Shown here: positions 1 through 39,738 of the stretch, one piece after another | Position numbering within the stretch: position 1 is the first letter of the stretch | Layout of the letters: every line of letters begins with the position of its first letter | Source of the DNA: a virus | Strand: one strand, 5' to 3' | DNA: 39,738 nucleotides | IMG/VR virus record: IMGVR_UViG_3300050134_000089 | Coordinates: 1 to 39,738 of that record | The notes under the pieces: model-generated | Seen by the model: the letters and a program-made list of their open reading frames with translations, nothing else | Database searches by the model: none | Told to the model about the DNA's origin: nothing | Made by a program: the position numbers and the translations under genes

Positions 1-127
1 TACTATCTCCTGCTGTCCACGGAGCATTCCAGGTATTCCAAGTAAATGGAATAGTAAGCCATGTAAATCCGGTAGACGGTTTGAATTGTCCATAAGTAGT
101 ATAACTTTCGTTAAACACAGCCCAAGA
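1..127. repeat. Terminal direct repeat, left copy (identical to 39612..39738)
   Basis: Bases 1..127 (tactatctcctgctgtccacgg...gttaaacacagcccaaga) recur exactly at 39612..39738. This is the signature of a circular or circularly permuted genome written out linearly (assembly overlap). Unique length is 39611 bp. Confidence 0.95.
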
Positions 128-1930
128 ATTGTCCCGATAATTGTAGAAGAATGTTTGTGTTGGGAAAATTGTCGTTGTCGTATTGCTTGGATAAGTGAAA
201 TAGATCCATTCATTAATAAAGTCTCTCTGTGCAGTAAACCTTTCGGCACCATTATTCGGAAGAGTGATCTCAAAGGCTTGATCAGGATTTAACAAATCGA
301 TTCTTTGGGCCCCCGTTTGATCTGTAATGATGTAACCACGGTTACCCCGACTTATGACGCCCTCATTCATTACAATCGCAGAAAAGGTGCTTGCTGATGA
401 CATTTCTGAATTCGTGACATAGAATTCAAATGGCAAGATATCATTACCGGTATAAATGATCTTGGTTTGCAGATTGCTTCCGAAACCAACAATCAAAGCG
501 TCTTGATTTGCGCCTACTGTGATAATCGGCTGTGATACGCCTGCTACGACGAATCCCCCATATCCTGTAATATTCGTAAAATATGAGTTAGCCGTTGAGG
601 TTTGATTAGGAGGAACTAAAATAGGGTTAAATACTGTAGATGTTAATGTTGGATCACCTGTAAATGAGGAAGTATAATAAGGAGTTCCATTTTGACTATA
701 GATTATAGTATCTTGCAAATACATCGGACTACCGATTGATGTCTGAATCACAGGGCCAAAAAACATCAAGCGATCTTTAAAAGGCAAGATTAACCTAGCA
801 CCCACAAGATAATATTGCGCAGGAGGAAGATCATCGATAGTAACAGCAGGTGTACTATTGGAAAAAAGAGGAGGCATGAAATTTACCCAACCAAGGGCAG
901 AGCCGGAACTGACTCCGTTTCCGTTCGTAGGGTCTCCATCATACCACCTGAGACAATCTTTAGTCGTATCTGATCTACTGGTTAAATATTGGGCTATTCC
1001 CCCTGATCCATTTGTAGCAATTGTAGCATTAGGAAATTCCACAATAACATTATTGGCATCTGTGACAGTAATCACATAACCTGTTTGAAAATTAATCCCC
1101 GTCGTCGTCAGAACTTCATTTATGAATACAAAATCACCAACGATTAATCCATGAGTTGCAATATTTAAATTAGCCGTAGCCGGAGGGCCACCCGCTATTA
1201 CAGTGACAGTAATAATCGGCTTAAATTGCATTCCAACATTTGATAAAACTATTGGATTAGTCTGGATGCCGTTAGTTTCCCAAAATGCCCCTTGATAGTT
1301 TGTAGACCAGAATTGCTGATAGTTTTGACCATTCCACCATAAAGATGTTTGAGTTCCTTTTGCTACATAACCCGGATAAGATCCGGTTGTTGGATTCGCG
1401 TAGAAACTTACATTATAGGGAGTATAAGGTGCCGTCGTAGGTATATTATAAGCATAAGTTGTATCGAAACCGAGCGTACCGGGATAAGAAGTGGGATTTA
1501 TGGATAATTCTTCGAGGCCCATCACAGGTAAAGTAGGATAATAAATAATAGGAGTTGCTACTATTGATCCTGTGATTATTAATTGCCCTGTAGTCCTATT
1601 TAAAACAGCCGTTCCTGAGCTATTAGTCAAAAGTGTTACTGGACTTGCACCGCCCGGGTCAACAAAGTCATCAGTACCAATGACAAAGGAAACAATGCCC
1701 GGCAAGATTGGATGAGGGGATATTGTAATCGTTGCATTACCGCTCCCATCTGTTGTGCCTATATTGATTTGAAGTTGACCTAGAGGTGTTGTCCCGCGCT
1801 TTCTTTTTACCCTTCCACGCCATTGATAAGCATTGATTAATACAGGAAAATTATCATTATCAATGACAAAAGGCTCTCTATTAGTTCTCTGACCCTGTTC
1901 AATCGGACCTACAACGAGTTTTTCAGGCAT
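1..1930 (-). CDS. Large virion/tail structural protein, N-terminal part; continues at 38545..39611 on the circular map (998 aa total)
   Basis: ATG at 1930. The minus frame stays open to the window edge (hand-translated start MPEKLVVGPIEQGQRTNREPFVIDNDNFPVLINAYQWRGRVKRKRGTTPLGQLQ...). 1930-118 is divisible by 3, so it is in frame with track ORF 38545..39729 through the terminal duplication. It is absent from the ORF track only because it has no stop inside the window. Size and position after the head genes suggest a tail tube/nozzle-type protein. Confidence 0.8.
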   Translation of the reverse strand, partial: MPEKLVVGPIEQGQRTNREPFVIDNDNFPVLINAYQWRGRVKRKRGTTPLGQLQINIGTTDGSGNATITISPHPILPGIVSFVIGTDDFVDPGGASPVTLLTNSSGTAVLNRTTGQLIITGSIVATPIIYYPTLPVMGLEELSINPTSYPGTLGFDTTYAYNIPTTAPYTPYNVSFYANPTTGSYPGYVAKGTQTSLWWNGQNYQQFWSTNYQGAFWETNGIQTNPIVLSNVGMQFKPIITVTVIAGGPPATANLNIATHGLIVGDFVFINEVLTTTGINFQTGYVITVTDANNVIVEFPNATIATNGSGGIAQYLTSRSDTTKDCLRWYDGDPTNGNGVSSGSALGWVNFMPPLFSNSTPAVTIDDLPPAQYYLVGARLILPFKDRLMFFGPVIQTSIGSPMYLQDTIIYSQNGTPYYTSSFTGDPTLTSTVFNPILVPPNQTSTANSYFTNITGYGGFVVAGVSQPIITVGANQDALIVGFGSNLQTKIIYTGNDILPFEFYVTNSEMSSASTFSAIVMNEGVISRGNRGYIITDQTGAQRIDLLNPDQAFEITLPNNGAERFTAQRDFINEWIYFTYPSNTTTTIFPTQTFFYNYRDNSWAVFNESYTTYGQFKPSTGFTWLTIPFTWNTWNAPWTAGDS

Positions 1931-1931
1931 A

Positions 1932-2564
1932 TCATCTACCTATTGCCCACCAGAAAAAATTAGTGTTTATTGGTACACCACTACTTACACTAATACTAAA
2001 AGTAGTTGCATTAATCAAATTGCCGCTGCATGCAAAATTATTGGGAAAAGTAAAAGCCTGAGTTGTTACTTGAATATTTGATGATTCAGTTGGAAAAGCT
2101 ACCGGAAAGGAAAAGTTCTGAGTTCCCGGGGATGAATTAGTGAAAGTTGCAATCCCCCATTGAAGCATGATGCCCCCAGGCAGAAAAGTAACACCTGAGG
2201 TTGTGCTAAATTTAGTAGGAGTTCCGGGACCTGTTAATTGAATACCTGTTGCTGTTGCACCTCTTACAAACCAAAATTCACCATTATTCCCATATGAACC
2301 CTCAGTTGTTAAAGATGCATATAGGGTCTCAAAACCCGCACCAATTAAAACAGGGGGAATAGCTCCATTACCGGGGGATGTAACCTCGGATATCTGAACT
2401 TTATTATGAGAACCCGGGTTAATGATACCAAAAGTGTAATGATCCGTTTGCCAAATCGAATTAATCGAATTGGTGTTTGTTGTCATATTATTGACATCTT
2501 GCGAAGGATCATTTGAAGCAACGGGCAGATTTAATGTGTATGGTAGAGGTGAAATACTTGGCAT
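1932..2564 (-). CDS. Tail-fibre-like protein with gp53-like C-terminal domain
   Basis: 210-aa ORF tightly packed in the virion operon. The C-terminus ...FLPGGIMLQWGIATF...FSFPVAFP...FFWWAIGR matches the conserved ..QWG..FP.AFP..W.AIG pattern of gp53-like tail-fibre C-terminal domains (recalled, not searched). Confidence 0.6.
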   Translation of the reverse strand: MPSISPLPYTLNLPVASNDPSQDVNNMTTNTNSINSIWQTDHYTFGIINPGSHNKVQISEVTSPGNGAIPPVLIGAGFETLYASLTTEGSYGNNGEFWFVRGATATGIQLTGPGTPTKFSTTSGVTFLPGGIMLQWGIATFTNSSPGTQNFSFPVAFPTESSNIQVTTQAFTFPNNFACSGNLINATTFSISVSSGVPINTNFFWWAIGR

Positions 2565-2566
2565 AT

Positions 2567-3757
2567 TTAAGTTCCTATCGATGATTGATTATTATTCCCA
2601 TGGAAACCTGAATTGCTAAATATCGTAGGTGTTCGTGTGGCTGTCCATTGTCTTTGACTTCGTTTCCAAATTAACGTCTCTTGTTCTCTAAATAATTGCT
2701 CATAAAAGTTAAATTGTTCCACATCTCCTACATCTGAAAGAACCTTTCTGGCTGATCCTCGAGCTATATATTCTGTCATATACCCAAAAGGAATAGCGTT
2801 TGATGTTGTTAGGAAAGCCGCAGGTGTCAAATAAGTTTCAATTTCAACTAGATATTGTGTATTTGGCGGCGGTCTCAAAGTCAAAGTATTATTGAAATAT
2901 AGAATTGCTCTTGGTATACCGGGTTGAAAAAAGTAGCACTGAGAACTAATAGGCGTTCCTTCAGGAATGGAATTGGGAAATGTAACTGAAGCTAGACCCG
3001 TATTATAGTTCACTGTGTTTAAAGTAGTGGTATATCCTCCAACTAATGGGAGATTCCCATTTGGTGCCTGGCCGGGAATCATTAACAGGCCATATAGATC
3101 TCCTCCGGTTCCACTTTGCAGAAACTGACCGGAATCGGATACGATAATGTTTTGTCCATTATCGGCGGTTGCCGTGAAATAGACTCCCGGAAATACGTTT
3201 GCCGATGGAACTGTCTGGATAAATGGATCGTTATTAGTTATTTGAGTATTCGTGATATAGATAGGATCTTGATAGGTATTAAATTGATTTGCATAAGCTA
3301 TGATTCCGGTAATGTCCACATGACCAGGCAAAACAGGAAAAAAAGGCAAGTTAAGGCTATAAGGACCGCTAGTACCATCGCCTGTACCTACTTGTACTTG
3401 TTGTTGAGTATAGTTGGGCCAAATATCGTAAAAACCCATTGTTTGAGTGTAAAGAGAAATATTGATTCCATTCACTCTCGCAGGCATCAAGAAGCCTTGA
3501 TAGACAGGGAACCAGGCAATCGTTTGAGCACCCGGTTGTGTCTGTAAATTATAAAGAGGCATATTGTACTGATCAATTCCCGGAGTCGTTTGAAATTGAT
3601 AGGTTGTTTTGAAATCAAACAATTGAATTCTTGCATCCATATCCATCAACATGAAACGATTGACATAATCGATAAGAAGATTATCTGATATCTCTGTATT
3701 ATTTGGAGATTTGACAATTCTACGTATGTACGTCAATATATCCTGGAGCATGTTCAT
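2567..3757 (-). CDS. Virion structural protein (tail/adaptor module), function unassigned
   Basis: 396-aa ORF. Its start overlaps the upstream stop (TAATG). It lies between small head-associated proteins and tail-fibre-like genes. No diagnostic motif recognised. Confidence 0.6.
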   Translation of the reverse strand: MNMLQDILTYIRRIVKSPNNTEISDNLLIDYVNRFMLMDMDARIQLFDFKTTYQFQTTPGIDQYNMPLYNLQTQPGAQTIAWFPVYQGFLMPARVNGINISLYTQTMGFYDIWPNYTQQQVQVGTGDGTSGPYSLNLPFFPVLPGHVDITGIIAYANQFNTYQDPIYITNTQITNNDPFIQTVPSANVFPGVYFTATADNGQNIIVSDSGQFLQSGTGGDLYGLLMIPGQAPNGNLPLVGGYTTTLNTVNYNTGLASVTFPNSIPEGTPISSQCYFFQPGIPRAILYFNNTLTLRPPPNTQYLVEIETYLTPAAFLTTSNAIPFGYMTEYIARGSARKVLSDVGDVEQFNFYEQLFREQETLIWKRSQRQWTATRTPTIFSNSGFHGNNNQSSIGT

Positions 3758-3933
3758 TACTTTTTACCCACTTTCATCCCTTTTTTCCTAGCCGAAGATA
3801 ATGAGATTGCAATTGCTTGCTTAGGGTTTGTTACTTCAGGACCTTTCTTACTTCCTGAATGTAACATTCCCTCTTTGAATTTATGCATCTCTTTCTTTAC
3901 GAATTTCTGAGCTTTTTTGGATTCTTTAGCCAT
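3757..3933 (-). CDS. Small basic protein, DUF6496-like (58 aa)
   Basis: Hand-translated MAKESKKAQKFVKKEMHKFKEGMLHSGSKKGPEVTNPKQAIAISLSSARKKGMKVGKK. The core EMHxFKEGxLxSG...QAIAIxLSxARKxG resembles the DUF6496 family (recalled). TAATG coupling at both ends. Below the 60-aa track cutoff. Confidence 0.6.
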   Translation of the reverse strand: MAKESKKAQKFVKKEMHKFKEGMLHSGSKKGPEVTNPKQAIAISLSSARKKGMKVGKK

Positions 3934-4058
3934 TATCGTTTAGCCATTTTTTCTTTCATAGCTGTCATAGGCGGCTCTTTATGACCTTTTTTAGAATCGT
4001 GTTTCTTTTCCATCTCTTTTTCATGATGTTTATGTTTTTCTTTTTCATGCTTTGGCAT
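3933..4058 (-). CDS. His/Lys/Glu-rich micro-protein (41 aa)
   Basis: Hand-translated MPKHEKEKHKHHEKEMEKKHDSKKGHKEPPMTAMKEKMAKR. A strong SD (AAGGAG) lies 7 nt upstream of the ATG at 4058. The stop overlaps the next ATG (TAATG). Confidence 0.5.
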   Translation of the reverse strand: MPKHEKEKHKHHEKEMEKKHDSKKGHKEPPMTAMKEKMAKR

Positions 4059-4070
4059 AAGTTATCTCCT

Positions 4071-4631
4071 TTAATTAAATATTCTATGGCCCATATTGAT
4101 TCTTTTTGATCTAGAAATATCCCTTGTACATAGACGCTGGCGCCTTTCTTCAGCCACTAATTGACCGTAATAGGTAACACCTTCTTCCTTACCCGTTCTA
4201 GTATCATTGGTTACAAACACTGTATATCCACATTCATCCAAACGATCTCTAACATATTTTGGAGCACTTACAGGAATATTAACCGGTATCACCCACTCTT
4301 CTACAGACATCCCGGGAAAGAGTTTTAAACATAGATCGATCGTTTCACCTTTAACTTCATTATTCTCCGCAATAAATTCAACATACTCTTTTTTTTGATT
4401 ATATTCATCGCGAAACTTTTCATTAAATTTTTCTTTAGATGGAAATGTTCTTTTAGGCTTCAGATATCTTATGGAACTCTTTTCTAAATCGACTTGAGCG
4501 ATCTTAGTTTGAGGCTCAGTTTCTTTCGAGGCAATCGTTCGATCAACTTCAACTTCGACCGATTTTTTAATTTGATCTTCTACGAGATCTAACTGTTCTT
4601 CGCCAGCTGCATTTAATTTTGGACGTACCAT
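4071..4631 (-). CDS. Hypothetical protein of the virion module (186 aa)
   Basis: Track ORF, same strand, 2-nt gap to the upstream gene. Charged N-terminal half. No motif recognised. Confidence 0.55.
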   Translation of the reverse strand: MVRPKLNAAGEEQLDLVEDQIKKSVEVEVDRTIASKETEPQTKIAQVDLEKSSIRYLKPKRTFPSKEKFNEKFRDEYNQKKEYVEFIAENNEVKGETIDLCLKLFPGMSVEEWVIPVNIPVSAPKYVRDRLDECGYTVFVTNDTRTGKEEGVTYYGQLVAEERRQRLCTRDISRSKRINMGHRIFN

Positions 4632-4633
4632 AT

Positions 4634-5062
4634 TTACTCCGGTGAAATGTTTATAAAGGCTCCTGGAATAGATGTAGATGTATCCTTATTTCCATGACTA
4701 TTGATAGCGCCTGTATTCACATCCCCTATAGCTAATATTTGAGGCTGATTATGGGCTGTTGAAGTCTTGAAAGGGTCTACATTCATTGCAGAGTTGATAT
4801 TCAAAATGACTTGGTTTGGATTTGGTATTGAAATGACGTCGCCTTGGACTTCATCCAATTGTCTACATCCATTGAGATAAGGAATGATTAATCTACAGGT
4901 ATTTCCAACCACATAATCATGATTAACGGATGTTGTCACTGTAGTTGTAGAACCCAATGTAATTGCAGATATAAAAAAAACCCTTGGTTGATAGAACTGA
5001 GGCTCTATCGGTAAATTATTAAACAGTGCTATTGGACCAATATAGGGATAAGGAAAAGCCAT
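4634..5062 (-). CDS. Virion structural protein carrying one copy of the shared T..T...H(G/D)(L/Y)..G module
   Basis: 142-aa ORF with SD GGAGGA upstream. It contains TTVTTSVNHDYVVGNTCRLIIPYLNG...QVILNINS, a module also seen in 5138..6274 and twice in the 998-aa protein. Confidence 0.6.
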   Translation of the reverse strand: MAFPYPYIGPIALFNNLPIEPQFYQPRVFFISAITLGSTTTVTTSVNHDYVVGNTCRLIIPYLNGCRQLDEVQGDVISIPNPNQVILNINSAMNVDPFKTSTAHNQPQILAIGDVNTGAINSHGNKDTSTSIPGAFINISPE

Positions 5063-5076
5063 TCATCCTCCATAGA

Positions 5077-5103
5077 GGGGCAGAGCCAATTTAGCTCTAC
5101 CCC
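5077..5103 (-). promoter_or_regulatory. Intergenic 10-bp stem-loop between two virion genes (mRNA-level element or weak terminator)
   Basis: In the coding sense: GGGGUAGAGC-uaaauug-GCUCUGCCCC (one G-U pair), immediately upstream of the SD of gene 4634..5062. No U-tract follows, so it is not a classic intrinsic terminator. Confidence 0.4.
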
Positions 5104-5137
5104 AATTCTTATGCAGTCAGATCACGACAACATATAT

Positions 5138-6274
5138 TTATGTATTGAGATCGTGAAGGTAAGCGCGCCAAAAGATCGTATCGGCGGCTGTCCCTGCTAC
5201 GGCAGACCCGATAATAAATCCTTGGAACGTAGCATTAATATAAGCACCCTGAATACCAGGTCCATTAATCGTACTAACAGCAGTAGTTGAATACCCATTA
5301 TATACTGTTGGAGAAGGATATAAAGCCGCTCCGGTATATGGGAAACCACCACTATTAATATCTCCGGTTGCAACGACTTTAGCAAATGCAAGTCCAGGGA
5401 ATGACGTAAATGTTGGGTTAGCAACAGAAAACGCCGTTAAGGTTCCTGAATAATTAAATGTAAAGCTTGTTGAACTTGGTACAGTAGTCACATAGAAATA
5501 CTGTGGCGATGCAGGAATCACATTATTGGGAAGTTCATTCAATTGGCCTCCGCCATAGATTGAAGGAAGTTTAAATGCAATTTCTTGACCTATCTGGAAA
5601 TTGTGAGGAGCTGTTGTATTAACAGTCACAACACCAGCAGTAAGACTAATAGACCAAGGATATGCAACTCCTGGAGCATATAAAACGGGATATAAGATTT
5701 GCTTAAATCCTGCAATAAATGCACCTGCCGGCTCATATCCACCAGCTGTAATTGCTGTTAGGTTTGCTGCATTACCTACCCAACCTACTGTAAAAGTAGT
5801 CGTAGATGCTGAAGTCAATACCATAAACGGAATGCCGGCTAATTGCTGCATACCGGTAGTAGCGGTTTGATATAGGTTTTGGAAAACAACCCAATTACCT
5901 GGAACCAATCCATGTGCTGCGGTTGTAGTAACCGTAAGCACTGTTGCGCTTGTCTTTGCAATACCTCCTGAACCATTCAATAATTGAAGAGCTCCATATT
6001 GTAATGACAAACCGGCTTGGATAGTTGAAAATCCGGTACCTGTAGTACTAGAAATAAAACTGGTTCCATCCGCAGGTCCTGCACCCGTAGTAACCGCAAA
6101 AGCAGCTCCTTGGCCCATATCGGACATCCACCATGCTCGTGTAACGCCAGATGCGGCAGTTGCACGAGTAGAATTTGAAATCTCGATAAATGTCGGAGCA
6201 AAAGGACATACAACCACTGTTTGACCACCGGCTGATACTACTTGCCCACTAGCTAATCTGGAATATTCTGCCAT
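5138..6274 (-). CDS. Virion structural protein directly downstream of the capsid gene (decoration or head-associated candidate), two copies of the shared module
   Basis: 378-aa ORF with SD AGGAGG. It contains VLTVTTTAAHGLVPGNWVVFQN...TTFTVGW and VVTVNTTAPHNFQIGQEIAFKL...TSFTFNY. The role is inferred from position only. Confidence 0.6.
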   Translation of the reverse strand: MAEYSRLASGQVVSAGGQTVVVCPFAPTFIEISNSTRATAASGVTRAWWMSDMGQGAAFAVTTGAGPADGTSFISSTTGTGFSTIQAGLSLQYGALQLLNGSGGIAKTSATVLTVTTTAAHGLVPGNWVVFQNLYQTATTGMQQLAGIPFMVLTSASTTTFTVGWVGNAANLTAITAGGYEPAGAFIAGFKQILYPVLYAPGVAYPWSISLTAGVVTVNTTAPHNFQIGQEIAFKLPSIYGGGQLNELPNNVIPASPQYFYVTTVPSSTSFTFNYSGTLTAFSVANPTFTSFPGLAFAKVVATGDINSGGFPYTGAALYPSPTVYNGYSTTAVSTINGPGIQGAYINATFQGFIIGSAVAGTAADTIFWRAYLHDLNT

Positions 6275-6284
6275 ATGAAACCTC

Positions 6285-6707
6285 CTATATTAAGTTCGCG
6301 AGACGCGTACTTAGAACGTTTCGGATCGCAGTATCTTGCGTGATTCCTTGAGCCTGAGCGAATTTAACCGCTAAGGTAGCATTCTGAGCAAGCATTCCAG
6401 AATAGTATGGATCACGATAAATCAGGTTCATGCTATACCCATCCTGATTGATGTGCGTAATCGCCTGTTTACCTAATACCGTGTTATAGTAAAGGTCATT
6501 ACCGTTTGCTGATGCACCACGAGCTACAGGAGCTTCTGAACTGGTCAGAATACGGGTGTTAAAAACAGACCCATATTCAGAGGGAAGCGCAGACGCATTT
6601 GTTGGATAGTTCCATTGAGACAAGAATCCTGACCCTACTAATGAGTCAAAATCTGTCTGCAATTCTGTTGAGCTAAGCATAAAATATGCTGATCTCACAG
6701 GGCCTGT
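6285..6707 (-). CDS. Major capsid protein, exon 4 of 4
   Basis: TGPVRSAYFMLSSTELQ...NVLSTRLANLI*. It begins right after the terminal G of intron C (GGUAACAGAAUUG|ACA). The frame is the same as track ORF 6285..6722. Confidence 0.75.
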   Translation of the reverse strand, partial: TGPVRSAYFMLSSTELQTDFDSLVGSGFLSQWNYPTNASALPSEYGSVFNTRILTSSEAPVARGASANGNDLYYNTVLGKQAITHINQDGYSMNLIYRDPYYSGMLAQNATLAVKFAQAQGITQDTAIRNVLSTRLANLI

Positions 6708-7043
6708 CAATTCTGTTACCACCTTATAGAGGCGAGTAGGTCATTTCTGCCTACTTCTCGGATTTTATTTATATTCCGAGTTCGGACTATCGCATACGTT
6801 ATTTCTAACGTCTTCGGGATTTAGTCTCTCAGGCTGATATGAATATTTAAGATGGTTATTCCAAGAATCGATAATCTCTTTTGCAGCTTCTTCACTTCCG
6901 AAAAACTCTGCAAAGGATTGAGTCGTGATTACTTTACCATCTTTATGTTCTTCTTTCATATCTTGCCCCTTGTTAACCTTCTATGCTGCCATAGCAAGGC
7001 ACTCCAAGTCAATTACCCAAAGTTTTAATTCGGCACACATTTT
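6708..7043 (-). mobile_element. Group I-like intron C in the capsid gene (336 nt)
   Basis: P1 hairpin AUUCGGU-aaaaugugu-GCCGAAU (7050..7028) with a U-G wobble at the phase-0 splice site. Shared blocks UUGACUUGGA and AACAAGGGGCAAGAU, hairpin GUAGG-cagaaauga-CCUAC, and 3' end GGUAACAGAAUUG. Contains ORF 6765..6959. Confidence 0.7.
6765..6959 (-). CDS. Intron C-encoded small protein (64 aa), homolog of the intron A ORF
   Basis: SD-like AAGGGG 8 nt upstream. FAEFFGSEEAAKEIIDSW...YSYQPERLNPEDV aligns with THIFDSYDECIDIIRQICRYNQPERSKREDV of ORF 8249..8572. No known homing-endonuclease motif seen. Confidence 0.55.
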   Translation of the reverse strand: MKEEHKDGKVITTQSFAEFFGSEEAAKEIIDSWNNHLKYSYQPERLNPEDVRNNVCDSPNSEYK

Positions 7044-7220
7044 ACCGAATCTATCCATACCCTCGATACCGCTCATAAATTTATAAGCATTGTTGGTATC
7101 AAGAGTCGTAGCCACTAAACTAAAGTCACTAATACCTAGGTTAGTTGGATTATCACCATTGGAACCACCACCAGCATTAATCTGGGAAGCAGCTGAAACA
7201 ATATAATCACGCAAAATTAG
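7044..7220 (-). CDS. Major capsid protein, exon 3 of 4
   Basis: LILRDYIVSAASQINAGGGSNGDNPTNLGISDFSLVATTLDTNNAYKFMSGIEGMDRFG. It starts after the intron B terminal G (7221) and ends at U7044 in the P1 of intron C. Track ORF 6981..7223 runs on into intron C. Confidence 0.75.
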
Positions 7221-7911
7221 CAATCTGTTACTTTTGTGACCTGTTCTTTATACAGGCGGAGAAACCTCTTCGGATCTCTCTCTCATAGTTACCTATGAGT
7301 TCAGACTTTCGCATCTCTATTTCTAGAGTCCAACCGCTAAGTCGTTCACGGTGGTATTAAATTACCATTTATGTTAACCTTTAAGAAAAGGAGAACACTC
7401 ATGTGGACAAACGAACAACTTGCCTATCTTGCTGGAGTAATCGACGGTGAAGGCACGATTTACGTTTCTAAAAGAAAAAATCGCGGTCTTGATGATTATT
7501 GGCCAAGAGTACAAATTGTAAATACCAACAAACCAATGATGGTATATATCCACAATACGTTTGGTGGTCTTTTTTACGAAAAGAATAGGAGTAAGCATTC
7601 CAAAAAATGGAAAACACAATATGAATGGGTTACAAATCGAACCCTTATGGATATCATATTGCCTTTGGTTATTCCCTATCTCATCTGCAAAAAACCGCAA
7701 GCTGAATTGATGATAAAATTTAGAGATACCTTTCAGAAAAACACCAAAATTCGTGTCTCTCAAGAAGTTTTGACTCTTAGAATCGATATTTTTCATCAAA
7801 TGCAATCCTTAAACAAACGTGGCATTTAAAACCTTCCGCCTTGTTGCCCTTTCACCAGGGTGATAAGGATTTCCAAGTCAATCAGGTTAGATTTATCGAG
7901 GACTAATTTTA
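7221..7911 (-). mobile_element. Group I-like intron B in the capsid gene (691 nt) with antisense LAGLIDADG gene
   Basis: P1 hairpin GAGGAU-uaaaauua-GUCCUC (7917..7898) with a U-G at the phase-0 site. AUAAAUCU..CUGAUUGACUUGGAA block nearly identical to intron A. GNRA hairpins CUCUA-GAAA-UAGAG and CUCAUAG-GUAA-CUAUGAG. 3' end AAGUAACAGAUUG. The P1 loop is complementary to the start of exon 3 (UAAUUUUG), which is P10-like. Confidence 0.7.
7401..7829 (+). CDS. LAGLIDADG homing endonuclease (single-motif, about 142 aa), antisense to its host intron
   Basis: MWTNEQLAYLAGVIDGEGTIYV... carries the LAGLIDADG motif (LAGVIDGEG). AAGGAG SD 8 nt upstream of the ATG at 7401 (the track start 7371 is less likely). 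The size fits homodimeric I-CreI-type enzymes. Confidence 0.8.
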   Translation: MWTNEQLAYLAGVIDGEGTIYVSKRKNRGLDDYWPRVQIVNTNKPMMVYIHNTFGGLFYEKNRSKHSKKWKTQYEWVTNRTLMDIILPLVIPYLICKKPQAELMIKFRDTFQKNTKIRVSQEVLTLRIDIFHQMQSLNKRGI

Positions 7912-8076
7912 ATCCTCGGCTTGGCGCATGGCTACAGCAAGTCTTTCACTCACCCAAGCCAATACCTTTTACGCCGCAGCTAAGAGGGCGTATTCACCCT
8001 CCTGATCTTGAAGTATCACCTGTTCATTGATGATACAACCAGTTCCAAAAAAAGCCATTTGCGCATCGATTATGTC
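7912..8076 (-). CDS. Major capsid protein, exon 2 of 4 (contains in-frame TAA at 7969..7971)
   Basis: DIIDAQMAFFGTGCIINEQVILQDQEGEYALLAAA[TAA]KVLAWVSERLAVAMRQAED. It starts after the intron A terminal G (8077) and ends at U7912. The sequence on both sides of the TAA reads as a continuous capsid E-loop/spine-helix region in one frame. Confidence 0.65.
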
Positions 8077-8656
8077 CTATCTGTTACTTATTGACCTAAA
8101 TTAATCCGGAGGATGGAATCGAACCATCGTGGGACTGACTTGTCACTTTCGTGGTTTGTCGCTGTCCGATCCCTATCACGGGACTGCCTCACACCATTAT
8201 GGCATCTCTAGCATATTTAGGCGGGCCAAATCTTCTCAGCTGGCCTCACTATTTCTCAATAGTGTTCAGAGCACCGCATCGCATACATAATGTTTGATCT
8301 TTAGGCATCCATGTATTCATATGTCCTAATTCTTCACATTCTTTATATACGTCTTCTCGCTTGCTGCGTTCAGGCTGATTATATCTGCATATTTGACGAA
8401 TAATATCGATGCATTCATCATAACTATCAAAAATATGTGTTAAACAAACTTCTTCTTGATTATGTATCATTTCACCCATCAAAAAAAACCCTGAGTGACA
8501 TTTTTGAACCCAAATATGTGAAATGTTTCTAAGATTAAATGCATCATCACTTTCTAAATATATCCATTCCATAATCTTGCCCCTTGTTGTCCGTCCACTT
8601 TATGCGGCGAGGAGTTCCAAGTCTATCAGAGAAGATTTATACAGCGCAACACGTCT
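8077..8656 (-). mobile_element. Group I-like intron A in the capsid gene (580 nt)
   Basis: P1 hairpin ACAGCGU-agacguguu-GCGCUGU (8663..8641) with a U-G at the phase-0 site. P10-like pairing GACAU/GUGUU with the exon 2 start. Shared blocks CUGAUAGACUUGGAA and ACAAGGGGCAAGAU. CAC-GAAA-GUG hairpin. 3' end AAGUAACAGAUAG. Contains ORF 8249..8572. Confidence 0.7.
8249..8572 (-). CDS. Intron A-encoded small protein (107 aa), no recognisable nuclease motif
   Basis: AAGGGG SD-like box upstream of the ATG at 8572. The N-terminal 65 aa resemble free-standing ORFs 19845..20036 and 20085..20291. The C-terminal part shares QPER..EDV with the intron C ORF. Confidence 0.6.
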   Translation of the reverse strand: MEWIYLESDDAFNLRNISHIWVQKCHSGFFLMGEMIHNQEEVCLTHIFDSYDECIDIIRQICRYNQPERSKREDVYKECEELGHMNTWMPKDQTLCMRCGALNTIEK

Positions 8657-8896
8657 ACGCTGTGGAACCTGTGCAGGGGGGTCGATGCCCGAATTTCCCA
8701 ATTGAATAGTTGGGGGAATCAAGGCTCTTGGTCTCATAAAACGGCATGTAGTTCCGCCATTAACAGGCATCGAAACCTTATCGCAGACCGTAATATAGTT
8801 CATGGTAGGAGTTGGGACGTAAAGCATAGCGGGAGCTAAGCTTTGTAAGATCATCGGCCCCAAATTTCCTGTATTCGTAATCATGAGTTTTCCCAT
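8657..8896 (-). CDS. Major capsid protein, exon 1 of 4
   Basis: MGKLMITNTGNLGPMILQSL...TTCRFMRPRALIPPTIQLGNSGIDPPAQVPQR. The F.R...L....L.(E/N)G..P pattern is typical of HK97-fold capsid proteins. Track ORF 8600..8896 continues into intron A (..VALYKSSLIDLELLAA*). Confidence 0.75.
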
Positions 8897-9045
8897 GTAA
8901 ACGATTATAGTGATATGATGATCGGCATGCGAACCTAACTACGCGGATTTTCAATCATATCTTTGGGAGGGAAGCGATTTCCTCTAACGCTGATGCATAG
9001 TACGATATGCGGCGAAATTTCTTTATATCTTATTAAATATTTAAT

Positions 9046-9255
9046 TTACCAAAACAATTCATAGTTATTGGGAATCTTTTTCATTCTGTATTCATCAGTT
9101 TTTGGTTTGAATCCATGTTTAGATTCATCTTTCACAGGAACATAATAGTAATTCGAATGTGAATGAATACTCCAGACATATTGCGACAAATCTTCATCAT
9201 CTTTTATGCGGACTAATTTATGTATATCGCCGCCGATCAAAGCATATTTCTCCAT
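9046..9255 (-). CDS. Hypothetical small protein (69 aa)
   Basis: Track ORF on the operon strand, between the scaffold and capsid genes. No motif recognised. Confidence 0.45.
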   Translation of the reverse strand: MEKYALIGGDIHKLVRIKDDEDLSQYVWSIHSHSNYYYVPVKDESKHGFKPKTDEYRMKKIPNNYELFW

Positions 9256-9263
9256 TGATAATT

Positions 9264-9476
9264 CTATGTTTTTTTTTTGGAGATCGGTTTTTCATCTTCC
9301 AAAATAAACCTAAACATTAGAAATCTGCCTTGCTCATTAGGAATAATACCCTCTGCCAAAAAATATTCAGGATAACAATCAACTGGTAGAAAACCACTAT
9401 GTTTGTTTTTCAATAAATCTAGATTTTTTTGATCTATTTTTACAACTATTCCTCTTGAAAGATCAGTGCTTGTCAT
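9264..9476 (-). CDS. Hypothetical small protein (70 aa)
   Basis: Track ORF, abuts 9477..9713. No motif recognised. Confidence 0.45.
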   Translation of the reverse strand: MTSTDLSRGIVVKIDQKNLDLLKNKHSGFLPVDCYPEYFLAEGIIPNEQGRFLMFRFILEDEKPISKKKT

Positions 9477-9713
9477 TTATTTCTTCTTATTTTCTGAATG
9501 GTATCCACAAATAGGGCAATAATTTACTTCAATTTTATGCTGATATCCATCGTCTTCTGAATCGTCACTATCTATGATTAAGTATAATTTTCCTAAATCC
9601 CATCCATATTCTATACATTTAAAAAAATAACTTTTTGAATAACATTTATGTTGAATAGGAGAAATGACATTTTCATAATTTCCGTTTTCTAACATCTTCA
9701 TTTCGGTTTTCAT
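9477..9713 (-). CDS. Hypothetical small protein with C-terminal CxxC (78 aa)
   Basis: Track ORF. ...HKC...KC...NYCPICGYH suggests a zinc-ribbon-like knuckle. Confidence 0.45.
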   Translation of the reverse strand: MKTEMKMLENGNYENVISPIQHKCYSKSYFFKCIEYGWDLGKLYLIIDSDDSEDDGYQHKIEVNYCPICGYHSENKKK

Positions 9714-9766
9714 ATGGATAATTTTTAAAGCATATTACGCAGAAAAACCAATCTGTGTATATTTCT

Positions 9767-10048
9767 TCAGGTATTATTTTGCTCTTGCATACGGGGCAGT
9801 TCATTTTTAACTTTTAGTTCGATAGATTTGCATAGTGGACATTTCCATAGGATGGTTTCTCGCTTATCTTCTTCAATAACCATATTGTGAAAATAAAATA
9901 TATGATTGTTTTCGCAAATCATTTCAGTATATTTTTTTTCTTTTAACATATTCAAGTGATCAATTAATCGGATAAAATAATCTTCAAACTCATCTAAAGT
10001 GATATTTTTTAAATCTTCATCGTTCGGTTTTTCTAAAAACATCATCAC
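9767..10048 (-). CDS. Hypothetical small protein with CPLC knuckle (93 aa)
   Basis: Track ORF. ...MICENNH...WKCPLCKS. No other motif. Confidence 0.45.
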   Translation of the reverse strand: MMMFLEKPNDEDLKNITLDEFEDYFIRLIDHLNMLKEKKYTEMICENNHIFYFHNMVIEEDKRETILWKCPLCKSIELKVKNELPRMQEQNNT

Positions 10049-10055
10049 TTCCTGA

Positions 10056-10271
10056 TTATTCGATTATCACATTATTATGAAAACGAAAACGAAATATATG
10101 CTTTTCCCCTAATATTTTACCGATGTCTCCTTTAAATACTTTCTTCTCGTAATCACAGTAATCTTTATACCAAATGAAGTCTTGCATATCCTTAAGAGTT
10201 CTTTCATTTTCTCTAGTTATCAATAAGTAGACATCTTTAATTTCTACTATACTTGACATCACAGGAATCAT
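10056..10271 (-). CDS. Hypothetical small protein (71 aa)
   Basis: Track ORF. Its start overlaps the stop of the scaffold-like gene by 1 nt. Confidence 0.45.
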   Translation of the reverse strand: MIPVMSSIVEIKDVYLLITRENERTLKDMQDFIWYKDYCDYEKKVFKGDIGKILGEKHIFRFRFHNNVIIE

Positions 10272-10918
10272 TATAACCTCAATCTACTCTTCAGTTCTTG
10301 CAATTTGTCGTAGGCATTCTTTTGTCCAACAGGGCTAAAATCTCCACCAGCTGCATAAGGAGCTGTGGCGACTCCGGAGGGTTGATAATATGGACTACGT
10401 TGATTCGCATTAATTTTATCTTGAACTGAAGCCACAGGCTTTTTAGGCTCATGTAATCCAAGTTTCTTAATCGTTTGATAGACAAGCTTCTGTCTGTCGA
10501 AATTATCGGGCATAGTAAGGATCGTTTCTGCCATTTCTCGATCTTCTTCATATAGCTTTTGAGCATGGCTCATTACATTATCGAAATCTGAGTTCCTCTC
10601 AAGCCACATTTCTTGTTTAATCTCATCTTTAGCTTGGGATTTAGCCATCTCCATCGCCTTTTGAATATCGCTTTGAGTCGTTTGTCCAAATTTAGCTAGT
10701 TTCTTTTCGAGATGCTTAGGCGCTACATAAGGCTCATCATCTTCAACGTCTTGTTGACTTGATTGCATTTCTTGGTTTTTTCTCTCAGCTTCTATTCTGG
10801 CTCCTCGCTCTTGCTCCAACTGCTTTTCATACTTAGCCTGAAGAGCACGGAAGTTCAATTCTTTGTCAGACGGCTTATTTTCTTGAGTCTGGGCAATAGC
10901 GGCTTGATTTTCTGTCAT
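10271..10918 (-). CDS. Putative scaffolding protein (215 aa, charged, coiled-coil-like)
   Basis: Highly charged, helix-prone sequence (..LQAKYEKQLEQERGARIEAERKNQEMQ..) between the portal and capsid genes. The call rests on composition and position only. Confidence 0.5.
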   Translation of the reverse strand: MTENQAAIAQTQENKPSDKELNFRALQAKYEKQLEQERGARIEAERKNQEMQSSQQDVEDDEPYVAPKHLEKKLAKFGQTTQSDIQKAMEMAKSQAKDEIKQEMWLERNSDFDNVMSHAQKLYEEDREMAETILTMPDNFDRQKLVYQTIKKLGLHEPKKPVASVQDKINANQRSPYYQPSGVATAPYAAGGDFSPVGQKNAYDKLQELKSRLRL

Positions 10919-10948
10919 GAATTTTCTCCTGAATATTAAGATTATCTC

Positions 10949-10977
10949 TTGATATTTTTAATTAAAAATAATATTTA
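10949..10977 (+). promoter_or_regulatory. Candidate sigma70-type promoter for the plus-strand island
   Basis: TTGATA (10949..10954), 17 nt, TATTTA (10972..10977), about 10 nt before the ATG at 10987. AT-rich context, so chance matches are likely. Confidence 0.3.
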
Positions 10978-10986
10978 TATCAAGCT

Positions 10987-11529
10987 ATGAAAAAAAATAT
11001 CATCATTCCATTCAAAACTGATGCTCATGAAGCCCATGATAGGCTCAAACATCTAATAAAAGATCAGTCTGAGAATGTATATCAAGGTGTTGAGAAATGT
11101 ATCAGAAACAATCCATTAGCCTTGGAAATACAAGATAGATCTCCTTATGTCTATATCTTTGCACATGCAAGAACTCATGACAATGGTGTAGACAAGGTTT
11201 TGTATTGGAACCCGCGCTTATCTATTCCTGAGGCACAAATCAATTCCTATCTCTTCAGAGTAAATTCCCATACGGATAATATATTAGTCGTTTGGATGAT
11301 TCCCCCTTATGAAATGTGGAGTCAATATAAAGAAGGCAATGTCACAGAAAGCAATTGGGTGCTATGGTCTATCAATCAATATGCCAATAACAAGAAAGAC
11401 TTAGAAAAACCCCATCCTGAAGATATGCCAGAGGAAAGAGGTCGCTTGATAATGCAGCAAATTGTTAATGATCACCGAAATAATTTGAAATGCAGAAAGA
11501 TTGTGGATATATTCGATAATATGGAGTGA
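10987..11529 (+). CDS. Hypothetical protein (180 aa), accessory island
   Basis: Track ORF on the opposite strand to the surrounding morphogenesis operon. Overlaps the next ORF (ATGA-type coupling). No motif recognised. Confidence 0.55.
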   Translation: MKKNIIIPFKTDAHEAHDRLKHLIKDQSENVYQGVEKCIRNNPLALEIQDRSPYVYIFAHARTHDNGVDKVLYWNPRLSIPEAQINSYLFRVNSHTDNILVVWMIPPYEMWSQYKEGNVTESNWVLWSINQYANNKKDLEKPHPEDMPEERGRLIMQQIVNDHRNNLKCRKIVDIFDNME

Positions 11530-11870
11530 AAATGGCAAATGATAAACGATTTATAGATGGGAAACCATTTTCTGATTATTCTACGCATTCAGGTGAGGAA
11601 ATAAAGTTTAATAAATTCAATTGGTTTGACGAAACTTATATTTTAAAAAATAATGAATGTCCTCAATGCTCTGGATGTGGAAAAGGATTTATAGATCCTA
11701 AATTACCTGAAGATGGAAATTATGATACAGCTATCGCAACTATGAATGAATCATTAGAAAAGTATATACAAATACAAATTGAAATTGAATTAAATTTACT
11801 GAGAATTAAGACGGAACAGAAAGTTCGAAATAGATATTCTAAATTTAGACAACAGAACGAAGACGATTAA
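11526..11870 (+). CDS. Hypothetical protein with CPQCSGCG knuckle and coiled-coil tail (114 aa)
   Basis: Track ORF, coupled to 10987..11529. Confidence 0.5.
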   Translation: MKMANDKRFIDGKPFSDYSTHSGEEIKFNKFNWFDETYILKNNECPQCSGCGKGFIDPKLPEDGNYDTAIATMNESLEKYIQIQIEIELNLLRIKTEQKVRNRYSKFRQQNEDD

Positions 11871-11892
11871 TATGTCATAAGATTTTAGAGGA

Positions 11893-12228
11893 GTGAAGGT
11901 GAAATTATCACGCGAAGAGTTGTTTAAAAAATTCCCTGAATTAAATAAATTCCAAGATCAAAAATGGTTAAGCGAAGAAGCTATCAAATCCGACTGTAAT
12001 TATAAAAAATTACCTCTTCTCGCTTGTTTCAAAATGATAAAAAATTTAATTTATTTTATTGATAAAACAAGATTTTCAAATCATTGGGAAGAATGTTTTA
12101 GTGTAAAGAATAGACTTATGCAAATTGAAAGTTTGCTCTCCTTTTTCTGTGAAGATACTATTACAGAGCAAACTTTAAAAGGAGATAATATCAATCTACC
12201 ACATCCCATTGAGATGAAACCAAAATAG
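11893..12228 (+). CDS. Hypothetical protein (111 aa)
   Basis: Track ORF (GTG start; an alternative GTG at 11899 has better SD spacing). Its 3' end overlaps the convergent gene 12191..12409 by 38 nt. Confidence 0.4.
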   Translation: MKVKLSREELFKKFPELNKFQDQKWLSEEAIKSDCNYKKLPLLACFKMIKNLIYFIDKTRFSNHWEECFSVKNRLMQIESLLSFFCEDTITEQTLKGDNINLPHPIEMKPK

Positions 12229-12409
12229 AAAAAGGTACGCAAGGCGAAAGATCGGTTTCATCTGAAGTAATAGCGATATATTTTATCATCATCTCTCCAA
12301 AGATTTTCATTTTTTCTTCTTTTATTCCTATATATTTTTCATCTGGCCAAGATTTTAATTTGACCTTTTTACCTTCTTTCATTAATTCCATAGCTTCGAA
12401 AAAATCCAT
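12191..12409 (-). CDS. DUF2829-family protein (Tad2-like candidate anti-Thoeris sponge), 72 aa
   Basis: MDFFEAMELMKEGKKVKLKSWPDEKYI....SILVSSQWDVVD matches the recalled DUF2829 pattern (F.eAl..lk.GkkV.R..W....yi ... DlLa.DW.vv). Confidence 0.55.
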   Translation of the reverse strand: MDFFEAMELMKEGKKVKLKSWPDEKYIGIKEEKMKIFGEMMIKYIAITSDETDLSPCVPFSILVSSQWDVVD

Positions 12410-12424
12410 ATAGTCTCCTTTATA

Positions 12425-12640
12425 TTAAACTACTGATTTAGGAGGAGTTCCAATCTGCTTCTTAGTCAATGTCACATTCATAAGACTATCTTTGCGAGAT
12501 TTGCCAAGCTTTTGTTTAACGCCGGTTCCGTAATTATCCCCCATGCCAAACGGGGTATTTGCAGTATGTGCAAACCTTGGCTTCTTGGGCTTCTTAGGAT
12601 CTCTGCGATTAGGTTGTTGAGCTTGTTGGGCTATCGCCAT
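12425..12640 (-). CDS. Small basic protein with GDNYGTGVKQKLGK motif (71 aa)
   Basis: Track ORF. Shares the G.NYG.GV.Q..GK motif with 12773..13036. Its position after the portal gene suggests a virion/internal protein. Confidence 0.5.
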   Translation of the reverse strand: MAIAQQAQQPNRRDPKKPKKPRFAHTANTPFGMGDNYGTGVKQKLGKSRKDSLMNVTLTKKQIGTPPKSVV

Positions 12641-12773
12641 GATTCACCATGTATTTGTCGAATATTTTATTACAGAACCAAATGACATTGAAAGGTCGTG
12701 ATTCGCAATTTTCTTCATCAAATTCGTAAAGAATATCTCTTAAATCATTAATTGTAATCGTTATCGTTTCCAT
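12609..12773 (-). CDS. Hypothetical micro-protein (54 aa)
   Basis: Hand-translated METITITINDLRDILYEFDEENCESRPFNVIWFCNKIFDKYMVNHGDSPTSSTT. TAATG coupling to the upstream gene. Overlaps the next gene by 32 nt. Confidence 0.35.
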   Translation of the reverse strand: METITITINDLRDILYEFDEENCESRPFNVIWFCNKIFDKYMVNHGDSPTSSTT

Positions 12774-13036
12774 TAATTTTTATCTGGCACTTCTACATTG
12801 CTAACAGCCCCTTTATGCACATAGTCTGTTTTCATAGTATTGACACGACCAATAGGTACTGCATAGCCTTCGGCTTTAAACTTTCCTACTGGTTGTGCCA
12901 CACCAACACCATAATTAGTACCTGCCCGTGTATAACAAGCTGTTCGCTCATCATATACTGGCTGATCAAAGTTCCAGGGATCTTTAACTTTTTTACCTGA
13001 TGGAACTTCCGTTCGGTCTTTGAATCCTGTTTTCAT
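12773..13036 (-). CDS. Small protein with GTNYGVGVAQPVGK motif (87 aa)
   Basis: Track ORF. Motif paralog of 12425..12640. Confidence 0.5.
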   Translation of the reverse strand: MKTGFKDRTEVPSGKKVKDPWNFDQPVYDERTACYTRAGTNYGVGVAQPVGKFKAEGYAVPIGRVNTMKTDYVHKGAVSNVEVPDKN

Positions 13037-13102
13037 ATATGCCTTTTATAAGTCTGGACTTACTCTAATCGGAGTACTCAAGTCTAATTAGATGCCAGAG
13101 AA

Positions 13103-13330
13103 TTAGTTCCTATAGCCAGGCTTCATGTCATGCCCTTTGGCTTTCTTCTTATTCATTTCTTGTTGGCGTTTGATAGCCTCTGTCGTATCTTCATAAGAAG
13201 ATAAATGACCATCGTGACCATCATCTGACTCGGATTTCATTTTAGCATTTTCAGGAAATACAGTTCCTTTTGGCTTCCCACCAGCCCAGAAACTATGGTC
13301 ATCTATGCGCTGTCCACCACTCATAATCAC
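13103..13330 (-). CDS. Small charged protein (75 aa)
   Basis: Track ORF, 2 nt downstream of the portal stop. Confidence 0.5.
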   Translation of the reverse strand: MIMSGGQRIDDHSFWAGGKPKGTVFPENAKMKSESDDGHDGHLSSYEDTTEAIKRQQEMNKKKAKGHDMKPGYRN

Positions 13331-13332
13331 CT

Positions 13333-15465
13333 CTAACTTAATTGTTGTTGAGGAGCGTTTTGCCCCATCGTATTTTGAGAGGGATTTTTTTGCAATCCCC
13401 CCATTATCTTTGACATAAACTCATTCGACAATGCTTCTTGATGAGCCTTATTCTTATCGACATCTTCAATTGCTTGCTGACGATAATCAAATGATTCAAT
13501 CTCACTCATCTTAAGATTGGTCTCAATCTCTCCATAGCGTTGAATGACATCAATCATCTTCTCAAGAGCTTCCATCTTAGCTTTAGTGGAAAGAGCACGG
13601 TTCTTAGATACTTCCGCCATGCGTTCTTCAAGAAGACCAATATTACTCTCAAATCTACCATAGCGCTCTTTAGCCATTGCAATATTAGCTGCTGATTTAG
13701 AGAGCATCTCTTTGAGTTTCGCTTCTTCAAATGAATGTTGAATGTTTTGCTCTTCTTCTTGAATGGCTTGCGCTTGTTCTTCTTGTTGTTGCAGGAATGG
13801 AATAATCTCGCCTTTACCAGTAATATTGAGTTTAGGAATGATCATTGAAGGTGGGAAGACTTCGCGACCAAATGCAGCATTCATTTCAAGCATTTGCTGA
13901 GCTTGCAGATTCGATTGAGTAGGCGTTAATTCACCCTCTTCGACCAATACACTATATTTTGCAAATATTTTAGAATAAAAGAACGGCGAAGGCTCTTCGT
14001 TTATGAGTAATTTAACCTTTTCGGCATTCCAATTGTTGAGAACTATAGATAAAAGCTTATCTCCAAGCATTTTTAAAGAATAATCCCATTGATCAAAGTA
14101 CTTTTGGAATACCATCAGATTCGCAGCTTGCTTAATCATGGCAGTCAAAGCGCTTGTCTGCTTATCCTGTTGGCCTGACCAGTTTTCTAGATTGATACCT
14201 GAGGTTTGATACATCAAATTCATCATTTGTTCAGCAAGAGCCATATCGGATTCGGGAACACCGCTAGGAATGATCTTCTCGACATCGGTCATTTCAAAAC
14301 CATCATTGACGAGGATATCCCAACCTTGACCCGATTTCTTTAGATTATCTTCGTTAGCGACTGCCCCTACTTTTCGTTTCCATCCTGCATTAATTGTAGC
14401 CGCTGTAATATCGTTATTTTGTATCACCTTCCAATTGAATAGATATTGGCTCGATCTCATGGTCCGGATTAGGCCTCTCACACGTAGGTCAAAATAGGTG
14501 TTATGAGGTTCATAATTCCAGAATACCGGCACGAAAGGACACCCATCGAATCCTAGCGGATTTTCGCCTTGGTACATAAGAGAATCATTTAATATCGTTG
14601 CTAGTTTCCAGCAAGGGACATCGACATCAACTACTTCCATATCGGGAATATTATAGAGAATGGCGTCTAAATCTGCATCGGGTGCGAAATCAAAGAATTG
14701 GTTCTTAGTGTGGCTATAAAGCTTTTTCTTTTTCTTTTTCCATTTGTACCACACATAAGAAAGCACCATGAGATCATTACGGGCCATGTTATAATTCTCT
14801 GGCAGAAAATAAAACGATCCATATCTTTGAGGCGTACCTGACATAGGTGCAATGTTCTGTATCTTATCTGGAAAGCGTTCCTCAGCCTCTTTTTTAGAGA
14901 TATACTCTTGACACCATACGTAGGAAGCATCGGACATGGAATGGTCCCTAAAATAGGGATCAACGAGAAACGAGTTGTATTCCCACAATTTGACCTTAAG
15001 ACTCCCTTGTGCCGGATCATCTTGATAGTCTAAGTATGGCTGTAATAATACCATCCCACAAATAGCCGCTTGGTGACATGCTCTTGAGAATTGTTCGTTG
15101 ATACCCTCTTTATTGACTACATGCGTTATCAGTTTAGTATATTGATCAGTCGTTTGAGCATCTGCGCCGTCTGTAGGTGTATATACAATCGATTTTCTAT
15201 GCTGAGATTGATAGCCACTAACCATGTTTATAGGCTGTTGGCATATATTGAAGTAATATTCGTTATTATTTGTGCTTTGAGCTGCACCGAAATGTCTATT
15301 AACGTAACTCTGAGCACCTGCATAAAACATAGTGTCAATATTACTCTGATTCCAACGACTTTGCTCAATCGGCTGAAATTTGCTATAGAGATTATCCAAC
15401 CATTGGCGCACATTGCCTTGATTAGGCTCTAGGGCATTATTCCAAGGTGGATAGTAAAAAGTCAT
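13333..15465 (-). CDS. Portal protein
   Basis: 710-aa ORF immediately downstream of the terminase genes, with a long helical, charged C-terminal region. Size and synteny are typical of podovirus/P22-like portals. No search was run. Confidence 0.7.
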   Translation of the reverse strand: MTFYYPPWNNALEPNQGNVRQWLDNLYSKFQPIEQSRWNQSNIDTMFYAGAQSYVNRHFGAAQSTNNNEYYFNICQQPINMVSGYQSQHRKSIVYTPTDGADAQTTDQYTKLITHVVNKEGINEQFSRACHQAAICGMVLLQPYLDYQDDPAQGSLKVKLWEYNSFLVDPYFRDHSMSDASYVWCQEYISKKEAEERFPDKIQNIAPMSGTPQRYGSFYFLPENYNMARNDLMVLSYVWYKWKKKKKKLYSHTKNQFFDFAPDADLDAILYNIPDMEVVDVDVPCWKLATILNDSLMYQGENPLGFDGCPFVPVFWNYEPHNTYFDLRVRGLIRTMRSSQYLFNWKVIQNNDITAATINAGWKRKVGAVANEDNLKKSGQGWDILVNDGFEMTDVEKIIPSGVPESDMALAEQMMNLMYQTSGINLENWSGQQDKQTSALTAMIKQAANLMVFQKYFDQWDYSLKMLGDKLLSIVLNNWNAEKVKLLINEEPSPFFYSKIFAKYSVLVEEGELTPTQSNLQAQQMLEMNAAFGREVFPPSMIIPKLNITGKGEIIPFLQQQEEQAQAIQEEEQNIQHSFEEAKLKEMLSKSAANIAMAKERYGRFESNIGLLEERMAEVSKNRALSTKAKMEALEKMIDVIQRYGEIETNLKMSEIESFDYRQQAIEDVDKNKAHQEALSNEFMSKIMGGLQKNPSQNTMGQNAPQQQLS

Positions 15466-15626
15466 TTAGCCTCTTTTATTTCTATGAAACCGTTGAGAGC
15501 GAAATCAAGAATGTCTGCTTTCCTAGCACATAAAGACTCAAAGGTTTCTCTCTCCAACTGGACTCCGAACCAATTGACTTTTTCTTTTTCTAATTGAGTC
15601 TCTTTAAATTCAGGTATTAAAGACAT
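15462..15626 (-). CDS. Hypothetical micro-protein (54 aa) between terminase and portal
   Basis: Hand-translated MSLIPEFKETQLEKEKVNWFGVQLERETFESLCARKADILDFALNGFIEIKEAK. The stop overlaps the portal ATG (ATGA). Confidence 0.4.
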   Translation of the reverse strand: MSLIPEFKETQLEKEKVNWFGVQLERETFESLCARKADILDFALNGFIEIKEAK

Positions 15627-15690
15627 TTGGAATGACCTCTCTAGAGTTATATCAAATAATTCATACTTATATCTTTAATAGGGTATAAGT

Positions 15691-16005
15691 TCAATCGTCT
15701 TTATTTACTTGCTTCATCTCTACATAACACTGATCATATATTTTTTTTATTCCAACTATAGATTTGCATAAATGTTGCATTTCTTCTTCTGTTTTTTGCG
15801 TAAAAGAACATAATGAAGCAATCAAGCAAGTTAGTGCCAAAGACATTTCAAAAACTGAAACTGATATGCCACTATTTTCACAAAAATCAATTATTTTTTG
15901 TGAATTTTCTTGTGCTTTTCTAAAATCTACTAAACTTTCTTCTTTATTTTTATCGTCCACATCATCCTCTATGTCCAAATCGGTTATTCCAGTCATTTCC
16001 CCCAC
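15691..16005 (-). CDS. Hypothetical acidic protein (104 aa)
   Basis: Track ORF. Overlaps the TerL 3' end by 44 nt. Confidence 0.4.
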   Translation of the reverse strand: MGEMTGITDLDIEDDVDDKNKEESLVDFRKAQENSQKIIDFCENSGISVSVFEMSLALTCLIASLCSFTQKTEEEMQHLCKSIVGIKKIYDQCYVEMKQVNKDD

Positions 16006-17242
16006 CTAGACGCTTTCCTTGATCATAAGGGTTATATATAGTAACCTTATGCGTATTAATTACATAGCGTAATGCATCAATGCAATGATCATCCTTCTTT
16101 AAAGGCTCATCCCATCCTTTTTCAGACGCTTTTGTATCCCAAACGTATGATTCTATCTCTCGTATTGTGTTCTTGCAACCTTCGCAAACGTAAAGCATTC
16201 CTCGCTTCATCTCAGATGTAAGTTTATAGATGCCTTCTTCAACGTCGTTATCTGCATCAATTGGTCTCATTCCAAGTTTACGCAGTTCGGCTTTGAATGA
16301 TGCTGCGCTTGGGTCAATATATAGGCTTTTAATATCATAGTCTTGAAGGAACTCTTGCACATCATTGGCAAGCTCTAGATTAGTTTTAGTTCTTTCGCGT
16401 TTTTTATGATCCCAGAAGTACTCTTTTTCTACCCACATTACTTTCCCCGTTTGAGTATTTTGGCCGGTAGATACACCAATAAGTAAACAGGCAAAAGGAT
16501 TACTAGCACCATAATCAATACCGGCAACCCAATAATCCGCAGACGCGGGGGGCCTCTTCTTAACATATATTTTGTGATCCCAAAAATCAAAGATAGCACC
16601 TTCAGCAAGACACCAAAGACCAAGATAATTGCGTTTATAAAAAATGCCCGAAGAAGAATCACGGATGCGGTCTTTATATTGCTGATCAACATAGGGAGTA
16701 TCATCTAATGTGAAGTGAAGTGAATAATAGTTTGGGTCACCTATCGCGGCCTTATCAATCCATTGCTTAATCTTATGCTTTGGATGTGATGGGTTCATAG
16801 CCGCGAATCCACGACTATATGGAAGCGATAAACGGCTATCAATCATGTCTATAATAGATTCCGGGTAGAGTGTCATTTCATCACAGTAAACTAAAGACAT
16901 AGTCAAGCCTTGAAAGTTACCAATGGCACCTTCGTCCTTGGCACCAAGAACCGTTATGATCTTATCTTTAAAATAAAGCTTTTTACCTGACCAAGAAAGA
17001 AACGGCCTAAAGATGGACATCTCTTCAGACTCTAGGAGAAGCCTAACGACATTTCTATAGGCCGAATCGAAAGTATGACCTACGATATAGATCTGAGAAT
17101 CGGGGCATTTGTAGACTGCATGCATGAAAGCAAAGACAGTGCAAACAGTTTTACCGCTTCTCACGCTACCATCAGCAAGATTCCATTTGGCTTTGCAATT
17201 AGAAATAAATTCTAGTTGCTTTGGTGCGAATGGGTCTGGCAT
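15962..17242 (-). CDS. terL: Terminase large subunit
   Basis: 426 aa. Walker A-like DGSVRSGKT near the N-terminus, acidic Walker B-like LVYCDE, and a C-terminal nuclease-like region with conserved D residues (GIDYG, DDHCIDALRY). Size fits the PBSX/Terminase_3-type TerL. Confidence 0.8.
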   Translation of the reverse strand: MPDPFAPKQLEFISNCKAKWNLADGSVRSGKTVCTVFAFMHAVYKCPDSQIYIVGHTFDSAYRNVVRLLLESEEMSIFRPFLSWSGKKLYFKDKIITVLGAKDEGAIGNFQGLTMSLVYCDEMTLYPESIIDMIDSRLSLPYSRGFAAMNPSHPKHKIKQWIDKAAIGDPNYYSLHFTLDDTPYVDQQYKDRIRDSSSGIFYKRNYLGLWCLAEGAIFDFWDHKIYVKKRPPASADYWVAGIDYGASNPFACLLIGVSTGQNTQTGKVMWVEKEYFWDHKKRERTKTNLELANDVQEFLQDYDIKSLYIDPSAASFKAELRKLGMRPIDADNDVEEGIYKLTSEMKRGMLYVCEGCKNTIREIESYVWDTKASEKGWDEPLKKDDHCIDALRYVINTHKVTIYNPYDQGKRLGGGNDWNNRFGHRG

Positions 17243-17412
17243 TAATCTTTGTTGATCTCTTGAAGATTTTTATAGATCATGTAGAATGAAATAATCAACG
17301 CTAGGAATAAGACGAATATGAGTGAGACTTTACAAAAACCCACAAAAAAAGAGCTTATAGATATGTTGGACGAGATGAATGCTAACATAGAAAGGCTGCC
17401 TCCATATGCGCT

Positions 17413-17934
17413 TCAATCATCCGTATCTAATTTAGATTTATCGGCATTGTTAATATTGCTCTCAGCTATCTTTCGAGCTGATTCAGACTGTAAATAATCA
17501 ACGAGTTGAGCCGCCTTATCAAGTTTTGCAATCTGATCAGGCTCGATGATTTGAGGTTTATCTTCCCATTCGCCTTTATGATGCCTTGCAAGCATCCAAC
17601 GGGCATGATACCCATCAATACCATTCTTAGACTTATCTAGAGGCATAGATGCAAGTCTTGCTTCTTGTAGCTGACGAGCTCTATTCATAAATTTTTTAAA
17701 TGCTGGATATCTTTTTTCCAAATCATCGACCATTGTTAAATCCACGTACGCTATTTCAGTAAAGAAATTGTTTTTCCAAATATTCATACGTGATTTAAAA
17801 AACCATTCAATGAGTTGAGTTCCCAAATGAATTGCCTCTTCCTCTGTCCAAGAAGAATCAGGCTTGCCTAGAATACCATATGGAGCTCCCTTCTGACTGC
17901 CGTTATAGGGCTTATGACCTTTAGGTGAAGTCAT
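17413..17934 (-). CDS. terS: Terminase small subunit
   Basis: 173 aa. ..FKKFMNRARQLQEARLASMPLDK....ARWMLARHHKGEWEDKP resembles the conserved C-terminal region of TerS families. Lies upstream of terL. Confidence 0.6.
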   Translation of the reverse strand: MTSPKGHKPYNGSQKGAPYGILGKPDSSWTEEEAIHLGTQLIEWFFKSRMNIWKNNFFTEIAYVDLTMVDDLEKRYPAFKKFMNRARQLQEARLASMPLDKSKNGIDGYHARWMLARHHKGEWEDKPQIIEPDQIAKLDKAAQLVDYLQSESARKIAESNINNADKSKLDTDD

Positions 17935-18130
17935 GGCGCACTCTAAGAGGTTGTTGATCTAAGGGTCTATTATGGAAAAGAACAATCTTGTTTTTTCTTA
18001 ATCTTCTCAAGATTGTATTGACATTGCATTTCATTATTTTTGCTATTTCAGAAGCATAATTTCCCATTTCATATAACCTTATGATTTCTGTTTCATCTAA
18101 ATCTAAAGGAAATCCTTTTGGAGCTGGCAT
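17921..18130 (-). CDS. Small HTH protein (terminase-associated DNA-binding candidate), 69 aa
   Basis: ..EIIRLYEMGNYASEIAKIMKCNVNTILRRLRK.. is a helix-turn-helix of the resolvase/sigma-r4 type. Overlaps the terS start by 14 nt. Confidence 0.5.
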   Translation of the reverse strand: MPAPKGFPLDLDETEIIRLYEMGNYASEIAKIMKCNVNTILRRLRKNKIVLFHNRPLDQQPLRVRHDFT

Positions 18131-18318
18131 TATGTCATATCCAATGTTATATTTACTTTAATAGAATCCGGCTTACCATTGAAGTTTGCGAGTACTTCCT
18201 CAATGCAGGACTTAATCACAGAGTCATTTTCCTCGATCACATATTCTTCATAAGACGTGAATTTCTTATTCAATCGCTTTTCATCATCTTTGATTGTGAC
18301 CGAAATCTCAGAAAACAT
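18130..18318 (-). CDS. Hypothetical small protein (62 aa)
   Basis: Track ORF, coupled to its neighbours. Confidence 0.45.
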   Translation of the reverse strand: MFSEISVTIKDDEKRLNKKFTSYEEYVIEENDSVIKSCIEEVLANFNGKPDSIKVNITLDMT

Positions 18319-18491
18319 TATTTCTTCTCATCTTCAATCAGTTTTACAATAGCGCTCAGAACGATATTTCTCTGTGCCTGATCTTCTACATTCTTTTCTA
18401 CGAATTGTACCAACTGATGCACACAACTTAAGATTGATACTAGATGGGCCAACGCTTCTTTGCCTAAAGCTACTTTTAAATCGGTTAACAT
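18318..18491 (-). CDS. Hypothetical micro-protein (57 aa)
   Basis: Hand-translated MLTDLKVALGKEALAHLVSILSCVHQLVQFVEKNVEDQAQRNIVLSAIVKLIEDEKK. TAATG coupling downstream. Overlaps the upstream stop. Confidence 0.4.
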   Translation of the reverse strand: MLTDLKVALGKEALAHLVSILSCVHQLVQFVEKNVEDQAQRNIVLSAIVKLIEDEKK

Positions 18492-18883
18492 GCTATTTCC
18501 TGCTTGAATATTTTTTTAACGTACATTGTTTTGTTTTTGTGAGCATCTAAAGCCGCCACATAAGGTCCCAATTCTCTAATATTAAAAAGATAGGCTAAAT
18601 TCGATCTCGTATATTTTATATATCCTTTGCGAATATGATAGTAAATCTTTTGTTTATCACATCCGGCTAATTCCGCTAAATCTTTAACTGAATAAATTCC
18701 TTTAGACTTATCGAATAAGTGAGGACTTCGTCGATAGCGAGTCTTACGAAATTCGTTATAATCATCCTCGTCAATAATCCAACGATTTTTTTCTTTTAAA
18801 GCCTTAAGTCGTCCTTTGTTAATCTGAAGAATAACAGCAGCCTTACTGATATTATATTTATTGGCTATTTCGATGGCTCTCAT
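18485..18883 (-). CDS. DNA-binding protein with two HTH (excisionase/MerR-like) repeats, 132 aa
   Basis: MRAIEIANKYNISKAAVILQINKGRL... and ..YSVKDLAELAGCDKQKIYYHIRKGYI.. are two similar HTH units. Confidence 0.5.
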   Translation of the reverse strand: MRAIEIANKYNISKAAVILQINKGRLKALKEKNRWIIDEDDYNEFRKTRYRRSPHLFDKSKGIYSVKDLAELAGCDKQKIYYHIRKGYIKYTRSNLAYLFNIRELGPYVAALDAHKNKTMYVKKIFKQEIAC

Positions 18884-18912
18884 ATTATTTTTTCTTTTTC
18901 TTCATGGCTTCA

Positions 18913-19137
18913 TCACATTTTTTGTCTCTTTTTATGTCGGCACTCAATAATGAATTCATCTTTTTGTCCATCGTCTTCTTGGCTGACTTGATCTTCTTGT
19001 CCATTTAATTGTTTCTCCAAATATTTAAAGAATTCCATTATCATATAAGCTTTTTCCCTAGAAGTAATGCAATCTAAACGCAGTTGAAATTCATCGTCAT
19101 CATTCACTCTTTCTAGTTTCATTTGTTCGATTTTCAT
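18913..19137 (-). CDS. Hypothetical small acidic protein (74 aa)
   Basis: Track ORF. Overlaps the upstream gene by 4 nt. Confidence 0.45.
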   Translation of the reverse strand: MKIEQMKLERVNDDDEFQLRLDCITSREKAYMIMEFFKYLEKQLNGQEDQVSQEDDGQKDEFIIECRHKKRQKM

Positions 19138-19340
19138 TCACCCTCATTGAATAATATATTTTTGAAAACTTCATCGTAGTCATCGGATATATTTTGGTAA
19201 ACCGAAATTTCTTTATTTATTTCTTTAAGATTTCCATTTCGCAAGATTAGAGCGAGCGATTCTTTTTCAAGAATGATTTGTTTCAATTTATCTGAAAAAT
19301 GCTGAACCTTGGCGATCATCTGATCATGTTGATCATTCAT
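19134..19340 (-). CDS. Hypothetical small protein (68 aa)
   Basis: Track ORF. Overlaps the RusA-like gene by 8 nt. Confidence 0.45.
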   Translation of the reverse strand: MNDQHDQMIAKVQHFSDKLKQIILEKESLALILRNGNLKEINKEISVYQNISDDYDEVFKNILFNEGE

Positions 19341-19710
19341 CTTTAAAGATCTCGATTCTTAGAGAATATTCTTTCGGTTTACCCTTTTCTTGATTATAGA
19401 TCCAATTAATTTCTTTCGAGTCATCTGCTCTACCCGGCTTTTTTCCTGGAATAATATATTCAGCTATAGCATCTACTATCCATTTCATTGAAGAAGGCAA
19501 ATTGTCATGAGCATCAAAGAAACGAGGCGCTATTCGGGTCAAATGGATATAGACAGGCAAGCCTATTATTGGTCTTTCTTGTAATAGATATGCTTTAACC
19601 ATTTTTTTTTGCCTCTGATGTCTTTTAGATTTGGACCAATAGCTTTCACTCGAATTTGCTTCACTTTTGATCCTCATTCGAGGAATTATCAGTTGATAAA
19701 CCAATTTCAT
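19333..19710 (-). CDS. rusA: RusA-like Holliday-junction resolvase
   Basis: 125 aa. ..IHLTRIAPRFFDAHDNLPSSMKWIVDAIAEYII....ADDSKEINWIY....YSLRIEI fits the RusA arrangement (D.(H/D)DN..K...D......DD..I). Confidence 0.55.
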   Translation of the reverse strand: MKLVYQLIIPRMRIKSEANSSESYWSKSKRHQRQKKMVKAYLLQERPIIGLPVYIHLTRIAPRFFDAHDNLPSSMKWIVDAIAEYIIPGKKPGRADDSKEINWIYNQEKGKPKEYSLRIEIFKDE

Positions 19711-19844
19711 AAAATCCTTATTGCCTTAAATCAAATAATTTCTTACAAGGTTAAACGACAATGCGCATAACATACCTTGTTAATGGTTGGGCTAGGCGCA
19801 AACGTGCGCTTAGCTCTTTTCAACTGGTGAGCAATACTTACTAG

Positions 19845-20036
19845 TTAGAAATATGTATATGAAAAATCATCCATAAATTTGTTGGCTTCATCTTCAGATT
19901 GACATTTATAAATATCAAAAGCCGATTTATGAGTTCTAGCTAAAACATAAACTCCATGCGACTTTTTATATGCTTCTATTGAAACAATATGTCTAGTATT
20001 TACATAGCCACCATGAATACATTTAATAAGCCTCAT
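19845..20036 (-). CDS. Small protein, family shared with the intron ORFs (63 aa)
   Basis: MRLIKCIHGGYVNTRHIVSIEAYKKSHGVYVLARTHKSAFDIYKCQSEDEANKFMDDF.. is a paralog of 20085..20291 and resembles the N-terminus of intron A ORF 8249..8572. Confidence 0.5.
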   Translation of the reverse strand: MRLIKCIHGGYVNTRHIVSIEAYKKSHGVYVLARTHKSAFDIYKCQSEDEANKFMDDFSYTYF

Positions 20037-20084
20037 ATCAATGTTTCCTTAATTCGTTATGTTAATCAATTATTACTAGTTCAT

Positions 20085-20291
20085 TTATCTAATTTCTAAA
20101 TAAATATTTTGCAAATAATTTTCTGCTTCCTCTTCATTTTTAGATCCGAATAAACAATATTGATCTTCATGAGTAGCTGCAAAAACTTTATAAATATCAT
20201 CAATTTCACATATGAAAAAGGTAATTACCTTATCTACATTTAAAATATTTCCCGCATATGTTTTAATAAATCTCATAAATCTCATATCCAT
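20085..20291 (-). CDS. Small protein, family shared with the intron ORFs (68 aa)
   Basis: ..RFIKTYAGNILNVDKVITFFICEIDDIYKVFAATHEDQYCLFGSKNEEEAENYLQNIY.. is a tandem paralog of 19845..20036. Confidence 0.5.
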   Translation of the reverse strand: MDMRFMRFIKTYAGNILNVDKVITFFICEIDDIYKVFAATHEDQYCLFGSKNEEEAENYLQNIYLEIR

Positions 20292-21225
20292 GTTTCCTTA
20301 ATTCATTTTTAAACTGATCCATAAATCCCGGTTCATCGTATTTAATCACACGAATACCTTTTTCGCCACCCCAATAAAACTCTACGGAATTATTTAATGC
20401 AGTGATCACAGTCTTCCCCATTCTCTTCGTATCATAGCGCATCGCATAGCACTTATTTGCAGCCTCAAGGTTAACTTTTTCGACAGGTATGGTAGGTTGA
20501 TGTTGGCAAGCCCATTTTATCGCAGCAGCGAGGCTGTTATTGATTTTGGTCGATGGATGCGTAGCCCATTTGATTGCATGCTCTATTTCTAGTGGCTTAT
20601 ATCGCCTACTAATCTCTTCCTTGTCTGATAACGGAATATCGATGTCTTTGAGGATAGGATAAACTTCATTGGATGGCTGCTTTTCTTGAGAAGTTTTAGA
20701 AAAAACAGCAGCCCTGTGTTGCTGTTGTTCTTTCGTATTACTATAATCCGTATTACTATATATAGCCGAATTTTCCCCAGGCACTTCCCTAGAAACCACG
20801 GGTTCTGAGTTTACCGTATCCGTCTTATCCGTATCCGTGTTTTCCCGATTCGGTAAACATTTTTTGAAATCGGGTGATGCTTCATGTTCTCTTTTTCTTG
20901 AATCTATTTCTTCCTTGGAGTCTGAAATAATAAATTCTGCTACGAGGAGCCTACCTTTTTCATCTCTTGGTTGATACCGGTAAGCATATCCTTTCTCTAA
21001 ACATTCGTTAATTACAGAGTAAATAGCATCTTTTCCAAGATCAAGAGCTGAACGAAGTGCATCAATATGAAAAATCCAATCTTCGGTTTTAGTTAAACAA
21101 TATCCAATAAAGCCTTTAGCCTTTAAGCTCAGTTTAGGGTCTTCAAACATTGAATTGATAATCTGAGTAAATTTAAATCTTCTATCTTTTACGCCTCGGA
21201 TTGTGCACATTTTACTCCTCCCCAT
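20263..21225 (-). CDS. Replication initiator / replisome-organizer-like protein
   Basis: 320 aa. N-terminal winged-helix-like segment (FKFTQIINSMFEDPKLSLKAKGFIGYCLTK...DAIYSVINECLEKGYAYRY) typical of phage replication organizers, with a DnaD-like C-terminal helix region (AIKWATH...AAAIKWACQ). The true start may be an internal ATG. Confidence 0.5.
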   Translation of the reverse strand: MGRSKMCTIRGVKDRRFKFTQIINSMFEDPKLSLKAKGFIGYCLTKTEDWIFHIDALRSALDLGKDAIYSVINECLEKGYAYRYQPRDEKGRLLVAEFIISDSKEEIDSRKREHEASPDFKKCLPNRENTDTDKTDTVNSEPVVSREVPGENSAIYSNTDYSNTKEQQQHRAAVFSKTSQEKQPSNEVYPILKDIDIPLSDKEEISRRYKPLEIEHAIKWATHPSTKINNSLAAAIKWACQHQPTIPVEKVNLEAANKCYAMRYDTKRMGKTVITALNNSVEFYWGGEKGIRVIKYDEPGFMDQFKNELRKHGYEIYEIY

Positions 21226-21449
21226 ATGGTAAAATATGCTTTCGCAATTCTTTCTTGATTCTCTCTAGGTATTTCGGCTATTGGTATAATTTCAGCTTCA
21301 AAACATGTGTAATATCCAATATCTTCCATAGTTAATATTTCAGATTTGAGCATGTTTTTATTTATCATCACATAGGGATTTCCTCTATCTTCGGGAAATC
21401 TTTCAAAACTGGGTTCATTTTCAATCGTATCAGACATATTCTTCTCCAT
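21189..21449 (-). CDS. Hypothetical protein (86 aa) with a motif similar to the Rep N-terminus
   Basis: Track ORF. PYVMINKNMLKSEILTMEDIGYYTCF echoes FTQIINSMFEDPKLSLKAKGFIGYCL of the next gene. Overlaps it by 37 nt. Confidence 0.45.
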   Translation of the reverse strand: MEKNMSDTIENEPSFERFPEDRGNPYVMINKNMLKSEILTMEDIGYYTCFEAEIIPIAEIPRENQERIAKAYFTIWGGVKCAQSEA

Positions 21450-21472
21450 TTTGGTTTGATTGGGAAAGAAAT

Positions 21473-21618
21473 GTTGACTACAAAAAATCAGAAGTGATAT
21501 GTTTAGATCGGAGTGTTAAGGTGAACTGTGTTTATGTTGTAGTTAGCACATTCATCACTTTCTGATTTTTTTGTAGTCCTCATTTTTGTAGTCAACGTTT
21601 TCATTGTCGTCAACGTTT
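21473..21618. repeat. Iteron/operator-like repeat field (TTTTTGTAGTC(AAC) units, direct and inverted; GTCAACGTTT x2)
   Basis: GTTGACTACAAAAAA at 21473..21487 is the inverse of TTTTTGTAGTCAAC at 21583..21596. TTTTTGTAGTC also occurs at 21568..21578. GTCAACGTTT occurs at 21591..21600 and 21609..21618. Arms 21476..21496 and 21556..21578 form a 21-23-bp imperfect inverted repeat. Confidence 0.7.
21474..21503 (+). promoter_or_regulatory. Candidate plus-strand promoter inside the minus-strand operon
   Basis: TTGACT (21474..21479), 18 nt, TATGTT (21498..21503). Points toward the terminator at 21621..21666. Confidence 0.3.
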
Positions 21619-21666
21619 CTAACCCGTTTATTGTGTTGATTCACTCTAAGCGGGTTTCCTTTTTTA
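21505..21666 (+). ncRNA. Hypothetical ~150-nt antisense RNA between the cro-like and rep genes
   Basis: Delimited by the candidate promoter (21474..21503) and the plus-oriented intrinsic terminator. No ORF inside (ATG TTG TAG only). Purely predicted. Confidence 0.25.
21621..21666 (+). terminator. Intrinsic terminator-like hairpin followed by a T-run (plus-strand orientation)
   Basis: AACCCGUUUAUUGUG-uugauu-CACUCUAAGCGGGUU (15-nt arms, 2 mismatches) followed by UCCUUUUUU. On the minus strand the same hairpin lies just after the cro-like stop but lacks a U-tract. Confidence 0.5.
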
Positions 21667-21668
21667 AT

Positions 21669-21899
21669 CTATAAATTTTTTTTGGCCTTGAATATTTCTT
21701 CAGCTTCCTGGAAGTCTTTGATGATTTCATCCTCTTTAAGCTCGCCATTCGTTGCCTGTTGAATGAGTAAAGCAACGCGTCTCGGACATTTCTTTCTACC
21801 GTTAATCAAAAAGCTAATATAATTGCCGCTATAGCCTATCATCTCACTGAACTTCACAATTGATATCTTGTTTTTGCACAAATATAATTTTAATTTCAT
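21669..21899 (-). CDS. Cro/YdaS-like HTH transcriptional regulator (76 aa)
   Basis: ..SIVKFSEMIGYSGNYISFLINGRKKCPRRVALLIQQATNGEL.. is an HTH followed by the ..P...a..ie..T.G.. pattern of Cro/YdaS-type proteins. First gene of the leftward operon, at a divergent promoter region. Confidence 0.6.
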   Translation of the reverse strand: MKLKLYLCKNKISIVKFSEMIGYSGNYISFLINGRKKCPRRVALLIQQATNGELKEDEIIKDFQEAEEIFKAKKNL

Positions 21900-21968
21900 T
21901 GATCACTCCTTATTTGGCGCTTATAGGATAGAGTTTTTACATATTTTTAAGCAAATGATTCTTTTTTG

Positions 21969-21997
21969 TTGTTTGTAAATTCATCGTTTGCTATATT
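21969..21997 (+). promoter_or_regulatory. Candidate rightward early promoter (extended -10)
   Basis: TTGTTT (21969..21974), 17 nt, TGcTATATT (-10 TATATT at 21992..21997), in the divergent region between the cro-like gene and the plus-strand early genes. Confidence 0.4.
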
Positions 21998-22092
21998 AAT
22001 CATCATAATGCAAGTCTCCCTGATGACTAGGTCACCAAGCCTAGCAGGTTGTAGTTAGCATTATAGGGATAGTCAAACAATAGGGGATTAGG

Positions 22093-22248
22093 ATGTTTGC
22101 AATATATTACTCAGCAGAAAGGGCGATAACGATTGGGGATATTCTCCCTTTTGGCCAAATTAAAGTAGTTGTGCTGAAAATTAAAGGACCTTTTTTTTGG
22201 AATGTAAATGGAAAATCAAGATACAAACTAGCAGTAAAAAAAATTTAA
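22093..22248 (+). CDS. Hypothetical micro-protein (51 aa)
   Basis: Hand-translated MFAIYYSAERAITIGDILPFGQIKVVVLKIKGPFFWNVNGKSRYKLAVKKI. A purine-rich box lies upstream. Confidence 0.35.
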   Translation: MFAIYYSAERAITIGDILPFGQIKVVVLKIKGPFFWNVNGKSRYKLAVKKI

Positions 22249-22263
22249 TTTAGGAGTAAATAC

Positions 22264-22443
22264 ATGGAACAGATCGGCACTTTGATTGATTTAGCTAATT
22301 CTCTTAGCACTCAATTAGGTGAGAGTGCTAATAAAGAAAAAGATCTCAGCATCGATATGCAACTTAGATTCGAGCAAATGTCTTGGGAGACTTTTAAGTT
22401 AGCTAATGAATTAAAAGAATTAATAAGATATTTACAAGGATAG
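22264..22443 (+). CDS. Hypothetical micro-protein (59 aa)
   Basis: AGGAG SD 7 nt upstream. MEQIGTLIDLANSLSTQLGESANKEKDLSIDMQLRFEQMSWETFKLANELKELIRYLQG. Confidence 0.45.
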   Translation: MEQIGTLIDLANSLSTQLGESANKEKDLSIDMQLRFEQMSWETFKLANELKELIRYLQG

Positions 22444-22445
22444 AT

Positions 22446-22775
22446 ATGTATAGAAAAGATGAATATTGGACCCCTTACGATGATTGGGTCACGGAAGATA
22501 TGAAAAATCAACGCATTCAAAAAGAGATGCAGAATTATAGACAAGAAGCCCTGAAAAAGTTCGCGTCAATCGTTCCGCATCCTAAATTTACTCTTGATAT
22601 TGCTTTGACCGTAATTTATGGATACCGAGAGAGTTTAAAGCAAGCCGAATCTATTATAGAAAAACTAAAACTAGATGAAATGGAAATTTTATCAATCGAG
22701 GAAAACTTTAAATCTTTCTCAGATATGTATACTAATATGGTCGCAAATCAATACGCAGAGGATAGAGCAATATGA
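22446..22775 (+). CDS. Hypothetical protein (109 aa)
   Basis: Track ORF, coupled (ATGA) to the annealase gene. Confidence 0.5.
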   Translation: MYRKDEYWTPYDDWVTEDMKNQRIQKEMQNYRQEALKKFASIVPHPKFTLDIALTVIYGYRESLKQAESIIEKLKLDEMEILSIEENFKSFSDMYTNMVANQYAEDRAI

Positions 22776-23518
22776 ATCAGTTAGCATTAGTGAAGGATAA
22801 TTCAATAGAGTATGCGGTTATTGAGCAAGTCGTCATAAACGGCGACCTGCAAAAGCTAAATCCTCAGCAAAGAGTTACGTATTACAATAGAGTATGTGAG
22901 ACAATGGGACTTAATCCATATACTAGACCGTTTGATTATATCGTGTTAAACGGAAAAATGACCCTATACGCTACTAAAAATTGTACTGAACAACTGAGAA
23001 AGTTAAATGGGGTCTCGATTGAAAAAATAGAGTCAAAAGTAATAGACGACCTATACATAGTCCAAGTATCAGCCAGAGATAAACATGGTAGATTAGATGC
23101 TTCTACTGGAGCTGTCACAATCGGACATCTCAAAGGCGATGCTAAAGCTAATGCTATCATGAAAGCTGAAACAAAAGCCAAAAGACGCGTAACTTTGAGT
23201 ATTTCTGGCCTTGGATGGATAGATGAAAGCGAAACCGATTCCATCCCTGGAGCTAAGAAAGTGGAAGTAGATATGAATACGGGAGAGCTTTTAACAGAAG
23301 GTTCAACGAATAAATACATAACCAAAGAGCAATGGTTAGAGCTAAATTCCTTAATTAAGGAATGCTCTCAAGAGTTTCAAGATAAAATATGGAAAAGACT
23401 TGAATCTCTCCAAGTTATAGAATTTTCTGATCTTGAAACTGATATTTTTATAAAGATTAAATCTGCTTGTCAAGGGCATGTGAATAAAAATAAGCAAACA
23501 AATGGGGAGAAACCATGA
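22772..23518 (+). CDS. RecT/Redbeta-superfamily single-strand annealing protein
   Basis: 248 aa. ..TMGLNPYTRPFDYIVLNGK.. parallels lambda Bet QYGLNPWTKEIYAF, and ..NAIMKAETKAKRRVTLSISGLGWIDESE parallels Bet ..MLRHKAMIQCARLAFGFAGIYDKDE. Lies upstream of a YqaJ-like exonuclease. Confidence 0.65.
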   Translation: MNQLALVKDNSIEYAVIEQVVINGDLQKLNPQQRVTYYNRVCETMGLNPYTRPFDYIVLNGKMTLYATKNCTEQLRKLNGVSIEKIESKVIDDLYIVQVSARDKHGRLDASTGAVTIGHLKGDAKANAIMKAETKAKRRVTLSISGLGWIDESETDSIPGAKKVEVDMNTGELLTEGSTNKYITKEQWLELNSLIKECSQEFQDKIWKRLESLQVIEFSDLETDIFIKIKSACQGHVNKNKQTNGEKP

Positions 23519-23679
23519 GTATTTATAAATGTATGGCCTGCGATAATTACGCTGATACCAATGATCACGGGTATAATATCATTGATGGAGTTCAAATATG
23601 TGACTATTGTGCAGTTAGAATGGAAGATGATACCGATTTAGTACCGATATCTAACGAATTGGTAGGAGAATCCATATGA
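23515..23679 (+). CDS. Zinc-ribbon micro-protein (54 aa)
   Basis: MSIYKCMACDNYADTNDHGYNIIDGVQICDYCAVRMEDD... has CxxC...CxxC. Coupled to both neighbours by ATGA overlaps. Confidence 0.5.
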   Translation: MSIYKCMACDNYADTNDHGYNIIDGVQICDYCAVRMEDDTDLVPISNELVGESI

Positions 23680-24230
23680 AACTTGTAAACCTAAAGCAAA
23701 AGTCTAAGGAATGGCTTGAATGGCGTAGAAATAAGGTCATGGCCAGCGACTCCCCCATTATTATGGGGGTTAGTCCTTATAAAGATTCGGTGAAACTTCT
23801 AGATGAAAAGATAAATCGATATGAAGCACCCGCCAATCAATGGATGCAAAGAGGTTTAGATTTAGAGCCATTAGCTCTCTCTGAGTTCGAACGAATGACG
23901 GGTCAGACTATGTTTCCATGTATTGGATTGCATGAGAACGAATGGGCTGGGGCTTCTTTTGATGGTATGACCTTAGAGGAAGATGCCATTGTTGAGATCA
24001 AATGCCCAGGTAAAAAAGATCATGATGTTGCCTTAGAGGGTAAGATTCCTAAAAAATATGTTTACCAGATTCAGCATCAATTATATGTTTCTGGACTTGA
24101 TTTGTGTTACTATTTCTCATTTGATGGGGAGAAAGGAAAAATTATCGAAGTTGAAAGAGATGATATTCTTATTGAGAAGATGCTTGTAAAATTATTTGAC
24201 TTTTGGCAACTTCTAAAGGCTAATATCTGA
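23676..24230 (+). CDS. YqaJ-like (lambda Exo-family, PD-(D/E)xK) recombination exonuclease
   Basis: 184 aa. ..EWLEWRRNKVMASDSPIIMGVSPYKD.. followed by ..SFDGMT....AIVEIKCP.. matches the YqaJ N-terminal and D...E.K catalytic pattern. Paired with the annealase. Confidence 0.7.
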   Translation: MKLVNLKQKSKEWLEWRRNKVMASDSPIIMGVSPYKDSVKLLDEKINRYEAPANQWMQRGLDLEPLALSEFERMTGQTMFPCIGLHENEWAGASFDGMTLEEDAIVEIKCPGKKDHDVALEGKIPKKYVYQIQHQLYVSGLDLCYYFSFDGEKGKIIEVERDDILIEKMLVKLFDFWQLLKANI

Positions 24231-24243
24231 CCTGGAGTTAAAT

Positions 24244-24438
24244 ATGCAATTAATGCTTTTTGATGAACCATTAAAAATATTGGTTGAAAGAAAAATTGAT
24301 CTACAAAATGCATCTCTTGAGCGAATGAGAAAGAAGTTATTCGCTGAAAATAATTCATTGAAAAAAGAAATCAAAGATCTTAAAAGAGATTTAGAATTCT
24401 TGAAAGCTAATATTTGTAAAGGTGATTATATTTTATAA
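24244..24438 (+). CDS. Small coiled-coil protein (64 aa)
   Basis: Track ORF. C-terminal heptad region NSLKKEIKDLKRDLEFLKANICKGDYIL. A degenerate second copy lies at 26289..26380. Confidence 0.5.
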   Translation: MQLMLFDEPLKILVERKIDLQNASLERMRKKLFAENNSLKKEIKDLKRDLEFLKANICKGDYIL

Positions 24439-24623
24439 TGTATAATTTAGATTGTTTAAGATGTAAGAAAAAAGTCCCTGAAGATTTTGCACAATATAGT
24501 AATCATTGCGCAACATGTTTAGATTTAGTTAGAGAAAAAAATAAGCAAATTTATTCACAAATAGAAAAATTAAGAGAGGAATTTGATGATTTCTCATGCG
24601 GTAAGGATTTAAAAAATGGATAA
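24438..24623 (+). CDS. Zinc-ribbon micro-protein (61 aa)
   Basis: CLRCKKK...HCATC. TAATG coupling upstream. Confidence 0.5.
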   Translation: MYNLDCLRCKKKVPEDFAQYSNHCATCLDLVREKNKQIYSQIEKLREEFDDFSCGKDLKNG

Positions 24624-24855
24624 TACAGAAGAATATAAAAAACAATATGATGATTTCATGAAATCTTATGAATTTTCCAAAAAAAATTTAAAGGATAAAA
24701 TCGATGAACTTCAATCTATATCAGATGAAATTATAGGGATGAAGCGTCTAGAAGTATTAGATACGTATATTCTAATTGAATCATGGCTCGAGGAAGTAAA
24801 AATATTGATGAAAAGTAGGATGGATAAGTTGGAGAATGAAAATATTATAACATAA
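24616..24855 (+). CDS. Hypothetical small protein (79 aa)
   Basis: Track ORF. Overlaps the upstream gene by 8 nt. Confidence 0.45.
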   Translation: MDNTEEYKKQYDDFMKSYEFSKKNLKDKIDELQSISDEIIGMKRLEVLDTYILIESWLEEVKILMKSRMDKLENENIIT

Positions 24856-24920
24856 GGTTAGTTATCGGACTATAACAAATATATTTAACTCTATTGAATC
24901 ATAAAACGAGATTAATTACA

Positions 24921-25169
24921 ATGAAAAAAGAACTTCTTTTAGTAAAACTTCCTAAAGTTCCAAATATTGATGGGGATTTCTTTGGTATTGGCTATTATAC
25001 AGATCACGGATTTGTTTTTAGCTTATTAACTGAAAAAATTTTCAATTTTTCGCCATTAAGATCATTCCCTTTTCCTAAAGACACTGGCTATGCTTCAGAA
25101 AATCAATTCGAAATTTTAGGAATAATTAAAGATTTACCAAATATTAATAAGGATAAATTTTATGGGTGA
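24921..25169 (+). CDS. Hypothetical small protein (82 aa from the ATG at 24921)
   Basis: The track ORF starts at TTG 24894. ATG 24921 sits in the same GAttAATTACAATG context used by neighbouring genes. Confidence 0.45.
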   Translation: MKKELLLVKLPKVPNIDGDFFGIGYYTDHGFVFSLLTEKIFNFSPLRSFPFPKDTGYASENQFEILGIIKDLPNINKDKFYG

Positions 25170-25482
25170 ACGAGCATCATGCCCGGTTTGTGGAAGTTGT
25201 AGCAGTAATGTATTGAATGATATTCAAAGTGGATTTAATTGCCGAATCTGTGGATGTTTAAATGAACTATTACAACAATATCAATATATTTTAAATAAAA
25301 AAGAAGATTATATCGATAAAAAAATATCAAAACATATTTTAGATGAAAATGATAAATTGATAAAAGAAAACATGTTTTTAAAAACAAAACTATCAAAACT
25401 TATTGAAATAGTAGGATATGAATTTGATAGTCCAATTATCAATACATTTACCCAAATATTAAAAATTATCCATGAGGAATAA
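25162..25482 (+). CDS. Zinc-ribbon plus coiled-coil protein (106 aa)
   Basis: CPVCGSC...CRICGC followed by a heptad-rich tail. Confidence 0.5.
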   Translation: MGERASCPVCGSCSSNVLNDIQSGFNCRICGCLNELLQQYQYILNKKEDYIDKKISKHILDENDKLIKENMFLKTKLSKLIEIVGYEFDSPIINTFTQILKIIHEE

Positions 25483-25487
25483 TCACA

Positions 25488-25643
25488 ATGAAACTCTCAA
25501 TTCTTCCTACTGAGTGTAATTGTGAAATATGTAGCGATATGTGCGAAGCTCCTTGTTGTGGCACTATAGAAGATATTGGTTTTTCTTGTGAAATCGACTT
25601 TTGCCCTTTTTGTGGTGAAAAATTAATAAGCGATAAGGATTAA
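25488..25643 (+). CDS. Cys-rich micro-protein (51 aa)
   Basis: Hand-translated MKLSILPTECNCEICSDMCEAPCCGTIEDIGFSCEIDFCPFCGEKLISDKD. AGGA box upstream. Confidence 0.45.
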   Translation: MKLSILPTECNCEICSDMCEAPCCGTIEDIGFSCEIDFCPFCGEKLISDKD

Positions 25644-25648
25644 TTGCA

Positions 25649-25837
25649 ATGGAAAATTCAGTTGTTGTTACATTTTATTTTACATCTGGTTTATCTCAAG
25701 AATATATCATGGGCAAAGAACAATTTAATAAAATATTACAAGGATTGCGTCAATCATTTGATGCGAGTATATTAACTGAATACTATGGCATTAATTTCAG
25801 TCATGTAACTCATTATCTTGTGAAAGAAAAGGATTAA
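25649..25837 (+). CDS. Hypothetical small protein (62 aa)
   Basis: Track ORF with an AGGA box and conserved junction upstream. Confidence 0.45.
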   Translation: MENSVVVTFYFTSGLSQEYIMGKEQFNKILQGLRQSFDASILTEYYGINFSHVTHYLVKEKD

Positions 25838-25842
25838 TTACA

Positions 25843-26244
25843 ATGGAAGATGATGAGTTCAAGATAGCGAAATTTATAACAACTATCATATGTTTATCCG
25901 TAATTTTTATCTGGCTTTATTATAACTTTATAAGACCCCATATATATATATGGCAGCAAGGATGTGCTGGACAAGCGGAATTAGCTCATGCAGAATATAG
26001 TCGAAAGATTGCTACATGTGAAGCTTTAGCTAAGAAAGATTCTGCAAAATCACTGGCGGAGGCTGAGATCATTAGAGCAGAAGGGGTCGCTCAGGCCAAT
26101 AAAATTATTGGAGATTCCCTTACAGGAAATGAGGGTTATTTGAGATATTTATGGATTCAAGGATTACAAACAAACCAAATGCAAGTGGTATATGTCCCCA
26201 CTGAAGCCAATTTACCAATTATGGAAGCAAATAGATTTAAGTGA
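25843..26244 (+). CDS. Membrane-anchored SPFH/Band-7 C-terminal-like protein (133 aa)
   Basis: N-terminal TM (FITTIICLSVIFIWLYYNFI), then ..AEAEIIRAEGVAQANKIIGDSLTGNEGYLRYLWIQGL....VVYVPTE.. resembles the C-terminal helical region of prohibitin/HflC-type proteins. Confidence 0.5.
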   Translation: MEDDEFKIAKFITTIICLSVIFIWLYYNFIRPHIYIWQQGCAGQAELAHAEYSRKIATCEALAKKDSAKSLAEAEIIRAEGVAQANKIIGDSLTGNEGYLRYLWIQGLQTNQMQVVYVPTEANLPIMEANRFK

Positions 26245-26363
26245 TGACTTCCTCAGCTAAAGCAGTCTGTAAACTCAGGATTATTATAATGGAAAATGAA
26301 GATTTAAAGAAAGATTTAAATGAAATAAAAACCGAATTGGAATTTTTGAATGCAAATATTTGA
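26244..26363 (+). CDS. Truncated paralog of 24244..24438 (39 aa; ends at a TGA where the paralog has TGT)
   Basis: MTSSAKAVCKLRIIIMENEDLKKDLNEIKTELEFLNANI*. The next 7 codons (KGEYIL*) still align with the paralog tail NICKGDYIL* and end in the same stop/ATG overlap. Confidence 0.4.
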   Translation: MTSSAKAVCKLRIIIMENEDLKKDLNEIKTELEFLNANI

Positions 26364-26380
26364 AAGGGTGAATATATTTT

Positions 26381-26554
26381 ATGAAAATTAATCAAACGAA
26401 ACAAGTATTCAATTTTCATATTCAAACTGGAATTTCTATTGATTTAGCCAAAAAAATAATCGAAAAATATGGAAATGCTGAAATAGCATTAAACACCTGC
26501 TCTCATTTTCAGTTATGGGCTGGGAAGTGTAGATGCGAATTTTGCAAACAATGA
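26381..26554 (+). CDS. Micro-protein with UBA/TS-N-like helix pair and C-terminal Cys cluster (57 aa)
   Basis: Hand-translated MKINQTKQVFNFHIQTGISIDLAKKIIEKYGNAEIALNTCSHFQLWAGKCRCEFCKQ. Confidence 0.4.
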   Translation: MKINQTKQVFNFHIQTGISIDLAKKIIEKYGNAEIALNTCSHFQLWAGKCRCEFCKQ

Positions 26555-26566
26555 GGATTAGTTTTA

Positions 26567-26773
26567 ATGAAAATCAAAGAAAATGAAGATTTAATCAAAG
26601 AATTAAATAAAATCATTAAAGATTTAGATAGTCGAATTGATGGTTTATCCAGTCATCATTCCGATATTGTATTGTCTATAAAAGATCTACAAACACTTCT
26701 TTCAGCATGGAGACAGACAATAAAAGGATTTGTACAATATATTGAAATCATAGAAGAGAATGTATTGCAATGA
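26567..26773 (+). CDS. Hypothetical small coiled-coil protein (68 aa)
   Basis: Track ORF. GAGGA box upstream. Confidence 0.45.
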   Translation: MKIKENEDLIKELNKIIKDLDSRIDGLSSHHSDIVLSIKDLQTLLSAWRQTIKGFVQYIEIIEENVLQ

Positions 26774-27132
26774 AAATAATTACTTCTTTACCACCTCAAG
26801 TAGCTGAATTTTTCGACCGTGTATTATTGAGTCGTCCATGTCCTAAATTTATGGATGATTCCGAAACTCTCTGGAAAATATATTTATATATCATAAATAA
26901 ACTAGCTCGGCGTTGTAATTACAATGAAAAAACGATGAAAAAATTTGAACAATTCTGCTATGAATTTTTGGAGTTATATGGGCGGACGAAAACAAAAGAA
27001 ACTGAGTTTAAAGAGGAAAATGGAAAATCGTTCCAAGGACCCTTTGATTACTTTACAGATATTGGTAGAAATAACAAAGAAGTATTTAGCACGATTAGAC
27101 ACAGGGCAAAATCATATTCCTATTTCAATTAG
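26770..27132 (+). CDS. Hypothetical protein (120 aa)
   Basis: Track ORF, ATGA-coupled. Confidence 0.5.
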   Translation: MKIITSLPPQVAEFFDRVLLSRPCPKFMDDSETLWKIYLYIINKLARRCNYNEKTMKKFEQFCYEFLELYGRTKTKETEFKEENGKSFQGPFDYFTDIGRNNKEVFSTIRHRAKSYSYFN

Positions 27133-27180
27133 TTCAGGAACAACCGTGCGATTCAAAAGATTTAACAAATTGGATTTATC

Positions 27181-27345
27181 ATGATGACATGTAAAATAAA
27201 TCAATATATAACATTAGATATACTTGAAAACGGAAATTATAAGCATAAAGATTGGATTTGTGATGCGGTTTGTGATTCTAAATATTCATATTTAATTAAA
27301 TTTATAGTGGAACAAGAAACTGAAGATTACATGAAAAGGTTATAA
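27181..27345 (+). CDS. Hypothetical micro-protein (54 aa)
   Basis: Hand-translated MMTCKINQYITLDILENGNYKHKDWICDAVCDSKYSYLIKFIVEQETEDYMKRL. Confidence 0.35.
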   Translation: MMTCKINQYITLDILENGNYKHKDWICDAVCDSKYSYLIKFIVEQETEDYMKRL

Positions 27346-27353
27346 GCATTATC

Positions 27354-27557
27354 ATGACCTCTGAATGGATCAGTGTTACAGATAGATTGCCTGAAGATGA
27401 TACACATGTATTGGTATATGACACAAAAGAAGGAATGTGTAGAGGATATATATATTTACAAAGTTGGTCTCATTGGCCATTAGGTTCTTTTGCAGGAGAT
27501 GGATGTCTTTTTTGTGTAACTCATTGGCAACCATTACCCGAACCTCCTAAGGAATAA
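27354..27557 (+). CDS. DUF551-domain protein (67 aa)
   Basis: EWISVTDRLPEDDTHVLVYD......VTHWQPLPEPPKE fits the DUF551 pattern (W.s..d.lP....vLv ... thWmPLP.pP) common in temperate-phage early regions. Confidence 0.65.
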   Translation: MTSEWISVTDRLPEDDTHVLVYDTKEGMCRGYIYLQSWSHWPLGSFAGDGCLFCVTHWQPLPEPPKE

Positions 27558-27559
27558 CT

Positions 27560-27781
27560 ATGACTATTGATATTGAAAATTTACCGCCAGACGCTCAATT
27601 TGCTTATATCACCATGACAAAGACGGCAATATCTTTCAAAGAAAAAGGAATGGATAAGAATTTTTTCTTATATTTCTCGGAGGAAATTTGGAATTCTATG
27701 GAGTTATCAGATTTGGAACATTTAAAGAATGTTTTAGAAGAAAAAATGCAAAAAGATTTACTCCCTTATCTGAATAGATGA
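27560..27781 (+). CDS. Hypothetical small protein (73 aa)
   Basis: Track ORF. AAGGA box upstream. Confidence 0.45.
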   Translation: MTIDIENLPPDAQFAYITMTKTAISFKEKGMDKNFFLYFSEEIWNSMELSDLEHLKNVLEEKMQKDLLPYLNR

Positions 27782-27826
27782 CATTTTTTATTAAACTTTT
27801 TATTAAGCTTATAGGTGGTTTTTCTC

Positions 27827-28117
27827 ATGAGCGCTGAATGCGACAAATGCGGCGAACATATTCTCGATTGCGTATGTAACGAAGAAAGTCCCTATTGCGA
27901 TAATAGCAACGGAATCGATAAACAGGACGAAATTAATAATATATCACTTTTCAAAAGATTAGCTATTGCTAACTTTATGGATTCAACAACAGGTATATGC
28001 AGCATTTGCAATCATAAATTTTCTGATATAGATGATATCATAAGAAGCGATATAATTATTGTTGAAAAATCAGAACCTATAAAAATAGCATGCAGGAAGT
28101 GTTATGGACTGAGATAA
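27827..28117 (+). CDS. Cys-rich zinc-finger protein (96 aa from the ATG at 27827)
   Basis: MSAECDKCGEHILDCVCNEESPYCD...CSICNH...CRKC. AGGTGG SD 9 nt upstream of 27827 (the track start GTG 27815 is less likely). Confidence 0.5.
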   Translation: MSAECDKCGEHILDCVCNEESPYCDNSNGIDKQDEINNISLFKRLAIANFMDSTTGICSICNHKFSDIDDIIRSDIIIVEKSEPIKIACRKCYGLR

Positions 28118-28162
28118 CGATCCTTTACAAGAAGAAAAGAATTTAATTTTTGATGCAATTGT

Positions 28163-28297
28163 TCAATCTTCTAAAATGATCGATAGTATAGACTCGCAAT
28201 CAGGACATATCCAATAATCTTCCTCATATCCCCATTGAGCTGGGCAATAGATTAATTCTGCGCCGCATTGGCATTTGTCATCATTGTTGTTTTTCAT
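28163..28297 (-). CDS. Zinc-ribbon micro-protein (44 aa)
   Basis: Hand-translated MKNNNDDKCQCGAELIYCPAQWGYEEDYWICPDCESILSIILED. Overlaps the 3' end of the Xis-like gene by 17 nt in another frame. Confidence 0.35.
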   Translation of the reverse strand: MKNNNDDKCQCGAELIYCPAQWGYEEDYWICPDCESILSIILED

Positions 28298-28514
28298 TTA
28301 AACAATCTAAGATACATTCATTTAGAATTTTTAAAACTTTAGCATGTATCTTAGATTGTTCAAGATATTCTTCAACATCTTTTTGTAAAAATCTCCAAGA
28401 TCCATCGATTTTCATAGCAAAAGGTAAATTACCACGTTTTAACATTCGATAAAGCGTTCTTTGAGATATTTTTAAATAAATGCATAATTCATTGGGCGTC
28501 ATTAATGGTTCCAT
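28281..28514 (-). CDS. Excisionase-family (HTH_17/MerR-like) DNA-binding protein, 77 aa
   Basis: MTPNELCIYLKISQRTLYRMLKRGNLPFAMKIDGSWRFLQKDVEEYL is the classic Xis/AlpA-type HTH followed by a ..g..w.f...dv..wl wing. Confidence 0.65.
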   Translation of the reverse strand: MEPLMTPNELCIYLKISQRTLYRMLKRGNLPFAMKIDGSWRFLQKDVEEYLEQSKIHAKVLKILNECILDCLNEKQQ

Positions 28515-28659
28515 AAATATATATTAGTTAAATGCCAAAAATAAAGTCAAATTTATCTTTTTGCAGACGTTGGCAATCTAATGTCTTAATAGGGTACTCC
28601 CACTCAAACAAATCAATAATGCTGTTTTTTCGTGCTTTTGACATTGGTTTCATTTGTTC

Positions 28660-28689
28660 TTGACAAAATGTAAGTATATGTTGTATTTT
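28660..28689 (+). promoter_or_regulatory. Candidate promoter of the recombinase operon
   Basis: TTGACA (28660..28665), 18 nt, TATTTT (28684..28689), upstream of the AAGGAG SD of ORF 28712. A second TTGACA lies at 28638. Confidence 0.35.
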
Positions 28690-28711
28690 TTAATGTTAAA
28701 AAGGAGAAAAA

Positions 28712-28885
28712 ATGATAGATCTAACAATAAGAGACTTAAACAAAGCAATTGAAAGAAAAGAATTGTCAATTAGAGAAAATGAGGCAAGAATCGATTGGTA
28801 TTTCAAACAGATTAAAGCTGATCAAGAAGGCATAAAAGAATTAGAACAATTTTTAGAAATATTAAAGCCTCATAAAAAAGAATGA
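28712..28885 (+). CDS. Coiled-coil micro-protein (57 aa) preceding the recombinase
   Basis: AAGGAG SD. MIDLTIRDLNKAIERKELSIRENEARIDWYFKQIKADQEGIKELEQFLEILKPHKKE. The stop is 3 nt before the recombinase ATG. Confidence 0.5.
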   Translation: MIDLTIRDLNKAIERKELSIRENEARIDWYFKQIKADQEGIKELEQFLEILKPHKKE

Positions 28886-28888
28886 ATA

Positions 28889-29467
28889 ATGACAGGTAAA
28901 AGAATCGGTTATATTCGCGTAAGCACTACTGATCAGAACCCTGATCGTCAACTTGAAAACATAGATCTCGATAAGAAGTTTATCGAATATGCGACGGGTA
29001 GCACAATCAAACGCCCGCAGCTTGAAATAATGATGGATTATGCCCGAGAAGACGACATCATCATTGTGCATAGCATGGATAGGCTTGCCAGAAATGTTAA
29101 GGATTTAAGGCGTTTAATCGATGATTTAACATCAAAAGGTGTACGCGTCTATTTTATTAAGGAAAACCTAACCTTTAGCTTTGTAAACTCTCCAATGGAT
29201 AACCTTATGCTGATGCTTATTGGTTCAATTGCTGAGTTTGAATTATCACTTATCAAAGAAAGACAGATGGAAGGCATTGCCTATGCCAAGAAATCGGGTA
29301 AATATAAAGGTAGGAAAAGCAAGTTTACCAAAGAAAATATTGAAAAAATAAAGATAGCTCTTCAAACTCGAAAAAGTAAAACCAAGATTGCACAAGAACT
29401 TGGACTTTCCAGATTTACTTTATATCGCTATTTAGAAAAAATACACGAATCAGAAATGATATCTTAG
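28889..29467 (+). CDS. Small serine recombinase (resolvase/invertase family, Hin/Gin size)
   Basis: 192 aa. The N-terminal catalytic motif GYIRVSTTDQNPDRQ (Ser nucleophile), ..HSMDRLARN.., the E-helix ..GSIAEFELSLIKERQ.., and the C-terminal HTH KIAQELGLSRFTLYRYL are all hallmarks of the family. Confidence 0.85.
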   Translation: MTGKRIGYIRVSTTDQNPDRQLENIDLDKKFIEYATGSTIKRPQLEIMMDYAREDDIIIVHSMDRLARNVKDLRRLIDDLTSKGVRVYFIKENLTFSFVNSPMDNLMLMLIGSIAEFELSLIKERQMEGIAYAKKSGKYKGRKSKFTKENIEKIKIALQTRKSKTKIAQELGLSRFTLYRYLEKIHESEMIS

Positions 29468-29474
29468 GAGAGTT

Positions 29475-29705
29475 GTGAAATATTTTATTGTTTCTTTCTT
29501 TTATCTATCCTGTCTTTGTGCGATGGAAAATCCTACGACTGAATATTTCTTCCATCATGGCCATCAATATCTTGTCTTTAATAAGACTCAGATTATTCAT
29601 GATCCCGATTGTCCATGTCAGCATTATATCAAGTGGATGTCTTATAATGAAAAGAATCAGACTTATAAGATAAAAGTCTCGCCAGCATCCATTCCTGAAG
29701 ATTAA
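29475..29705 (+). CDS. Small secreted/lipoprotein-like protein (76 aa)
   Basis: GTG start with an AGGAG SD. Hydrophobic N-terminus KYFIVSFFYLSCLCA (signal or lipobox-like), Cys/His-rich body. Its 3' end overlaps the convergent tailspike stop. Confidence 0.45.
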   Translation: MKYFIVSFFYLSCLCAMENPTTEYFFHHGHQYLVFNKTQIIHDPDCPCQHYIKWMSYNEKNQTYKIKVSPASIPED

Positions 29706-31030
29706 GCAACTCTTGTACCGGATATTCTTCCATATGCTGCGGCTGTACCTACTGAAAAAGTACTCTGAGCTAGTAGATATATAGTTGTTGTTGCAGTTAA
29801 AGCTACTCTCCATACTGGAATAGTCAAAGTTTGATCAGATAATGCGGTGGATAATGTTGAGGTTGAAGTGCCATTATCACCCTGAGACACTCCTGTAAAT
29901 GAAGCAGAAGTACTCGCCACACCCGCTATAAAAGATGTTCCGGTTAATGTGCCGTTTAAATTAACAATTCCAGTTACGTCCCATATGCCCGGTGTTAATG
30001 ATAGGCTTGTCACATTAGCCGGGACTCCTGTAGACAATGCAACGGCAGATCCTACAGGAATTGCTGATCTAATTTGCTCGCCTAGCACTCCACTTGATAG
30101 AGTGCTATTTGTATTTGTCCCTAAATAAAATCCACCGTCAAATATGTTTCTTGTGACTGTTGTAACGGCATTGTTATATGTAAAAGCCGAACCGGAATAG
30201 AAAAATCCCGTATAGGTTATAGATCCAGGTCCCGAAATAGTATTCACATTAGTGCTACTGATGATACAGTCAGCTATAAACAACGAATTTGCTGCACCAA
30301 CTGTTATTGCTGTTGCTGTCCCTGAGAAAAAATTACATTCTCTTACAGCTACTTGAGTAGAAGAATTGAAAATTAAAGATATTGTATTCTGGTTGATAGT
30401 AGATATTACACTAGTTAAAAAAGATCCTATAGATGTTCCCGTATAGGATACCGGTGAATTAATTTGACTAGAAGTCCAAACAACAGCTCCTGCTGAAGCT
30501 GTTGAAGCTGTTACACTCGCACCGGTATTGGTGAATATACTGCCACTAATATTTATTATTCCAATTGAAGAAGAAGAATAAATTCCAATCCCTGTTGTGG
30601 CTAAATTTCCTGTACAATTTAAGATATTAATTCCTGAAGAAGCACTAGAAGAAGTATACGAAAGACCTGTAGCATTTGTGCAGTTAAAATTGCAATTTGA
30701 AACAAATAGATTTGTTGCTGAACTTCCACTAACGACTAGGCTATTGGCACTATTGGTTTGCAAATTAATATTGGCAATGCTTGCTGATCCAGAAAAATTA
30801 GCCGTAACAGTTCCTAAAATGGTGACACTGAGAATTAATGAATCTCCAGGAAAACCTATTAAGTTAACACCGGCTTTCGTTGAAAAGTTTTCAGTATATG
30901 TTCCTGGACGAATAAAAATATCAGTTCCCGAAGTTGCCGCAGCTAATGCATTAGTAATAGTTGTAAAATCGCCATTTCCTAATGGATCTACCAAAAACCC
31001 ATTGGCAACTGAATAATCGCGATAGGCCAT
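29702..31030 (-). CDS. Tailspike with right-handed beta-helix (pectate-lyase-like) domain and shared C-terminal receptor-binding-type domain
   Basis: 442 aa. N-terminus ..GDFTTITNALAAATSGTDIFIRPGTYTENF...GVNLIG.. is the usual beta-helix cap pattern, followed by repetitive N/S/T/G-rich rungs. The last ~100 aa are homologous to the C-terminus of 31812..32591 (..YGRISGTRVA vs ..YGRISATRVA). Confidence 0.65.
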   Translation of the reverse strand: MAYRDYSVANGFLVDPLGNGDFTTITNALAAATSGTDIFIRPGTYTENFSTKAGVNLIGFPGDSLILSVTILGTVTANFSGSASIANINLQTNSANSLVVSGSSATNLFVSNCNFNCTNATGLSYTSSSASSGINILNCTGNLATTGIGIYSSSSIGIINISGSIFTNTGASVTASTASAGAVVWTSSQINSPVSYTGTSIGSFLTSVISTINQNTISLIFNSSTQVAVRECNFFSGTATAITVGAANSLFIADCIISSTNVNTISGPGSITYTGFFYSGSAFTYNNAVTTVTRNIFDGGFYLGTNTNSTLSSGVLGEQIRSAIPVGSAVALSTGVPANVTSLSLTPGIWDVTGIVNLNGTLTGTSFIAGVASTSASFTGVSQGDNGTSTSTLSTALSDQTLTIPVWRVALTATTTIYLLAQSTFSVGTAAAYGRISGTRVA

Positions 31031-31812
31031 TAAAATACCTCGTAACTTGTTCCATTAAATAATAAATTAATTGCCCCATGATTACCTGCAATCGTGTATG
31101 TGGTCTCACCATCAATTGTGACTGGTCCCCCTACTGTAGTAACTGAAATGTGATTTGAGGATGCAAAGCCTGTTCGATCTTTGATTGTGAATTCCCTAAA
31201 TGTTGTAGGGGCATTCGGAAGGAGAATCGAGAGCACTCCTCCCGATGGGTCGCATGAGATGTATTCATCCGTTGGTGTAACTGTATAAGGTGAATTAGAT
31301 ATATTAACATTAACGTAGTTGAAAGAAGAAAAATTCGTTATAGAAACAAAACCATTAGCATCCACATTGAATTGAGAACTATTAAATGAGGCGATTCCTG
31401 CCTTATTTATATTTGTAGAGGCAATAGCCGCTGCAACTTGTAGATTAAAGTTCTCTATATTTGTGCCTCCGGAAGCTACAAATAGAGGAGATGCAAAAGC
31501 GCTATTGGCAACTATTTTCCCTAATGTCTGTATAATTTGGCCACTAGGTGCAACAGGAACGCCATCGTTTCCTTGTAACTCTTCCAAAAGACTATTCGCA
31601 AAAACCAATTCCCAATCTGATAATAAACTCCCCGAAATATTGCTCTGAGAATTCAAATACCATACTCTCTTTAATGCTGTATTTATCCAAAACTTTCCAA
31701 TGGTATAATAAATATCAACTGGCAAAGGATCACGCGTATCAATCCAAGGATAATTAGTCTGTGATGTTCCTACTGCTACACAATAGGCTTCTTGATTGCG
31801 TTGACTTCCCAT
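31030..31812 (-). CDS. Tail fibre/spike protein (260 aa)
   Basis: The N-terminal motif DIYYTIGKFWINTALKRVWYL parallels DVLYPIGKEWVWPGNSIWKLL of 32965..33624. Start and stop overlap the neighbouring genes. Confidence 0.55.
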   Translation of the reverse strand: MGSQRNQEAYCVAVGTSQTNYPWIDTRDPLPVDIYYTIGKFWINTALKRVWYLNSQSNISGSLLSDWELVFANSLLEELQGNDGVPVAPSGQIIQTLGKIVANSAFASPLFVASGGTNIENFNLQVAAAIASTNINKAGIASFNSSQFNVDANGFVSITNFSSFNYVNVNISNSPYTVTPTDEYISCDPSGGVLSILLPNAPTTFREFTIKDRTGFASSNHISVTTVGGPVTIDGETTYTIAGNHGAINLLFNGTSYEVF

Positions 31813-32591
31813 TATGCAACCCTAGTTGCTGAAATTCTTCCATAACCACCACCTGCGCCCACCGTAAAAGTTGCATAAATTAATAAAAAATAAGTTGTGG
31901 TTATGGCGGGTGTTACACGAAAGGAGGGTACGGTTATCGTTGATGCGGCCAAAGCAGTTGGCATTGTAGGAGTTATACTTGCACCGTCCCCAAGATTTGT
32001 ACTAAAAGAACTGCTTGAAGTGCTTATACCTCCTTGAAATAAAGTTCCGGTTAATGTTCCTGTCAAAACTGCTAATGCTGAAATATCCCAACTTCCTGCC
32101 GGCACTGAAATACTTGTAATTGTTGTTACGGTTGCAGTTGAAACTGAGACTGAATTTGCTGAAGTAACTGCTGAATTCACTCTTTGACCGGTAGTATCAA
32201 TATTTAAAGTTCCTGCTCCAACTGTTACGGAAATAGTTCCACCGGTGCTTGTTATTGTTCCGGCTGTGGGGTCTGCGCCGCTTGACCCGATGAGCATTTG
32301 ACCATTTGTCAGAGGGCCTAGAAAATTAAAGTTAGAAGCGCCTTCGGCTACGGGAAGTGTATGCGCTGTAGGACCGGAAACGCCAGTTCCTCCATTAGCC
32401 GCAGATATCGGTATACTTGGACTGTTAATATTTACTGTGCTTCCCGAACCTGAAGTTGTTGTTCCACCTGTACCTAGAAGGTTTAGATTTCCTGCCACCG
32501 GTGTTGCTGTGCCTGTATTTTCTGTAAAAAGAATAGGCACATCAGGAGGAAGGGGGATATCACTAATATTTACTATTCCGGCTTGGCTCAT
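31812..32591 (-). CDS. Tail fibre protein with shared C-terminal domain (259 aa)
   Basis: G/T/S-rich shaft. The C-terminal ~100 aa (ISVPAGSWDISALAVLTGTLTGT...TFTVGAGGGYGRISATRVA) are homologous to the C-terminus of 29702..31030. Confidence 0.6.
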   Translation of the reverse strand: MSQAGIVNISDIPLPPDVPILFTENTGTATPVAGNLNLLGTGGTTTSGSGSTVNINSPSIPISAANGGTGVSGPTAHTLPVAEGASNFNFLGPLTNGQMLIGSSGADPTAGTITSTGGTISVTVGAGTLNIDTTGQRVNSAVTSANSVSVSTATVTTITSISVPAGSWDISALAVLTGTLTGTLFQGGISTSSSSFSTNLGDGASITPTMPTALAASTITVPSFRVTPAITTTYFLLIYATFTVGAGGGYGRISATRVA

Positions 32592-32592
32592 A

Positions 32593-32937
32593 TTACCCCT
32601 GAACTAGATATTGAGAAACTATATACAATAATCCAACGCCTGCTGTTGCAGATTTAGCACTAAATTGTGTTCCAGCTGGTATTGTAGGCATGTTTGAAGT
32701 AGACATTTGCGCTTGTGAGTTGTCATAAAGTGCAAAAGAACCACCAGGAATTACGTCGTAGTTATTGACTCCATCTATTGAAATTGTCACTAATACATTA
32801 CTGTTATTTAAGAATTTTAATTTATATGATGGTTCTAATAGAGGTCCTCCTATTGGGTAATAGGTTGTTGCACTTGCCATTGTAGAAGTATCTAGGGATC
32901 TTAAAAGTTCCCAAGTTATGCGGCTTGTATATGACAT
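32593..32937 (-). CDS. Small protein within the tail-fibre cluster (114 aa; assembly or adaptor candidate)
   Basis: Track ORF, 1-nt gap to the next gene. No motif; role inferred from position only. Confidence 0.45.
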   Translation of the reverse strand: MSYTSRITWELLRSLDTSTMASATTYYPIGGPLLEPSYKLKFLNNSNVLVTISIDGVNNYDVIPGGSFALYDNSQAQMSTSNMPTIPAGTQFSAKSATAGVGLLYIVSQYLVQG

Positions 32938-32964
32938 AGATCCTTAATTGGTTTAATTTTTATA

Positions 32965-33624
32965 CTAGTTCACTATCATCCACGCGATTGTCGAAGTATC
33001 AGTACCTTGACTTGCCGTAATGACAAAACTTGTGCCAGCTGTCTTTGCAGTTACATCCAATGCTGAAGCTACCGTAACCGTTCCTAATGCTTGAGATGTT
33101 AGAAATATCAATGAATTAGCCGTCACCGCTGTAGTTGCAACAGTAGCTGTTCCGCCTACAAGTGCTACACTTCCAAATGAATTTGCACCGGCTGTTGTCG
33201 TAGTTGCAACGCTTGTACTGACGATTTTATTTCCGGCAGTTCCAAGAACTAAGTTTCCATTTGTAGCAGTAATATTGCCTAGAGTTGCTGAAATTGATCC
33301 TGGAGCAATAAATGTGCTTGGTATAGAAAGTGTAGTGGTTCCAGATGTTGTTGAAGCGGTAATTTGATTGGCTGTACCATTGATAGCTAAGATATCACCC
33401 GTTGAATTCGATATTTGGACCCATGTCGCAGTGGTAATATTATTGGCTGCTGAAAGTTGTAAAAGCTTCCAAATACTATTTCCAGGCCATACCCATTCTT
33501 TACCAATTGGATATAAGACATCCGTAGATGTCGGAGCTCTCACATCATAATGAGGGACTTCAATGTTTTCTGGCCTGGTTCCAAAGCCTAAAGTATAAAG
33601 ATTTGCACCTACTGGGAAAGTCAT
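32965..33624 (-). CDS. Tail fibre protein (219 aa from the ATG at 33624)
   Basis: The track ORF extends to 33729, but ATG 33624 has a GAGG SD 9 nt upstream. MTFPVGANLYTLGFGTRPEN...DVLYPIGKEWVWPGNSIWKLL.., then a T/A/S-rich shaft. Confidence 0.6.
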   Translation of the reverse strand: MTFPVGANLYTLGFGTRPENIEVPHYDVRAPTSTDVLYPIGKEWVWPGNSIWKLLQLSAANNITTATWVQISNSTGDILAINGTANQITASTTSGTTTLSIPSTFIAPGSISATLGNITATNGNLVLGTAGNKIVSTSVATTTTAGANSFGSVALVGGTATVATTAVTANSLIFLTSQALGTVTVASALDVTAKTAGTSFVITASQGTDTSTIAWMIVN

Positions 33625-33761
33625 ATATGCCTCAAGGGTTGATCTATTTAAAATATACCTTATATGATTTAATCGATAAAAGTAAGTAATATTTAATTTA
33701 GTAGACAAATAGATTGCACTATGGCACAATATTGATTTAGAACATTAATAATATGTGATTT

Positions 33762-33923
33762 ATGAAAGAGAAGTTTTTCAGAATTAGAGTGCCTGAAGAC
33801 ATTCATAAGAAGTTTAGGATGCACTGTATAAAGCAAAGTGTTTCTGTGCCTAAACAGGCCACAGAATTATTGAGAAAGTATGTTGAAATTCAAGAACAGA
33901 ATGAAAGACTTTTAGGTCAATGA
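33762..33923 (+). CDS. Ribbon-helix-helix (Arc/CopG/ParG-like) DNA-binding micro-protein (53 aa)
   Basis: MKEKFFRIRVPEDIHKKFRMHCIKQSVSVPKQATELLRKYVE.. shows the beta-strand/helix/helix pattern of RHH proteins. Confidence 0.5.
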   Translation: MKEKFFRIRVPEDIHKKFRMHCIKQSVSVPKQATELLRKYVEIQEQNERLLGQ

Positions 33924-34018
33924 TGGAATGGGTAATATTAATAACAAGTGGATTAATCGGCGGATTTCTTGGGTCGATCTTTGTGTTGTATTTTATGAAA
34001 GGTGACACGGAATCATAA
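33923..34018 (+). CDS. Single-TM micro-protein (31 aa)
   Basis: MEWVILITSGLIGGFLGSIFVLYFMKGDTES. The ATG overlaps the RHH stop. Confidence 0.35.
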   Translation: MEWVILITSGLIGGFLGSIFVLYFMKGDTES

Positions 34019-34063
34019 CACTAAATTAATGACATGGATTTGTGTCAATATTAGGAGTAGATA

Positions 34064-34231
34064 ATGGAAAAGAACTGGACTACACACGTTGAGTTTATGG
34101 TGCTTTTAGTAACTTTGATTGGTGGTTTCTATCTTTTAGATGGCAAGATTGAAAGAGCAACTGCAACTCAATCGGCTAGGACTGATCGACTATACGAGAT
34201 GTTTATTGAGATTGTAAAGGAGAAGAAATAA
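34064..34231 (+). CDS. Single-TM micro-protein (55 aa), holin-like size
   Basis: AGGAG SD. MEKNWTTHVEFMVLLVTLIGGFYLLDGKIERATATQSARTDRLYEMFIEIVKEKK. Confidence 0.4.
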   Translation: MEKNWTTHVEFMVLLVTLIGGFYLLDGKIERATATQSARTDRLYEMFIEIVKEKK

Positions 34232-34326
34232 TGGGATTATTTTTAATGTATTTTGCATTAGCATGTGCAGCTTTTTTTGTGATTTGGGTATTTGATAAGA
34301 TTGTAAACTTTACTTATTTTTCTTAA
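34231..34326 (+). CDS. Single-TM micro-protein (31 aa)
   Basis: MGLFLMYFALACAAFFVIWVFDKIVNFTYFS. TAATG coupling. Its 3' end overlaps the convergent stop of 34323..35999. Confidence 0.35.
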   Translation: MGLFLMYFALACAAFFVIWVFDKIVNFTYFS

Positions 34327-35999
34327 TCTAAATTTTCTTTTTTTAGAATATCGAACTTTTTCTCAGCTATTGCGAAATCACCCTTTTTAAATGCTCTAAC
34401 ACCTTCATCCCAGGTAATCGCAAGTTTAGGCTTGTCCAATAGCATTTGCCATAATTCTTTATATGCATTTTTGGTTATACCAATACCTCCTTTCAAATAA
34501 CCCAAATTAGGATGCAAAATATATGCTAAACCTGTTGATGCTAGTTCTGTGAATCCTTTTTTCTTAGCTACTTTCATCATTTTGTGGGCTTGTTCAACTG
34601 ACATTAAATCTTTAGTTAACTGTTCAAAGTCTTTATATCCTTTTTCTCCCAAAGCTCGCTTAAATGGAAATTGCATTCCTTCTTTTTCTAGAAGGTTATT
34701 TCCTTTTTTGAAGTTGATTTTCCCCTCAAAAAGATCATTCATAAATCCATCAATGGCCTCTACATCCATTATTTCTTGCCATTTTTTATTAGTGGATTTA
34801 AAGAGATTGGAGAATTCAGAATCAGGAAAAGACTCTTCTATCACATCTGCAATAACATTATTATAATCCAAGAGGGCTTGCTTCTTTCCTCTATTATAGG
34901 CTGACGATTGACCAGGTTCTCTTATTTCTCTGAATGCCTTATTATTTTTTCTATATTGATCTATAAGATCGCTAGCAGAAATTTGTTGATTTGATGTTTC
35001 TTTAATCGATTGCTTTACAAATTTCCTATGAGCCTGATCATATTCGGAAGGTAAGAAACCAGTTCCTTTTTTATTCAAAACTTTATCTATTAAATTTCGT
35101 TTGATTTGTTTACTTGAGAAAGTCTGAGGTAAATCTTCAGCCAGTTCTTTAACCTTCTCAAAACCTTTCGAAGCAGCCTCTTTAAATCCTTTATCTTCTT
35201 TTAATGCTGAGAAAGTTTCTTCGATAGGACTTTTCTCAATAATATCGCTCGCAATATCTCTAAATTCGGTTTCCAGTTTTTCATTGATCTTATTGATTTT
35301 ATTCTTTGAGACTTCGACTGGCTTATCCAAATTTTCGAATCTTCTTTCAGTTAATCCAGAAGGCTTTTTAGATTTTCCTATATTAATAGATGGAGAACCT
35401 TCCGGAAGACTTTTTAATACTGCAAATGAAGCTATCTCTGCTAATGGTTCTGGTAAACCGGCTTCTTGCAATATTTCTTTCACTCCTTCAACACCTGCTC
35501 CCAAAACAGGTTTAGGTAAACCTACATCTAAACCTCTAAAAGTTCCTTTCGTAGGAGCCAGTTTTCCGGCTGTAGAAGCAAATTTAACTCCTTTCTGAAG
35601 GCGTGTTTTAGCGGTTAATGGAGCACCTGTTTTTTCTTCAATTGCTTTCTCTATATTAGATTGAGTAGGAAAAGCCTCTTGAGCTCCTTGAACAGCTTCC
35701 ATGTACTTTTCTTCATCAAATGGAATGCCTTCACGTTCAGATATCATTTTGAGATGTTCTATTTCCTCAGGATCTAATGATTCTCCCGTTCCGACCATAC
35801 TAATTAAATCTAAAGGGTAACTTACTCCTTGGGCTATACCCGAAGGGATTTGATAGGCAGTACGTAATATATCTTTCCACCAAGGTTCTTCCTCAATACC
35901 TTCTGAACTGGCAAATTGATCAAATGCATCACCATTTGGATTCTTCTTTTTTTCCTTTACTTCGCTTTCATATAGATCAAAAGCATCTTGTGTAGCCAT
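34323..35999 (-). CDS. Large internal-virion/ejection-type protein (558 aa)
   Basis: Lys/Glu-rich, helix-prone ORF, last of three such genes after the tail genes. The call rests on composition and synteny only. Confidence 0.5.
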   Translation of the reverse strand: MATQDAFDLYESEVKEKKKNPNGDAFDQFASSEGIEEEPWWKDILRTAYQIPSGIAQGVSYPLDLISMVGTGESLDPEEIEHLKMISEREGIPFDEEKYMEAVQGAQEAFPTQSNIEKAIEEKTGAPLTAKTRLQKGVKFASTAGKLAPTKGTFRGLDVGLPKPVLGAGVEGVKEILQEAGLPEPLAEIASFAVLKSLPEGSPSINIGKSKKPSGLTERRFENLDKPVEVSKNKINKINEKLETEFRDIASDIIEKSPIEETFSALKEDKGFKEAASKGFEKVKELAEDLPQTFSSKQIKRNLIDKVLNKKGTGFLPSEYDQAHRKFVKQSIKETSNQQISASDLIDQYRKNNKAFREIREPGQSSAYNRGKKQALLDYNNVIADVIEESFPDSEFSNLFKSTNKKWQEIMDVEAIDGFMNDLFEGKINFKKGNNLLEKEGMQFPFKRALGEKGYKDFEQLTKDLMSVEQAHKMMKVAKKKGFTELASTGLAYILHPNLGYLKGGIGITKNAYKELWQMLLDKPKLAITWDEGVRAFKKGDFAIAEKKFDILKKENLD

Positions 36000-37333
36000 T
36001 AAAATTTATATCCTTTTTTAGTAGCTATTTCTTTTGCTTTTTTCTTATCTCCCTTAGCTTCTTTCATTATTTGAGATATAATCTGAACATCATCGGGATC
36101 ATTAATATCTAAAGGAATATTTTTTCTATTTTCCGCATCTTTTATAATTGCTTGCTGATCATCTAAAATCTTATGAAATAATGCTTCTAATTTAGGTTTA
36201 GCTTTTTTTCCAACTTGTTTCCTAAATTCTAAAAGACCATATACTTTATCGGATGCTTCGATTTCTGCTGCTGCTTCTTCTCTAATTAAGTCTGCTTTCT
36301 GTGCATTTATACGTGAATTCAGAATTCTTTCTTTTTGCTCATCAGTTAAATATAAATCAGCGATTTTCTGCTCGAGAAGTTCAATTTCTTTTACCCTCAC
36401 TTGACCAGGGAATATAGTTCTCAAATCACCAAATTCTTCAATTAAGCCCGCTTTATATTCAACAGTTTCAGGAGAAAGTAATCGTTTACCTAAATTTAAA
36501 GGTAAAGCTTCAGCAAGAGCAGCAAATGTCGGATCATCAACTTTACCTGTTTTTATTATTTCTAAAAGATGTTGTTTGTTTTGTATTCCTTTTCTAGATG
36601 CTTCCGCACGATCAGAATATTCTTTTCGTATTGGTAAAGTTTCTTTCCTTAGCTCTTCTTCATGTTTAAATGTTTCAGCTGGTGTTCTTTTAGGTATTTT
36701 TGGTGGTTTTTTCTGAGAGTCTATATTTCCAATTTCTGGATTTTCTTCATCAAGATTTAGATTAGCTAAGGTATCATCTAAACTTATACCTCTCTGAGCA
36801 TTTTCTAAAATTGTCTGAATTAATTTAGTTTTACCACCTTCAGGGGCCGCTTTGTATATATCAGCTGTTTTCTGGCCAAAATGTTGCTTTATAGTATTAT
36901 ATCTTTCATTTTCCAACTCTTCGCTTTGAGATTTCTTTTGATTTAGTTTAGCATATTGATATTGGGCGCTTAAAGGCAATTCTGCTTCTTCTTCATCAGT
37001 CAGTTTTTCTCCTTTCATCTTTCTTGCATAAAGTTCCTGTTGTCTTTTATCAGAAGCTTTCTTGGGCTCTAGACTTTTCAACTTCAAAGCATTTTCTGTA
37101 AGTAAATCTCGTGTTTTTTTATCGTGTATGCCTTTTAAATCAACTATTTCTTTTAGAGATTCATTTTCTTCATCTTCTTTTCGAGTCTTTTCTTTTTCTT
37201 CATTCTTTCGGTTTATTCGATTTGCAAAGCCTTCCCCTGCTCCCGATAGCGCTTTATCTAATTGCAACATCTCATAGAAAGAGGGGCCTTGTTCATCTCG
37301 TTTCTTAACATAAGCCGGTAAAATTTGAACCAT
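35999..37333 (-). CDS. Internal-virion/ejection-type protein (444 aa)
   Basis: Very charged, coiled-coil-like. The stop overlaps the next ATG. Confidence 0.5.
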   Translation of the reverse strand: MVQILPAYVKKRDEQGPSFYEMLQLDKALSGAGEGFANRINRKNEEKEKTRKEDEENESLKEIVDLKGIHDKKTRDLLTENALKLKSLEPKKASDKRQQELYARKMKGEKLTDEEEAELPLSAQYQYAKLNQKKSQSEELENERYNTIKQHFGQKTADIYKAAPEGGKTKLIQTILENAQRGISLDDTLANLNLDEENPEIGNIDSQKKPPKIPKRTPAETFKHEEELRKETLPIRKEYSDRAEASRKGIQNKQHLLEIIKTGKVDDPTFAALAEALPLNLGKRLLSPETVEYKAGLIEEFGDLRTIFPGQVRVKEIELLEQKIADLYLTDEQKERILNSRINAQKADLIREEAAAEIEASDKVYGLLEFRKQVGKKAKPKLEALFHKILDDQQAIIKDAENRKNIPLDINDPDDVQIISQIMKEAKGDKKKAKEIATKKGYKF

Positions 37334-37342
37334 GATTAATCC

Positions 37343-38029
37343 TTAAAATAAGCCTGTTGCAAGACCGCGTCCTACTCCGCCTAGGAAAGATCCGACTCCA
37401 CTTGTGATTTGGTCGCCAATGCCAGGTTTATAAGGTTTAGGCTCTTTCTGTGGTTTTTGAGTAAGAAGATTCTCATAAGGTCTTTGACCAAGCAATTGGC
37501 CGCCTAATCCTTGTAAGTCTGTAATCGCCTGTTGTTGTAATCCTTGTCTTCTTGCTGCCAGATCTTGAGCAAATGTAGAAGCGGATTGCTGCATTTCGTT
37601 TTGAAAGCCACTACTTTTTCTAGCTCCCAATCCTGAATTGCTATAACGGGAAGCAATATTACTTTGTATGGCACCAAATTGCCGAAGAGCAGGGGCTTCC
37701 ATTTCATCAAACAATTCTTCATCACCTTGACCTAGCCTTGATAAATAGCTATCAGGTGATAACTGACCCATTAAATGCTGAAGGAGTTCCATTTGTTCGG
37801 GTGTGAACTGTTGAAGTGTGCCTTTACGATATCCTTGAGGAATCATTTCATTTTCGTTACCACCTCTAAGCATATTCGAGCGTTTCTGCTTTTGCATGGT
37901 TCGTTCATCGCGCTTAAGCTGGCGAGAATCATATTTTTCTCTACGCTTATTGCCATATCGAGTGAGTTTATCTTTATATTGTTGTTTCAAGCCTGCGTAT
38001 CTATCATTTGGGCCTGTCAATGAATTCAT
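37343..38029 (-). CDS. Internal-virion-type protein with Gly-zipper C-terminus (228 aa)
   Basis: Q/R/G-rich. The tail ..GIGDQITSGVGSFLGGVGRGLATGLF is membrane-active-looking. Confidence 0.5.
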   Translation of the reverse strand: MNSLTGPNDRYAGLKQQYKDKLTRYGNKRREKYDSRQLKRDERTMQKQKRSNMLRGGNENEMIPQGYRKGTLQQFTPEQMELLQHLMGQLSPDSYLSRLGQGDEELFDEMEAPALRQFGAIQSNIASRYSNSGLGARKSSGFQNEMQQSASTFAQDLAARRQGLQQQAITDLQGLGGQLLGQRPYENLLTQKPQKEPKPYKPGIGDQITSGVGSFLGGVGRGLATGLF

Positions 38030-38053
38030 AATGACCTCTTTTTCTTTAGAATA

Positions 38054-38548
38054 TCATACATTCGATAGATATTCCAATACTGCTAATCCTGAAACTACAT
38101 TTGGCGCCGTTGCACCCACAATAATCCTTAAACTCAAAACTCCTCCCACTGTTCCAACTAAAATTGTCATCCCATTCGTATTTGTTATAGGATCGGGATA
38201 GGGAAGTGGTCTATAATCAACTACATTAGTCGTTACATCGCCATAAATACGAGTAAAACTTACAAATTCTGCCGGTATATTTACGGGTATATCTAGTTCA
38301 GTCCCTGCTACAATAGCCCCAAAGGGATAAACTTTCCTTAGGGTCTGCTGTTTTTGATTATTAGCAATATACCAACTCTCACCCGTTACTGTCGGCATAT
38401 TCGTTGTGAATATTCCAATCATGCGTGTATTAACAGCTGTTGCAATATCGATATAGCTTCGGGTTACCTGAATCGCCAATTGTTCTAAATCAGGCGGAAA
38501 CTGCCTAGAGGTCCTTAAGAAAGAAACGCTATTCGTAAAATTATTCAT
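38054..38548 (-). CDS. Virion structural protein (164 aa)
   Basis: Track ORF. Its start overlaps the stop of the 998-aa gene by 4 nt. Confidence 0.55.
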   Translation of the reverse strand: MNNFTNSVSFLRTSRQFPPDLEQLAIQVTRSYIDIATAVNTRMIGIFTTNMPTVTGESWYIANNQKQQTLRKVYPFGAIVAGTELDIPVNIPAEFVSFTRIYGDVTTNVVDYRPLPYPDPITNTNGMTILVGTVGGVLSLRIIVGATAPNVVSGLAVLEYLSNV

Positions 38549-39738
38549 GAGAGCAATGAACTCGTATATAAATCTAATATGAAGGCATGTAATTCTATCT
38601 CTTCTATAGCACTTATAGGTTTGCCTGTTATACCTGTTTGTCGCATTTGATCATTGGAAAGAGTAAATCCAAGCTGAATAGTATCTCCTATAAGAGAGGT
38701 ATTCATCCGATGCCAAATCTGTTCTTGTGAATTTGCAATAGGGTTTTGAATATTCGTCACATTATATATGAAGTTCGTCATTGTCGTTTCTTGATTGGGT
38801 GCTACTGTGAAGGCAATCGTAATAAGACTATTGGCATAATCAATAGAAGATCCCGCAGAAGTTCCGGTTCCTGTAGCTACAAAGCCACCAATTCCATTAT
38901 CTGTAAAAGTAGCTATAGTGCCAATTTGGATAAAAATACTTCCCGGTACTATTCCTAGTTCTACATATTGGAATATGTTTGAATACATGAAAGTGAAAGA
39001 TGTCAAAATACCATTTCCAATTAACCCTAAGGATACTCTAGAGACGGCTTGCTGGTAATATTCAGGCGATGTAAAAACAGTTTGAGAATAAATTAAAGAG
39101 TTATTGTCCGGAGGTGGACTATTTGTGGGCACGATTGTACCAGCATTATAAGGGTCGCTAATATCCTCACTTAAATAAATATTTACGGTGATTTGGGTAT
39201 TAGGAAGATCTGTTTTAGTCAGAAGATATTGTTGTATTCCTACACGCGTTTTTCTTGATAATCCCCAACTAGGTGGAAATTGCCGTGTTTTGATTAAAGG
39301 AACATAAAGCCTTGTTATCTGTCCCCCTCCTTGATAGGTACCGGTAATTATAGGAGGAGCACTTATCATGATTGTATTTGTCGTTACCATGAGAACTTGA
39401 AAGATACTTCCATTGATGAGAGTTCCCATTGCTCCATTGGCACCGGTAATGATAATAAAATCATTCGTGTTCAAAGAATGATTAGGCGAAGTTACGGTTT
39501 GTCCAACGATATTTTGAATGGATAAACTTGGCGCTTCGGATGTGGTCTCATCTTCCCTAAATACAATGTATCCTTGTTGATTGCCTGCGATAACTTGAGG
39601 ATCGAGTAATGTACTATCTCCTGCTGTCCACGGAGCATTCCAGGTATTCCAAGTAAATGGAATAGTAAGCCATGTAAATCCGGTAGACGGTTTGAATTGT
39701 CCATAAGTAGTATAACTTTCGTTAAACACAGCCCAAGA
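38545..39738 (-). CDS. C-terminal part of the 998-aa virion/tail protein (unique sequence to 39611; 39612..39738 duplicates 1..127)
   Basis: Track ORF 38545..39729 starts only at an internal GTG near the window edge. The frame is continuous with 1..1930 on the circular map. Contains a further copy of the shared module (TVTSPNHSLNTNDFIIITGANG...). Confidence 0.8.
   Translation of the reverse strand, partial: SWAVFNESYTTYGQFKPSTGFTWLTIPFTWNTWNAPWTAGDSTLLDPQVIAGNQQGYIVFREDETTSEAPSLSIQNIVGQTVTSPNHSLNTNDFIIITGANGAMGTLINGSIFQVLMVTTNTIMISAPPIITGTYQGGGQITRLYVPLIKTRQFPPSWGLSRKTRVGIQQYLLTKTDLPNTQITVNIYLSEDISDPYNAGTIVPTNSPPPDNNSLIYSQTVFTSPEYYQQAVSRVSLGLIGNGILTSFTFMYSNIFQYVELGIVPGSIFIQIGTIATFTDNGIGGFVATGTGTSAGSSIDYANSLITIAFTVAPNQETTMTNFIYNVTNIQNPIANSQEQIWHRMNTSLIGDTIQLGFTLSNDQMRQTGITGKPISAIEEIELHAFILDLYTSSLLS
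39612..39738. repeat. Terminal direct repeat, right copy (identical to 1..127)
   Basis: Exact 127-bp identity with the window start. Confidence 0.95.

Follow-up and report, generated by a model that had tools for sequence, protein, structure and literature searches.

The capsid gene and its intervening sequences

The window, by which we mean the whole stretch of 39,738 nucleotides analysed here, is a circularly assembled phage genome of 39.6 kb. Its major capsid gene lies on the minus strand and, once a 30-nt insert is recognised, consists of five exons and four intervening sequences (Table 1). A sequence-only reading had described this gene as four minus-strand fragments (8896..8657, 8076..7912, 7220..7044 and 6707..6285) separated by three inserts of 580, 691 and 336 nt, and these positions and sizes are exact. 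The three corresponding junctions (QR/DI, AED/LIL and RFG/TGP) are unbroken in uninterrupted homologs according to protein alignment. The 334-codon open frame said to result from joining the fragments is absent: an in-frame TAA lies within the fragment 8076..7912, and the count of four exons overlooked a fourth, core-less insert of 30 nt together with its stop codon. This insert (translated as EYALLAAA*K) is missing from all ten homologs aligned.

Removal of all four inserts yields a product of 324 aa which aligns without gaps to an intact capsid protein of the N4-gp56 type (P0001; 319 aa, 94.7% identity), and all four junctions are defined by uninterrupted homologs of 321-325 aa and ~90% identity. 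The fragments are colinear with a single capsid family, TIGR04387 (N4-gp56 family), at 76.5 bits where the cut-off is 60, with residues 30-310 of the product corresponding to profile positions 24-315 in a single stretch. The product also matches PHROG 1357, major head protein (E 6e-12). Since the homologs begin with MITNTG, the true start may be ATG 8884 rather than ATG 8896.

Table 1. Features of the interrupted capsid gene, with paired strands of each helix separated by a slash
Feature	Position	Strand	Description	Helices
Capsid exon 1	8657..8896	-	80 codons from ATG 8896; joins exon 2a in homolog alignment	
Intron A	8077..8656	-	580 nt, predicted group I intron; terminal G 8077; helix complementarity checked	P1 8663..8657/8647..8641; P10 8652..8648/8076..8072; P3 8635..8629/8358..8352; P7 8367,8365..8362/8273..8269; P8 8351..8345/8288..8282, long L8; P9 8264..8259/8252..8247; P9.1 present; P9.2 8221..8215/8101..8095
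Intron A ORF	8249..8572	-	107 codons; begins in L6, spans P6-P9 core	
L9.2 insertion of intron A	8102..8214	-	113 nt; GNRA hairpins and GGUUCGAUUCC motif	
Capsid exon 2a	7996..8076	-	27 codons, DIIDAQMAFFGTGCIINEQVILQDQEG; homolog alignment	
Mini-insert	7966..7995	-	30 nt, core-less; terminal G 7966; in-frame TAA 7971..7969	P1 8003..7996/7989..7982, 8 bp, final pair U7996·G7989; P10 7994..7990/7965..7961, 5 bp, adjoins P1
Capsid exon 2b	7912..7965	-	18 codons, VLAWVSERLAVAMRQAED; homolog alignment	
Intron B	7221..7911	-	691 nt, predicted group I intron; terminal G 7221	P1 7917..7912/7903..7898; P10 7910..7903/7220..7213; P3 7891..7885/7335..7329; P6 7839..7836/7351..7348; P7 7343..7339/7308..7304; P8 7328..7324/7319..7315 (GAAA loop); P9, P9.1, P9.2 present
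Intron B ORF	7371..7829	+	LAGLIDADG homing-endonuclease ORF in L6, antisense to intron	
Capsid exon 3	7044..7220	-	59 codons; translation and homolog alignment	
Intron C	6708..7043	-	336 nt, predicted group I intron; terminal G 6708	P1 7050..7044/7034..7028; P10 7037..7035/6707..6705; P3 7022..7016/6818..6812; P6/P6a present; P7 6826..6822/6789..6785; P8 6811..6806/6801..6796 (GAAA loop); P9, P9.1 present
Intron C ORF	6765..6959	-	64 codons; overlaps P7-P9	
Capsid exon 4	6285..6707	-	140 codons and TAG stop; translation and homolog alignment	

Introns A, B and C and the family to which they belong

The three large inserts had been read as sibling group I introns, and each does map onto a group I fold supported by covariation, with P1, P10, P3, P4, P6, P7, P8, P9, P9.1, P9.2 and a terminal G. 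The splice-site signals picked out in that reading are likewise in place: the 5' splice sites of A, B and C lie in P1 hairpins of 7, 6 and 7 bp that end in a U·G pair, adjoining P10 pairings comprise 5, 8 and 3 bp, and the terminal G falls at junctions fixed by protein alignment. The shared blocks GACTTGGA, ACAAGG[GC]G and GTAACAGA occur three times each in the 39.7-kb window, solely within A, B and C, and profiles built from relatives in other contigs only find three 5' and three 3' modules in the window and no more. Matches to the family HMMs cover 8644-8576, 8378-8334 and 8284-8223 in intron A, 7900-7832 (E 4.5e-13) and 7355-7254 (E 2.6e-18) in intron B, and 7028-6962 (E 2e-8) and 6837-6730 (E 2.3e-13) in intron C.

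The family consists of compact group I introns without P2, with 526 distinct 5' modules in related phage contigs and ORF-less copies of 156-300 nt. Across 62 ORF-less relatives, 95.4% of the cells of the fold, including the P3/P7 pseudoknot, are paired (39-47% with slid partners), and compensatory change is seen at 31 of its 37 pairs. None of 500 shuffles reached the covariation score of 0.581, the value for shuffles being 0.171. One pair of P7, G205-C282, is invariant in 59/59 sequences and, together with the neighbouring bulge at alignment column 283, forms the predicted guanosine-binding site; its equivalents in the window are G8367-C8269 in A, G7343-C7304 in B and G6826-C6785 in C. At each of 173 sibling insertion sites a P1 of 5-10 bp re-forms with a differing exon sequence.

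A search with the Rfam group I model, which had been suggested as a check, went the other way: RF00028 has no match in the window, either at the gathering threshold or at E values up to 10. In 17 plus 8 related loci nothing reaches threshold either; an ORF-less sibling comes highest, with 18.2 bits against 50. Because the fold is borne out by covariation, this miss is read as a limit of the model, and A, B and C are almost certainly group I introns; judged from their sequence, they would be genuine self-splicing ones. Their number had been called unusual. This does not hold for the large introns, which are common in this phage clade, with as many as five full-size siblings in one capsid gene (L158, L292); what is unusual is the 30-nt insert.

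All three introns contain open reading frames. That of intron B matches Pfam PF00961 (E 1.6e-6) and PHROG 5046 (E 3.5e-23) and likely starts at ATG 7401, just after an AAGGAG ribosome-binding site. Profile searches matched the ORFs of introns A and C to no known family, and the likeness of the second to the first reflects conserved core RNA in translation. A LAGLIDADG ORF is thus found in B only, and intron-less cognate alleles are plentiful. The L9.2 insertion of intron A is not part of the family consensus; its GGUUCGAUUCC motif resembles a tRNA T-loop, and ARAGORN detected no tRNA in the insertion.

The 30-nt insert

The insert between exons 2a and 2b begins 81 nt after the end of intron A and is followed, 54 nt downstream, by the start of intron B. 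Its P1 appears in both the minimum-energy and the centroid fold as a 9-bp hairpin that holds the last exon codon, GGU. Only 16 nt separate the guide sequence from the terminal G, and the family core HMMs have no match in the insert, which has no catalytic core (P3-P9). On these features it is not a self-splicing group I intron, but it carries the substrate signals of that intron type. Its position, site 104 of the capsid, is occupied by five distinct relatives in other phages.

Homologous mini-inserts were found at 116 loci from many samples, amounting to 93 distinct sequences of 30-79 nt at three capsid sites (88, 92 and 104), which points to few independent origins. A U precedes the insert in 93/93 and a G ends all 93; the G was likewise invariable when 75 site-88 copies were searched again with no such requirement. 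The reading frame is broken by 82 of the 93, and the remaining 11 contain an in-frame stop. Among 41 distinct mini-inserts from viral contigs, a P1 of 6-9 bp is directly adjoined by a P10 of 3-9 bp. In the first 21 examined, P10 reached at least 4 bp in 20, compared with an average of 1.0 bp in exon-swapped controls, none of which reached 4. The 14-31-nt tails revealed no conserved motif or pairing partner.

The pairs of P1 and P10 in these 41 mini-inserts co-vary with synonymous changes in the exons. At site 88, position -3 of P1 is C-G in 19 and U-A in four, with no mismatches, position -6 is U-A in 15 and C-G in six, and position +3 of P10 is U-A in 18, A-U in three and C-G in one. At site 104 the P10 of the window (AAUAC/GUAUU) is replaced elsewhere by GUAC/GUAC, UGAGUAC/GUACUUG or GAU/GUC. 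The maintenance of these pairings by compensatory changes indicates purifying selection on a working element.

Mini-inserts are accompanied by large ones. A full-size insert (at least 150 nt) is also present in each of the 80 mini-bearing genes that are covered to residue 200 or beyond, whereas in an unbiased sample of 192 capsid genes at least 76 are insert-free, and none of these 76 contains a mini-insert. A sibling 5' module lies downstream of the mini-insert in 89 of 94 instances, at a median distance of 64 nt, and in three the only recognisable sibling lies upstream. Common descent or hitch-hiking on homing, rather than dependence, could partly explain this co-occurrence. In one relative (L036) a full-size sibling sits exactly at site 88 and has the same P1 as the mini-inserts there.

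How the mini-insert might be removed

Since the insert of the window bears a stop codon, its removal is needed for capsid synthesis. We propose that it is a deletion remnant of a family intron of which only the substrate half was retained, namely the guide sequence, pairing with the 5' exon as P1 and with the 3' exon as P10, and the terminal G. A full-size sibling next to it in the same transcript would lend its folded core, which would dock the P1/P10 helix of the mini-insert and then perform both guanosine-dependent transesterifications. A P1 helix without a covalent tether to the core docks weakly, so that such help would have to act in cis or at high RNA concentration. We infer that all four inserts are spliced, the mini-insert probably through group I chemistry that a sibling supplies. 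With somewhat less assurance, and at only a little better than even odds, this can be extended to the clade, whose group I introns would then comprise autonomous ribozymes and core-less mini-introns of 30-79 nt that are spliced by a sibling core in the same transcript.

The most durable alternative, itself unlikely, is that the mini-insert is cut from the RNA by a protein endonuclease and sealed by an RNA ligase of host or phage, or removed by some unknown factor that recognises the hairpin. The data do not directly identify the catalyst, no pairing between mini-insert and helper was found, and the three instances in which a sibling is recognisable upstream only would also be accommodated. However, the conserved U·G at the cleavage site, the P10 adjoining P1 and the terminal G are what a group I active site reads, and a protein pathway would need none of them. 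It would also leave unexplained why every mini-bearing gene with sufficient coverage has a full-size intron.

Slightly less probable still is that the 30-nt insert is retained in the mRNA and bypassed by the ribosome in the manner of T4 gene 60, so that splicing would concern A, B and C only. Known coding gaps span the sizes seen in the mini-inserts, the GGU codon that ends the exon sits in a stable hairpin (P1) of the kind expected of a take-off stem-loop, and at sites 88 and 92 a codon read by the same tRNA follows soon after the insert (GGU...GGC, AUU...AUC). However, at site 104 in the window GGU recurs downstream once only, at 7966..7964, in a different reading frame that ends in UGA, and the take-off GGU is followed by GAA instead of a stop codon, while a hop to GGC at site 88 would remove the invariant T and G of FFGTGC. 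Furthermore, the triplet that would be skipped always encodes Thr (ACU, ACA or ACC), and covariation links its third base to the upstream guide sequence, which bypassing does not predict, nor does bypassing explain the U before and the G at the end of every insert.

It is very doubtful that the capsid gene is simply defective, with the insert as a dead scar or an artefact of assembly and full-length capsid not being made. The in-frame TAA would fit, as would the origin of the sequence in a metagenome assembly without an isolate and the absence of a match in the phage collection, but neither a scar nor an artefact would be expected to recur as 93 distinct homologous sequences with compensated pairings, and the remainder of the gene is intact and close to uninterrupted alleles. 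That the large inserts are unspliced mobile DNA elements of the miniature IS200/IS605 kind that merely resemble introns is scarcely credible, since the Rfam result, the subterminal hairpins and the absence of target-site duplications that suit it are outweighed by a covariation-supported group I fold with its pseudoknot, a P1 re-formed at every site, and up to five inserts in intact genes for an essential protein. Borrowed group I chemistry thus accounts best for the mini-insert.

Significance

The large introns add a widespread and very compact group I family that is unseen by the standard Rfam model, and because the model is blind to it, these capsid genes come out of automated annotation as fragments. 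The mini-introns are of greater importance. If a sibling core does excise them, they would be, as far as we have found, the first group I introns in nature that persist while lacking their own ribozyme, and would demonstrate that a family of self-splicing introns can give rise to dependent members that serve as substrate only. This would constitute a natural division of labour between enzyme and substrate in group I splicing, in parallel with the route proposed from group II to spliceosomal introns. It would also offer a small and tractable system, a single phage gene whose 30-nt intron has three candidate helpers no more than 100 nt away, in which to ask how a catalytic RNA recognises an unattached substrate helix and how intron dependence evolves. 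In practice, an insert of 30-80 nt that breaks the frame of a phage gene does not have to be a sequencing error, a pseudogene or a recoding site.

Comparison with known systems

No description of a core-less group I mini-intron, or of a group I counterpart to the degenerate introns discussed below, was found in the literature that could be searched. The self-splicing group I introns of phages, such as those of T4 td, nrdB and sunY and of SPO1-group DNA polymerase genes, often carry homing-endonuclease genes; see also the review PMC2988022. The family described here has in common with them the U·G of P1, the P10, the terminal G and the core with its P3/P7 pseudoknot, and both also have ORFs in peripheral loops, close relatives whose alleles lack the intron, and insertion in conserved codons of essential genes. 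It differs in being very compact, lacking P2 and escaping RF00028, and in that ORFs overlap the core in A and C and the endonuclease gene of B is antisense. The orf142 gene of Staphylococcus phage Twort, with its three group I introns, likewise combines several related introns of this kind; in the relatives studied here, however, the number of full-size siblings is higher and core-less derivatives are added, of which we know none in Twort.

Engineered Tetrahymena and sunY ribozymes (late 1980s-1990s) act on a separate P1 hairpin or duplex, which the core cleaves or ligates by recognising its shape and the U·G wobble and not its sequence. This is the same chemistry as that proposed for the mini-intron, but those are laboratory constructs, whereas here the split between enzyme and substrate would be natural, contained in one transcript and needed for the capsid. 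The naturally split, trans-spliced group I introns of organelle cox1 also achieve group I splicing from parts that do not form one contiguous intron. In that case two halves rebuild one core, whereas here a complete intron would serve a second, core-less one.

T4 gene 60 has a 50-nt coding gap that is passed by ribosomal bypass (PMC5462505, PMC11194080). In each case an essential phage gene is broken by a short non-coding gap whose 5' edge carries a hairpin, but the site in the window has neither matched in-frame take-off and landing codons nor a stop after take-off, and the splice-site signatures of group I type in its gap show covariation with the exons. A further parallel is with degenerate group II and group III introns and with spliceosomal introns, which rely on catalysts in trans. 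Like these, the mini-introns would have lost their own catalytic RNA and kept the elements by which they are recognised, although they would have done so within another ribozyme class and with another chemistry.

A fourth insert in the capsid gene

The sequence-only reading had described the major capsid gene as four fragments separated by three inserts (hereafter A, B and C), and sequence and translation bear out both the fragments and the insert sizes exactly as listed there. The junctions QR/DI, AED/LIL and RFG/TGP are exactly contiguous in an alignment with ten uninterrupted homologs. The open 334-codon frame expected from that reading did not stand, as fragment 8076..7912 contains an in-frame TAA. 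This stop lies within a 30-nt stretch (EYALLAAA*K) that is missing from each of the ten aligned homologs, and the capsid gene is therefore made up of five exons and four intervening sequences. The overlooked insert is the notable part of the find, a novel form of group I intron apparently dependent on the ribozyme of a sibling.

Removal of all four inserts results in a 324-codon frame, whose alignment to an intact homolog is gapless (94.7% across 319 aa) and which passes TIGR04387. Searching a database with the fragments joined into one query recovered 1,519 relatives. The best of these are uninterrupted proteins of 321-325 aa with ~90% identity on contigs of 36-42 kb, and some sources label them "N4-gp56 family major capsid protein". 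A sequence search of the spliced capsid against PDB gave no match. The start codon may be ATG 8884 and not ATG 8896, since homologs begin MITNTG, and a promoter-like sequence is found close by.

The ends of the window form an exact 127-nt direct repeat, which marks it as a circularly assembled genome of 39,611 bp, with a G+C content of 36%. Neither blastn with the region nor tblastn with the capsid matched any of 50,697 phage records, and hence there is no cultured relative among them. An intron splitting the terminase gene was considered and rejected, as the 170-nt gap that follows the gene is without intron features.

Coordinates of features in the window and in related loci from other contigs (L-numbers)
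Feature	Source	Position	Strand	Details
Capsid gene	window	8896..6285	minus	
Intron A	window	8656..8077	minus	580 nt; terminal G at 8077
Intron B	window	7911..7221	minus	691 nt; terminal G at 7221
Intron C	window	7043..6708	minus	336 nt; terminal G at 6708
Mini-intron	window	7995..7966	minus	30 nt; site 104
In-frame TAA	window	7971..7969	minus	within mini-intron
Guide segment of mini-intron, P1	window	7989..7982	minus	ends in U7996·G7989
P10 strand of mini-intron	window	7994..7990	minus	
Mini-intron site 88	capsid			FFG/TGC
Mini-intron site 92	capsid			GCI/INE
Mini-intron site 104	capsid			QEG/VLA; site of the window copy
Target of intron C	window	7044..7050/6705..6707	minus	UUCGGU/ACAGG (RFG/TG)
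ORF of intron A	window	8249-8572	minus	107 codons
ORF of intron C	window	6765-6959	minus	64 codons
LAGLIDADG ORF of intron B	window	7371-7829	plus	ATG 7401
Insertion in L9.2 of intron A	window	8102-8214	minus	113 nt
Promoter-like TTCGCA-18-TATAAT	window	8933..8904		near capsid start (8884-8896, minus)
Portal protein	window	13333..15465		
Large terminase subunit	window	15962..17242		
Gap after terminase gene	window	17243..17412		170 nt
Terminal direct repeat	window	1-127 and 39612-39738		127 nt, exact
LOOT RNA match	L111	2945-3057		sub-threshold
ORF-less siblings, portal-like gene	L156	4746-4950 and 5062-5266		
Two mini-introns	L293	10258-10292 and 10615-10647		sites 88 and 104
Two mini-introns	L450	4769-4808 and 5637-5684		sites 88 and 104
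Full-size sibling at site 88	L036	~179-890	reverse	
Example of a relative's site 88	L080	12133-12190		UUCGGU/ACUGG (FFG/TG)

A family of compact group I introns

The group I interpretation of A, B and C was checked against Rfam, and this check failed: no group I intron reached the gathering threshold in the window, nothing was found in 6000..9200 at E up to 10, and none of 25 related loci held a group I intron reaching threshold. One ORF-less sibling (a full-size intron of the same family) gave sub-threshold matches to Intron_gpI (RF00028, 18.2 bits vs a threshold of 50) and LOOT; RF00028 found nothing in eight further loci. In L111, a sub-threshold match to LOOT RNA (RF03000, 26.9 bits, E 0.003) lies over P4-P8 of an ORF-less sibling, and did not recur when eight other loci were scanned. 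The failed test reflects the model, which is insensitive to this intron family, and not the RNA, and an alignment built for the family, combined with pair counts, was used in its place.

The blocks reported as shared between the inserts (GACTTGGA, ACAAGG[GC]G and GTAACAGA) indeed occur three times each in the 39.7-kb window, solely within A, B and C. DNA patterns from these blocks, used to gather relatives, matched well over 120 viral contigs; the first pattern (GACTTGGA...AACAAGG) lacked specificity, with 120 matches that were mainly due to chance, and nhmmer filtering was needed. After filtering, P1 in 173 copies is a 5-10-bp hairpin that ends in U·G and is made with a different exon sequence in each copy, and all fetched loci contain 526 distinct 5' modules. 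Nearly all copies examined are in capsid genes of this phage clade, at many sites and with up to five inserts in one gene (L158, L292). The phage of L156 has an uninterrupted capsid gene and two ORF-less siblings in a portal-like gene, and the family is therefore not limited to capsid genes.

The fold was derived from 62 ORF-less copies of 156-300 nt. MAFFT misaligned P1, as its sequence varies with the exon, and P1 and P10 were scored by a dedicated script. RNAalifold recovered P3, P4, P5, P6, P8, P9 and P9.1, with P7 added afterwards as a pseudoknot, before the pair count. Across these copies paired cells amount to 95.4%, against 39-47% with partners slid, compensatory change is seen in 31 of the 37 pairs, and the covariation score (0.581 vs 0.171 for shuffles) was reached by none of 500 shuffles. 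The P7 G-C pair beside the bulge is invariant (59/59 sequences), and the strands resembling R and S (…ACGACUAA… and …GAUAGUC…) agree with the consensus of classical group I introns. In A, B and C every helix of the family fold is present and complementary, and each insert ends in G. When the window was scanned with profile HMMs built solely from relatives, the matches were limited to three 5' modules (E 1e-14 to 2e-8) and three 3' modules, the 3' module of A appearing as two pieces because of its long L8.

Judged by alignment and pair counts, the family is one of genuine, very compact group I introns without P2. A, B and C are real introns of this widespread family, which goes undetected by Rfam; as further examples of the group I introns already familiar from phages, they are moderately interesting by themselves. 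The earlier interpretation was supported in part, holding for these three inserts and falling short at the 30-nt one.

Anatomy and distribution of mini-introns

The 30-nt insert is preceded by U and its final base is G. An internal guide segment forms P1 with the eight exon bases before the insert, and the five bases directly 5' of this segment form P10 with the five that open the next exon, a layout as in the full-size siblings; the P1 hairpin is both the minimum-energy and the centroid fold. Just 16 nt separate the guide from the terminal G, and the insert, termed here a mini-intron, therefore has no core.

Scans of viral and metagenome contigs yielded 120 mini-intron instances (93 distinct sequences of 30-79 nt, from 116 loci), distributed over three positions in the capsid, sites 88, 92 and 104. 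U precedes the insert in 93/93 distinct sequences, and a repeated search that did not require G found it terminal in 75/75 site-88 copies. The frame is broken by 82 of the 93, and the remaining 11 all carry an in-frame stop. P1 measures 6-9 bp and P10 3-9 bp in the 41 distinct mini-introns from viral contigs; P10 reached at least 4 bp in 20 of the first 21, compared with a mean of 1.0 bp and none of at least 4 bp in a control with 3' exons swapped between sites.

These pairings follow synonymous exon changes. At site 88, P1 position -3 never mismatches, being C-G 19 times and U-A 4 times, position -6 is U-A in 15 and C-G in 6, and the Thr codon after the insert (ACU, ACA or ACC) is correspondingly met by A, U or G in the guide. 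At site 104, the four first-seen mini-introns form four different P10 helices, each matching its own exon. Such tracking argues that mini-introns are under selection to retain the group I splice-site geometry. Two loci, L293 and L450, have two mini-introns in one capsid gene besides full-size introns. The first pattern used for mini-inserts matched mostly terminator-like hairpins, and L437 and L441 were dropped as chance matches.

Probable removal of the mini-introns

The phage needs the inserts to be removed because capsid synthesis otherwise ends at codon 116, and since the mini-intron is unable to fold a guanosine-binding core, something else must supply one. At least 150 nt of full-size insert also occurs in each of the 80 capsid genes that bear a mini-intron and have coverage as far as residue 200 or further, and a sibling 5' module lies downstream in 89 of 94 mini-intron instances, at a median of 64 nt. 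Among 192 genes of an unbiased capsid sample, at least 76 are without any insert, with no mini-introns in those. L525 and L559, candidates for mini-introns without a helper, were rejected, as they hold inserts of 640-680 nt missed by the motif search.

The core-less anatomy and this co-occurrence, both read directly from the compared loci as is the selection on the pairings, lead us to propose that the core of a neighbouring sibling would dock the P1/P10 helix of the mini-intron and would perform both transesterifications. The splicing itself is inferred, as is the catalyst, probably this core. In the window, either B or A could be the helper; the former lies 54 nt downstream of the mini-intron and the latter 81 nt upstream of it.

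Removal by a protein-based or unknown RNA-processing route is unlikely, given that the U·G, P10 and terminal G would be unnecessary for it, as would a nearby full-size intron. Slightly less probable again is that ribosomes bypass the insert, which is consistent with its size and hairpin. However, bypass is rejected at site 104, where there is no in-frame landing codon, and is disfavoured elsewhere. Invariant residues would be removed by it at site 88, and it accounts neither for the covariation of P10 nor for the terminal G and the U that precedes each insert. A dead capsid gene or assembly artefact is very improbable in view of 93 distinct, co-varying mini-introns, and that the inserts are DNA transposons, which the fold contradicts, is scarcely credible.

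As for docking on a sibling core, group I cores read P1 by its shape and U·G wobble, and in vitro a detached P1 helix can also serve as their substrate. An untethered P1 docks weakly, in line with a helper being constantly present on the same transcript. Inspection by eye for pairing of the mini-intron tail with the neighbouring exon or intron B gave nothing convincing.

Probable origin and possible movement between sites

In L036, a full-size sibling is located exactly at site 88 and has the same P1 as the mini-introns there, and mini-introns are therefore most simply regarded as internal-deletion derivatives of full-size introns. This sibling itself appears internally duplicated, with the P4-P6 and P7-P9 segments present twice. 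Intron C and site 88 of relatives share the same guide target, and an intron could therefore have moved between both capsid sites. Site 88 of the window (UUUGGA/ACUGG) is empty.

Reading frames and additional structures within the full-size introns

The ORFs of A and C begin in L6, right after a Shine-Dalgarno-like P6 strand (AAGGGGCAAG), and then traverse the ribozyme core. Their sole mutual similarity is translated core RNA, the common 'QPER..EDV' corresponding to the conserved J6/7-P7-P3' RNA. No protein family was matched by either, and their protein products are putative. The LAGLIDADG endonuclease gene of intron B runs on the strand opposite to both the intron and the capsid transcript, and has its own strong ribosome-binding site (AAGGAG) ahead of the ATG; a promoter scan for this gene was not above chance and no promoter was found. 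Antisense ORFs like that of B seem to be present in the siblings of L445 and L232 as well. Loop L9.2 of A contains a structured insertion with GNRA hairpins, missing from the family consensus, in which GGUUCGAUUCC resembles a tRNA T-loop, although ARAGORN found no tRNA in it.

Comparison with known systems

Twort orf142 is the precedent for a phage gene with several introns. Full-text searches of the literature, with few subscription-journal papers among those covered, turned up no account of group I introns that lack a core. The mini-introns have a partial likeness to the coding gap of T4 gene 60, but ribosomes bypass the T4 gap, and the mini-introns do not show the codon features that define it. 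Split organelle group I introns are also partly similar, but these reassemble one core and do not borrow one. There is likewise a partial likeness to laboratory systems in which a ribozyme acts together with a P1 substrate, of which the mini-introns would be a natural version.

Follow-up and report, generated by a model that had tools for sequence, protein, structure and literature searches.

The major capsid gene of a tailed phage carries, inside a group I-type intron, a LAGLIDADG homing endonuclease gene that points backwards, and the frame lying codon-antiparallel to this gene on the capsid mRNA strand (the mirror frame) is kept free of stop codons and equipped with start signals in most of its antisense relatives. 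The product of this frame seems not to matter, as judged from sequence comparison: stops appear to have been removed while the mirror sequence itself drifted. We lean towards reading the mirror frame as a translated cover ORF, which would protect the capsid pre-mRNA from polarity or decay. The wider proposition, that introns of highly expressed phage mRNAs must stay covered by ribosomes and that antisense endonuclease genes evolve a full-length antiparallel ORF for the sake of translation alone, we consider evenly balanced. The selected mirror frame with its start signals is what appears to be new here, the antisense layout being already known; in the non-subscription literature searched, no description of a maintained mirror frame was found.

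Genome and capsid gene

The window, namely the whole stretch of DNA that was analysed (39,738 nt), is a complete tailed-phage genome of 39.7 kb with terminal repeats, and includes genes for a portal, a terminase and a major head protein (PHROG 1357). No related capsid was found in cultured phages. A host call from genome bins containing relatives was rejected, as these bins belong to unrelated phyla and look like binned phage contigs. The capsid gene is divided into five exons on the minus strand (Table 1), and taking out the four inserts leaves a stop-free reading frame, of whose 320 residues 302 (94%) are identical to the capsid of L007, an intron-less relative.

Table 1 Features of the capsid locus. 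Positions refer to the window; features of the minus strand are in part given in reading direction.
Feature	Position	Strand	Remarks
Major capsid protein gene	6285..8884	-	PHROG 1357; 320 aa once spliced
Capsid exon 1	8884..8657	-	alignment to intron-less capsids
Intron A	8656..8077	-	
Sense filler ORF, intron A	8249..8572	-	
Capsid exon 2a	8076..7996	-	alignment to intron-less capsids
Core-less mini-intron, 30 nt	7966..7995	-	P1 with U.G, P10, terminal G, in-frame TAA
Capsid exon 2b	7965..7912	-	alignment to intron-less capsids
Intron B, group I-type, 691 nt	7911..7221	-	after capsid codon 121, phase 0
P1 of intron B	exon 7918..7912 with 7903..7897	-	7 bp, U.G pair
P10 guide with exon 3	7911..7904 with 7219..7212	-	8 bp
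Intron B core, 5' half	7824..7890	-	P3 5' strand, P4, P5, P6 and P6a 5' strands
Intron B core, 3' half	7221..7362	-	P6a', P6', P7 (guanosine-binding site), P3', P8 (GAAA loop), P7', P9-P9.2, terminal G
Leader ORF, 9 codons	7796..7837	-	GGAAGG 7837..7832 at P6/P6a 5' strand, ATG 7825
Mirror ORF, codon-antiparallel frame	7374..7811	-	TAAGGA 7811..7806, ATG 7796, 140 codons
Single-motif LAGLIDADG homing endonuclease gene, 142 aa	7401..7829	+	antisense, fills P6 loop
Predicted sigma70-type promoter and ribosome site	7352..7393	+	positional conservation in relatives
-35 TGGTAT	7352..7357	+	complement of P6a 3' strand
-10 TAACCT	7375..7380	+	17-nt spacer, TG at 7372-7373
Capsid exon 3	7220..7044	-	alignment to intron-less capsids
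Intron C	7043..6708	-	
Sense filler ORF, intron C	6765..6959	-	
Capsid last exon	6707..6285	-	

Anatomy of intron B

The borders proposed in the first-pass annotation for intron B (exon U7912, first intron base 7911, terminal G7221) were confirmed, and the core helices P3, P4, P6, P7, P8 and P9 could all be placed. Pairing of P3 reaches 5.8 of 6 in 33 family introns, compared with 3.9 in swapped controls, and P6 and P7 present compensatory variants among the same introns. P10 tracks synonymous changes of the 3' exon, with 6-9 pairs, in the 14 introns that share the intron B site. The strand of the core, on which the antisense claim depends, was re-checked with core profiles that were built without any window sequence and then run on both strands. 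The 5' profile matched at 7895..7827 (E 4e-13) and the 3' profile at 7362..7221 (E 6e-26), both on the minus strand only and neither on the plus strand. By its sequence intron B is a group I-type intron, and as such it would be expected to splice itself. The intron family goes unrecognised by Rfam, whose models matched no group I intron in the window, in its capsid region or in a relative that has short introns lacking ORFs.

Capsid CDS position 363 is one insertion site shared by the window, L082, L002, L011, L018, L026 and L042, and the introns found there differ in cargo, some having endonucleases of various clades, others fillers, and others again no ORF at all. At other capsid CDS sites (300, 309), enzymes closely related to that of the window are found. 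These observations suggest that the loop cargo of capsid introns is frequently exchanged. Within 8077..8380 (minus strand), the P7 of intron A is a variant in which an additional C is bulged, and a long 3' extension follows P9; the match of this intron to the 3' profile is split.

The endonuclease gene and its orientation

The plus-strand ORF was confirmed together with its Shine-Dalgarno sequence, AAGGAG, at 7388..7393 (plus strand), and its stop codon falls within the P6a strand of intron B. The protein matches Pfam LAGLIDADG_1 (PF00961) with 29.6 bits at a cut-off of 23.1, so that Pfam and the core profiles agree with what had been claimed from the letters alone, a LAGLIDADG gene antisense to the minus-strand group I intron around it. 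The gene call is further supported by 10 homologs. D15-G16-E17 and K97 are invariant across 11 homologs. The AF2 model of the endonuclease has a pLDDT of 91.5 and is matched by Foldseek to I-CreI (E 8e-9, TM 0.79), fold matches to I-CreI-type structures having TM values of 0.79-0.82. E17 aligns with D20 of I-CreI and K97 with K98, the acidic metal ligand and the conserved lysine of these enzymes, respectively. I-CreI, I-MsoI and I-CvuI, the best matches in both sequence and fold, are single-motif homodimeric LAGLIDADG enzymes; they differ from the window's protein, to which they are 17-25% identical, in being encoded in sense in algal chloroplast rRNA introns, whereas the phage gene is antisense in an intron of a protein gene.

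A dimer model formed via the motif helix scores 0.71, the best control scoring 0.23, with a pLDDT of at least 84 and 92% of contacts shared between runs. The mark used for this score was reached by 20 of 30 solved pairs and by 1 of 23 single chains, and the score expresses likeness to solved dimers, which may include memory of solved homologs, and not binding. The intron-less junction shows symmetry at no more than 4 of 11 pairs, which is within background, and the target of the endonuclease is therefore assumed.

The first-pass annotation regarded antisense endonuclease genes as rare, which does not hold for these phages. In a capsid-ascertained set, comprising 80 loci chosen by capsid similarity plus the window, 28 introns contain a LAGLIDADG gene, 17 of them antisense and 11 sense, and an antisense case in phage LittleE had been published (PMC3706429). 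The six nearest homologs of the endonuclease are all called opposite to their flanking genes, between minus-strand intron halves.

Promoter of the endonuclease gene

A consensus promoter scan of the window gave nothing above chance and missed the weak -10, and a best-hexamer count was only modestly above shuffles. As both scans were weak, we adopted a positional test with control introns. On the endonuclease strand, a TANNNT box stands at an offset of 27-28 from the P7 strand in 47 of 69 antisense introns and in 5 of 56 other introns. Among the antisense introns its consensus is TATAAT/TATACT, often TG-extended, and, at a distance of 17 nt upstream, the complement of the P6a strand contains a -35-like hexamer. 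The window's own TGGTAT-17-TAACCT is weak alone and is in register with its sister locus, L082. The independent promoter that the antisense layout had been said to imply is thus predicted from a box at fixed offset. A search of the plus strand for an intrinsic terminator was negative, and the plus-strand RNA may consequently run into capsid exon sequence.

A dedicated and conserved promoter is also what one would look for if the backward layout were mainly regulatory, the antisense RNA dampening capsid expression, an interference that the first-pass annotation had considered possible, or separating the timing of the endonuclease from the late capsid burst; nuclear antisense genes likewise use their own promoters (PMC9548176, PMC3073962). 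In a variant of this idea, translation of the mirror frame may shield the two RNAs from pairing. We give regulation very little credence as the main reason for the layout, since sense endonucleases are found in these capsid genes too, in some cases within one and the same phage, and since filler ORFs in introns without an antisense gene are not predicted by it.

Avoidance of stop codons in the mirror frame

A TTA, CTA or TCA codon in the endonuclease gene produces a stop in the mirror frame. In the window's genes these three codons account for 48% of Leu and 25% of Ser, and the endonuclease gene has none over 132 codons. Under the genome's codon usage, 132 stop-free mirror codons have a probability of about 2e-4, and only 3 of 802 windows of ordinary genes were stop-free in the mirror. 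The first-pass annotation had found no protein-like features in the minus-strand ORF (7805..7374) and set it aside. The absence of such features stands in so far as the ORF has no Pfam match or confident fold, but chance does not account for the open frame, and it is on this frame that the strongest unexpected selection falls.

The same avoidance appears among relatives, however they are collected, although it should be considered that the loci are kin and that all counts given here hence overstate independence. In the capsid-ascertained set, the antisense genes (n=17) have TTA/CTA at 8 of 296 Leu positions, each of them at a gene end, and TCA at 0 of 188 Ser positions, compared with 90 of 217 Leu and 56 of 192 Ser in the sense genes (n=9), or 8/484 and 146/409, respectively, for Leu and Ser together. 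An endonuclease-ascertained set consists of 90 non-redundant homologs (73 antisense, 11 sense and 6 without intron call). Here, an inner mirror stop is absent from 60 of the 73 antisense genes and from none of the sense genes (0/11) or of those without intron call (0/6). Three further antisense genes have one inner stop, and 63 of 73 were classed as open. Pooled over Leu and Ser codons, TTA/CTA/TCA number 4 of 1574 in open, 213 of 600 in sense and 66 of 203 in closed antisense genes; as the open class is defined by the absence of these codons, the informative points are the size of the class and the A-ending codons that it retains. Indeed, ACA, CCA, GCA and ATA are still used in open-mirror genes. 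The trait is shared by single-motif genes of the P6 loop and double-motif genes that follow the core, and the open state extends across many clades at 30-40% identity, while the closed state requires about four changes on the tree. Four-fold sites differ by 55% within close pairs, so that stops would accumulate without selection.

The open frame could in principle be a by-product of codon preference in the endonuclease (tRNA supply), of composition or of ancestry, with no present role. Codon bias in GC-rich genes does yield open mirror frames, the loci are related, and lineages with closed frames survive. We nonetheless consider this highly improbable. The endonuclease genes have a GC content of 30-45%. 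Neither the sense endonucleases nor the ordinary genes of these phages avoid the three codons, the loss is confined to the stop complements, and start signals track the open state. As for ancestry, synonymous sites are near saturation, and an open frame that was only inherited would have closed.

Ten antisense genes, 8 of them adjoining capsid sequence, have a closed mirror and normal codon use, from which it follows that cover is not obligatory; in these ten the other two reverse frames are not open either. Loci L124, L130, L132, L136, L164, L173, L177 and L180 are antisense, lie in capsid introns and combine a closed mirror with a lack of mirror start signals. They retain the promoter pattern and are thus natural controls for the cover hypothesis.

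Start signals, extent and product of the mirror frame

Of 62 open genes, 52 have an ATG with a Shine-Dalgarno sequence at the 5' end of the mirror frame, and none of the 10 closed or 11 sense genes does; the same test in internal windows of the open genes gave 0-2 of 62. In the window, the mirror ORF is preceded by a short leader (Table 1), whose TGA overlaps the mirror ATG at 7796 by one base, and the sister locus L082 is arranged likewise. This arrangement hints at a function of the leader. The mirror ORF of the window ends with TAA at 7376..7374, just ahead of the P6a 3' strand. Stop positions vary widely in relatives, and many of the frames read into P6'/P7 or beyond. At L106, L125, L156, L165 and L179 the mirror frame is open for 500-1100 nt beyond the endonuclease gene, and these long frames probably cross the core into downstream coding sequence. 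An in-frame fusion of the mirror ORF to capsid exons was rejected for the window, where stops occur on both sides.

If the mirror ORF encoded a functional protein, such as a maturase, an endonuclease inhibitor or a capsid-linked product, one would expect its sequence to be conserved. The proper start signal and the length of 130-300 codons are in keeping with a functional protein, as are the frames that extend 500-1100 nt past the endonuclease in a few relatives and a slightly milder character of four-fold-site changes (mean BLOSUM -0.52 for open pairs, -0.69 and -0.86 otherwise). However, four-fold sites are as variable as in controls: 55% of them differ within open pairs, compared with 53% for sense pairs and 60% for capsids. 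By this test there is no purifying selection on the mirror protein. Mirror identity is as low as 42-68% in most pairs whose endonucleases are 85-93% identical, and unrelated endonuclease classes give unrelated mirror sequences. No Pfam match was obtained for any of eight mirror proteins, and the mirror protein model has a pLDDT of 42 and a pTM of 0.22, which, given a shallow alignment, is weak evidence alone. We therefore find a functional mirror protein very unlikely.

A proposed role for the mirror frame

In the scheme that we infer, intron B would be a mobile group I intron that excises itself from the capsid pre-mRNA. The endonuclease would be made from a separate plus-strand transcript starting near 7387 and, as a homodimer, would act on intron-less capsid alleles during co-infection. 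As its gene points backwards, the capsid pre-mRNA would otherwise be burdened with some 460 nt of non-coding, pyrimidine-shifted sequence, and selection would hold the mRNA strand translatable across the insert. Ribosomes would load right after the P6 5' strand and translate 140 codons, with the stop placed just ahead of the 3' core half. What would count is that the strand is translated, whatever the product, and the most likely effect would be to prevent early (Rho-type) termination, or decay, while the 3' half of the ribozyme is still to be made.

What favours protection of the capsid mRNA is that nearly all inserts could be covered by ribosomes, together with the pyrimidine shift over antisense genes and the behaviour of Rho. 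Of 49 family introns measuring 334-1272 nt, 47 have no more than 252 nt of continuous sense strand outside ATG-started ORFs, which is about the size of an ORF-less intron, and sense endonucleases, filler ORFs and mirror ORFs cover the insert alike. The C/G ratio of the mRNA strand is 1.07 over antisense genes and 0.66 over sense genes, and Rho is reported to target untranslated and pyrimidine-rich antisense RNA (PMC11551753, PMC13323073). With the three stop-complement codons avoided, ribosomes are probably able to cross the insert and the capsid message is probably kept intact. Counting against the cover reading are the closed relatives, whose antisense genes have the same C/G ratio as the open ones, the window's own insert, which is not C-rich (74 C, 76 G), and those mirror ORFs that enter the core, as splicing of T4 td is reportedly impaired by ribosomes that are present in the core (review PMC3073962).

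Alternatively, ribosomes on the mirror ORF might aid folding of the ribozyme, either by clearing misfolds of the 460-nt loop or by timing the closing of P6/P6a. The start sites lie at the P6/P6a 5' strand, the stop in the window comes just ahead of P6a', and translation of the upstream exon chaperones intron folding in T4 (review PMC3073962). Stops in relatives, however, are scattered and often lie in the core or beyond, and a general limit on uncovered stretches is left unexplained by folding alone, which makes a folding role unlikely.

If the wider proposition is true, these introns provide a natural and repeated case in which selection acts on an overlapping gene of 130-300 codons only through its start and stop signals, and also an easy path toward new overlapping genes. 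Long antiparallel ORFs held open by selection without a conserved product bear on the origin of overlapping genes. There is so far little direct evidence on how bacterial mRNAs tolerate hundreds of intron bases without polarity, and here a single capsid gene offers a natural comparison of sense genes, fillers and open and closed mirror frames. A synonymous change in the endonuclease can close the mirror frame while leaving enzyme and ribozyme untouched. Annotation is affected as well, since gene callers list the mirror ORF or break the capsid up, and the family is a source of compact I-CreI-like enzymes and of introns missed by Rfam.

Comparison with known systems

The orientation alone is already known, as both LittleE and nuclear rDNA introns have antisense endonuclease genes. 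According to the LittleE report (Pope et al. 2013, PMC3706429; JF937101), the major capsid gene of this phage contains a U...G intron with a bottom-strand LAGLIDADG ORF, gp14, and splicing was demonstrated by RT-PCR; its section on the intron makes no mention of a promoter, a mirror frame or a family-wide pattern. In our analysis, gp14 matches the profile of the window's endonuclease family (E 2e-14) and the 3' core of the intron matches the family profile (E 6e-7). The two differ in that gp14 is placed after the core and not in the P6 loop, has 58% GC and has two adjacent mirror stops mid-gene.

I-DirII and I-DsqI are antisense His-Cys genes in nuclear rDNA group I introns (PMC9548176, PMC3073962), with their own promoter and with in vivo expression shown for them. 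Their host is a eukaryotic rRNA that is never translated, so a translatable opposite strand is not needed, and they further differ in family and in having a spliceosomal intron and poly(A). T4 td with I-TevI also has an ORF in the P6 loop that contacts the core and has its own promoter (PMC3073962), but in sense orientation, of the GIY-YIG family and with translation restrained by a hairpin. The ShiLan insertion in actinobacteriophage methylases (PMC11855218) resembles the window in hiding an endonuclease in another frame over a stop-free frame of the host strand. There, however, the HNH endonuclease is on the same strand, no intron was detected and the open frame is fused to the host protein, whereas the open frame of the window is not joined to the exons and is provided with a start of its own.

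An antisense LAGLIDADG homolog also lies at 2501-2914 of L185, in a MuF-like minor capsid CDS (Gordonia phage Sitar gp16), and the arrangement recurs in Nordenberg, Thing3, Lennon and SchottB. The gp16 CDS is annotated '+ intein' and its own frame remains open; no match to the core of the window's intron family was found at this locus.

Mini-introns and filler ORFs

The mini-intron of the window, 54 nt upstream of intron B, is absent from intron-less capsids. Core-less inserts never occur by themselves: 23 of 23 loci that have one also have a full intron downstream, in most cases no more than about 100 nt away (Fisher p 3e-6, counting kin loci as independent). The window's mini-intron is probably spliced by a neighbouring core, likely that of intron B; with the insert taken out, no readthrough is needed to account for the in-frame TAA of exon 2. 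Such inserts, 30-93 nt long and likewise with P1, P10 and terminal G but no core, are found at capsid CDS positions 261, 272 and 309 in L002, L006, L011, L017, L018, L021, L023 and others, and since the length of most of them is not divisible by three, removal must take place at the RNA level.

The fillers of introns A and C start directly after the P6 5' strand, whose GGGG could serve for ribosome binding, and extend into the core; filler ORFs that are similar in kind but unrelated are present in many relatives. The filler of L006 (intron at CDS 540) resembles by eye a small free-standing gene of the window at 9046..9255, upstream of the capsid, with a shared start of about KFALIGGDIHKL, which suggests that filler ORFs are recruited from nearby accessory genes.

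Follow-up and report, generated by a model that had tools for sequence, protein, structure and literature searches.

A group I intron in a phage capsid gene probably carries a small non-nuclease passenger gene in loop L6a

INTRODUCTION

The usual picture of group I introns is that of a ribozyme combined with a homing endonuclease. In the td intron of phage T4, the enzyme is I-TevI, a GIY-YIG homing endonuclease whose gene is looped out of the P6 region, and translation of this ORF is restrained by RNA structure around its start. The rps3 gene, which resides in a group I intron of the fungal mitochondrial large-rRNA gene, encodes an essential and fixed ribosomal protein. Group I introns are also known from the capsid genes of the mycobacteriophages LittleE and BAKA and the lactococcal phage Tuc2009; one of these introns carries a LAGLIDADG gene on the bottom strand, and one has no ORF (PMC3706429). 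An "intronic protein rps3" is listed, for example, in PMC5529405.

The DNA analyzed here, referred to below as the window, is a 39,738-bp viral record (IMGVR_UViG_3300050134_000089) that represents a complete phage genome with direct terminal repeats. The original prediction, made from the sequence alone, had grouped the ORFs of two introns (A and C) with two free-standing early genes in one small family without nuclease motifs. Our analysis shows the intron A ORF to be a chimera, in which a small gene, probably for an accessory passenger protein and not a homing enzyme, is seated in loop L6a of a group I ribozyme.

RESULTS

Group I introns in the major capsid gene

The portal and terminase genes lie upstream of the major capsid gene on the minus strand, and the final capsid exon matches a major-head-protein PHROG. 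BLASTN and TBLASTN searches of a phage record collection returned no useful match, and a scan of viral contigs recovered 212 related loci, 80 of which (L003-L082) were examined in detail. Exon borders were mapped by aligning the intronless capsid gene of the related phage L008 (321 aa) to the window, which revealed inserts A, B, and C of 580, 691, and 336 nt, respectively, plus a separate 30-nt insert within exon 2.

8884-8657, 8076-7912, 7220-7044, and 6707-6285, minus strand: capsid exons 1 to 4, from the L008 alignment
8077..8656, minus strand: group I intron A, 580 nt, separating exon 1 from exon 2 of the capsid gene (L008 aligns to 8657 and resumes at 8076)
6708..7043, minus strand: group I intron C, 336 nt, from covariance model R1 and the exon borders of the L008 alignment

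Some of the 80 loci have an unbroken capsid gene; in the others, inserts occur at about eleven (at least 11) different positions, with up to four inserts in a single gene (e.g., L024, L037, and L053).

No Rfam family was found in the window, either at the gathering score or at an E value of ≤10, a result that bears on the coverage of the library and not on the fold. A structural alignment was made from 22 ORF-less inserts of 190 to 260 nt from related phages. RNAalifold recovered P3, P4, P5, P6/P6a, P8, and a hairpin of the P9 region (P9.x) from these sequences, and with P7 added as a pseudoknot, 94% of the cells in the alignment pair, compared with ∼40% when the partners are slid by 1 to 3 columns. 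Compensatory changes on both sides occur in 30 of the 36 pairs, including three of the five in P7, and none of 500 shuffles matched the observed values. The covariance model built from this alignment (R1) matched intron C over its full length (7028-6709; 114.9 bits; E value, 5e-26) with a 117-nt insert in L6a, intron B in both halves (78.6 and 36.8 bits), and intron A in the 5′ half (34.5 bits) and at 8190-8298 (24.9 bits). Covariation and R1 matches together delineate the group I core, comprising the P4-P6 domain, the P3-P8 domain, and the P3/P7 pseudoknot. Read directly from the sequence, all three introns have a P1 hairpin, in which G pairs with the final exon base, U, and all three end in G, at borders that agree with the intronless capsid gene. 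In intron A, P1 joins exon bases 8662-8657 to 8647-8642, the junction is a U.G pair, and the intron closes with G at 8077. By these features, inserts A, B, and C are classified as group I introns, and their self-splicing is predicted.

Several other elements were observed in the same regions. The P9.2 region of intron A (8095-8221, minus strand) holds a ∼115-nt insert that is closed by a 7-bp stem and folds no better than shuffles (z, −0.42); a T-arm-like motif within it (8128-8112) was considered as a tRNA and rejected, as ARAGORN finds none. A weak R1 match at 1954-2060 on the plus strand (18.8 bits; E value, 0.0025) falls within a structural gene on the opposite strand.

The 30-nt insert of exon 2 (7967-7996, minus strand) contains an in-frame TAA and occupies a bona fide intron site, where other phages hold LAGLIDADG introns of 976 to 1,184 nt. 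A P1-like hairpin with a U.G pair at the junction is formed between its first bases and the exon end, and its last base is G. A homologous 49-nt version is present at this site in L044, and three more mini-inserts of 41 to 67 nt at other intron sites likewise have P1 and the terminal G; the related loci with such inserts are L044, L011, L019, and L047. These mini-inserts could be nonautonomous mini-introns that use a core in trans or remnants that require translational bypass.

The intron A ORF extends through the ribozyme core

Both intron ORFs named in the original prediction exist on the minus strand, at 8572..8249 (107 aa) and 6959..6765 (64 aa), and the same 14-nt box precedes both ATG codons (8587-8574 in intron A and 6973-6960 in intron C).

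8249..8572, minus strand: intron A ORF, 107 aa, joining a domain encoded in the loop to a tail encoded by the ribozyme core
8378..8572, minus strand: L6a cassette, 195 nt, encoding residues 1-65, with the folded domain in residues 1-62
8574..8587, minus strand: shared box, formed by P4′, the P6 5′ strand, an AA bulge, and the start of P6a
8352..8377, minus strand: QPERSKRED-encoding stretch, with P6a′/P6′/J6-7 (8377-8370), the P7 5′ strand (8367-8362), J7/3, and P3′ (8358-8352)
8280..8351, minus strand: extended P8 hairpin, also encoding a Cys-x4-His ... Cys-x2-Cys module (about residues 77-100)
8247..8279, minus strand: J8/7 and P7′ (8279-8264) and the P9 hairpin (8264-8247), by sequence mapping; P9 holds the ORF stop
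8600..8602, minus strand: exon-1-frame stop codon in loop L5, 27 nt before the ATG, ending ORF 8600..8896
6765..6959, minus strand: intron C ORF, 64 aa, with residues 1-41 encoded by the loop (6959-6837) and residues 42-64 by P6′ to P9 (6836-6765)

The two-part layout of the intron A ORF is mirrored by its 11 homologues, which share the N-terminal part or the tail with it and never both: three share the N-terminal 60-odd residues, and in the other eight, the similarity is confined to the last 43 residues and the N termini are unrelated. Residues 66-107 are the translated core (P6′, P7, P3′, the long P8, P7′, and P9), into which the ORF runs on because the loop supplies no stop codon. Covariation of the P7/P7′ pairs is seen when the common P7 type is compared with the variant one. 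More than 20 different small intron ORFs in the 80 related loci enter the core in the QPER frame; by reading of the sequence, a stop within P6′-P7 closes both remaining frames in cores of the common type.

The elements shared by the ORFs of introns A and C have counterparts in the RNA structure. The start box aligns to columns 60 to 75 of the ORF-less intron alignment, where P4 and P6 show compensatory changes, and its G-run doubles as a Shine-Dalgarno-like element. The 8-nt QPER element (8377-8370 in intron A and 6836-6829 in intron C) consists of the end of P6a, the P6 3′ strand, and J6/7. P6, P7, and P3 covary among the 22 ORF-less relatives, and since the P6 strands covary among three sequence versions in the relatives, the conservation of the QPER element is at the RNA level. 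The "ED" codons are P3′, and the codons before QPER are the P6a 3′ strand, which, as read from the sequence, pairs with bases around the ATG (6 pairs in intron A and 8 in intron C). Peptides of the QPERSKRED and CGALN types also emerge when introns without an ORF are translated, where the spacing between the two peptides varies and stops sometimes intervene. The caution that part of the QPER likeness may be translated ribozyme was thus right, and it reaches further, to the start box, the Tyr/Asn/Ser codons before QPER (P6a 3′ strand), and the ED(V) codons (P3′).

The intron C ORF resembles the intron A ORF at the RNA level

The alignment of the two intron ORFs had been read as protein kinship, which our comparisons do not bear out. 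BLASTP of the whole ORFs reached an E value of 0.008 only; once the ribozyme overlap was removed (intron A residues 1-64 versus intron C residues 1-41), no BLASTP alignment was found even at an E value of 100. A profile of 43 sequences of the intron A family (see below) gave the intron C ORF an hhalign probability of 1.8% over 23 columns, and the family hidden Markov model (HMM), run over 174 ORFs of the window, did not match it. For the loop-encoded part of the intron C ORF (residues 1-41), and for residues 1-30 in particular, no relative was found in the 80 loci. Everything the two ORFs have in common maps to conserved ribozyme helices, and the likeness is therefore at the RNA level. The intron C ORF is not shown by these comparisons to belong to the intron A family and appears to be a different loop insert that is read into the same core.

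A contrasting possibility, in which both intron ORFs and both tandem early genes make up one family and the intron C ORF has decayed and lost its N-terminal part, seems unlikely to us. A deletion derivative is conceivable, given that L062 has a full-length A-type ORF in an intron at the exact intron C site with an identical P1 region, and hhalign places a short "F..SEE.A..II" stretch of the intron C ORF on the C-terminal helix of the family. However, a clean deletion is not apparent when intron C is aligned with L062 at the nucleotide level, MAFFT sets the SEE codons against another part of the domain, and the profile, BLASTP, HMM, and residue 1-30 results above all count against common descent. 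The intron C ORF could be a decayed replacement of an A-type cassette, for which no positive evidence was found in these comparisons. We continue with the reading of the intron C ORF as a separate loop insert.

The N-terminal domain belongs to an unnamed phage protein family

An exhaustive profile search (hmmsearch) with five query sequences against 1.8 billion representatives identified 45 family members at an E value of ≤1e-3, 26 of them at ≤1e-10, with a best match at 1e-36. Most members are 60 to 75 aa long. The HMM of the family (alignment A5) matches the intron A ORF (domain, residues 1-62) at an E value of 7e-33. A few members run on into a QPER-type (ribozyme-encoded) tail, most end after the domain, and one is fused to a Tad2-like domain. 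Free-standing members with no intron core nearby are encoded in L103, directly after a terminase gene, and in tight arrays of small genes in L098-L101. A trimmed alignment was used for the locus scan, as the full A5 was too divergent, and yielded two loci.

AlphaFold2 modeled the intron A domain at a pLDDT of 93.3, with strands at residues 3-6, 10-13, 17-25, 28-35, and 41-43 and a helix at 51-61, and dN/dS relative to the intronic copies in L059 and L062 is 0.3 to 0.4. Taken together, intron A residues 1-62 are a genuine domain, predicted to fold autonomously, of an unnamed phage protein family whose members for the most part seem to be free-standing. PHROGs and Pfam gave no match for any of the four small proteins, and Foldseek found none in the PDB at an E value of ≤0.001, with chemokine- and Sac7d-type rows at ≥0.14. 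A VIA structure search returned PH/PTB-type domains at Z scores of 5 to 6, and this relationship was rejected, as such scores lie below the level that separates a true relative from a common arrangement. The structural neighbors in BFVD are uncharacterized phage proteins, for two of which the TM score is 0.79 to 0.81 (root mean square deviation, 1.8 to 1.9 Å).

These data also bear on the idea that the intron ORFs are chance open frames in AT-rich ribozyme loops and not genes. The loop-encoded part of the intron C ORF, being without relatives, would fit this idea, but for intron A, the 45-member family, the pLDDT of 93, the dN/dS below 0.4, and the free-standing members speak against it, as does the synonymous variation of the tail module described below, and we consider it hardly credible.

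The tandem early genes are probable remote homologues of this domain

The original prediction also placed two tandem early genes in the family, and both exist on the minus strand.

20085..20291, minus strand: free-standing early gene, 68 aa, probably a distant relative of the intron A domain
19845..20036, minus strand: free-standing early gene, 63 aa, paralogous to 20085..20291

The two genes are paralogous (BLASTP E value, 4e-6), and the R1 search found no intron core near 20085..20291. BLASTP of the tandem genes against the intron A ORF was not significant, and a first, shallow profile comparison gave a probability of 5.5%. The 43-sequence profile aligned with a joint profile of the tandem genes end to end over 61 columns (hhalign, 82%; E value, 1e-5), and the domain-trimmed profile reached 91% (E value, 9e-7; score, 32.8). 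As controls, 200 column-shuffled tandem-gene alignments scored a mean of 9.0 (standard deviation [SD], 1.9; maximum, 16.7) and a reversed alignment scored 9.7, placing the observed score ∼12 SD above. Among the 174 ORFs of 40 to 130 aa in the window, 20085..20291 was the best non-self match to the family HMM (E value, 2.9e-4); 19845..20036 alone was not significant (E value, 1.5). In the AlphaFold2 model of 19845..20036 (pLDDT, 72), the elements follow one another as they do in the intron A domain, with boundaries that almost coincide. In the reverse direction, a shallow tandem-gene profile does not retrieve the intron A ORF and scores best on the most divergent family members; word-indexed searches with the tandem genes found one outside homologue only, and a viral-contig scan with their alignment had no match. 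As a remote-homology call, the tandem genes are probably relatives of the intron A N-terminal domain.

The pattern described for the N-terminal half therefore withstood the profile tests, both in hhalign (82 to 91%) and in HMM rank. The proposed single family of four survives for the intron A domain with the tandem genes and fails for the intron C ORF.

The third-best match to the family HMM in the window is a 41-aa ORF on the plus strand (22675-22800; E value, 0.006; 18 columns), which is probably a chance match or a fragment.

A Cys/His module encoded by P8 and P7′

The tail of the intron A ORF contains a module, Cys-x4-His ... Cys-x2-Cys, that is encoded by the extended P8 and J8/7-P7′; the intron A P8 hairpin has a folding energy of −16.6 kcal/mol (z, −3.8). 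Six copies of this module were compared. Codon differences among them are mainly synonymous (four Pro codons, three Gly codons, CGA/AGA, and CTG/TTA/TTG), and the peptide with Cys-x4-His and Cys-x2-Cys is unchanged in all six. Two copies are free-standing genes without a ribozyme (L085:1234-1590 and L084:1384-1608, the latter the same in L086), in which the bases equivalent to the intronic J8/7-P7′ drift at synonymous sites. By these codon patterns, the Cys/His module is under protein-level selection; the tail is therefore more than a by-product, and an intron-related role of the protein is possible. The description of the intron ORFs as lacking nuclease motifs agrees with the Pfam and PHROGs searches, and it overlooked this conserved module in the intron A tail.

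One of the free-standing module genes presumably has a DUF551-like N terminus, judging by its motifs by eye. The second belongs to an array of early genes and is located upstream of one that we take, by eye, to be RusA-like; this module gene still encodes the SKRED stretch, which corresponds to J7/3-P3′ in the introns, and the retention of SKRED in a ribozyme-less gene suggests that the module moved out of an intron. The module is joined to many different N-terminal parts, several of which are zinc ribbons. The tail module has no Pfam match even at an E value of 10, a PDB sequence profile found just a ribosomal zinc-ribbon knuckle (E value, 1.1), and the ESM Atlas feature search returned unnamed clusters only (∼0.78).

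Protein-level conservation of a module attached to many N termini, including zinc ribbons, could also be expected if the intron A protein were a new minimal mobility enzyme, with the tail as a reduced metal-finger nuclease and the N-terminal domain as its DNA-binding part, and the Cys-x4-His ... Asn ... Cys-x2-Cys spacing is, by eye, loosely HNH-like. We regard this as very improbable, as the final HNH metal ligand is replaced by Gly, no HNH or nuclease family matches in Pfam at an E value of 10, the PDB profile yields just the zinc-ribbon knuckle, copies of the N-terminal domain in L059 and L062 lack the module, and homing enzymes are already supplied by LAGLIDADG genes in sibling introns. 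An accessory passenger with a conserved tail remains our preferred reading.

Cassettes and other ORFs in the capsid introns

The A-type cassette measures exactly 195 nt from the ATG to P6′ at three insertion sites: site 224 in the window, site 363 in L059, and site 541 in L062. The window and L059 share a variant-P7 backbone and L062 has the common type, so that the same cassette sits on two ribozyme backbones. The L062 intron has its insertion site and its initial 28 nt in common with intron C, and its ORF is nevertheless A-type. Many other small non-nuclease ORFs, including many zinc-ribbon proteins, occupy the same loop in related phages.

Three free-standing genes lie just upstream of the capsid gene in the window (9046..9255, 9477..9713, and 9673..9804, minus strand). 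Homologues of these three are found within capsid introns of L004, L037, L027, and L045 (tblastn E values, 1e-19, 3e-22, and 1e-7), and all three also have free-standing homologues in other relatives. The 3′ end of 9673..9804 was considered as an intron-core remnant and set aside, because the overlapping gene 9477..9713 begins its coding sequence, conserved at this end, in the same stretch.

Intron B carries a LAGLIDADG gene at 7371-7829 on the plus strand, antisense to the capsid gene, which matches LAGLIDADG_1 and served as a positive control for the nuclease search. Single-motif LAGLIDADG genes of ∼150 to 190 aa, antisense to the capsid gene, occur in intron B and in many related introns, and double-motif genes of ∼290 to 320 aa occur in either orientation. 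Loci listed for LAGLIDADG genes are L003, L011, L021, L030, L031, L034, L035, L044, L047, and L066.

We tentatively propose that L6a may be an exchange site for small accessory genes and that a Cys/His peptide born in the core may since have left the ribozyme for free-standing genes. Under this proposal, cassettes would move between free-standing positions, introns, and ribozyme backbones, with the conserved helices flanking L6a (P4′/P6 upstream and P6′/P7 downstream) as recombination arms. Read-through of the core would then give rise to a peptide module coencoded with P8/J8-7/P7′, which could escape the ribozyme and survive fused to other domains.

Putative function and expression of the intron A ORF

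Searches with the ORFs of introns A and C found no nuclease family in Pfam or PHROGs and, in Pfam, no maturase domain derived from LAGLIDADG or reverse transcriptase proteins. The view of the intron A ORF as a non-nuclease passenger accords with these results, and among the options first offered for it, a hitchhiking accessory gene is the one favored by the comparative data. The best reading is that the intron A protein is an accessory passenger, a putative role, and not the homing enzyme of the intron. Homing would be driven more plausibly by the LAGLIDADG enzymes of sibling introns or by recombination between coinfecting relatives.

Alternatively, the protein might be a maturase-like or RNA-chaperone factor that aids the folding of its own ribozyme. 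It is encoded inside the ribozyme, its tail is coencoded with P8/P7′, Sac7d-type chains appear among the weak Foldseek rows, and small strand-rich domains with a terminal helix are often nucleic acid binders. Nevertheless, the ∼200-nt ORF-less relatives keep all core helices and, judging from this conserved structure, should need no such factor, family members are free-standing far from introns, and the same cassette is found on two different ribozyme backbones. A folding factor is thus a doubtful interpretation, and we retain that of an accessory passenger.

Expression of such a passenger would be constrained by the ribozyme. The ribosome-binding G-run would be locked in P4′/P6 and the ATG in the P6a stem, and translation would therefore be expected only from RNA that is not folded as the ribozyme. 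The exon-frame stop of intron C (6981-6983) lies 21 nt before its ATG, and ribosomes may reinitiate on unspliced transcripts after the exon-frame L5 stop, 27 nt before the ATG in intron A and 21 nt in intron C. A ribosome crossing P6′-P9 would then block the splicing of that RNA molecule.

DISCUSSION

In this large environmental phage clade of 212 related loci, one ribozyme loop carries many different small non-nuclease proteins, some of which are also encoded by free-standing genes. This suggests that introns are able to bring accessory genes into the late transcript with the highest expression. The intron A ORF would be a case of dual coding, in which a reading frame spans the entire catalytic core and part of the resulting peptide is under protein-level selection. 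For annotation, C-terminal likeness of the "QPERSKRED..." type among small phage ORFs flags a ribozyme and not a protein family. As far as the literature was searched, no description was found of diverse, exchangeable non-nuclease loop ORFs that read through the core. Relative to the ∼65-aa phage family, the intron A ORF differs in carrying a ribozyme-encoded tail, which most members do not have.

The introns of LittleE, BAKA, and Tuc2009 are, like those described here, of a self-splicing type and interrupt the major capsid gene, which is highly expressed; the exon closes with U and the intron with G in both cases, and intron B resembles one of them in having a LAGLIDADG gene on the bottom strand. 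In contrast to the single intron per gene in those phages, at least 11 positions of one gene are used for insertion in this clade, and no small non-nuclease passenger ORF has been described for LittleE, BAKA, or Tuc2009. Intron A and the td intron of T4 are both group I introns of phages in which the P6 region loops out a protein gene, and RNA structure around the start, which restrains translation in td, would do so in intron A as well. Unlike I-TevI of td, the intron A protein has no nuclease signature, and its ORF continues through P7, P3′, P8, and P7′ into P9. The rps3 intron is similar in that a group I intron harbors a gene for neither a homing endonuclease nor a maturase, whereas the passengers found here are diverse, exchangeable small phage proteins with free-standing homologues.
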